DNA of 63,488 nt, counting the filler, from Octopus bimaculoides (taxonomy: Eukaryota), in the NCBI RefSeq assembly GCF_001194135.2. It is 4 parts of 2 records of this genome, joined end to end, with 100 filler letters (N's around TTAATTAATTAA, not from the genome) between each part and the next. Parts side by side here need not be neighbours in the genome. Positions count along the whole stretch, not along the records: positions 26,433 to 42,954 come from NC_068997.1; 3 more parts are not named here. One strand, written 5' to 3'. The position numbers and the translations under genes were made by a program. How positions within the stretch are numbered: the first letter of the stretch is position 1; each line of letters begins with the position of its first letter. Below the pieces are notes generated by a model, which worked only from the letters and a program-made list of their open reading frames with translations, did not search any database and had not been told where the DNA came from. This document shows, piece by piece, positions 1 through 63,488 of this stretch.

Positions 1-13423: not shown

Positions 13424-13571
13424 AAATCTCTGAAGAAGCCTAATGAATCATGCATGTACCCCATTGCATACTTTTCATCTACCAATTACTTCAGCTTACT
13501 GGAGTTATATAGATAGAATATAGATATAGAATGGGACATGCCAACGCTAGTCCGAAACAGCTGTAAGATTT
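13424..13571 (+). ncRNA. Type I hammerhead ribozyme-like motif (Penelope-type) with a long stem II insert
   Basis: Stem I AAATCT (13424-29) / AGATTT (13566-71); CTGAAGA (13430-36); GAA-ACAGCTGT-A (13554-65) with palindromic stem III and a GUA cleavage triplet. The 117-nt stem II region has inner pairing gcatgtaccccatt/aatgggacatgc, but its base is degenerate. Confidence 0.65.
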
Positions 13572-13759
13572 TGTCCCTTCTTCGGTCGCTAGATGTCCTT
13601 TTGAATTTCAAATTTTCATTGTTGATATGACATAGTGTGTCATATGGGTTTGTATACTGTTTTTATTGTCCTGTTGGTTGAAAAATAAACGGATTAATTA
13701 TCGGAGTACAGTGTATGCAAGTTGATGATTACCTCATATTCCCCTCCATTTTCTTATTG

Positions 13760-13820
<61 letters not shown>

Positions 13821-14355
13821 GAATAATAAGAAATGGAGCAAAATGCATATAATCAAGGCAAATGAAAGACCGAAGATGGAACACACGACAATTTATTATT
13901 AATCACGACTATTGTATCCTCACATCTAGCATTGATCCGTCATGGATTAGACGCTCTAAATTATTTTAGGAGCTGATGTATCTCGCCGGGTGATAGATAA
14001 ATACAACTCGTTACAATAACAGTTCCGCAATGTAACTTCTCATTTTATAGAAAGCAAAGCAGCCAGACGGAGGAAATATCTTCATCTATATAGATCAAAA
14101 ATAAAATTACAGGCGGAAAAAGAGAAACGGAGGTGCAATCAAGCGACGAAAGTATACAAATAACCGTTTACAAATAGGGTAAGCTGCATGGCACGAGTAT
14201 AATCGCTCATAGAAGCATCCGCGAAAACGTGAGTACACGCACACGTGAGGTTTGGTGCACTCATGATCACAAAACTATCTACTCGGTGTTTCTAAGAATG
14301 AGGAGGTTAAAAGTAAACTTAAGTCATCCATAAATAAATTAAATTATATTTACAG

Positions 14356-14438
14356 TTACTCAAAATTCATTCCTGCAGCATTGCTCGAAAGTACAATTAT
14401 ATGCGTGTAGACATCACGGGAGTCTTCAGAAATTCTAT
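14356..14438 (+). CDS. Candidate exon (TQNSFLQHCSKVQLYACRHHGSLQKFY in the phase 1-to-0 frame)
   Basis: Acceptor ttatatttacag|, weaker donor AT|gtatat. Two frames are open. Confidence 0.33.
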
Positions 14439-14463
14439 GTATATAATTATATTTATATTCATG

Positions 14464-14494
<31 letters not shown>

Positions 14495-15269
14495 TTGCGT
14501 GTGTGTGTGCGTGCTTGTGTATGCATATACACATATACGCACGCACACATGCACATACGTACGAATATACATGTATACGTGCATACACAGCAATTTATAT
14601 ATCTTTGCTGATATGCGTACCTTGGTTGATGTGTTCTTTCTAATATATGTCAAGTGCAGAGAGGAAGACCACGTAATATATAATAGTGGAAATTCCTACT
14701 TAAGCTCTTGATTATGTACATATATCTTTTCACCACTTTCATTTAGCGATGAAAGGTGTATATATGGTTCATATGTACGCGTTTGCTTTGTTTGTGTATA
14801 CATAATGAATTTATTATTATATATCATATTTACATTGTATATTTTTTTAAATTTAGGTACACCGAAATTTTTAATGATTGAGTACGTCAATTATTATAAT
14901 CAAGATCCATACAGTAATTAATACTATAATTGTATTTGCTAACATATATTTATGATTGAATATAATAAGAAACACATTTGGTATGGGATTTTTAAGTGCA
15001 ACCAATAAGTAAACTCCGAAGTACTTGTTTTCTTTGTTAATTCGTAGGAGTGATGTACAATGTCTCCTTCCCATGATAGTAGATTCACGAAACCAGTTGA
15101 GCGTAATTTGTGTATCTATGATATGCGAAATCCCGAAACATACCAAACCGGTAACGTCAGTGGCTGAACTCCATTTATCATAAATATCAACTATGAGATA
15201 TTTTTACTTTCACTTAATAACAATGGCAAATACCCTAACGGATTAGTAAATTACGTATCGTCCCATTTA

Positions 15270-16541
15270 TCAGGTTATCCCGTAAGTTCTGTCCGAATTT
15301 TGAATAAAGATAACAAGTGATCAAATGTTATATTTAATTGAAATTTAGTAATGTACTTTCCTTGATTATCTATGACTTCCATCCATCTATTTACAAGCTT
15401 TTTAATCCCATCAATGTAAAACTCTTTTGGTTTCAAAGCGAAGAACTGTATGCATGTTTCGGCCTCGTCCCGGATTGCGAGAGTTATGTCCCCCAAATGA
15501 TTCTGTAAACTACGAAACAAATGGTAGTCTGAAGGAGCAATTCGGGAAAATAAAGTGGATGAGGAAGTTTTTCCCAACCAAGCTCTTCGATCTTCTGTGA
15601 TGTGATATTTGCAGTGTGGGGTCGCTCAATTTCCTAATCAAACATCACTCCTTTTCGATTCACTAAAGCGGGTGTTTTTTTCTTCAAAGCTTGGTTCAAA
15701 CGCTCTGATTGCTGACAGTAGACTTGAGCATTGATTGTTGCATTAGGTGGTAACTGTTCAAAGTAAATTACTCCTTTGCAATCCCACCAGATAGAGCGAA
15801 GAAACTTTTCCCCATGAAGTTTCCTTCTCGGTCGTGGTTGAGCTTTTTCCTTTTAGCAAGCCACTGTTTACAACGTTTAACATTTCGATAGAAGATCCAT
15901 TTTTCGTCACCAGTCACAAGTCTATCCAAAAAGGGTGAAATGTGTTCGTGAGAATGGACAGAAGAGCAGATGTCAACTCTGGATTTGCGGTTGCTTTCGG
16001 ACAATTCATGAGGCACTCATTTTCCGAGTTTAGGAACCTTTCCAATTTGTTGAAGATGACGATAAACAGTTGGATAGTTTGAACTAAGCTTTATTGCCAA
16101 TTCTTCAACTGATAATGCAGGATTTTCTTCAAGTAATGCCTCAAGGAGCTTATCATAAAACTCAACTGGACGTCCGATTCGATCTTCCTCTTGAAGGCTG
16201 AAATCTCCGCTTCTGTATTTTGCAAACCATCTTCTGAAAATTCTTTCATTCAAGCATTATTTCCTATAAACTGAGTGTATGTTTCGAGTCGCTTACAGAG
16301 TTTCCTTTTTGTACTCATAAAGCATTATGTGGCTCAAATGCTCTTTGGATACTTCCATGCTAGAAAGGCTTTTAATCAAAGAAATTTTAATTCTGTTATT
16401 CTGTAAAATATTTGATTAGTTTAAATGTACACAAATGCATAAAAATAATTTTAAATTCTACTAGACGTTCTAAAATACTATTAAATTTCATTCAATTTTT
16501 AAAAAAAGGTAAAATCGGACAGAACGTATGGGATGACCTGA
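15270..16541 (-). mobile_element. Full-length degenerate mariner (DD34D-type) transposon
   Basis: TA-flanked ~30 bp TIRs (TCAGGTTATCCCGTAAGTTCTGTCCGAATTT / TCAGGTCATCCCATACGTTCTGTCCGATTTT). Broken transposase with FRRWFAKYRSGDFSLQ, VPHELS, LVTGDEKWIFY and IAPSDYHLFRSLQNHL. Length 1272 bp. Confidence 0.95.
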
Positions 16542-17054
16542 TACTTTACTATTATCCATCGTTTGGTAAAGACGGATTAAACTGACGCATTTTTTATTCC
16601 CTCATTCTAAAAGCTGGGATATAACTCTAATTCATTTTCAATACGATATTTTACACATCACAAACTTCTTCCAAGTTATCGGTATCTGTAAAAGGATTGC
16701 TTTGTAATTAACTCAGACAAGGTAAGATCTAACATATACTGCTTAGTGTGTCAAGAACCTTGATTGCTTGGGAACTCTGTGATTACCTGCGTTCAAAATA
16801 TATCGTAATATCTTAACATACTTCAAGGTATGAAGTGGAAATGTATGAACAGCAAACAGAAGACATTACTGAAATACAATAACTCTTGAAATTTTTGGAA
16901 AATACACATACGCATGCGTATGCGCACACGCACAAACACAGTATACAAATATAATCCATTCTTACATATACATATATTTATGTATAAATATATATATATC
17001 TATATCTAAATTTTAATAATAAGATTAAAAATTGATATTTATTTGATTAATAAC

Positions 17055-17817
17055 AATTTAAACCAATGGCCTAGCATATTGAAAAAATCTGAAGATTGAG
17101 AAAAATTATATTACATACGTATAAGAGGGATCACCACTAGGTGGACATCAAATATGCTAAATGTAGACCCCATAAGATTTGACCATTAAGAAAAAATTGT
17201 ATTCAAGAAAATTTCGGCAAATGCCAGAACGTAAGCGAGCAACACAAATGAAAAGATACAAAATAAAATGATTAATCATATACCAGATTTCATTGTTACC
17301 ATTTTCATATTTACATATGTAAATGACCGCAATTCATCAATGCGACCGTCATAGAAAATATAGATTGCAGAACTATACACGAGACGTCCACATGAAAGTG
17401 AACATGCATACAGTTCTGTCAATTATTTTCTGCATCGAAGCCTGCCGGTTAGAGAACATGGTTATTTAAAATTTAAATAATAGGGTTAAAAATTTGATAT
17501 TAATTGAATTAATAGCAATTTAAACCAGTGGCTTAGCATATTGAAAAAATATGAAGATTCAGAAAAATTGTATTACATACATATAAGAGGGATCACCAGT
17601 AGGTGGACATCCAATATGCTAAATGTAGATCCGATATGATCTGACTACGAAGAAAAACTTGTTCTCAGGCAACTTTTTTTCTTAGTGATCAGACCATATG
17701 GGTGTTAACATTTAGCATATTGCATGGCCACCTAGTGGTAATCCCTCTTATATGTATGTAATATAATTTTTCTGAATCTTCACATTTTTTTAATATGCTA
17801 GGCCACTGGTTTAAATT
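17055..17817. repeat. Three copies of a ~141-bp unit: 17055-17196 (+), 17517-17657 (+), 17676-17817 (-)
   Basis: Copies 2 and 3 form a tail-to-tail hairpin with an 18-nt spacer. Confidence 0.9.
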
Positions 17818-18291
17818 TATATTAATCACATATATTTTTTATATATGAGCAGAAGACACTAATCCAATATTTGTAGAGATGTGGTAACACTATTTTCGTT
17901 ATCATTTTAATCGTATCGAACCTTGTGCCTTTTAACCGTACGCTTGAAACAATGACTGGTGTTTGAGCAAGATCCGGCCTCTATTTAGGAGTTCCTTTAA
18001 AATCGTAACTGCTTCAATTTTATAGGAAAATAATCGCAATGGAATAAATTGAATTCAAAATGAAACTGGTAATGATTTCCTTACATTCGAAGTGAATAGA
18101 GCTAAAACTTTCTTGTTGTATCTGCCTTAACTATGATAACAGATGTAACTCCTTGTATGTGAAGCATTTCATTTTACGTAGACGTACAATGTCAAGTACA
18201 GAAGACTTGGGAAAATAACATTTTGATTTCAATCCCGCTCCTGATCATGTCCCAAAATAAATATATGAAATACCACAGTCCTTATGTGTTA

Positions 18292-18647
18292 GGCGAAGTC
18301 GTGGCTGTGATAAAGTTCTTGCTTCCCAACCACATGGTTCCGGGTTCAGTCCCACAGCGTGTCACCTTCCGCAAGTGTCTTCTACTTTAGCCTAGATCTG
18401 ACCATAGCATTGTGAGTGGATTTCGTAGCGGGGAACTGAAAGAAGACCGTCGTATATATATATACGACGGTTGACAACCGAGGTTGGTGTGTTTACATCC
18501 CCGTAACTTAGCGATTCGACAAAAGTGAACGATAGGATAAGTACCAGGCTTACAAACAATAAGTCCTGGGGTCGATTTGCTCGACTAAAGGCAGTGTTCC
18601 AGCATGACCGTAGTCATATGACTGAAACAAGTAAAAGAACAAAAGAA
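18292..18647 (+). mobile_element. SINE family A (bipartite, microsatellite linker), near full length
   Basis: tRNA-like head gtggctgtg..ccgggttcagtccc, linker (TA)n, second half ttgacaaccg..gtaacttagcg..ctggggtcgat..gactgaaacaagtaaaag. Confidence 0.88.
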
Positions 18648-20507
18648 AACATCTACTGTTGATGACAAAACCATATGACTTTTTGTCTTAAAATCTGTAT
18701 TCATGCCACTGCAAACACTAAATATATAGCAGTAATAAATTTCTTACATATTAGTCAGATATTTACATCCCAATAGTGCCAATACTATCATCTTTTCAAA
18801 AGTCATTCAATTTCTTGTACACTAAACAATGAAATCTGCTGAATATCGTAGTTAATAAACAAGTTGTCTAAGTTACAGATACTTTTTCTTTTTTGTTGAA
18901 GATCATTCAAACACATGAAACCGATTTATCACCTGTGCTCATCCAGATTCGTTGAATAAATACAATATCACTATCCTGAACTTAATATTTACCTTCTGAT
19001 TCCTTGCTACACATTAAGAGTTCCTCAGTGAAACAATACTCATGTCTCTTCGAACACATCGTTTTCTTTTTTCTTTTCTATTTATCTAATATCTCGGAAA
19101 TTAAAATTTGTATTTTACATGATATGGGAAAAGTGTATCAGTTCATCAAGAGGGCATGAACATTAATTTAAATCATTATTTTAGGACAACAAAGAAAAAG
19201 TAAAACGAAAGTAGCATGGAATTTCATTGGCAGTAAATATCTCTATAATAACACCGACGCTACAAAAGAAAAGAAAAAAAAAGAATATAGCAAAGTATAA
19301 ACTCTTCAGAAAGATATATACGGAATAAATCAAATGAGAAAAAAATAGTCTTAATTAAACTTTTGTGAATAATTAATGTGTTTCTGGTTATCAGAGATAA
19401 AACCTTGAGTTATGATTATTTTTCTATATTTTAATACAACCACTAAATTATTTTTTATACGTATTCAAATAATATTTATATGCATATAAATATATATATA
19501 TTTTCTAAGTATGCAACATGATGAAAATACAGTGTCCTTCTACAGTTGTATTTATAGTGCAATAATAGCATATGAACAAAGGGTTACATTTAAATTTAGT
19601 TCGAGTAATTAGAATGTTCACCCTTTACTTACTTGTTAGAATGTTATGGAGAAAGGATAAATAGGCCTTTATAATCGAATAGTATTTTCCTTTAATCAAA
19701 GGTTTAATTCGTAGGAACATGACTATAAATAGGCTTTTGCGTCAGTATCGATTTTCATTGGATTCTTTTTCGGCCATAATCCTTGAAATCAGATGCTATG
19801 GCGCAGTATTATTACGACGGACTTTATCTGTAGCACATAATTTACATGGCCCATCAACAGAAGCCATCAAGGTATCACTCTTTCTGCTAGACGTAGTAGT
19901 CATATTTCTGTTAAATTCAACTTTTATTTAACAAGAATTATGAAAGACTATATTTGAGAGCATATTGTTAAATACACGATGGCTGAAGAAATCCCTATTT
20001 GTCATGCCTAGAACGTTCCTCACCATAGCTTTATTTAATGCTAATAGACATATGTCTCACCAGCAGCTTTAAGAGTTCAATTCAAAAGATAAAGCTTCTA
20101 GATGTTTCATAGACCTGCCAGAAATAACAGGCAAAATACATCAAATCACATAATGCAAATTTAAATATAGGAATGAAACACGAAGTAACATAATACGCGT
20201 GGTCAGAAATTGGATGCTTTCTATAATATATATTCAGTCCTGGCCTACACAAAATTATTATCTACAGAGATGGAATGGATTGATATCGACCGGAAATCGA
20301 TTCATTTCTATGATATTCAACATTATTTTTTAATGTATTCTCTTCATGGAATCTCTAGATACTGAGGTAAATTCGAAACACATTCTGTAATGAAAAAATT
20401 CTCAGCAGCATTCAATCGACTAGCATTAATAGGGCTATGTGACAGAAAGCCTTCTCTCATCAGTGTTTGTTTTAATAATAAAAAGGACCAATATATTCTT
20501 TTGTTAT

Positions 20508-20717
20508 TTTACTCTTTTACATGTTTCCGCCATTTGACTGCAACCATGCTAGAGCATCACCTTTTTTCGAATAAAGCGAACCATGGACCTATTCTTTGAA
20601 AGCCTAGTACTTATTCTATCAAACCATTTTGCCGAACCGCTAAGTTACGGGAACGTAAACATACCACAAACGGTTGTCAAGCGATAGTGGTGGGGGGACA
20701 AATACAGACACAAAAAT

Positions 20718-20748
<31 letters not shown>

Positions 20749-20895
20749 TGTACGACTGGCTTCTTTCAGTTTGCGTCTACCGACCTTTGGTCGGCCCAAA
20801 CCTATAGTAGAAAACACTTGCCCAAGGTGCCACTCCAAGGAACTGAATCTGGAACCATGTGGTTGGGAAGAAAACCTTTTACCACACAGGCACAC
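20508..20895 (-). mobile_element. SINE family A
   Basis: Reverse complement of the 18292 family with a (CA)n linker. Confidence 0.85.
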
Positions 20896-21204
20896 TGGCG
20901 ACTGTATGTAGACAATAAGTTAAAACTTTCCAAATACAATAATCCAGAAATTAACCGCGGGTGTTTGAACTCAGATTGTGAAGAGCTAGAATTAATACGA
21001 CACACAAGACTCTGTAATCTTACTGCCAATAATGATTTCCAATAGCCGCAAAAGGCCAGAAGTGTGAAGTGACCGGGTGTTTAACGGCTACTTTATGTCA
21101 ACGAATTTATTTCGATGAAATTCAAAGTTTAAGTTCAATGTAGTTTCTACTCAGAGCGTTGTCTTCGGTCTCAGCATTCTATCAATCCTTGCCCTTATGT
21201 ATAA

Positions 21205-21512
21205 GACCTGAGAGCTGGGATCGCTAAGATGTGTCAGCTACGAGAGTCAAACATAATGGTTATCCCTGTTGTCTTCGGAGCATTGGGTTCAATACCATCT
21301 AATCTGAAGAAAACAAAATAACATCTGAAACCCTTAGATATGCTCTACAATCTAGATATATTGCAAAAGTCAGCATTACTTAGGACTGCACACATATTGC
21401 GTAAAGTAGCGTTTGTCTGAGGTATTTTGTGACATGACACACAGCACAACCCCCGGTAGACAGAATATCTTCAATCAGCAACCTCACGATATTGCATACT
21501 GTGGGACGTCTA
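21205..21512 (+). mobile_element. R4/Dong-like RLE non-LTR retrotransposon 3' fragment (subfamily 1)
   Basis: DLRAGIAKMCQL..VIPVVFGALGSIP..LQKSALLRTAHILRKV*, then a 3' UTR ending in (TAA)n. Confidence 0.8.
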
Positions 21513-21589
21513 TAATAATAACAATAACAACAACAACAAATGTAATAATAATATTAATATTAACAATAATAATATCAATGATGATGATG

Positions 21590-21683
<94 letters not shown>

Positions 21684-21696
21684 TAATAATAATAAT
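21513..21696. repeat. (TAA)n microsatellite between LINE insertions
   Basis: Direct inspection. Confidence 0.98.
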
Positions 21697-22890
21697 AGAA
21701 GAGTTCGAGCAGTTCTGAAGTCTGAGCTGAATGCTTATAATAGGGTGTTAGCCATAAATTCCTTAGCAGTCCCAGTTGTTCTGTATAGCTTCAATGTGCT
21801 TAACTGGAATACCAGTGAAATAGTCAGAATTGATAGAAAAATCCGCAAGCTACTGACTTGTAATAAGATGCACCATCCAAAGGCAGACGTGGATCGTCTT
21901 TACCTCCCCAGAGCTCAGGGAGGTCGAGGCTTGATCCAGCTTGAACTTACGTACAAAACCACCACAATCGGACTGGCCAAATACCTTGAAACAACCAACG
22001 ATTGGATGCTGAAACTTGTTGAAAAACATGAAAGACCGAAAAGACTTCACTCTATTCTGAAAGAGAGCAAAAAATTCGCTACCGAACTCTTAGATACCCA
22101 CCAGCTTGATCAGGTTGAAGNNNNNNNNNNNNNNNNNNNNNNNNNNNNNNNNNNNNNNNNNNNNNNNNNNNNNNNNNNNNNNNNNNNNNNNNNNNNNNNN
22201 NNNNNNNNNNNNNNNNNNNNNNNNNNNNNNNNNNNNNNNNNNNNNNNNNNNNNNNNNNNNNNNNNNNNNNNNNNNNNNNNNNNNNNNNNNNNNNNNNNNN
22301 NNNNNNNNNNNNNNNNNNNNNNNNNNNNNNNNNNNNNNNNNNNNNNNNNNNNNNNNNNNNNNNNNNNNNNNNNNNNNNNNNNNNNNNNNNNNNNNNNNNN
22401 NNNNNNNNNNNNNNNNNNNNNNNNNNNNNNNNNNNNNNNNNNNNNNNNNNNNNNNNNNNNNNNNNNNNNNNNNNNNNNNNNNNNNNNNNNNNNNNNNNNN
22501 NNNNNNNNNNNNNNNNNNNNNNNNNNNNNNNNNNNACTTGCTAATAGAAATTGAAAAAATGTGGCACCTCAAGGCGACTACCATACCAGTGATTGTAGGA
22601 TCTCTAGGAATGATAAAAAAAGGTACTGAAATCTATTTGAAAATGATACCAGGCTTACCATCTCTACAGGAGGTGCAACAAATCGTGCTAACTGGAACGA
22701 CTCATGTATTAGGAAGAGCATTGTCGCTGTGAAAACAACATCCATTCATGATATTTTTTTCTTAAATACATGTTTTACCTATGAATTTGCGTGTGTAAAT
22801 TGGGAATGCATACAACGTTTCTCTGCCCTAGGTGTACGGAAAACACTCGGCGAGAAATGGGAAAAAATTTGAAGAAAGAAGAAAAAAAAC
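21697..22890 (+). mobile_element. R4/Dong-like 5'-truncated LINE (subfamily 2), post-RT region to RLE C-terminus
   Basis: Starts directly after (TAA)n: RRVRAVLKSELNAYNRVLAINSLAVPVV..MHHPKADVDRLYLPRAQGGRGL, N gap, LIEIEKMWHLKATTIPVIVGSLG..GTTHVLGRALSL*. Ends at a TAA-like tract. Confidence 0.9.
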
Positions 22891-22934
22891 ATAATAATAT
22901 TAATAATAATAATATTATTAATAATAATAATATT

Positions 22935-23785
22935 CACAGACACGACAGAGCTGGAACCTATATACACTGGAAGCTATGGCAACACTATAGAATAACAGCA
23001 GAAAAAAGATGGTATAAACACACGCCAGAAAAGGTCACAGAAAACGAGAAAGCTACCATACTCTGGGATATGCCAATACACAGATAGAGAAATTAAGGCA
23101 AATAGACCAGATATAATTGTCAAAGATCATGAAGAAAAAAAAATGCTTTCTAATTGATGTATCAATACCAGCAGATGACAACGTTTCCCTAAAAGAAATG
23201 GAAAAACTTTCAAAATACAAAGACCTGGAAATAGAGGTAACTCGAATGTTGAATCTAAAAACAGAAACAATCCCTATCATAGTAGGTGCCTTAGGTATAA
23301 TAAAAAAAAAATATTCACACAAATACATAACAAAACCACCAGGACTTACAAATGTATATACCATACAGAAAATTGCACTACTGGGCACTGCANNNNNNNN
23401 NNATGCTTTCTAATTGATGTATCAATACCAGCAGATGACAACGTTTCCCTAAAAGAAATGGAAAAACTTTCAAAATACAAAGACCTGGAAATAGAGGTAA
23501 CTCGAATGTTGAATCTAAAAACAGAAACAATCCCTATCATAGTAGGTGCCTTAGGTATAATAAAAAAAAAATATTCACACAAATACATAACAAAACCACC
23601 AGGACTTACAAATGTATATACCATACAGAAAATTGCACTACTGGGCACTGCACACATCCTACGCAAAACAGTTTCAATACAGTAACCATAAGAGCATCAC
23701 AGCAAACCACAGCACATACCCAAGGCGCACAGAGCTGTGCTCGGTAGTGAAGTGAAAGCACGTTATAAAAATAAAACTACTGAAC
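22935..23785 (+). mobile_element. R4/Dong-like 5'-truncated LINE (subfamily 3), RLE domain plus 3' UTR
   Basis: RHDRAGTYIHW..ILWDMPI..RPDIIV..LIDVSIP..KLSKYKDLE..IALLGTAHILRKTVSIQ*, followed by (TAA)n. 23403-23652 repeats 23143-23392 across a 10-N gap (likely assembly overlap). Confidence 0.92.
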
Positions 23786-24229
23786 ATTAATAATAATAAT
23801 AATAACAGTAATAATAACAACACAATTAAATGCACGATAAAAAAATTAAGGAAATATACACCAACAAATGTATACATACTGCACAACTACAAAACTGTAA
23901 ACCACAGCAAAACTTTTAAAAAGAAAGAAAAATTCCAAAAGTAATAGAAAAAGAAATTCAGAAATTCAAAATTCCAGGTGAACATCTCTTCAAAAATTCA
24001 AAAATTCAAGTGAAAATCTCTTCCTGATACTATTCCGAAATACTGGAATATCTACAATTTCCTGTGAAAATTTAAAATCTGCTTCAAAATAAAATAAGTG
24101 AGGAAACTTACATACCTAAAGCTTTCGAACACAAAAACGATCAGCTTTAAAGAAGAAAAAAACTTTTAATATCTACAACTACTGTGAATACCTAACCATT
24201 CCTTTCTCCCTGAGTATTCGAAAATGTAA

Positions 24230-25957
24230 ACACCATCCGCTTTTTATTCTCTGCTACTTCATATTGGTATGTACCGCATAAAAGCAACTAAAGATACACA
24301 CACTATGTCCTGGCAGTGCTTCTATTCGTTTTGTGCAAGAACCCCGCAATAACTTCTCAAGTGGGTCACATTTTCTACACTCTTTCCACAGAGTCTGCAA
24401 TTCTGGGTGTCAGGCGTTTTATAGTAGTTATACTTCACTGAATTGGTAGCTAGAGCCTGGTCTTGTGTAGCAATGATCAGGCTATCGGTAGTACGCTTCA
24501 AAACACTTCGCTCAAGCCATGCCTACGATTCTATATTATCCTTAAGCCCTTGCATATTCCTTTCAAACTGTCCATGCATTCTCATTTCAAGAGGGTCTTC
24601 TTTTCTTTTCTCCTCAGCTCTATATCTGACCACCGCAACCGCCCAGATATTCATTGCGGTAATCAGATTTTTGGCATTCATATTGAATTTCAACACCACT
24701 TTCACCCTTTTTTGATACGACTCGCTGATTTTGACTTGCATTTCTCTGTGTTGAATGTCATCCAGTTCCAAAATCCCTAACTATCTATACCCACTACCGA
24801 CGGGTCCCCCCCCCATGAGCTCTCCTGATGGTAACCGCAATCCTCTTCAGGCTGCTTTCTTCCCTTTTTTTCATATTAAGTACTCAGCATTTAGTAACCC
24901 CAAATTCCATACCGATGTCCTTACCACTCTTCTGGAGTGTTTTGGCTAAGTCTGTTTTTTAAATTTCCCAAACAATTTCAGGTCATCCATAAACAGAAGA
25001 TGGTTCAATGATAGGCCTTCCTTCCTACATCGGTAAACCATCTTAACTTTCCTAAGTGTCATTGTTATGGGTATTAGCGAAATTACAAACAATAACGTGA
25101 AAACGTGTCAACTTGGAAGATTCCCCTTTTAATATTAACTTCTCCAAGGAATACATTACTTGAGTATAATTTGCATCAGAAAATTTGTAATGTTGTCAGC
25201 AACACAAAACACCTGCAAGCATTCAGCGATCTAAAAATGAAGCACCATATCATATACCCTCTTAAAGTCAATCCAAGCCATAGACATGTTGTATGATGTT
25301 TTTTACAATGCCTCAAAATTGTTTTATCGATGACCAGGTGATCCTTGATACCCTGAGAACTCTTCCTACATCCTTTTTGTTCCTTTGGTAATATTTCTTC
25401 CTGTGCCAGGAAAGTCGATGTCTTTGCCGCACATATTCCAGTGAGTATCTTCCAGATTATGTTTAGGCATGCTATGGGACATACGTTTCCCACAATATTC
25501 CATTTCTTCTCTTTCATTAGTGTTGTCCTCCCAGTCACCATCCATGCGGGGACTGTACGTTTCTGGACACATTCATCCTATTGAGCTGCTAGTCTTCCAT
25601 GCCCCGCGTGACATCTCATCAGCCAGAATCCATGAATCCTATCTGGTCCGGAGGCTTTATAGTTAGGCACTTTACCCACTTGTTCTTTCACATCACCTGT
25701 GCTTATAACAATATTCCTTTGTTTCTTTCCTACTTGTAATTCTGTCTTGATATTTCCTATCCACATTGCATCCATTTTATGCACCACATTGTTTCCCCAT
25801 AATCCTCTCCAGAACTCCTTGGCTTGATTTGCATCAGGAGCAACATATTCCGCATCGCATCGTTCTAACATTTGGAAGAGCTTCTTCGGGTTATTTTTGA
25901 ACAATCTGTTCTCCCCAAACTGCTTATTTCTGTTCACATTGGACAATCTTTTCTCCA
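24230..25957 (-). mobile_element. R4/Dong-like degenerate LINE with RT and CCHC knuckle (subfamily 4)
   Basis: Begins right after (TAA)n. Motifs ASGPDRIHGFW, PIACLNIIWKILTGI, EQKGCRK..DHL, RGIFQ, LLFMDDLKLF and CRLCGKSVENVTHLRSYC (CX2CX8HX4C), with an internal deletion after VVRY. Confidence 0.9.
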
Positions 25958-25980
25958 TTATTGTTATTATTATTATTATT

Positions 25981-26332
25981 GTTCAGTAGTTTTATTTTTA
26001 TAACGTGCTTTCACTTCACTACCGAGCGCAGCTCTGTGCGCCTTGGGCATGTGCTGTGGTTTGCTGTGGTGCTCTTATGTTTACTGTATTGAAAGTGTTT
26101 TGGGTAGAATGTGTGCAGTACCCAGTAGTGCAATTTTCTGTATGTTATATATATTTGTAAGTCCTGGTGTTTTTGTTATGTATTTGTCTGAATACTTTTT
26201 TTATTATACCTAAGGCACCTACTATGATAGGAATTGTTTCTGTTTTTAGATTCCACATTCGAGTTATCTCTATTTCCAGGTCTTTGTATTTTGAAAGTTT
26301 TTCCATTTCTTTTAGAGAAACGTTGTCATCTG
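25981..26332 (-). mobile_element. R4/Dong-like LINE 3' end, same subfamily as 22935-23785
   Basis: RLE C-terminus and a 3' UTR near-identical to 23686-23785, followed by (TAA)n at 25958-25980. Confidence 0.92.
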
Positions 26333-26376
26333 NNNNNNNNNNNNNNNNNNNNNNNNNNNNNNNNNNNNNNNNNNNN

Positions 26377-26388
26377 TTAATTAATTAA
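26377..26388. other. Assembly linker TTAATTAATTAA inside N runs (also 42999-43010 and 55127-55138)
   Basis: Identical 12-mer with stops in all six frames, isolated between N blocks three times. Confidence 0.9.
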
Positions 26389-26500
26389 NNNNNNNNNNNN
26401 NNNNNNNNNNNNNNNNNNNNNNNNNNNNNNNNGTGTGTGTGCGTGTGTGTGAGCGTGTGTGCTTGTGTGTGTGTGTGCGTGTGTGTGTGTGTTTGTGTCC

Positions 26501-26712
26501 ACGTTTGTCTTCCCACCACCGCTTGACATCCGGTGTTGCTGTGTTTACGTCTCCGTAACTTAGCGGTTCGGCCGAAAGAAAAACGATAGAATAAGTAGCA
26601 GGTTTTTAAAAAATAAGTACTGAGGACGATTCATTCGGCTAAATTCTTCAAGGCGTTGCCCCAGCATGGCCGCAGTCTGATGACAGAAACAAGTAAAAAA
26701 AAAATGAAAAGA
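26501..26712 (+). mobile_element. SINE family A, 3' half
   Basis: Follows (TG)n and a gap; homologous to 18470-18647. Confidence 0.8.
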
Positions 26713-27064
26713 TAAAGTCGGAATTTGGAGCAAGAATATTCCGAAACTCACCAAAAGAGAAATCGTTAAAAAAATTCATTTGCAAAATCACAATCTAAAC
26801 ACTCGAAAACGTATCTTTTAAAAATGTTATTTAAAATTACGCATTTTTCAGTAAGATATGAGGAAACAAATTGGTCAGTGTGGGTGGGCACCACAGGAGA
26901 GACATACCCTTACTACATGTTCCCTGGACCTGATAGAAGGAATTGAAATATAAGATATATTGGCAGAGGAATTGGTAATGGTGAGGAACTAAAATGAGAT
27001 TTGTAATGATACGGTGAAAATGATATGATTCTAAACAGGATATCGAAACCGTGTAAAACAGGTA

Positions 27065-27207
27065 CTACTCATTTTTGCCAGCTGAGGTGATTAGAGCAGA
27101 GTGAAATAAAGTGTCTTCTTGAAGGACACAACGCGCCGCCGGCAATCGAACTCACGACCTTACGATTGTGAGCCGAATACCCTAACCTCTAAGTCACACA
27201 CATTCAC
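27065..27207 (-). mobile_element. SINE family D head/core
   Basis: Reverse-strand B box gagttcgattgcc and a core homologous to 47260-47325. Confidence 0.75.
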
Positions 27208-28529
27208 AATACTAGTAATAAACACAAATATTAACAAGACCATAACATTTTGAGCGGTGGAGAGTGGAGAGAATGATGAAATTAAATATTAATCAATTGT
27301 TCGGTGAAGTTCGAACGCACGTTATGGGACGTAACTAAAGCATAAGAATTTGTTTTTCACCGTTCCACTATTTTGGCTATTTCTGCGTGTTGTATTGGAC
27401 ACCAAACTGTCTTTGGATGGTTCTTGTAGTGTAAAGGTTTTTCTATGAGAGCACGTTGCTAAACCCTTCTCTCAACCCTTGTCTCTTTCTAAGGAAGAAG
27501 AATGGATGTGGGGTGAGTGTCGCCACTCTACCTTCAGCCATCACGATCCCCATGCCGAAAGAATTAGATGGAGGAGGAAGAGACAGAGGAGGAGGAACAG
27601 AAGGCAAGAAGAAATTGAACTATACATGCATACATACATACATACATACATACATACATACATACATACATACATACATACATGCATGCATACGTACGTA
27701 CGTACATACGGACATATATTCATTCATACGAACGCAATAATAGAAATTTCGTTTAGGCGATTTCTTTTCACTATTCCAAGCAGAAAAGCTGAAAAAAAAA
27801 TAAATAAAGAGCCAGCCAAAAGCAGCTCATNNNNNNNNNNNNNNNNNNNNNNNNNNNNNNNNNNNNNNNNNNNNNNNNNNNNNNNNNNNNNNNNNNNNNN
27901 NNNNNNNNNNNNNNNNNNNNNNNNNNNNNNNNNNNNNNNNNNNNNNNNNNNNNNNNNNNNNNNNNNNNNNNNNNNNNNNNNNNNNNNNNNNNNNNNNNNN
28001 NNNNNNNNNNNNNNNNNNNNNNNNNNNNNNNNNNNNNNNNNNNNNNNNNNNNNNNNNNNNNNNNNNNNNNNNNNNNNNNNNNNNNNNNNNNNNNNNNNNN
28101 NNNNNNNNNNNNNNNNNNNNNNNNNNNNNNNNNNNNNNNNNNNNNNNNNNNNNNNNNNNNNNNNNNNNNNNNNNNNNNNNNNNNNNNNNNNNNNNNNNNN
28201 NNNNNNNNNNNNNNNNNNNNNNNNNNNNNNNNNNNNNNNNNNNNNNNNNNNNNNNNNNNNNNNNNNNNNNNNNNNNNNNNNNNNNNNNNNNNNNNNNNNN
28301 NNNNNNNNNNNNNNNNNNNNNNNNNNNNNNNNNNNNNNNNNNNNNNNNNNNNNNNNNNNNNNNNNNNNNNNNNNNNATATATATATATATAAATTATGTG
28401 TTTGTGTGTCTTTGCGTGTATGCATGCATTCATGTGTGTATGTGCTTGTGTGTGTATGTGTGTGTGTGTGCTCACACAGTGACATGTCAGTGTAAAAGTT
28501 CAGACACGCATGAAGACACGTATATATAA

Positions 28530-28575
<46 letters not shown>

Positions 28576-29139
28576 ATGCGTTTGTATATATTTACACACG
28601 CACTCACACACATACATGGACCTATACATATATATAGAAATGCATGCATACATTTATACACATATATATACAAACATACAAATAAATATACATAAGTATA
28701 TACAAATACACACACAATATATGTATAATATTTGTGTGTGCGTGTGTGTGCGTGCGTGTGTGTGTGTGTAGGTGTGTGTGTGTGTGTATGTATGTTTGCA
28801 TATATGTGTATATGTATGTAGGAATGAATGTCTATGCGTGTTTGCATGTTTGTATGCTTGTATAAATGAACATATGCGTGAACTTCTATGCGTGAGCTTG
28901 TATGCGTGTATATATATATATATGTATGGATACATGAATGTACGTTTGTGTGTGTGTGTGCGCGCGCGCGCGTGTATGCCTGTGCGTGTGTGAACAATGG
29001 TGAGTGAGAAAGGAGAGTAAGTAGCGGGGGAGAGCAATCAGTTTCACAGTTTACTGAAGAAATTAAGACTGAATAGACATTTAGATGGGACCTGTTCGAA
29101 TGTAATGAACGAAGGATTTATGGAGAATGGCGTACTGAC

Positions 29140-29516
29140 AGCAGCAGCAGCAGCAGCAGCAGTAGCAGCAGTAGTAGTAGTAGTAGTTGCTATTGTTGTA
29201 GTACAGTAGTAGTAGCAATGGGGAGGATGGTAGTAGTATTGGGTGTTGTCGCTGTGGTGGTGGTGGTGGTGGTGGTGGTGGTGGTAGTCTTGTTACTGTT
29301 GTTGTCGTTGTTTTTGCTGTTGCTGTTGTTGCTGTTGTTGTTGTTAATGGTGGTGATGGTGGTGGTGGCAGTAGTGGTGGTAGTGGTGGTGGTGGTGATG
29401 GTGGTGGTGGCAGTAGTGGTGGTAGTGGTGGTGGTGGTGATGGTGGTGGTTGTAGAAGTATTTATAATCTCAGTGCCTGTGGTAGTGGTGATCGTCGCAG
29501 TAGTAGTAGTAGTAGC

Positions 29517-29574
<58 letters not shown>

Positions 29575-29640
29575 ACGATGGTGGTGATGGTGATGGTGGT
29601 GGTGTTATTAATAATCTCGTAGGTTGCGGTAGTGGTAGAG
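29140..29640. repeat. Compound (CAG/GTA/GTG/GTT)n trinucleotide tract
   Basis: Direct inspection; source of spurious poly-V ORFs. Confidence 0.95.
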
Positions 29641-30159
29641 GTGGTGATGCATTGACTTTAGGTCGATTCTAAATTTCTTAGTAATTAAATATGATTTTCA
29701 ATAGAACTCCTATACATTTATAAATTTAAACTTTCTAGAAGCAAATAGCCCAAAATTATAAAAATAGTGCTGTACAGTTCAGGGAAGTCGCATAATCTAC
29801 CGGTCGCTCTAGTATAGCAACGCTACCATAGATCTGAAAAGGACATCGCTTGTTTCCTGTATTATTTCAGTCCAGTTGGGTACTAGAATGAATGTATTTT
29901 ATTTGTGCTCTGATTTGGCGCTTTAATTTGATCGAGTGAACGAGTGAACGAAAGAAACATGGTTGGTAGTACGACTTGCTAGAAACGGCAACCAAATGCC
30001 CTTCCAATCACTTAAAAGAGAGAAACGTCCTCAATTTCCTGCACGAAAAAAAAGACGGGTGAATCACAACCGAAATGCTTTTGGTCATAGTTGTACCCAA
30101 TTAGAGATGACCTGGGTCGAAACAACAACAACACCAAAGTTTCCTCACCTACTGCCCCA

Positions 30160-31090
30160 TCCCCAACCACACTTACCCACTCCTTCATATTCATATCCCC
30201 CCCTCCTGGTCGCTTCTCTTCCTCCTTCATCCGCACTCCTACTCCCTCATCCTCTCCACCTCCCACTTTTTCGTTTTTCACCTTTTTTTTCGTTTCCCTC
30301 CCAATCACTCACCCCACCCCACCCCCCACCGTCTTCTCTTCTTCACTCTGTCCTGCCATTCTACCCCCTCACCTCTCCCCACTTCCTCATCTCTCTCACT
30401 CCTCCCCTTCACTCCTTCCTCTTCCTCTACTCTCCCATTCCTCACACTCATACCGCTTCTTCTACACTCCCACTCCTTCATCTTGACACCTCTTCCTCTT
30501 CCTCTACTACCCCACTCCCTCCTCACATTTCTCCCCTCTTCTACAATCCCTCACTTCCTCTACTCTCACACTCCTATCTCCTTACACTCCCTCTCCCTCT
30601 ACTCTCCCACTCCTCCCCGACACCCCTTCCTCGTCCTCTACTCTCCTACTCCCTCCACCTCCTCCTCACACTTAAACACTCTTGCTCCATCCTAATACCA
30701 CTTCCTCTTCATCTCCCACTCTTACCTTCTACACTTCGCCATCTTCATCTACACTCCCACTCCTCTCCCACGCTACTCCCTCCTCCTCCTTCTCCTCTAC
30801 TCTCCCACTCCATCCCACCACTTCCTCTTCCTTGACTCTTCTACTCCCTCCCTTCCTTCTCCTCTTCCTCCTCCTCACACTTTTACACTCCTACTCCATC
30901 CTAATACCTTTTCCTCTTCATCTCCCACTTCTACTTTCTGACACTTCGCCTTCTTCATCTACTCTCCCCATACCTCTCCCACGCTACTCCCTCCTCCTAT
31001 TCCTCCTCCTCTACTCTCCCACTCCTACCACACATCACTGCCTCCCTCTTCCTCTACCTTCACTCCCTCCCCACCTCACCCCATTACCGC
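30160..31090. repeat. Long C/T-rich, G-depleted low-complexity tract with an internal ~209-bp duplication
   Basis: Repeated ctcc/ctactccc motifs; ctccatcctaatacc at 30685 and 30894. Confidence 0.85.
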
Positions 31091-31691
31091 AACATGTCAC
31101 TTATCACAGCTTATCTATGATTGTACAAGTGTTCCAAATTTCAACACCAATAGCAACAACAACAACAACACACATAAAAAACAACATAAGCAACAATAGC
31201 AGCAACATCAACCGCATTATCAACGACAGCAACAATAAATAGCAGCAAGAACGACCACAACAACAATAGCAACATCAACAATATCTGTAATAGCCCCCCC
31301 CCCATGACGTCATAATCTACTCCAAAACAGTTTTGCACAACTATTTCATCGCATGACGCCGATGATGATGATGAGGAGGACGAGGAGGAGGAAGAGGAGG
31401 GCGATGTTGATGATGATGATGGAGACGACGACGATGACGACGACGATGATGGCGATGTTGATGATGATGGTGTAAAGAAGAAGAAGAAGAAGAAGAACAA
31501 CAACAACAACAACAACAAAAGAAAGAAAGAAAGAAAGAAAGAAGAAAAGATAGCTGCTGTGGTAGTGGTGGTGGGAGTGATGATGATGATAGAGGGATCA
31601 CCGTCGGTTTTGACAAAGAAGAGACAGTTGTTCAATCAACAGAATATTCTTTTCCGAAATTAACGTGCAACACTTGGACATGCATATATGG

Positions 31692-31905
31692 GTACAGGAT
31701 ATCACAAAATACCTTAAACAATGAGAAACGAAAACATAAAGACGAAGACAGAAAACAAACTTTTTTACGAAAACGAAAAAAACGAAGAGGGAAACGAGAA
31801 AGAATATTACCCTTCTTCAGTTGTACCTATTCCATCTACTTCGCGTTTCGAAGGCAAGGACAATATGCGACTTCGTTGGAACAGTCCTTCCCGCAAAGCA
31901 AATTA
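31692..31905 (-). repeat. Dispersed repeat, homologous to 60401-60621 (+)
   Basis: Collinear reverse-complement match over ~215 bp. Family unassigned, possibly Penelope-associated. Confidence 0.8.
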
Positions 31906-32153
31906 ATTCAATTTGGAATTTTTTGCGGAGGGTAAAAGTGTAAACAAGAACAGGACAGTGAGAACAAGACAGTAAAAGACAGTAAAAACAAGACAGAACA
32001 CTGAAAACAAACGGTAAGGGCTGTTAGGCCAAGACGATAGAAAAATTATTATTTTGAACGCGAAGTTAGATGTGAATGAGAGACAAAAAAATTCACGTCT
32101 TCTCTATAGGAAGGCAGGAAGTAGAAAGAAAGAATCCCTTTCGTCACGTGTCA

Positions 32154-32262
32154 GGCTTTGGTTGTCCTCAAGCTATAGTAGAAGTCATTTACTCAAGGTT
32201 CCACGCAGTGTGACTGAACCTGGAGCTATGTAGTTGTAAAGCAAACTTTTCTCCACACAGCC
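32154..32262 (-). mobile_element. SINE family A head
   Basis: Inverted relative to the copy at 32377. Confidence 0.75.
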
Positions 32263-32376
32263 TCGTCTATTTGCACATGTATATATAGGGTTCTTGTCAG
32301 AGGATATGGTGGTGGAGAAAATATCATAACGAGGATATAAATACATATACATACAAACATACACACATACATATAT

Positions 32377-32680
32377 CGCAGCTGTGTGGGAAGAAGCTTG
32401 ATTCTCAACCACAAGGTTCCAGGTTCAGTCCCATTGCGTGTCACCTTGCGCAAGTGTCTTCTACTATAGCTTCGGAACGACCACGTTTATGTGTTTATGT
32501 GTTTGTGTTTATCCCCCATCATCACTTGACAACCGATGGTGGTGTGTTTTGTCACTGCAACCTAGCAGATCGGCAAAAGAGACTGATAGAATAAGTACTA
32601 CACTTAGAAAAACCCTTTAAGGTGGTGCCCCTGCATGGCCGCAATCAAATGAAAGAAAACAAATAAAAATAATAAAAAAG
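32377..32680 (+). mobile_element. SINE family A with internal deletions
   Basis: Head and 3' half are recognisable. Confidence 0.8.
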
Positions 32681-33559
32681 AAGAATATATACATACCTAT
32701 GTGTGTATATGCATGTGTGTGTATATATATATATTTATATACGTATATACACTCACTCCTACCCCCTCACACATACACATATACACACATGTAATTCCTT
32801 GATGGTGTATTCGTCTATTAGATTAAATCAAATTAGATTTCATTCCATTTCATCTAATTTGATATCGTTTCATATTATTTCCATTCTTTCATTGATATCC
32901 CTATTTGTCACTATATTCTCATTACTGTTATCATTTTACGTTATATCAGATGTAAATAACTGTATTTTTTCCTTCTATTTTCACCGTTACATAGAGATGG
33001 ACAATCTCTACGAAAAAGGAAAAAAGAAAAATCTGTCGTCTGCCGTGCATGATGCAGAAAGCAAACGAGAGCGGCATTGGATGATGGCAGCCATTTTGGA
33101 GTGGGGTTTTTCGTCTTTTGTTGTGTTGGTTGTTGTGTTTTGTTTTTGTTCCTGTTAGAAATAAATATGTCGTCCCGTCGTGTGTCTTGTCTGATCGAGA
33201 CGTTTGGTTGTGATAGCGACAAGCTTGTTGGAACACAATCAAATTGGATGTTAGTGTCAGTCTTAACTTTCTTGGCCACATGTCAAACGGACCGAGAAAA
33301 GAGAGAAAGAGAGAAAGAAAGAGAGAGAGATATATAACGAGAGAGACAGACAGACAGACAGAAACAGTGACAGACAGAGATAAACAGAGACAGACAGAGA
33401 TAGAAACAGGAAGGGTTGGGTGGAGAGGTGAAAATTTAAGTGGGTTGTGTTGTGTTAAGCCTGTGTGTGAATGTATACATGTATGTGTGTGTGTATGACT
33501 CGTGGTGGTGGTGGTGGTGGTGGTGGTGGTGGTTTGGTGGGGTGGTAGGAGGATGAGAA

Positions 33560-34594
33560 GAATAGAAAGAAAAAAGAAAAACGAAAAGGAAAGAATGAAA
33601 ATAAGAGAATTAATTAAAGTACAGTAAAGCATAAAGAAAGAAGAATAAAAGGAAGGAAAAGAGAAGGAAGAAAGAGAGACAGAGAGAGAGACAGAGAGAG
33701 AGACAGACAGAGAGAGAGAGAGAGACAGAGAGAGAGAGATAGAAAAGTTGGGAGAAGAATACTGATACGGAAAAAAGAAAAGAAAGAAGGAAGGAAAGAA
33801 GATAAGAAAAGAAATGACAAGAAAGATGAAAAAATGAATAAAAGAAGACAACCAAAATAGAATGAAAGAGAAAAACGAAAGAAGGAAAGAAAGAAGTTCA
33901 TGTTTATCTTCTTCCCCACCTCTCTCTCACTCTCACTCGCGCGCACACACACACACACATACTCACACACTCTCTCTCTCTCTCTCGCGCACACACACAT
34001 TCTCTCTCCTTCTCTCTCTTTCTCTCTCTCCCTCCATACGCTATCTCTATCATATCTATGTATCGCATTGCTCCTTCTGTCTTTAAGTATCCGATTTCTC
34101 TCCTCTTCTCCCTCTCCCCTTCCCCATTTTCCTAATCTCTCTTTCTCTCTCTTTGTCTCTCAGTCTCTCTCCCTCTCTCCCTCCCTCTCTCTCTCTCTCA
34201 CTCTTTCTCTCTCATAAATCTCAGTGTAATTCTACCAACGTTTACCAAAACTATAAAAGCTATTAAAGCAGACGACAGATATTTATGTAATGGAGTGGGT
34301 GTGGCTTGAACACGTAACGGAAGTGGAAGTGGGTGTGGTTGAAATAAAAATAATAGTGCGACAGAGAATGTATGGAACTGGAAGAAAAGCATAAGTAAAT
34401 AAATAGTTGAATGGTCAATGGGACGTATAGTGATGTGTCTCAGAAGAGAGAGTCAGAGAGAGAGGGGGAGAGAGAGAGAGGGAAAGAGTGTGAGAGAGAG
34501 AGAGAAGAGAGAGAAGAGAGAGAGAGGGGAGAGAGAGAGGGAGAGAGTGAGAGAGAGAGAGAGAGAGAGCGACAGACAGAACAGACAGACAGTG

Positions 34595-34630
<36 letters not shown>
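33560..34630. repeat. Alternating GA-rich, CT-rich and GA-rich blocks, then (GTA)n
   Basis: Direct inspection. Confidence 0.9.
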
Positions 34631-34649
<19 letters not shown>

Positions 34650-34770
34650 TATGGTGTAGGTGTGTGGTTCATGATTCAAGGGGAGATGTTAGCCAATAAA
34701 AAGAAAACTCTACGTGGCTGATATCACGTATTACACTAAAAATACATTGAATGCGTAAGAATACGGGATA

Positions 34771-34935
34771 GTGGTGTGTTTATGTCCCCGTAACTTAGCG
34801 GTTCGGCAAAAGAGACCGATAGAATAAATACTAGGCTTACAAAGAATAAGTCCTGGGGTTGATTTGATTCGACTAAAGGCGGTGCTCCAGCATGGCCACA
34901 GTCAAATGACTGAAACAAGTAAAAGAGTAAAAGAG
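34771..34935 (+). mobile_element. SINE family A, 3' half, close to consensus
   Basis: gtaacttagcggttcggcaaaagagaccgatag..gaaacaagtaaaagagtaaaagag. Confidence 0.88.
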
Positions 34936-35084
34936 TAAGGCTTAAAATCTTCATAAGAGGGTTGGTTTGTGAAATGCCATGTTTTCTTTCAGCGGAAAGT
35001 AAAAGAAGTGAAACAAGTAAAAGAAGAAAAAATATGTGTAGGAGAAGCATGATGATCATATTTCAAAAGCTTTTGATTATTTAA

Positions 35085-35291
35085 CCCCACTTAAATATAG
35101 ATGTTCTGTTAGAACAAACTATACTGCACTAGATGCCATGAGAGACATTCTCATACTGGCTTTGTGCGCAATATACACTGTAGCGATATAAACATGAGTG
35201 CATTTTGCACCAAGAGCCAATATGAGAGTGTCACTCATGACATCTACCGCAGTATAGTTTGTTCTAACAGAACATCCACATTTAAGTGAGG
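35085..35291. mobile_element. piggyBac-like foldback MITE (207 bp)
   Basis: TTAA/ATAA flanks, CCCCAC/CCTCAC termini, and ~80-bp inverted arms that pair almost to the centre. Confidence 0.75.
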
Positions 35292-35548
35292 ATAAATATC
35301 GCCTTCAGAGTCTGGCACACGGTCATCAAGTCCGGTGCGCAGAGAGTAAGACAATTACATAGACACCAGTGCCCGACTGGTACTTATTTTATCGTCTCCG
35401 AAAGGATGAAAAGGAAAACTCAACCTCTGGTTATTAATACAAATAATTATACCCTCTTAAACGGTACGCAAGGGAACAATTTGAGGCAATTTCTTCTAAC
35501 ATATTCATCAAAACGACGTGTGTGTGAGTAATTGAAAAAAAAAAATCG

Positions 35549-35642
35549 TGCCCCAGGTGAGGATCGAACTCACGACCTTCAGATTCCTCTAACATTTTGC
35601 TTGATTATGAGACTGACGCGCTGCCTACTGCGCTACCGAGGC
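35549..35642 (-). tRNA. tRNA-Met-CAT: tRNA-Met(CAT), elongator, with a 21-nt intron (35585-35605)
   Basis: Minus strand GCCTCGGTAGCGCAGTAGGCAGCGCGTCAGTCTCATA-[ATCAAGCAAAATGTTAGAGGA]-ATCTGAAGGTCGTGAGTTCGATCCTCACCTGGGGCA. Removing the intron gives a 73-nt cloverleaf. Anticodon CAT at 35607-35609. G1-C72, TTCGATC T-loop and U31-U39 indicate elongator rather than initiator. An 11-T Pol III terminator lies 3 nt downstream (35535-35545). Confidence 0.96.
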
Positions 35643-35688
35643 TACCGAGCAGGCCGTTCTACTTTTGTGATAATACTTTAGCTATCGA

Positions 35689-35906
35689 AAGCAGCGAGGT
35701 GGCGGAAACGTTAGCACGCCGGGCGAAATGTTTAGCAGTATTATCGTCTGTATTACGTCCTGAGTTCAAATTCCGCCGAGGGCGTCTTTGCCTTTCATCC
35801 TTTCGGCGTAGATAAATTAAGTACCAGCTGCGTACTGAAGTTGATCTAATCGACTGGTCCCCTCCCCCCAAAATTTCGGGCCTTGTGCTTAGAGTAAAAA
35901 AGAATA
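35689..35906 (+). mobile_element. SINE family B, least degenerate copy
   Basis: B-box-like gagttcaaattcc with full core and tail. Starts 46 bp upstream of tRNA-Met, divergent. Confidence 0.85.
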
Positions 35907-35979
35907 GTTTAGCTACGGGTTGGTATTTGTGGATCTGAGTATGTGTGCACGCGTGTGTCGCTGGCTGACGTCTCGTTTC

Positions 35980-36030
<51 letters not shown>

Positions 36031-36131
36031 TGACCTACCCATGTACCTAAATTGAATTGACATAGTAGTAGTAGTAGTAGTNNNNNNNNNNGTGTGCGTT
36101 GACCTACCCATGTACCTAAATTGAATTGACA

Positions 36132-36191
<60 letters not shown>

Positions 36192-37351
36192 TAGTACAAA
36201 TTACTCGACAGTTTGAGAAGTAAAGTCACCATCGTCCTCGTTGCCGTTACTGCTGACGGCTCAACGGAGGATGACGGAGAAGGACGGAACTGGCGATTAA
36301 CAACGAAACACACCAAAAGAAAATGTCTGAACTTCATTGAACTTTCGGCTGATGCAATAACATTCAGTCACTAAAAGGTTATACCAACCTGTACTTCAGC
36401 TACCACCCTAACCACCACGACTACTACTACTACTACTACGACGACGACGACGACGACGACGACGGCGACTACAACCATTACCACTGCCATCCCTGCTACT
36501 ACTACTAGTACTACAAGCATCACCACCAACACCATCCCTAATACTACAATCACCTCTCGAACCTATCACAACCACTTGGTTAATCGATTAGTCTGTCAAA
36601 GCCCTTCTGTCACAGGCTGTGACCTTTTCAATGACCTACCAATGTGCTTTTTAAGTAACCCTTTCTCCTCAATACGTATTACATTTTCACTGTTCCACTC
36701 ATTTATTTGTAATAAACCCGAAGTGAAACACAACCAGTGTGCGTGTTTTTATTGGCGGCATGATTCTCCCAAAAGACATGAAAATCAACCTCAACGCTTG
36801 ATTTCACGTCAAGAAACTTGCAAAACAAACACAAAACACAGAGAATTAATGTTGTTTTCATGAGAGTCATGTCTGACTCATAACCAGAAATGACTCTTAC
36901 GAAAGTAGCAATAATTCTTAAGGTCCCTCAATTTCTCTCAACCGATCAATAGGCCGATTGAGTAAACCTATCAACAATGAACTTATCATGACTACTGGAA
37001 ACAACTGTTGATCAAATTTACTACAATAAAGAAATATTCAATGACCATTAATTATAATTAATGGTCATTACATATTTATGTAATTATGCTTTGTCTTGTA
37101 TATCACTCTATAAGACGCAACTCAACCATTTAGATCGTTCGATGTGATCCATTAAAACCCGTGAAGAGGGGCCTCCAAAATAGTCGCTGTCCAATACATA
37201 GAATCCGAAAAAGAACAAAGGGAAAAAAGGGTTTAATTCATTCGTTTTCACTTTTCATACAGATAAGAATTTTTGAAAAAATTGCAAACAAGTTACATGA
37301 AAATAATTTTCAGAAAAACTTCAAAGAAAGAAGATTTTAAAAAAAGTCAAT

Positions 37352-37424
37352 CATCCCTGGTGGGATTCGAACCCACGACCTCTGGATTAGAAGTCCAGCG
37401 CGCTATCCGCTGCGCTACAGGGAC
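37352..37424 (-). tRNA. tRNA-Arg-TCT: tRNA-Arg(TCT), intronless, copy 1
   Basis: GTCCCTGTAGCGCAGCGGATAGCGCGCTGGACTTCTAATCCAGAGGTCGTGGGTTCGAATCCCACCAGGGATG. Complete 73-nt cloverleaf with A and B boxes, anticodon at 37389-37391, 7-T terminator at 37339-37345. Confidence 0.96.
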
Positions 37425-37947
37425 AATACAAAATTTGCTCTTTCTAAATAGCTTTTAACACGAAATTTGTAATGTTGGACAGGTATGGAAGTAATTTGGA
37501 TTTTTTTTTTGTATATATACGCCCACGTGTACGTTTAAATATGCACGTATAAAGTGAAAGTTGCATATTGTAATCACTTACCAAGCAGGTATTGTTATCA
37601 AATTTAGTGCATAAGACACATAACATTACTATATCCACTGCTTTATGTTATCTACTCGACATGAGCCGCACGAACTTCTAGAGATAGCAAGAACCAGATT
37701 TTCCTTCAAAAAAAAGTTGGGTGATCATGCTTGGAACGCTTCAGAATATGGTCTGCTGGACAGCAGATATGGTCACTTGATACTATTAAATATGAAGAAT
37801 AAATGACGGTATATGTATAATTTCAGCCTCTTTTTGTAAGCTACCCATGAGGACGAATTGAGGTAATTTCCTTCTTTAACAAAATAATACAAAAACAGGT
37901 ACTGCCATTTTAATTTAACAAAGAATATGCGGCGAGTGTCGCCATAT

Positions 37948-37989
37948 TTGATCAAGAAACTGACGCGCTGCCAACTGCGCTACCGCGGT
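37948..37989 (-). pseudogene. 5'-half tRNA-Met pseudogene including the first intron bases
   Basis: 36/42 identity to 35601-35642 (ACCGCGGTAGCGCAGTTGGCAGCGCGTCAGTTTCTTGATCAA). No T-arm, B box or 3' acceptor strand follows. Confidence 0.8.
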
Positions 37990-38484
37990 CAATATTTTAT
38001 GATTATAGTCGCGGTATAATTTTGCGAGCGTATCTTTGTGTGTGTGTGTGTGTGTGTGTNNNNNNNNNNNNNNNNNNNNNNNNNNNNNNNNNNNNNNNNN
38101 NNNNNNNNNNNNNNNNNNNNNNNNNNNNNNNNNNNNNNNNNNNNNNNNNNNNNNNNNNNTTATAATTAATGGTCATTACATATTTATGTAATTATGTCTT
38201 GTATATCACTCTGTATAATAATAAAAAAATTAAATACAGATCACAACCATTTAGATCGAACGACGTGATCGATTAAAATTTGTGAAGGGCGTCCCCCAGT
38301 ATGGCCGCTGTCCAATGGCTAGAATCCGAAAAAGAACAAAGGGAAAAAGCCTAGTTCATTGGTTTTCAATTTTCATAGAGAGAACATTTGAAAAAATTAC
38401 AAACAGTTTAAATGAAGTGGAATGAAAATAATTTTCATAAAAATTTAATCTTAAATAGAGAAAATTAGAAAAAAAAAGGTGAAT

Positions 38485-38557
38485 CATCCCTGGTGGGATT
38501 CGAACCCACGACCTCTGGATTAGAAGTCCAGCGCGCTATCCCCTGCGCTACAGGGAC
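38485..38557 (-). tRNA. tRNA-Arg-TCT: tRNA-Arg(TCT), intronless, copy 2
   Basis: Identical to copy 1 at 72/73 positions (D-loop AGGGG versus AGCGG). Oligo-T terminator about 7 nt downstream. Confidence 0.94.
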
Positions 38558-39167
38558 AAGACAGACAGGAATCTTTCTAAATTGTTTTTAACAAGAAGTT
38601 TGTATTGTTAGACAAGTAACGAAGTATTTTGAACTATTTTCTTTGTAGATATACGCCCGCCCACGTGTACGTCTGAATATACACGTATAAGGTGAAAGCC
38701 GCATATTGTAATCACCAAACAATTATTGTTACCAAATTGAGTCCATCAGACACGAAACATTACTATATCCGCTGCTTTATGTCATCAACTCGTTGTTGCT
38801 ACATATTAGATTCCGTCTCTAAAGTGATCATAATATGTTGTAAATAATTACTTTCTTTTCTCGTATCATTCCACTCCATTTAAGTTTTAATTTATTTAGC
38901 AAAATTTGTGTCGTTGACTGAGTTGTGTTATTTCCCTTCGGTAATTATTTATTTGTATATTTCCAATCTTAAGACGTTTCTGGTGCATGAATTGAGAAAG
39001 ATTCATGCTGTTATTTCTAGCTGCGCGGATCGTTCTACTAAGACATGGAGTAAGGCCATGTGGGACAATACCTCTAATTACACAGTTACGTCCCTTTACC
39101 ACCACAGCTGTAAACCCACGCTGGTTCGGTGTCATGACAGTAATGTTGCCTTCAAATTTTGGTACAA

Positions 39168-39360
39168 GACCAGCAATTTTGGGGAAGGGATTAGTTGATT
39201 ATATTGCTCCAGTACTCAACTGGTACTTATTTTATCGATCTCCCAAAAGATGAAAGACAAAGTCGACCTCAGCAGAATTTGAACTCAGAACGTAAAGACG
39301 GACGAAATGCCGCAAAGCATTTTGTCCGGCATGCTAACGATTTTGCCAGCTCGCCGCCTT
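39168..39360 (-). mobile_element. SINE family B
   Basis: Reverse complement of the 35689-35906 family. Confidence 0.85.
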
Positions 39361-39944
39361 TTTTTGTGTGACAGTAATATTAAATCCACTCTAGTTCTTG
39401 GAGGGATTTGAAACAAGTAAAAGAGTAAAAGAGAGCATATCTATTTTAGTCGCAGGTGTGGCTGTGTAGTAAGAGATGCAGGTGTGACCTGTGCTGGTCA
39501 AGGAAAGGTCAGTGCTTTGTTTAGGCTTTGACCTACATTACTGACAAAAGTCTATATAACAGAGAGAATTTCCTATCTCTTTATTGTGTCAGCCAGACCA
39601 ACGAGCGACACGCTCTTTTGCGTCAGCCTTAACTAAGAACAGCACTTCCCTTCGCTCGACATGCAAAGAGAGGCTTTCGGCCGCAAGAAAGGCGATGCTA
39701 CCTTTACCCTTTCTTCCTTTCTAGTCAGCACCGTGCATTCCTTACTCTTTCACTCTCTGCTGACAGACAACCTTTTTCTACACTATCAACTACGGACCAG
39801 TGAGCCAACCTTGTTGTCACTGTCACTACAATTAGTACTGTATTTCTAACTACCTGTCGGGCAAACGAATAAATATATGTAAATAATATGGTTAATAATA
39901 TTTCTTCCATCTTGGTGTTCTTTCTTCCATGTTTACTGGTTTTT

Positions 39945-40178
39945 CCGCCGCGAGAACCGTTAAGTTACGGGGACGTAAACACACCAGCATCGGTTGTCAA
40001 GCGATGTTGAGGGGACAAACACAGACACACAAACACACACACACATATATATATATATACATATATACGACGGGCTTTGGTCGGCCCGAGGCTATAGTAG
40101 AAGACACTTGCCCAAGGTGCCGCGCAGTGGGACTGAACCCGGAACCATGTGGTTGGTAAGCAAGCTACTTACCACACA
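39945..40178 (-). mobile_element. SINE family A, 5' part and linker
   Basis: Head well preserved; linker (CA)/(TA). Confidence 0.85.
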
Positions 40179-40260
40179 TAGATAGATTTTAAATACATAA
40201 ATGTTGATTTCCTTACGCGCTTGTCACCTAGCCATTCGACAAAGAAAGATCAATAGAATA

Positions 40261-40331
<71 letters not shown>

Positions 40332-40527
40332 AATTATTGTGTATAGTGCTCAGGTGCACTGATGCTCAACAAAGGTGCACGTACTGTACATAGAATTATG
40401 TACAAAATAGTAATTCTAAGATAAACACTGAGATTTTATTTGCCTAACTTTTTCAAGGTGGTTCGTGCAGTTAGAAAACTGAACCAAATAAAAGAAAAAG
40501 AAATTTTGTTTTTTAATTGCACATCTG

Positions 40528-40566
<39 letters not shown>

Positions 40567-41636
40567 ATGTGTTGGGGGAGGGGGGGTAAGCGAGAGGTTG
40601 TTCACACCACCTGTCCTCGTCTGTTGTTTTTTTCGTAAATTCTCCCGTATGTATATAAATAGATTGAGACGCGACGGTCAGGTAACTCTGGAAGCCTAAA
40701 GAGAAAACAAGGGCGACAACTGTGAATCTACCCTTAACAAGAAACCGTATTTTGATTCTCACTTGGACCATCGATACCTAATTGCGTTTTTAGTTCAGAC
40801 TAATTTTTTAATTTACTATGTCTTGCACATCGAAGATAATATTTAGCACAATGTTGCGCTTTTCAGCGACTAACCTCTCCCGCAGGGCGTCCGTAATACC
40901 TCGGATGTATTCAGGTAAGTGTTCTATAATGTTATATTTTGTTTTCTCACTTTGTCCGCTAACATGTTCGTTTTATTATTTTTTTAAATCCAAAACATCA
41001 TTTATGAAGCATTTTATTGCGATGTATATGTACATTTATATATATATATTAAAGTGAAATGATATGAAGGCCTCTTTACCACATCTCGTCGTGGTGGAAT
41101 CGAATTTTTTTTTTATCGGGCACGTGTTAGTTTCATGTTTTTAATTATTGTTATTATTTTAACTTCAAGTCAACCTCTATCTAACACATTTTGATACGTA
41201 TTTATTTTGTTACTTGTTAATTGGATGTCAATCCTGAACGAACAGACTTTCTAGCTGTGACCATCTCGACTTCAGAATATCTAGCACTACGTTGTATAGT
41301 GGAGATTACAATGTACACGTTCGTTTTACAGATATTCTTTTAAGACGTTAGGGTGTGTTGTAAATGAAAGGGTGAACCCCGATCAAGCAGACCTTTATTT
41401 AAAGATAGTCCTATCGTGGCCTTCCCATTTTTTTATGTGTATTTTGGTCTGTTCTTATTGTTAATTCACTGTCATCTCTACACAAGCTGACGTTCTGACC
41501 GTGACATCTCCCCAGTTGTGTATCTAGGACTACCTGTACAATATTGTCTACAACGGACTGGTTTTTTTACTATTACACCCGTTTCACGAGACGAGTGTAA
41601 TTGTTGCTCGGCGGAGTTTCGGGGTAGTCATCTCTC

Positions 41637-41667
<31 letters not shown>

Positions 41668-42508
41668 CGGAGAGAAAGAAAAGAACAAAGAATTGGGTGA
41701 TTGTTTCCTTCTGTGAAAGAATTTTTTTTACAATGTACCCGTTCGTTTATTTACTTTTAAAAAAGAAAATAGACGTTAAATAAACACGATGCAAATGAAG
41801 TGGTATGGAAGCTGTCTCATCTCATCACATCACGGCGGAATAGAATTAAATGTATTTAAATCTAACATGTATCCGTGTTATGTTATTGCTGTTATTCTTA
41901 GCTTAAGGTCAATCACGATCAAGCAAATCTGTATTCAAAGGTTATCCAGCCGTGACCCTTCCATCTTTTTAAGTGCATCTTATGTTATTCCTCTTGTTAA
42001 TCCAATGTCATCTCTAAACGAGTTGACGTTCTCGCCATGGCCATCCCATCTCTATAGGTTTATCGAAATTGTTTCGTTGTTGTTGTTAATCCTGTGTTAT
42101 TCCCGAACAAATAGGTTTCAGCCGTAACTATCTCGTCTTCGTCTATCAAGGACTACACTTTCTAGTGTAGTGTATAATTTACTTACTTTGTTTTAAAAAA
42201 AATTATTTACTTTGTTTAGAAAAAACCCTCAGACATGTTTTGCGCATGACGCGCACTCACGCTTGGTAGTCGTAGGATCGATTAGTCACGACTCGCTAGG
42301 TCGGATGCGCGAGTGCGTGCACCGGTACCATTCATCTTGAATAGTACCCACTTTCTATTGTACCCGTTCTTAATTCATTTATTTTTTTGTTGAGGTTAAG
42401 GTGGGATGTGACAACATTTGGTTGTTATTTCTAACAATTCGAACTCATTACGTTAAGGTTTGTTCTAAGACGTAGTGATGTTACGACTTACAATACATGT
42501 TGGCATCT

Positions 42509-42714
42509 AAGGCGGTGTGCTGACAGAATCGTTAACACGCCGGACAAAATGCTTAACGGCACTTCGTTTTAAGTTCTCAGCTCAAATTCCACCGAGGCTA
42601 ACTCTACCTTTCATCCCTTTCGGGGTTGCTAAAATAAGACCCGTTGATCACTGAGGTCGATGTTATCAACTTATCTCTTTTCCAAAATTACAGGCCTTGT
42701 GCTAAAATTTGAAA

Positions 42715-42720
<6 letters not shown>
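42509..42720 (+). mobile_element. SINE family B
   Basis: Collinear with 35689-35906. Confidence 0.8.
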
Positions 42721-42753
<33 letters not shown>

Positions 42754-42805
42754 CAAAGAATATATATACATGTATACACACATATATGTACATACTTACA
42801 TCTAC

Positions 42806-42848
<43 letters not shown>

Positions 42849-43054
42849 TATCAGGGTACAGGACGTTAGAACAATGAACTACAGACAACGGAACGAACAC
42901 ATAGGAAAACGGAAAGCCACTTGGAATATTCCTTCATCAGCTGTCTCTATTCTANNNNNNNNNNNNNNNNNNNNNNNNNNNNNNNNNNNNNNNNNNNNTT
43001 AATTAATTAANNNNNNNNNNNNNNNNNNNNNNNNNNNNNNNNNNNNNNNNNNNN

Positions 43055-43117
<63 letters not shown>

Positions 43118-44870
43118 ATATGAATGTATGTTTACACCCTATATACCCTATCTGCGGTAGAGTAAGTGATATGGAAAAATCAGCAAGATTTTGTAATATT
43201 AAAATTTCTTGTGGGTGTACAAACTTAAGTGTGTGTAAATAAAACACAGTTTTATCTAATCTTAGAGCAATTCACGTAGGTATTAGTTTTTTTCTCAAAA
43301 TACATGTAGAATGTACTCTCAAGCTTGAAGTCTTAGAAAGCCAGAATGAAATTTACGATGTAAAACAGAGTTATTAATATATTACTTTGTATAGCACAAC
43401 ATTGTAAAATACTAAATGAAAATATAATAAATCAATAAAAATTAAAAAAAAAACATGTTGAATTTGGAATAAAACCATATCGAGGAATAAGAATATACAT
43501 ATGTCTATGCGTCAGCGTGTAAACGCGGAGGCGTGTGTGTGTGTATGTGTGTGTGCATACTCGTGTATTGAAGATCGGCGTTTTTATACGAAGAAGGGTA
43601 TTTAACCTAATATTTACACGCTATTATTTATATCATCGCTTGCTTGGAGTTTCACAGGTCCAAAGCAGAATGTGTATGTATGTATGTATGTATGTATGTA
43701 TATACATACTTATATATATATAACATATACGTGTATATATATCAACATTATAAATACATACATATATATATACAAATATATACACACATACATATATCAA
43801 TATATATATATATATTACAGAGATGTACTTGCATAGCAAGTGACCTGATCTGAGATCGTGTGCTGGAACGAAAACAATTGCAGCATGGAAGGTGTTTATA
43901 AGCCATTCAAGAAACACACAAAAACCGTTAGATTCACTTCAACATTTAAATTTAATTTGCCAAAATATTTTCGTCGGTTTGAGACCGCGACCGATAGAAT
44001 AAGTACTAGGCTTACAAAGAATGANNNNNNNNNNNNNNNNNNNNNNNNNNNNNNNNNNNNNNNNNNNNNNNNNNNNNNNNNNNNNNNNNNNNNNNNNNNN
44101 NNNNNNNNNNNNNNNNNNNNNNNNNNNNNNNNNNNNNNNNNNNNNNNNNNNNNNNNNNNNNNNNNNNNNNNNNNNNNNNNNNNNNNNNNNNNNNNNNNNN
44201 NNNNNNNNNNNNNNNNNNNNNNNNNNNNNNNNNNNNNNNNNNNNNNNNNNNNNNNNNNNNNNNNNNNNNNNNNNNNNNNNNNNNNNNNNNNNNNNNNNNN
44301 NNNNNNNNNNNNNNNNNNNNNNNNNNNNNNNNNNNNNNNNNNNNNNNNNNNNNNNNNNNNNNNNNNNNNNNNNNNNNNNNNNNNNNNNNNNNNNNNNNNN
44401 NNNNNNNNNNNNNNNNNNNNNNNNNNNNNNNNNNNNNNNNNNNNNNNNNNNNNNNNNNNNNNNNNNNNNNNNNNNNNNNNNNNNNNNNTATATATATATA
44501 TATATATATATATGGAGGCACATTCTCTCAGACAGACGTTTGCAGACGCATACGAACACGCGTGTACATTCGTATGCAGGTACATGTGTGCGTTTCTGTG
44601 ATCGCGTATATTGTGTACATACGAATATGTGAAAGATGAAAGATATCAAGGATTGGATGTAATTAATGCCAGCAATAGCTGCCGTCAAGAAATATAATAA
44701 AGTCATGAAAAACGTTCCTATTCTCTAAGAAGGATTTCAAACAACTCTTCCCTCTCTCTGTCTCTCACTCTTCCTATCTCCCCCTCTCTCGCTCTGTCCG
44801 TTTTCGTGTATATGTGTATGTCTGTGTATCTGAGCGTCTGTATATAATACAACGCATTTATACTCATGGT

Positions 44871-44915
<45 letters not shown>

Positions 44916-44943
44916 CACATATATACATATGTTTGTATATGTA

Positions 44944-44974
<31 letters not shown>

Positions 44975-45962
44975 TCATATATATTACATATATATATATN
45001 NNNNNNNNNNNNNNNNNNNNNNNNNNNNNNNNNNNNNNNNNNNNNNNNNNNNNNNNNNNNNNNNNNNNNNNNNNNNNNNNNNNNNNNNNNNNNNNNNNNN
45101 NNNNNNNNNNNNNNNNNNNNNNNNNNNNNNNNNNNNNNNNNNNNNNNNNNNNNNNNNNNNNNNNNNNNNNNNNNNNNNNNNNNNNNNNNNNNNNNNNNNN
45201 NNNNNNNNNNNNNNNNNNNNNNNNNNNNNNNNNNNNNNNNNNNNNNNNNNNNNNNNNNNNNNNNNNNNNNNNNNNNNNNNNNNNNNNNNNNNNNNNNNNN
45301 NNNNNNNNNNNNNNNNNNNNNNNNNNNNNNNNNNNNNNNNNNNNNNNNNNNNNNNNNNNNNNNNNNNNNNNNNNNNNNNNNNNNNNNNNNNNNNNNNNNN
45401 NNNNNNNNNNNNNNNNNNNNNNNNNNNNNNNNNNNNNNNNNNNNNNNNNNNNNNNNNNNNNNNNNNNNNNNNNNNNNNNNNNNNNNNNNNNNNNNNNNNN
45501 NNNNNNNNNNNNNNNNNNNNNNNNNNNNNNNNNNNNNNNNNNNNNNNNNNNNNNNNNNNNNNNNNNNNNNNNNNNNNNNNNNNNNNNNNNNNNNNNNNNN
45601 NNNNNNNNNNNNNNNNNNNNNNNNNNNNNNNNNNNNNNNNNNNNNNNNNNNNNNNNNNNNNNNNNNNNNNNNNNNNNNNNNNNNNNNNNNNNNNNNNNNN
45701 NNNNNNNNNNNNNNNNNNNNNNNNNNNNNNNNNNNNNNNNNNNNNNNNNNNNNNNNNNNNNNNNNNNNNNNNNNNNNNNNNNNNNNNNNNNNNNNNNNNN
45801 NNNNNNNNNNNNNNNNNNNNNNNNNNNNNNNNNNNNNNNNNNNNNNNNNNNNNNNNNNNNNNNNNNNNNNNNNNNNNNNNNNNNNNNNNNNNNNNNNNNN
45901 NNNNNNNNNNNNNNNNNNNNNNNNNNNNNNNNNNNNNNNNNNNNNNNNNNNNNNNNNNNNNT

Positions 45963-46222
45963 AGTTCTCGGGGATATTCAGCGTGACACAGTGTGACAAG
46001 GCTGGCCCCTTTGAAATACAGGTACAACAGAAACAAGAAGAAAGAGTGAGAGAAAGTTGTGGTGGAAGAGTACAGCAGGGTTCGCCACCATCCCCTGCCG
46101 GAGCCTCGTGGAACTTTAGGTGCTTTCGCTCAATAAACACTCACAACGCCCGGTCTGGGAATCGAAACTGCGATCCTATGACCGCGAGTCCGCTGCCCTA
46201 ACCACTGGGCCATTGCGCCTCC
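45963..46222 (-). mobile_element. SINE family C, 3' end lost in the N gap
   Basis: Near-identical to 59198-59455 in reverse orientation. Confidence 0.92.
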
Positions 46223-46917
46223 ACATATACATACATACATACATACATACATACATACATACATGCATGCATACATACATACATACACACATGCATACAT
46301 ACATACGTACGTACATACATACATGAACACATACACACACATACATACAAACATACACTAGCATAGCAAGAGGGGGCAGTAGGGGCGATTCGCCGCGGGC
46401 GGCAATATTGGGGTCTCCTATAGGCAATATGTGTTTTTTTGTGGGCGGCACACACTTTAGCTGCACTTGTGTGTACGCATACATAAATTGCCTGTGTGTA
46501 TGCATACAGAGGTCAGTGACACGAAGATAGGGCAACAAAGACTAATAAACATATAAAATAAAACAAGACGAGAGCTTGTTTCTAATGTATATCGTTCACT
46601 ATCTTACGAAAGTTTCATAATGAAAAAAAAAATATTATTATTACTTACGTAATGTACACTGCATGTCTGTATTTGTTCGTGTATGTGTGTATATGTGTGT
46701 GTTGTATATAAAATGGAATCACAAACTAAATACTTCTTGCCACAACTGAAATGTATCTCATCATATTGCATTCCCATTCAGAGTTTGCCAAAGACTAAAA
46801 GACAACCAGGAATATTTTTGATAGAATTGAACCAGTCAGAGATATTCGTTGTTATAAAATACCTCGTTATTGTTTGTACTTTATTAAATAATATTTTATG
46901 ACATTTATAATTTACAG

Positions 46918-47048
46918 TTGCGAACAATGCAAGTGGCTACCTTAGAATACGGTGCTGCCAAATATTTCCTTTCCAAAATCAACCCTAGCCTTTACAATAG
47001 CTTGAAAATGTCTGTGGAATCTATAGAAGAGGCCTTGCAGAAATTAAA
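46918..47048 (+). CDS. Candidate internal coding exon of an unidentified gene (LRTMQVATLEYGAAKYFLSKINPSLYNSLKMSVESIEEALQKL)
   Basis: Acceptor tttataatttacag| and donor AA|gtaagt. 131 nt with only one open frame (phase 0 in, phase 2 out). Non-repetitive, protein-like composition. Confidence 0.6.
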
Positions 47049-47174
47049 GTAAGTAAAAACGTTTATCTTCTGTTTTATTTCTGTCTGTCATTGATGATTT
47101 TGTTGCTTATCACCCTGACCAGCCCAGATGGACTAGATCTCTTATCCAATCTTAACCATTCCGTGTTTGTTTTA

Positions 47175-47432
47175 GTGGAGGTGTGTGGATTAGTGGTTAG
47201 GGTGTTGGAACTCATGATCGTAAGATTGTGGTTTCGATTCCTGCAACCGGTGGCGTGTCGGGTTCTTGAGCAAAATACTTCATTCCACGTTGCTCCAGTC
47301 CACTCAGCTGGCAAAAATGAGTAATCATACGACGGACCGGTGTCCCACCCAGGTGGGGAATATTTGCGCCATGACACCGCGGAAACCGGCTTTTATGAGT
47401 CAGTATGATTCGAGAAGGTAACTTTACGTTTT
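47175..47432 (+). mobile_element. tRNA-derived SINE family D (different tail)
   Basis: A/B-box-like head ending ggtttcgattcc and core ttcttgagcaaaatacttcattccacgttgctccagtccactcagctggcaaaaatgagt. Confidence 0.8.
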
Positions 47433-47487
47433 CTTTGTTCCGTGTTTTATTTAGCCTTTTTTTTTTTTTCATATGTTCGGAACAATA

Positions 47488-47860
47488 CAAAGGTCGGCTG
47501 AAAAGTTCATAGACTGCACCAAAATACTCATATGGTATTGGACCAAATGAGGTTTATTTTTCAATATATTCCCCCTGGTGAGCCATACTCTTCTTCTATC
47601 GGTGTTGCAGTGCTTGGATCCCATTAAGAAAGAAGCTTTCATCCTTTTGGTAAGAAAAAGTCACCAACAGCAGATATGATGTCATCATCACTGCGATACT
47701 TGTTCCCAGGCTAGTGTTTTTTCATGATGAGGAACAGACGATAGTCACATGGGGCTATATCAGGAGAATAAGGAAAGTAATCAACCTGTTCACAGCCATT
47801 GAAATCAAGGGCTTGTGTGCTGGAGTATTGTGCTGGTGAAACATAACCCATCCCTTTCGT
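47488..47860 (-). mobile_element. Mariner 3' fragment
   Basis: TA followed by TIR-like caaaggtcggctgaaaagttcatag. Peptide PYSPDIAPCDYRLFLIMKKH. Confidence 0.8.
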
Positions 47861-48434
47861 TAGTTTTTCTGAGCGCTTGATTGTATAAAGCTTTTCTTTC
47901 AAAAGTCCCAAGTTACTATGGTGGTGGAAAAAAATGTGGAAAGTATGTCATATATGATACATGGATGCTAGGGAAATATTTTCTGTGTATAACATGTGAT
48001 ACACAGGCAAAGGGTTAACTACTTAAAAAAACAAACGCTAGCGCGTGATTCAACGATACTGTTAGTAAGCTATCACTTTCGATATCTTTTGTATCTCCTC
48101 GAAGCTGAAACAACGCTATTTTTTTTATTTTTTTCATTTTAACCCTAAGATCTTTGAAACCCGTTTAAAGGTGATCTGGTTAGAAATTTACAGAGCTTTT
48201 ATATTTAACTTTTTGCAAGTGAATTCAAAGACCAAATCATTCAGGGCTAAATCCAAAGACGAAGTCTATCAATGCTAAAGAGTGCAAATGACATTTAATA
48301 TTTTGATGCTGGTGATCTTTAGACCCGATCATTGCTGATTGAACTTAGTCATATTCAAACGATTGCCAGCCCTGAATTCACCCACACATTTTTATATCCA
48401 GGATGGCATTAACCAGCATGTCCTTCATTTTATA

Positions 48435-48593
48435 CAGCCTTGTCACACTGTGTCACGCTGAATATCCCCGAGAACTACGTTAAGGTTACACGTGTCTGTG
48501 GAGTGCTCAGCCACTTGCACGTTAATTTCACGAGCAGGCTGTTCCGTTGATCGGATCAACTGGAACCCTAGTCGTCGTAAGCGACGGAGTGCC
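48435..48593 (+). mobile_element. 5'-truncated SINE family C tail with TSD
   Basis: Matches the 3' ~160 bp of 59194-59576. Flanked by (cc)ttcattttata at 48422-34 and 48592-604. Confidence 0.9.
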
Positions 48594-49726
48594 TTCATTT
48601 TATAAGATGTATGAGTGCTTTTGCGAGGAAGCTGGCAGTGATTTCTAGCAGATCAAGCAAATGCATACAGGCTACTGGTTTTTTAGCCCCAAGTCAGTCT
48701 ATGTAAAACTGTTACCTTTCCAACCATGACCCGCTCCTGTTACGCTAAAAACAATCAGTATATTTCGGGTGACATTATCTAATGTGTCCTTTTATTTTCT
48801 TTTTGGTGGCCAGTGATCGATTGCTTTTGGCTATTCTGTAACCAATGCAACACCCTTTCTTTCTACCCCGCTCTCCCCCACTCTCCCTCTCTCTCTCTCT
48901 CTTCCTCCCATTTTATCTACCTTTCTCTTTTCATTTGTTCTTCTCTATCTCTCTCTCCCTACGTCACGCCCTCTTAAACAACCAACAAGAACCCAAAAGA
49001 CTAGGTTTTCTATGTTTCACAGCAACTGAACATATCAAACATTTCTAACAAAACACGTATCGATTAGTTATCATACAGATCATTACCAAACAGATTCTGG
49101 GGTCCGCTCTCTCATTTAACATAGACCCGGCTATTATTTCTAGCTGCTAGGTCGAGAGAACATGTGTACCTTTGCTCGTTGGCCTGTATGACTGTTTCTT
49201 TCTCTACGCACATGTGTTTGTATTTGAATCACTATTTGAGGATGTGAATGTATATGTGTAAAATGTGTATATGTATGTGTCTATATATATGTGCAATGTG
49301 TGTGCGTGGGCAAGTGCGAGTGTGTATGTGTGTGTATGTACGTATGTATCGGTACGCGGGTGTGCCTTTGTGTATGCACGCGCATGTACGTGTGAGTTTG
49401 TGTGTGCGTATGTCTATCTTATAATCCGTTCCGATCATTTTGATCTCGTCGCAGTTCTCAAGACATCAAAATGATCGAAGCAGATTTAGAAACCTATAAA
49501 CTATTGTTGATATATAATTCATATAGAAGTTTTACACACACACACACACACACACACAAACAAACATATACACGCACACTCACACACACAACTCTCACAC
49601 TCAAATACGCTCAGATTCACACACACAATACGTTATAAACATATGTATATATGTATGTATGTATGTACGTATGAATGTATATATGTGTGTGTATATGAAT
49701 GTATATATGTATACGTATATGTATAT

Positions 49727-49777
<51 letters not shown>

Positions 49778-50496
49778 GACAGACAAGTAAAGTTAGGAAG
49801 TCAGCTGCTATATATATATATATATACATATATGCATATATATACATNNNNNNNNNNNNNNNNNNNNNNNNNNNNNNNNNNNNNNNNNNNNNNNNNNNNN
49901 NNNNNNNNNNNNNNNNNNNNNNNNNNNNNNNNNNNNNNNNNNNNNNNNNNNNNNNNNNNNNNNNNNNNNNNNNNNNNNNNNNNNNNNNNNNNNNNNNNNN
50001 NNNNNNNNNNNNNNNNNNNNNNNNNNNNNNNNNNNNNNNNNNNNNNNNNNNNNNNNNNNNNNNNNNNNNNNNNNNNNNNNNNNNNNNNNNNNNNNNNNNN
50101 NNNNNNNNNNNNNNNNNNNNNNNNNNNNNNNNNNNNNNNNNNNNNNNNNNNNNNNNNNNNNNNNNNNNNNNNNNNNNNNNNNNNNNNNNNNNNNNNNNNN
50201 NNNNNNNNNNNNNNNNNNNNNNNNNNNNNNNNNNNNNNNNNNNNNNNNNNNNNNNNNNNNNNNNNNNNNNNNNNNNNNNNNNNNNNNNNNNNNNNNNNNN
50301 NNNNNNNNNNNNNNNNNNNNNNNNNNNNNNNNNNNNNNNNNNNNNNNNNNNNNNNNNNNNNNNNNNNNNNNNNNNNNNNNNNNNNNNNNNNNNNNNNNNN
50401 NNNNNNNNNNNNNNNNNNNNNNNNNNNNNNNNNNNNNNNNNNNNNNNNNNNNNNNNNNNNNNNNNNNNNNNNNNNNNNNNNNNNNNNNNNNNNNNN

Positions 50497-50548
<52 letters not shown>

Positions 50549-51856
50549 TCATTCCTGTACACACAGTTTCTGGCACCGCAGAAAATCTCGGAGCAATATT
50601 TCCATAGCAGCTAGAATCAATAGACGCAAACACGCGCGCGTGCGTGCGTGTATGTGTGCGCTTGTGCATGCGTATGTTCGTGTGCACTCATGTGCATATG
50701 TGAACTTCTAAGTAATTCTTGTGTATAAATCGTGCGGCTTTTTATGCTCGTATGTGTGCACATTCTTCTGTCACCATAATTAGGTAAATAGATAACTAAT
50801 ATTATATTAATTAACTAGCTTATGATGAACTTTAATCATTCCGGATACAAATAATTAATCAGACTAAATTACACATAAACACATATAAACGAAGCAGAAT
50901 CTGCATCATTAACTTAATTAATCTCAAATAGCGTGCTGGATTGCACAACAGAAATGCTAGAGCAAAGGAAGAACAACTGAAGCATGTACACTGTGGTCAA
51001 CAACCAGAAATTATTGCTTTACTATAAACCTAGGAGGTAATGAGCCTTGAAGAAATGCCTTGGCCGGCTAGAAATTGCAGACACATCTTGCATTATGACT
51101 TGTTGTCTTAAAGACACTTTGGATGATAATGACGTCTAGGGTAAAAATCAAATAAAAAGATAAGAAGCAGAAAATACTGTACACCTGAAAAATAGATAGG
51201 ATAGTCATTGTTAGAATGTCTCTGTCAGAGCAGATGTTAGATAATCAACAATAACTGGCATACGAGAAACCAATAAGGGTCTAAGAATGATGGAAGGACC
51301 TAATAAATATTTCATGCAAGTGTAATACAAATAAAACGTTACGGGGCCCCAGAAGGAACATTCATTAAATTATGTAATATTTTACTGTTATTTCTATTCG
51401 GCCACAGTATTTCATGGAGGCGCTCTTCTATTTGTTGGCTCCGTAGTATGTCAATTATATACTGTATTTGAAAAGCAAGATGGTCGGTTGCAATGATTTT
51501 GATCAGAGATCTTGTTCGTTTGAGGCAGGACTGTTCTTAAAACCAGTGAAAACTCTAACGCTAAAATCAAATAGACGCTAAGAAAGAATAGTAGTTCGTT
51601 CAGACTGCAACACATCACGCTATGAACTACCGCATGTGGAGTGTAAACATAAACTACACTATGCAGGAATATCGTTTATCAAGAATAATTGCGACTGACA
51701 CTGATACATCAGTCATTCATTTGACAATCTCTATGCCATATACAAGTCTTGTCTGTGAAACATCAGCATAGTCGAGATGGTATGTTTTCTTCTCTTACTC
51801 TTGTTTTTTGCAAACATCTTCAAAATGACTTTCTAAAATGAAATTCCATTATGCAG

Positions 51857-51927
51857 CTGAGGAGTACATTTTCATTGTGCATCCTGTGGTGTTCTCACTA
51901 CTTGAATAAATGGAGCTTGTACGAAAC
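51857..51927 (+). CDS. Candidate exon downstream of a 77-nt GT-AG intron (51780-51856)
   Basis: ATG|gtatgt ... ttatgcag|CTG ... AC|gtacgt. Joining gives MLRSTFSLCILWCSHYLNKWSLYE. Confidence 0.25.
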
Positions 51928-51979
51928 GTACGTACTGATATAACCTATTGTATTTATATGTAGGTATGTACATAGGGAC

Positions 51980-52034
<55 letters not shown>

Positions 52035-52679
52035 CTTATGTACGTATATACATATATATTTATATATATATACATACACGCATACACACATACAAATACA
52101 CACACATACAGATACACACACACACGAGGACACACGGACAAACACACACTGAAACCTTCCTATAAGTAGGATATCGAAAAATTCATTTGTTCACCAACGT
52201 GTATGCATTTGGTGATATTTACATATTTCTGTCAACAACTCTCTTCATCAAGAATCTAGATCTATCGATTCCCCAGCCAGTCGATGATGAAACGATATAG
52301 TAGCATTTTATTTATCGCACACAAACCTGATAGATACAGTGAACTTTTGAAATGTCTGAAGTCAGATCTCGGTGTCCATTTACCATCAGAAGTTCAAGTC
52401 GGACATCAATCGCGTTAAACCGGCCAACCAGACAGACAGATTCTGAAAAGGTCTGCAAAGGTTAAAAGTTTCGGCCGCTCTTTGCTACGTCGGACTAAAA
52501 TTGGAAATAAGATATCCAGTTTCGATATGAGTCCGTTGCTAGTTGAGTTTTGCTGTTGTTGCACTTTGAATCTGGTTGTTGTTGTTGTAGTTGGTGGTGC
52601 TGCTGTTGTTATTGTTGTTGTTGCTGTTGTTGTTGATGTTTTTGCTTCTTGAGCTTTGTTCGATATTTATTAAAGAGAC

Positions 52680-52750
52680 CAGTGTTTCTCAACGGGGTCG
52701 ATATGACCGTTGGGGGCCAATAGAACCCTTGAGGGTTTACTTAAGATTCC
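52680..52750. mobile_element. hAT-like terminus fragment
   Basis: CAGTGTTTCTCAAC terminus with no partner end seen. Confidence 0.35.
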
Positions 52751-52796
52751 GTTGTTAGAATATATTTGCCCTAAATTGGTTATACTTCTACAATTC

Positions 52797-53142
52797 TTTT
52801 ATTCTTTTACTTGTTTCAGTCATTTGAGTGCGGCCATGCTGTAGCACCGCCTTGAAGGGTTTTATTCGAACAGATCTACCCCAGGACTTATATCTTAACC
52901 CCAGCATTTATTCTATCGGTCTCTTTTGTCGAATCGCTAATTTACGAGGACGTCAGCACACCAACACAGGGAGTCAAACGGTGATGGGTGGGAGCAAACA
53001 CAGACACAAAAGCACACACATACACACACACAAGACGGGACTCTCAGTTTCCGTCAGATAAATCCGCTCACAAGACTTTGGTCGGCCCGAGGCTATAGTA
53101 GAAGATACTTGCCCAAGCTTCTTACCACACAGCCACGCCTGC
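52797..53142 (-). mobile_element. SINE family A with a deletion in the head
   Basis: Reverse complement of the family; gcccaag|cttcttacc junction. Confidence 0.85.
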
Positions 53143-53191
53143 TAGCTCCAAAAGTGTTTTTTATTCTTTCTCTGTTTATTTCCTCGCGTTC

Positions 53192-53227
53192 CTTTCTGTT
53201 GAAGAGCGTAGGCTCGAAACGTAAAAG
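53192..53227 (+). ncRNA. Minimal hammerhead-like motif with a variant core
   Basis: CTTT/AAAG stem I; CTGTTGA plus an extra A; GAGC-GTAG-GCTC stem II; GAA-ACGT-A with loopless palindromic stem III and GUA triplet. Confidence 0.5.
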
Positions 53228-53844
53228 AATTTCTCAATTTTCCGAGCGTTAAACTAATACACTTGTTTGTTGTTTATACACCTGTCTTTGTCTTGTTTTT
53301 CTGCAAATTTCAGCCATATATCTATATNNNNNNNNNNNNNNNNNNNNNNNNNNNNNNNNNNNNNNNNNNNNNNNNNNNNNNNNNNNNNNNNNNNNNNNNN
53401 NNNNNNNNNNNNNNNNNNNNNNNNNNNNNTATATATATATATATATTGTAAAAACATTAATGAACAGTATATCAGTCGACCAGGATCTAACAAAGGTAAA
53501 GAAGCGGTTCTCCATTAGATATCCCGAAAATGTTAGTCTTGGATGGGTGGTGGGGAAATGCCTACAGTTTTTATTACATTGAGGAAATGGAAATTGGGAC
53601 GCTTCAATACATGTCAGCGGTTTGAGAGGAGATAGGCGTTCATAAACTTCCGTTATATGATTTTTACTTCATCAGCTAAGCGGGATATTTAATCACTGAG
53701 AGTGCGCAAGGACTCCACGGGTTGTTAGTTATATGGCTACGTATCCGTGAATTAATCAAAGGGTAAAAACTACACAGATACATACATCCAAATATGTAGA
53801 CACACACACACACATGTATATAATACATTTATATNNNNNNNNNN

Positions 53845-53904
<60 letters not shown>

Positions 53905-54201
53905 ATATATGTATGCATGTATTATTAGCTTTGCTCTCATCCACTGTATACTTTTCTCACTCTCATTTTCTCTCTCTCTCTCTCTCTCTCTCATTCACTC
54001 TNNNNNNNNNNCTCATTTTCTCTCTCTCTCTCTCTCTCTCTCATTCACTCTCTCTCTCTCTCTCTCCCTCCCTCATTCACTCTCTCCCCTCTTTTGCTGT
54101 GACTCTTCTACTAAACTTACCCGTTCCCTCTCTCTGCCTCTTCCTTCATTTCTCTATCTATCTATTTATCTATCTTATCTATTTGTCTGTCTATGTCTAT
54201 C

Positions 54202-54253
<52 letters not shown>

Positions 54254-54559
54254 TCTATCTGTGTGTGTATGTTCGTGTGTGCGTGCATATACATGCTTAT
54301 ATAGGTATCTATATAAATATTTGCATAGATTGATTGATTGATTGATTGGTTGGTTGATTGATTGATGGATTGGTTGGTTGATTGATTGATTGATCGATTG
54401 ATTCTCAAGCACACATACGTGTGATGATAAATGTGCGTGCGTATTGATGTCTGTTCCGTTCCTTTCCAATACAAAAATAAAAAATGACATTATTATTCAC
54501 AGCAAATAGGGTTTCAATGAAACACTAAGATTTAGCACGAAAACTAGAAAAAAGCAAAA

Positions 54560-55082
54560 AACAAAAACAAAAAACAAAATGAAAGCATAAATCATCATCG
54601 TCGTCGTCGTCGACATTATCATTGTCACCATCATCATCCTTACCACCACCAACACCATCATCATCATCATCGTCATCATCATCATCATCATCATCACCAT
54701 CACCACCAGAACCATCACCACCACCATCATCATCAGCAGCAGCACTATCATCATTATCATCATCGTTGTCATCACCACCAACACCATCATCATCACCACC
54801 ACCACCACCACCACCACCACAGCTACTAACAAACACCACACCCCCACCCCTTCATCAGCATCATCATCATCACCACCACCGCCACCTCCAAAACTGCAGC
54901 CACCACCATCATCGTCACCATCATCATCATGACCACAAACATCCTTCACCACCACCACCACTACCACTACTTCCACCACTACTACCTCCGCCACCACCAT
55001 CACCACAACCACCACCACTACCGCCACCACTACCTCCACCACCACCACCACCATCATGATCATCATGATCATCATGATCACC
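54560..55082. repeat. Compound (CAT/CAC)n trinucleotide tract
   Basis: Direct inspection. Confidence 0.95.
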
Positions 55083-55543
55083 NNNNNNNNNNNNNNNNNN
55101 NNNNNNNNNNNNNNNNNNNNNNNNNNTTAATTAATTAANNNNNNNNNNNNNNNNNNNNNNNNNNNNNNNNNNNNNNNNNNNNGTATGCATGGGCGACTGC
55201 TGGTCTTCCATAAACAACCTTGCCCGGACTTGTGCCTCGGAATGTAACTTTTTAGGTGGAGTCCCATGGTTATTCATAACCAAAGGGTGGTCTTTTTACC
55301 TTTTTTTACATTAAGTATGTGATATTGATAATGTTAACATTGCAGAGTTGTTTCAAATATAAAATTTGAAAAATTATAACATTTGGCTTTATATTAGTTT
55401 TCAGTATTGAGTCTGTTGCTTTTGAATTTATAATTCTAATATTTTCTTTTCCTTAAATATCTTTAATAACAGGCCTAGTCTGGGTTGAAATCCTGCTATA
55501 ATCAACTGTGAGAAGGATATGGGGACCTTCTCATAACAGACAT

Positions 55544-55597
55544 AGTGTTTACAAACGTCCAAGTGTTTACAAACGTCCAAGTGTTTACAAACGTCCA
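55544..55597. repeat. Three perfect copies of the 18-mer AGTGTTTACAAACGTCCA
   Basis: Direct inspection. Confidence 0.95.
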
Positions 55598-56280
55598 ATT
55601 TGCAGTGCTGGACTAAAAATCTATAGATATGTTCTGTAGTACATTACAATCACCGTAATACATAATATCGGCTACCCCGCCCCCAAAAAACAAACAAACA
55701 AACGGTATCTTCTGTAGTGTATTATATCAAGATTTAAGGTACATTTACGAAAGTGAAGTAGATCTCTTTATAGGGTATCAACAAGTATAATAAAGATTAC
55801 AAGTTATTGTTTAGCTTTAGTTGGCCTACTCGCATAGCCAGCGGTCTGGCTGCTCCAATAATGCGAGAAAGCGCATTGTGACTAACGGTGTAAAATCACA
55901 CCCGATTGTCTGGTTGATGCCGTGATATAATAAGATTGTATACACATATTTTATAAATTTGTTATGGACTTGGTATATGTTGAATGAACAACATAATTTT
56001 CTTTTTTGTGCAGATACTGCATCGAGAATTATACTACTTAATACATCCTCTTTCTAAGACGATTTGGTATGATTTGAGGAAGATTGGAGAGCTATATTTA
56101 GCAAATCGAACAACTGTTCAGAAGCTCCTTCGTTAGCTTGCACCCATCTTCATTTCATGTTTATAATTACAAAATAAAACAGTATTTAGGAGTTGTCTCC
56201 CGTAGAACAGCTGGTTCTAATATAGGCCGCAAAAGGCCAGATGTTGATTTATTTTTGTGCTAGAGTTTTGTCGATTAAAT

Positions 56281-56580
56281 CAGTGCTTCTCAAACTATCT
56301 GATGTGGCATACCGGCAGTTTTTTTTCTCCAATGTGCCAGGGATCGGTAATATTTTTTAGTAATATCAATTTATACCGGAAATAATATATTTAATGAATA
56401 TAATAAAAGTTGACAATTTTTTTTTATCTCATTTATTTTGTAAACAAATAATACAATATTACATAAGCATTTTATAAGCATTTTATAAAATTTCTTTCTT
56501 TTTTGGAAATTGCCGCATACCGGCAGCTGATAGCTCGCGGAACGGCAACGGTCCGCGGACCACCACTTTGTGTAGCATTG
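56281..56580. mobile_element. hAT-type MITE (300 bp)
   Basis: Perfect 8-bp TSD GATTAAAT (56273-80 / 56581-88). Imperfect TIRs CAGTGCTTCTCAAA / TTTGTGTAGCATTG. Confidence 0.9.
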
Positions 56581-56767
56581 GATTAAATCAAGGTCAGATC
56601 TTGACCGGTGCTTTTTAAATAATCGACCACAGAAGGATGAAAAGCAAAGTTAACCTCAACGGTAATTTAGAAGGTAAAGAACAAACGCAAATACAACAAT
56701 TCACGCTGACTGGCGCTTATTTTGAAGTGTCTATAACATACTTCATATCTTACTTTACTTGAATATA

Positions 56768-56999
56768 CAGTAGGAAGCCACAAAACTGTGTGTAAAAACC
56801 TGATAAAAATTAATTAAAAACAGCATTCTGTATGTTTTACTGAACGTGGATTGCGACACCAGGGATTTGTTAATCACTGTTTTTCTATTGCAGTACAGGC
56901 TACATTTGTCTAAGCATGCGGTTGTTAGTGGATATTTGCTATTGATGACGCTCAGAGGAGCAGAAATCTGGATTTCGCAATTCCAGCATCACTGCTGGG
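56768..56999. mobile_element. Single end of an unclassified TA-flanked DNA transposon abutting the rosa-like 3' region
   Basis: TA followed by CAGTAGGAAGCCACAAAACTG. It replaces the expected rosa 3' end and no partner TIR was found. Confidence 0.4.
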
Positions 57000-58809
57000 C
57001 GACTTCCACCCGAATAGTTTCCTTCAAATTGTCCAATGTACGGAGCTTATGCGCATACACACGTGCCTTGAGGTTTCCCCACAAGAAATAAATCACAGAT
57101 GGACAAATCAGGGGACCAAGGAATGTCAGCAAACCTGGAAATGAAGTGGTAACCGAAGAGAAGACGAAGAACGTCCATTGATGCTCTGGCTGTGTGGGCC
57201 GTCGCCCCATCCTGCTGAAACCACACACGGAGAACGGGCATACGTTTTCGTTGTAATTCAGGCACAAAGAAGTTGTTTATCATCTCAATGTAACGCTCGG
57301 AGTTCACAGTAACGGCATTTCCATTATTGTCTTCAAAAAAGTAATGACCAGTGACGGCAGCTTTTCCAACAGTACACCAGACCGTCACTTTTGGGCTGTG
57401 CAGTGGTCTTTCGTGCAGTTTTCTTGGATTTTCAAGAGCCCAGTTACGACAGTTCTGTTGATTCACCATGCCACTGAGATGAAAATAAGCTTCATCACTC
57501 ATTAACAAAATGAGGTTGTTATTTGCCTCAAAAATCGTTTCTATCTACATGTGAAGTTAAAGCATCTGTGCATAGTCTCAAGGTTTCAATTATTGCCCAG
57601 TGATCAATTTGTACGGGTGGAAATACATGTTTTCATGCAAAATATGCCTTACCGATCGATTACCGATGCCAAGTTCTGTGGAATGCCTCCGAGCAGAGCG
57701 ATTCGGATTCCATATCAAAGCTTGTCTGATGCGTTCTACATTTTCCGGGGTTCGTACCTGTAGTGGCTCGTAGTTAAAATTAGTTGCTGCTTCAGAACAT
57801 TTTTAGCGGTTGTTTTAATATTGTGTAAAAGCAAACAAACATATTCAAAGAAAATGTATACATAAACTTGATCGGTTCGCGTTTTAGCCATTGCCGAGTA
57901 GTGTGTTTAATTTGTTCACTGAACACTGCCTCGAATTCCCCCTTGTTTTTCAAAAATACCCCCTAAATCACAAAATAAAGGGGGGAAATGTGTCCTATTT
58001 TTCAAATCCTGCCAGCAACGCTGAAGCTGGAAGCAGGTTAATAATCTAATTCTACACTTTATCTCATTCAAGAATATAAACAGGTCTTTAAGCACAACAC
58101 ACACGGAGTCAAAAAGGAACATTACCTTCGTCCGGTACTGTCGTTCACGCAGTGCTCTCTCTCTCTCTCTCTCATGTGAAGCTTCTTATCTCGGACATGT
58201 GAACATGCTCACAACAGCCAAACAGCCAAAACAGCTGGAACTGTGAAGCGCACAGTTCTATACAAGGATTTTTATATTCTTTTCATAAACTAGGGGATGG
58301 CTACTGACATTAAGCTTAAGGATTATATAATGTACAAGTATAAAGAAAGAATTAAAGAAAAAGGACCCATTATATTGAATGGTATCGATAATATCGAGTG
58401 GAAATAGTGGGTGCTGCAGTTTTGCAATTCCTATACACGAGCCGCCTCTGGTCCGTACCGTTCGTGGCGCCTCCACTGGTCTTCTGTTCATTAGTGTACC
58501 TCGAGTACGAAGTGCATTCACCCAACGTAAGATTGTGTTACGGGTGGGAACAGCCTGATTTCAGTGAATGTTGAAGTGGCGCTGAAACTTACGCTGAACA
58601 GCTATGACAGACTCGTTATTCTTCACGTAACTGTCGTAGGCAAACACGCGATGCTCTATCGTCCACAGCGCCATGGATTTACTTGAAAAGAAAAAAGAAA
58701 AAAATGCTAAGACACCACGGACCGAATGGTAACAGTCGGACATATGTCTCTCCCTTTGGGGATGAGTAATGGCCATTTCAAAGACGTCGGTCCTCTCTGC
58801 CCCACCCTG
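57000..58809 (-). mobile_element. rosa-like (DD41D-type) Tc1/mariner transposon relic interrupted by a nested hAT element
   Basis: TA plus TIR CAGGGTGGGGCAGAG at 58809. Peptides MALWTIEHRVFAYDSY..PTRNTILRWV, VRTPENVERIR..FHPYKL, MSDEAYFHLSG..PLHSPKVTVWC..WFQQDGATAHT..SPDLSICD. Spacing is 38 as read and 41 if a deleted PPR is restored (inference). The 3' TIR is missing. Confidence 0.85.
57758..58450. mobile_element. Non-autonomous hAT-like element nested in the rosa-like transposase
   Basis: 8-bp TSD gttcgtac (57750-57) / gtccgtac (58451-58). Imperfect 14-bp TIR CAGAGGCGGCTCGT. The transposase reading continues across the insertion. Confidence 0.75.
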
Positions 58810-59193
58810 TACCAACTTGTGCAATTTGAACGACTAACGTCAGCTAATAAAGTTACTTTCGCTACACCCCTCGCTCGTATTGCTCACCCCAGACAATACA
58901 TCTTGTTTAATTTATATATAATGTATATGAAATGTACAGTGTTTAATGCAAGCGAAGACATGGTTGTGTTGTTAAGATCGACACTTGGTAACCGCGTGGT
59001 TTCTTGTTCATTCTACTCAGCACCATCATTATAAACATTTAATTAACATATTCGACTGAAATTGTTGGAGTTAAAACATTTCAATGTTTCTTCGTGTCTA
59101 AAATCAGGTGAAAGCGAGAGTATCTATTTGGGTCAAAAGTAGAGAGTTTCCAGACCAAGAAGTTAAAGTGCTTTCCTATAAAATATAATTAAG

Positions 59194-59576
59194 GGTGGAG
59201 GCGCAATGGCCCAGTGGTTAGGGCAACGGACTCGCGGTCATAGGATCGCGGTTTCGATTCCCAGACAGGGCGTTGTGAGTGTTTATTGAGCGAAAACACC
59301 TAAATCTCCATGAGGCTCCGGCAGGGGATGGTGGCGAACCCTGCTGTACTCTTTCACCACAACTTTCTCTCACTCTTACTTCCTGTTTCTGTTGTGCCTG
59401 TAATTCAAAGGGTCAGCCTTGTCATACTGTGTCACGCTGAATACCCCCGAGAACTACGTTAAGGGTACATGTGTGTGTGGAGTGCTCAGCCACTTGCACG
59501 TTAATTTCACGAGCAGGTTGTTCCATTGATCGGATCAACTGGAACCCTCGACGTCGTAAGCGACGGAGTGCCAACA
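59194..59576 (+). mobile_element. Full-length tRNA-derived SINE (family C)
   Basis: A box TGGCCCAGTGG (59207-17), B box GGTTTCGATTCC (59250-61), 3' stem-loop CGTCG-TAAG-CGACG, perfect 9-bp TSD ATAATTAAG (59185-93 / 59577-85). Confidence 0.93.
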
Positions 59577-59959
59577 ATAATTAAGCAACGAAAGCAAAAT
59601 AATTGTCAGCTATGTACCGGTTAGATACTATAAAATAGCCAGTGTAATGTCATTATTGAATCTGGTTCCACCAGATATTTTAATCAAATTCTGAATTACT
59701 GTGCGCAGAGTACAATTACTATCTGCTCAGATGTATATCGAATGTTAATCAATTTAAGCTAAAACATATAAGACAGTTTACTTCTCTGCATATTTATAAT
59801 CTTCTTCGCATTTGACTTCGTCCTGGTTGTTGTGAAGATGTAAAGCTTAATAAACATGCAGGTCGATACATGTGGAGATGGATACATGTACCAAAAATGT
59901 TTGTGCAGATGGAGACACGTACCGAAAAAATTTGTCGATAAATATACATTTTGTGTACA

Positions 59960-60380
59960 ACTGTACACAAAATCATTCATGAAGATCTGAGCATGCGCAA
60001 CATTCGTGCAGATTTGTTCCTAGGGTGCTCAGTGACGAGCATTCTGGTACCAGACTACTTGACAGAGATCTGTCAAGTAGTCTGTTACCATCAAAACTGT
60101 CCCTTATTCTTTTTACAGTCCAGACCTTGCTCCTTTTTAGTTGTTTTCCAAGCTGAAGAAAACCCCCAGGCACAATCGTTTTGAGGCTGTAACAAGGGTC
60201 TTGGGCACCATGAAGGTACCCAGAACTTCCATGGTGGTTTTCACAAAGTGACTGGAGCGCCACAAATGCAATGGAGTCAGATGATCCTATTTTGAAGGAT
60301 ATTAGAATTTTGTACTTCTTTGAAATTAATAGATGTCTCCACTGAAAAAGTTTGAAAATTTCTACACTTTCACCCTCCGC
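59960..60380 (+). mobile_element. Internally deleted mariner relic
   Basis: TVHKIIHEDLSMR..VPRVLSDE joined to ILVPDYLTE..SPDLAP..LFSKLKK..EAVTRVL..YFEG. Confidence 0.75.
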
Positions 60381-61443
60381 AAAAATGTCCAAATCTTCAT
60401 TAATTTGCTTGCGGGAAGAACTGCTCCAACGAAGTCGCGCATTGTCCTTGCCTTCGAACGTGGAGTAGATGGAACAGGGACAACTGAAGAAGGGAAATAT
60501 TGTTTATGTTGCATGTCTCGTTTCTCTGTTTTTTTCGTTGTTCGAAAAAAGTTCGTCTTCTGTCTTCGTCTTTATGTTTTCGTTTCTCATTGTGTTTAAC
60601 GTTTTTTGTGATGTCCTGTACATATATATGCTTGTATGTATACATATAGATGTCGGTATGTACATATATGTATGGATATATGCATATAATTATATATTAT
60701 TTATGTTATATATANNNNNNNNNNNNNNNNNNNNNNNNNNNNNNNNNNNNNNNNNNNNNNNNNNNNNNNNNNNNNNNNNNNNNNNNNNNNNNNNNNNNNN
60801 NNNNNNNNNNNNNNNNNNNNNNNNNNNNNNNNNNNNNNNNNNNNNNNNNNNNNNNNNNNNNNNNNNNNNNNNNNNNNNNNNNNNNNNNNNNNNNNNNNNN
60901 NNNNNNNNNNNNNNNNNNNNNNNNNNNNNNNNNNNNNNNNNNNNNNNNNNNNNNNNNNNNNNNNNNNNNNNNNNNNNNNNNNNNNNNNNNNNNNNNNNNN
61001 NNNNNNNNNNNNNNNNNNNNNNNNNNNNNNNNNNNNNNNNNNNNNNGAGGACAAGGAAAAATTAGGAGGAATAAGAATAATGAATATAGGAAGAAGAGCA
61101 AGAAAAAACTGAAAGATTAAATATATTTTAGATACATAAAGAAGAAAAATTAAAACAATGTTTAATATATAGTATATGTCGGTTTATTTCGAGGAAACTG
61201 AATATTGAAGCCATGGATGTATATGACAACGTTAAACCGAAGAAAACAAATATGGTGCATTACATTCCTGACAGGAACAACTTAGTATTATTTATGATGT
61301 TGGATTATATATGAACAAGCTGGTATAATTATAGTTTCGTGCCGCATCTCGATTTTGTTTCCTAATAAGTTTTTTTTTTTTTTTTGAATAAGGCATATTT
61401 TTAAATGAAACTTTGCAGATATGTTCTCGAGCGTTGCTATACC

Positions 61444-61680
61444 TTTTATATTTTACTTGTTACAGTTATTGGACTGCGGCCATATTTGGGCACCACCTTG
61501 AAGAATTTTTAGTCGACCGAATCGACCGCTGTACTTACTATTCTCTTTTTTTTGTAACGCTTGGCTCTTATGGTGTCGGTATCTTTTGCCGAACCTCTTA
61601 GTTACGGGGATGTAAACACACCAACATCGGTTGTTAAGCGATGGTGGGGACAAACACATACACAAAGACACACACACATG
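61444..61680 (-). mobile_element. SINE family A, 3' half
   Basis: Reverse complement; runs into (CA)/(TATG)n and a gap. Confidence 0.8.
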
Positions 61681-62264
61681 TATGTATGTATGTATGTATG
61701 TATGTATGTATGTATGTATGCATGCATGCATGTATGTATGTATGTATGCATGTATNNNNNNNNNNNNNNNNNNNNNNNNNNNNNNNNNNNNNNNNNNNNN
61801 NNNNNNNNNNNNNNNNNNNNNNNNNNNNNNNNNNNNNNNNNNNNNNNNNNNNNNNNNNNNNNNNNNNNNNNNNNNNNNNNNNNNNNNNNNNNNNNNNNNN
61901 NNNNNNNNNNNNNNNNNNNNNNNNNNNNNNNNNNNNNNNNNNNNNNNNNNNACTCATCAACTTGCAGACATTGCAGGCTGGAGAGTAAATCAGCCGAAAC
62001 TTTGTGTTAACAACAAACAAGATGTGGACACATATCCGTCCAATGTAAATAATGTAAATAATATAAATAATGTACAGAATTTCTCATCTCTAAAATATAG
62101 AACAATATATATATATATATATATGAAAATATATATTTTCTTCTATTTTATCTTTGCCATATAATCGTTCTGAAGATATTTATCAATTGTAACGAGGTAA
62201 ATGAAAATTTACCCCTATTTTGATAAATAGAAACACACGACTTTTAACACAGTTGCCGCCTAGT

Positions 62265-62725
62265 AAATTCACTCACAAGGCGCTGCTCGGCGACCCGGAG
62301 CTACAGTAAAAGACACTTGCCAAAGGTGCGGCGCAGAGGGATTGAACCAAAAATACGTAGTTAGAAAACGAGTTTCTTAATGTCACAGTTATACCTTCAA
62401 ATCTATGCGTTTGAGACATCAGTGTTACGTAGTCTGATCTCCTACAAACATATTTAAACTTTGTATTTGAAAGAGAATTGTGAGGAAACAAATTCGGAAG
62501 GGGTAGAGGCAATAATCCAAAATTGCTCCGCCCTTCTACCACTTTACAACCGGTGTTAGTTTGTTTACGTCTCCGTAACTTAGCAGTTCTGTACAAGACA
62601 CCGACAGAATAATTATCTGGCTGGAAAAAGAAAGAGGTAATTACTGGGATCGACTCGTTTGACTAACGTCCTTCAAGGCGGTGCTCCAGTATGGCCGTAG
62701 ACCAAAAACCGAAACAAGTGTAAAA
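62265..62725. mobile_element. SINE family A fragments: head on minus (62265-62395), 3' half on plus (62531-62725)
   Basis: Homology to the other family A copies. Confidence 0.7.
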
Positions 62726-63438
62726 AAAAAAAAAAAAAAAAATCATAATCTGCATCCTCGTCCTAAAAAAATATATCTCTGCAAAATTACTTACATATTG
62801 TGTATTTTTCAGAAAGTTATGAGGAAACAAAGACGGCGAGGTGGGCACTAGGCTGCAGTTATGACCAACAAGTCAAGGAAGAAGAAACGAGATGTTATTT
62901 TTTATGACATAGTCTGCTGTCTTCTCAATCAGTTTCAACATTCTCGCTCTCTCTGCTCACATTACAAACGAAGCAAAAATGTCGGAATTATTAGCGTGAG
63001 AGCACGTGATCTTTCGAAAGCGTGTGTGTGTATATATTCATATAAGTACGTACGTACGTATGTATGTATGTATGTATGTATGTATATATGTATGCATGCA
63101 TGCATGTATTTATGTGTGCATGTGTGCGTGCATGCGCGCGCGTGTATGTGTGAGTGTGTGTGTGATCAAATTTCCCCGTCGCCAATTTATAGCTGTTGAT
63201 AATACTTGCGTTTTGCTTATGTCTTACAACACTGGAGAATTAATTCAATACGGTAATCTAGCCATATATATATATAATGTACACACGCACGCACACACAC
63301 ACACACACATACACACGTATAGTCGTAATGACCCCGCCAAGATACATCAAAATCTATTTCAAAACACGATTTCACATCAAGAATCTTCGAATTCAAATAC
63401 AAAAACGATGTATATACATATCCATACACACATAATAT

Positions 63439-63488
<50 letters not shown>

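What the first reader, a model, noticed from the sequence alone, without database searches (positions are those of the whole stretch)
35549..35642. Intron-containing elongator tRNA-Met(CAT) in an animal genome
Seen: a 21-nt insert at the canonical 37/38 position of an otherwise complete elongator tRNA-Met with a strong terminator. C32 can pair with the antepenultimate intron G (the A-I pair), extended by U33-A and C34-G, as expected for a TSEN substrate. Known: in human, Drosophila and C. elegans the intron-bearing isotypes are mainly Tyr-GTA, Ile-TAT and Leu-CAA (plus Arg-TCT in vertebrates), while Met-CAT introns are typical of plants. Here the neighbouring Arg-TCT genes lack introns and Met has one. 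Inference: a lineage-specific intron gain or retention that could yield an undescribed tricRNA.
Basis: partly seen in the sequence, partly recalled or inferred. Interest (0 to 1): 0.75.

Follow-up and report, generated by a model that had tools for sequence, protein, structure and literature searches.

The report
Intron-bearing elongator methionine tRNA gene
This is a real, intact-looking methionine tRNA gene interrupted by a 21-base intron. The same kind of intron turns up in over a hundred animal-type genes from public data, including a named stony coral, so it is an ordinary member of a widespread but little-discussed class and not a one-lineage novelty.

Summary
Observation confirmed. On the minus strand, 35549-35642 is a complete elongator tRNA-Met(CAU) gene. 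It has a 21-nt intron at the canonical 37/38 site (Rfam tRNA 52 bits, E 7e-9; ARAGORN with intron search), A and B boxes, a T11 terminator 3 nt after A73, and the C32:G(-3) anticodon-intron pair.

The "lineage-specific gain" reading is not supported. Of these, 108 are animal-type, giving 83 distinct introns of 13-24 nt (the window's own intron counted). They share the window's signature:
- an AUC start, which copies exon A38-U39-C40 (83/83, 82/83, 77/83);
- G(-3), A(-4), G(-5) opposite C32-U33-C34 (82/83, 75/83, 62/83).

One group was traced to stony corals. A syntenic intron-bearing gene lies in NCBI assembly GCA_052425735.1, next to a gene annotated Oculina patagonica.

No intronless elongator Met gene lies on any fetched contig. 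A decayed second copy in the window (37948-37988) also keeps the intron start.

Recent papers state that such introns are absent from, or lost in, animals. The class is therefore under-described, but this gene is a typical member. Splicing, a circular intron RNA and the source organism were not testable here.

The parts
35549..35642 (-). Complete elongator pre-tRNA-Met(CAU) gene, 94 nt
   Evidence: Rfam RF00005 at 52 bits, E 7.2e-9. ARAGORN -i calls Met(cat) with intron i(37,21).
35606..35642 (-). 5' exon, tRNA positions 1-37. Anticodon CAT at 35607-35609; A box TAGCGCAGTAGG at 35624-35635.
   Evidence: Sequence read-out. Identical to the 5' halves of many animal-type genes.
35585..35605 (-). 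21-nt intron ATCAAGCAAAATGTTAGAGGA at position 37/38. The AUC start repeats exon A38-U39-C40. GAG at -5..-3 pairs with C34-U33-C32.
   Evidence: The same signature is seen in 83 distinct animal-type introns.
35549..35584 (-). 3' exon, tRNA positions 38-73. B box GAGTTCGATCC at 35561-35571. T54 is present, so this is the elongator and not the initiator type.
   Evidence: The initiator genes on the metagenome loci have a different sequence (AGCAGAGTGGCGCAG...GGATCGAAACC).
35535..35545 (-). Pol III terminator, a run of 11 T starting 3 nt after the discriminator A73
   Evidence: All 99 animal-type relatives with enough trailer have TTTT within 25 nt, at a median offset of 5 nt.
37948..37988 (-). 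Decayed second copy: tRNA-Met positions 2-37 plus the first 5 intron bases (..GTCAGTTTCTTGATCAA). 36 of 41 bases are identical to the intact gene; the 3' half is missing.
   Evidence: BLAST of the piece against the loci flagged this stretch. Sequence; local alignment.
37352..37424 (-). Intronless tRNA-Arg(TCT), copy 1 of a 1133-bp tandem duplication
   Evidence: Repeat family D17.
38485..38557 (-). Intronless tRNA-Arg(TCT), copy 2

Best explanation
A functional, RNA polymerase III-transcribed nuclear gene for elongator tRNA-Met(CAU) with a canonical 21-nt intron between positions 37 and 38.

The precursor keeps the mature cloverleaf. It extends the anticodon stem with an anticodon-intron helix (C32-G, U33-A, C34-G), which leaves the 3' splice site in a 3-nt bulge. 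Inferred steps: TSEN, the tRNA splicing endonuclease, measures from the mature domain and uses the C32:G(-3) pair to cut both sites. An RTCB-type ligase then joins the exons, and possibly the intron ends as well.

The intron is not private to this lineage. It belongs to a conserved class of animal elongator-Met introns defined by position 37/38, an AUC start and a GAG near the 3' end, with a variable interior. The class is present at least in stony corals and in many unnamed marine and host-associated animals. It is therefore most likely old in Metazoa and lost in vertebrates, insects and nematodes.

The anatomy and the distribution are shown. Splicing, ligation and any function of the intron are inferred.
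For: Gene integrity:
- Rfam and ARAGORN calls.
- A and B boxes and the T11 terminator.
- A cloverleaf-compatible fold at the MFE energy (-26.9 vs -27.0 kcal/mol), containing the anticodon-intron helix.
- The spliced sequence is identical to that of two genes on L014, whose Arg-TCT is only 85% identical to the window's. The unusual acceptor stem is therefore conserved across organisms.

The class:
- 108 are animal-type; 83 distinct introns counting the window's own.
- +1 A 83/83, +2 U 82/83, +3 C 77/83; -3 G 82/83, -4 A 75/83, -5 G 62/83.
- G is rare at the neighbouring positions: 3/83 at -2 and 7/83 at -6.
- The fungal-type and other Met introns from the same scan do not start with AUC.

Named lineage:
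- The ankyrin ORF on L110 is 74% identical to a protein annotated [Oculina patagonica] and 71% identical to one annotated [Pocillopora verrucosa].
- The Oculina locus (GCA_052425735.1, CM126636.1) carries a Met gene with a 14-nt intron in the same relative position. That gene scores 57 bits against Rfam tRNA.
- Oculina is a scleractinian cnidarian.

Other points:
- No intronless elongator Met gene occurs on any of 123 loci, while 12 initiator Met genes there are intronless.
- All 99 relatives with enough trailer have a terminator.
- The decayed copy in the window keeps the intron start.
- The TSEN rules (position 37/38, the anticodon-intron pair, the ruler mechanism) are taken from PMC10485636.
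Against: - There are no expression or splicing data.
- The central helix has an A35 x A(-6) mismatch. In the predicted fold the 5' splice site sits inside a short helix and not in a clean 3-nt bulge.
- The precursor's fold energy is not unusual (z = -1.24).
- The source organism and the total number of Met genes in its genome, with or without introns, are unknown.
- Apart from the coral group, the taxa behind the metagenome contigs are unnamed, so 'widespread in animals' rests on tRNA type and on a few animal genes on the contigs (a Gfi-type zinc finger; Prp8).
- The contigs were selected for carrying an intron. The lack of intronless copies on them is therefore biased evidence.
Confidence: 0.85

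Rival explanations
1. Lineage-specific gain: the intron was inserted recently in this (mollusc) lineage and is a peculiarity of it.
For: Recent papers list only Tyr, Ile-UAU, Leu-CAA and Arg-UCU as intron-bearing in Metazoa and call Met introns possibly 'lost in animals'. The interior of the intron matches none of the 82 other distinct introns. No metagenome contig shares repeats with the window.
Against: The same position and the same AUC...GAG ends occur in 108 animal-type genes, including a named coral. A decayed paralogue in the window already carried the intron.
Confidence: 0.05
2. Dead copy: a pseudogene whose anticodon loop was disrupted by a 21-bp insertion and which is not processed to a working tRNA.
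For: ARAGORN in default mode does not call the gene. The Rfam score is about 20 bits lower than for the Arg genes. A truly decayed copy lies 2.3 kb away. The region is rich in SINEs (short interspersed repeats) and microsatellites.
Against: Both exons are intact and identical to genes in another organism (L014). The lower score is explained by the insertion alone. The insert has exactly the conserved end signature needed for the anticodon-intron pair. The promoter boxes and the terminator are intact.
Confidence: 0.07
3. Repeated independent gains: animal lineages acquired Met introns separately, and the shared AUC/GAG ends reflect common constraints (TSEN and the CUC of the loop) and not common descent.
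For: Intron interiors and lengths (13-24 nt) cannot be aligned between groups. GAG is forced by pairing with the invariant C32-U33-C34. In corals the intron starts with a 7-nt copy of the 3' exon (ATCTGAA), which looks like a local duplication.
Against: TSEN does not require AUC at +1..+3: the fungal-type and other Met introns from the same scan start otherwise. Yet AUC is nearly invariant in animal-type genes. Short, fast-evolving interiors are expected even under common descent.
Confidence: 0.2

Closest known systems
Elongator tRNA-Met introns of land plants, green and red algae
   Same: Same isoacceptor and same canonical 37/38 position. Short length, cut by TSEN. Described as one of only two intron-bearing families in land plants (PMC13578239).
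   Different: The exon sequence here is of animal type. The animal class starts with AUC, which from my memory the plant introns do not (not tested here). The literature treats the Met intron as enriched in primary-plastid lineages and possibly lost in animals.
Canonical metazoan intron-bearing tRNAs (Tyr-GUA, Ile-UAU, Leu-CAA; Arg-UCU in vertebrates)
   Same: Position 37/38, an anticodon-intron helix with the 32:(-3) pair, Pol III gene architecture, and the expected TSEN/RTCB pathway. Intron-bearing Tyr-GTA and Ile-TAT genes sit next to intron-bearing Met genes on several contigs.
   Different: Different isoacceptor. No intron-dependent modification is known for animal tRNA-Met. The isotype is missing from published lists of metazoan tRNA introns.
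Haloferax volcanii elongator pre-tRNA-Met (intron-bearing; C34 2'-O-methylated by a box C/D guide)
   Same: Same tRNA species and an intron next to the anticodon. Cm34 also exists in vertebrate tRNA-Met, made by SNORD97/SCARNA97, which have homologues in insects, plants and Ciona (PMC6601510).
   Different: Archaeal bulge-helix-bulge intron and archaeal enzymes. Any link between the animal intron and Cm34 is my speculation. Human Cm34 is made on an intronless tRNA.
tRNA intronic circular RNAs (tricRNAs) of Drosophila and C. elegans
   Same: If RTCB joins the ends of this intron, a circle would form by the same route (PMC4536317).
   Different: The characterised tricRNAs come from much longer introns (about 40-250 nt). 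A 21-nt circle is unproven and would be missed by standard libraries. Nothing was tested here.

Membership tests
Nuclear elongator tRNA-Met(CAU) gene | Cloverleaf tRNA matching the tRNA covariance model | tested here: met
   RF00005 at 52 bits against a gathering score of 29, full length. ARAGORN -i gives a cloverleaf.
Nuclear elongator tRNA-Met(CAU) gene | Anticodon CAT and elongator, not initiator, body | tested here: met
   CAT at 35607-35609. The T-loop is TTCGATC, with T54. The body differs from the animal initiator genes found on the loci (AGCAGAGTGGCGCAG...GATCGAAAC). It differs at 4 positions from the human elongator sequence as I recall it; 3 of the 4 lie in acceptor base pairs 6:67 and 7:66, which stay paired (G7-C66 for U7-A66, G6-U67 for G6-C67) (the human sequence is from memory).
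Nuclear elongator tRNA-Met(CAU) gene | Pol III internal promoter (A and B boxes) and an oligo-T terminator | tested here: met
   TAGCGCAGTAGG, GAGTTCGATCC, and T11 3 nt downstream.
Nuclear elongator tRNA-Met(CAU) gene | Expressed, spliced and aminoacylated with methionine | not testable with these tools
   No transcript data are available.
Canonical eukaryotic (TSEN-type) tRNA intron | Located between positions 37 and 38 | tested here: met
   The boundary is ambiguous by up to three bases because AUC repeats at the intron start and the 3' exon start, but 37/38 is compatible.
Canonical eukaryotic (TSEN-type) tRNA intron | Anticodon-intron (A-I) base pair between position 32 and intron position -3 | tested here: met
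   C32:G(-3) is present and extended by U33:A and C34:G. G at -3 occurs in 82/83 related introns.
Canonical eukaryotic (TSEN-type) tRNA intron | 3' splice site in a 3-nt bulge, with the mature domain preserved | tested here: met
   The constrained and the free folds both give a bulge A(-1)/A38/U39 and an intact cloverleaf at -26.9 and -27.0 kcal/mol. This is a prediction only.
Canonical eukaryotic (TSEN-type) tRNA intron | 5' splice site in a single-stranded bulge (full bulge-helix-bulge) | tested here: inconclusive
   The predicted fold pairs U36-A37-i1-i2 with the interior of the intron, and A35 x A(-6) is a mismatch. Eukaryotic TSEN tolerates this (PMC10485636).
Animal elongator-Met intron class (defined here: AUC...GAG, 13-24 nt) | Intron starts AUC, has G(-3), A(-4), G(-5), is 13-24 nt long, and sits in animal-type exons | tested here: met
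   ATC...GAGGA, 21 nt, set against the class statistics.
tricRNA | Intron released as a covalently closed circle | not testable with these tools
   Needs RNA data (RNase R treatment, junction reads).

The most novel reading that the evidence does not exclude
The near-invariant AUC at the start of the animal Met intron copies A38-U39-C40. The precursor therefore still presents the uninterrupted stretch G30-C40 (GUCUCAUAAUC).

This would let a SNORD97-type box C/D guide pair with the intron-opened anticodon arm and 2'-O-methylate C34 before splicing. That would be an intron-assisted Cm34 pathway like the one in Haloferax. It would be ancestral in animals and would have been replaced or relaxed in vertebrates, insects and nematodes, which lost the intron.

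It would also mean that the elongator-Met intron is an ancient eukaryotic feature retained in many animals, contrary to the current 'lost in animals' view.
Probability: 0.15. Interest if true: 0.65.

Novelty: new member of a known kind. Interest (0 to 1): 0.4.

Why it matters
Lists of which animal tRNAs carry introns come mostly from vertebrates, insects and nematodes. Two recent papers state that introns are essentially absent from other metazoan tRNAs, or that the elongator-Met intron may have been lost in animals.

This gene, the coral locus and more than a hundred environmental relatives show that many invertebrates keep a Met intron with a conserved end signature. That changes the inferred history from a plant speciality to a likely old eukaryotic or metazoan feature. 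It also adds a candidate for an intron-dependent step in tRNA-Met maturation.

For this single window, however, the gene is simply a normal member of that class.

Tried and rejected
Attempts to name the source organism all failed:
- Exact look-ups of two window ORFs found nothing.
- A full-text search for SINE sequence strings found nothing.
- The window shares no repeats with the 120 loci.

My impression that the two SINE families are the abundant octopus SINEs is memory only and is not used as evidence.

Attempts to name the metagenome samples:
- Paper searches for contig prefixes and IMG ids found nothing.
- The zinc-finger exon of group B (L017) has about 20 full-length orthologues, none of them named, so the annelid attribution (memory: gutless oligochaete metagenomes) stays unverified.
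- The Pocillopora paralogue locus has no Met gene within 10 kb.

Other dead ends:
- The viral-contig scan gave 0 hits.
- The scan of bacterial and archaeal genomes gave one host-contaminant contig in a SUP05 symbiont assembly whose host is unknown.
- Mollusc and annelid genome papers do not report tRNA introns.
- One literature search was badly framed and uninformative.
- The microRNA-family matches in the window (mir-297/466 and others) all fall below the gathering scores and lie on microsatellites, so I rejected them.
- No ORF in the piece looks like a real gene.

Full report
**1. What is there**

The finding's coordinates hold a tRNA gene on the minus strand. Rfam's tRNA model matches 35549-35642(-) over its full length at 52 bits (gathering score 29, E 7.2e-9), with 23 unaligned bases in the anticodon loop. 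ARAGORN in its default mode reports only the two Arg-TCT genes. With intron search switched on it calls tRNA-Met(cat) with a 21-nt intron.

Read out directly, the gene consists of:
- 5' exon GCCTCGGTAGCGCAGTAGGCAGCGCGTCAGTCTCATA (35606-35642);
- intron ATCAAGCAAAATGTTAGAGGA (35585-35605);
- 3' exon ATCTGAAGGTCGTGAGTTCGATCCTCACCTGGGGCA (35549-35584);
- trailer CGA and then eleven T (35535-35545).

The A box (TAGCGCAGTAGG) and the B box (GAGTTCGATCC) are intact. The body is the elongator type. It has T54, and it differs from the animal initiator genes that I later found on related contigs. Against the human elongator sequence as I recall it, the spliced tRNA differs at four positions. Three of them lie in acceptor pairs 6:67 and 7:66, which stay paired (the human sequence is from memory).

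**2. Structure of the precursor**

The free minimum-energy fold (-27.0 kcal/mol) and a fold constrained to the cloverleaf (-26.9) are essentially the same. The acceptor, D and T arms and the anticodon stem are kept. The anticodon stem is extended by U31-G, C32-G(-3), U33-A(-4) and C34-G(-5), and the 3' splice site lies in the 3-nt bulge A(-1)/A38/U39.

Two weaker points remain. A35 faces A(-6), and the 5' splice site is drawn inside a short helix and not in a clean bulge. The fold energy is not unusual against shuffles (z = -1.24). According to the TSEN review (TSEN is the tRNA splicing endonuclease), eukaryotic splice-site choice relies on a ruler from the mature domain plus the proximal A-I pair, and the rest of the helix is relaxed (PMC10485636). 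These points therefore do not argue against splicing.

**3. Surroundings**

The piece has 38% G+C and is made largely of microsatellites and SINE (short interspersed repeat) copies, with three N gaps. No ORF looks like a gene. Two intronless Arg-TCT genes lie in a 1133-bp tandem duplication.

Between them, at 37948-37988(-), lies a decayed 5' half of a second Met gene: CCGCGGTAGCGCAGTTGGCAGCGCGTCAGTTTCTTGATCAA. It is 36/41 identical to the intact gene, and it runs five bases into the intron, ATCAA. The intron therefore predates that duplication.

**4. Related sequences**

I scanned public metagenome contigs for GTCAGTCTCATA, then 4-34 free bases, then ATCTGAAGGTCNNNNGTTCRA. Counting the one contig from the prokaryote scan and one of the two coral genome loci (L121), 108 genes are of animal type (GCCT.G.TAGCGCAGTAGG.AGCGC ... 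TCCTCAC..GGGGCA). Twelve are fungal-like (GCTTC...), twelve belong to an odd type with a second insertion in the T-loop, and four are other.

With the window added, the animal-type genes give 83 distinct introns of 13-24 nt. Their interiors cannot be aligned, but their ends are almost fixed:

| Intron position | Base | Count |
|---|---|---|
| +1 | A | 83/83 |
| +2 | U | 82/83 |
| +3 | C | 77/83 |
| -3 | G | 82/83 |
| -4 | A | 75/83 |
| -5 | G | 62/83 |

For comparison, G occurs in only 3/83 at -2 and 7/83 at -6. The 3' block is the complement of C32-U33-C34. The 5' block repeats exon positions 38-40. The window's intron (AUC...GAGGA, 21 nt) has every one of these features.

The fungal-like and other Met introns from the same scan start with other bases, so the splicing enzyme as such does not demand AUC. 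All 99 animal-type genes with enough trailer have TTTT within 25 nt, at a median offset of 5 nt.

On the 123 loci there is not one intronless elongator-Met gene, while twelve initiator-Met genes are intronless. Contigs with several Met genes have introns in all of them. This is biased evidence, because the contigs were picked for carrying an intron.

Two genes on L014 give exactly the window's spliced sequence, although that contig's Arg-TCT is only 85% identical to the window's. The window's acceptor-stem variant is therefore conserved across organisms.

**5. Which organisms**

One group (13-14-nt introns such as AUCUGAAUUAGAA, exons identical to the vertebrate type) could be named. Contig L110 carries such a gene 1.2 kb from a 599-codon ankyrin-repeat ORF. 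That ORF's best named relatives are a protein annotated [Oculina patagonica] (74% identity) and one annotated [Pocillopora verrucosa] (71%). Unnamed relatives at 82-99% sit on genome-sized contigs.

The Oculina gene lies in NCBI assembly GCA_052425735.1 (CM126636.1). About 1.5 kb from it, in the same relative position, is an elongator-Met gene with the 14-nt intron AUCUGAAAUCAGAC, scoring 57 bits against Rfam tRNA. A third assembly (ENA ERZ26858540) shows the same arrangement. Oculina is a scleractinian cnidarian. The intron is thus conserved at an orthologous locus among stony corals.

A second large group (GCCTAGG... exons, 16-23-nt introns) sits next to a Gfi/senseless-type zinc-finger exon. 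That exon has about twenty unnamed orthologues at 54-66% identity in host-associated metagenomes, so this group is animal but unnamed. My recollection that these samples are gutless oligochaete worms could not be checked.

Other groups come from marine plankton and sediment assemblies. One contig is host contamination in a SUP05 symbiont assembly.

The window's own organism could not be identified. Its SINEs look to me like those of octopus, but that is memory only.

**6. Comparison with what is known**

- A 2025 PNAS paper notes only 'kingdom-specific patterns' for tM(CAU).
- I found no paper in the held library that describes Met-CAT introns in animals.

The class is therefore visible in public sequence data but is not discussed.

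By kind, this is an ordinary canonical tRNA intron: position 37/38, an A-I pair, and a bulged 3' site. I file the gene as a new member of a known kind and not as a new mechanism.

**7. Mechanism and open points**

Shown: the gene anatomy, the predicted precursor structure, and the conservation and distribution of the class.

Inferred: transcription by Pol III, cleavage by TSEN, ligation by an RTCB-type ligase, and circularisation of the 21-nt intron. The last is possible by the route described for tricRNAs (tRNA intronic circular RNAs), but those come from much longer introns.

Why the intron is kept is unknown. The fixed AUC suggests an idea. It preserves the continuous stretch G30-C40 on the precursor, which is what a box C/D guide for C34 would pair with. 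Three facts make this conceivable:
- Cm34 of elongator tRNA-Met is made by SNORD97/SCARNA97 in humans.
- A homologous guide exists in insects, plants and Ciona.
- In Haloferax the same methylation is guided on an intron-bearing precursor.

I rate this at about 15%. Nothing here tests it.

**8. Verdict**

The 'lineage-specific novelty' is not. What remains of interest is the breadth and the conserved signature of the animal Met-intron class.

Noticed in passing
window 37948-37988 (-): Decayed 5' half of a second elongator-Met gene that still carries the first five intron bases. It lies between the two Arg-TCT genes, close to the N gap at 38060-38159.
   Followed up: yes
window 35643-35654 (-): Immediately upstream of the gene, GCCTGCTCGGTA nearly repeats the gene's first bases (GCCTCGGTA). 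It may be a small slippage duplication or chance.
   Followed up: no
window 35690-35790 (+), 39302-39360, 42509-42567; and 26479-26584, 32159-32483, 39939-40178: Copies of two SINE parts: a tRNA-like head (..GTTCAAATTCCGCCGAGG..CTTTGCCTTTCATCC) and a body carrying a CA/TA microsatellite (..GGCTATAGTAGAAGACACTTGCCCAAGGTGCC..GAACCCGGAACCATGTGGTT). From memory they resemble the abundant octopus SINEs. This could not be verified with the tools.
   Followed up: partly
window 35078-35179 / 35197-35298: A 102-nt inverted repeat, 84% complementary, with arms 17 nt apart, about 250 bp downstream of the Met gene. Possibly a small foldback element.
   Followed up: no
L010 965-1055, L018 1617-1705, L019 2304-2388, L089 1408-1498, L097 1837-1927: Animal-type tRNA-Gly(GCC) genes with 14-18-nt introns at 37/38. 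They are clustered with intron-bearing Tyr-GTA and Met genes and an initiator Met, on marine plankton contigs. Gly-GCC is not in the published metazoan intron set.
   Followed up: no
L033 1114-1216, L063 921-1023: A Lys-CTT-like gene (..GGGACTCTTA[28 nt]ATCCCAGGG..) with a 28-nt intron, which ARAGORN miscalls as Thr-AGT. It lies near an intron-bearing Met gene and an initiator Met.
   Followed up: no
L004, L012, L036, L054, L067, L086, L090, L094, L096, L106, L107, L117: Met(CAT) genes of a GTCCTTGTAGCTCAG type that have both a 15-17-nt 37/38 intron and an extra insertion of about 11 nt in the T-loop (GGTTCGA[GTGTATCGGCC]ACCCCAC). They look like two-intron tRNA genes of a non-animal (perhaps algal) eukaryote.
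   Followed up: no
L078 1-2998, L118 1-5810: A 2.9-kb unit, tandemly repeated on L118, with at least eight tRNA genes per unit (Thr, Ala, Arg-TCG, Val, Glu, Phe, Ile-AAT and the intron-bearing Met). ARAGORN in default mode miscalls the Met gene as SeC on L078.
   Followed up: no
L014 258-2103, L056 615-1405: A conserved cluster of Met(intron), Arg-TCT (intronless), Ile-TAT (14-nt intron) and Gly-CCC. The window shows the same Met/Arg-TCT neighbourhood although the organisms differ.
   Followed up: partly
L013, L039, L110, L121, L122 (coral group): Coral Met introns begin with a 7-nt copy of the 3' exon (ATCTGAA). In the 14-nt form they are palindromic (UCUGAUAUCAGA), so the precursor could alternatively form a mature-like anticodon stem-loop with intron bases.
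   Followed up: no
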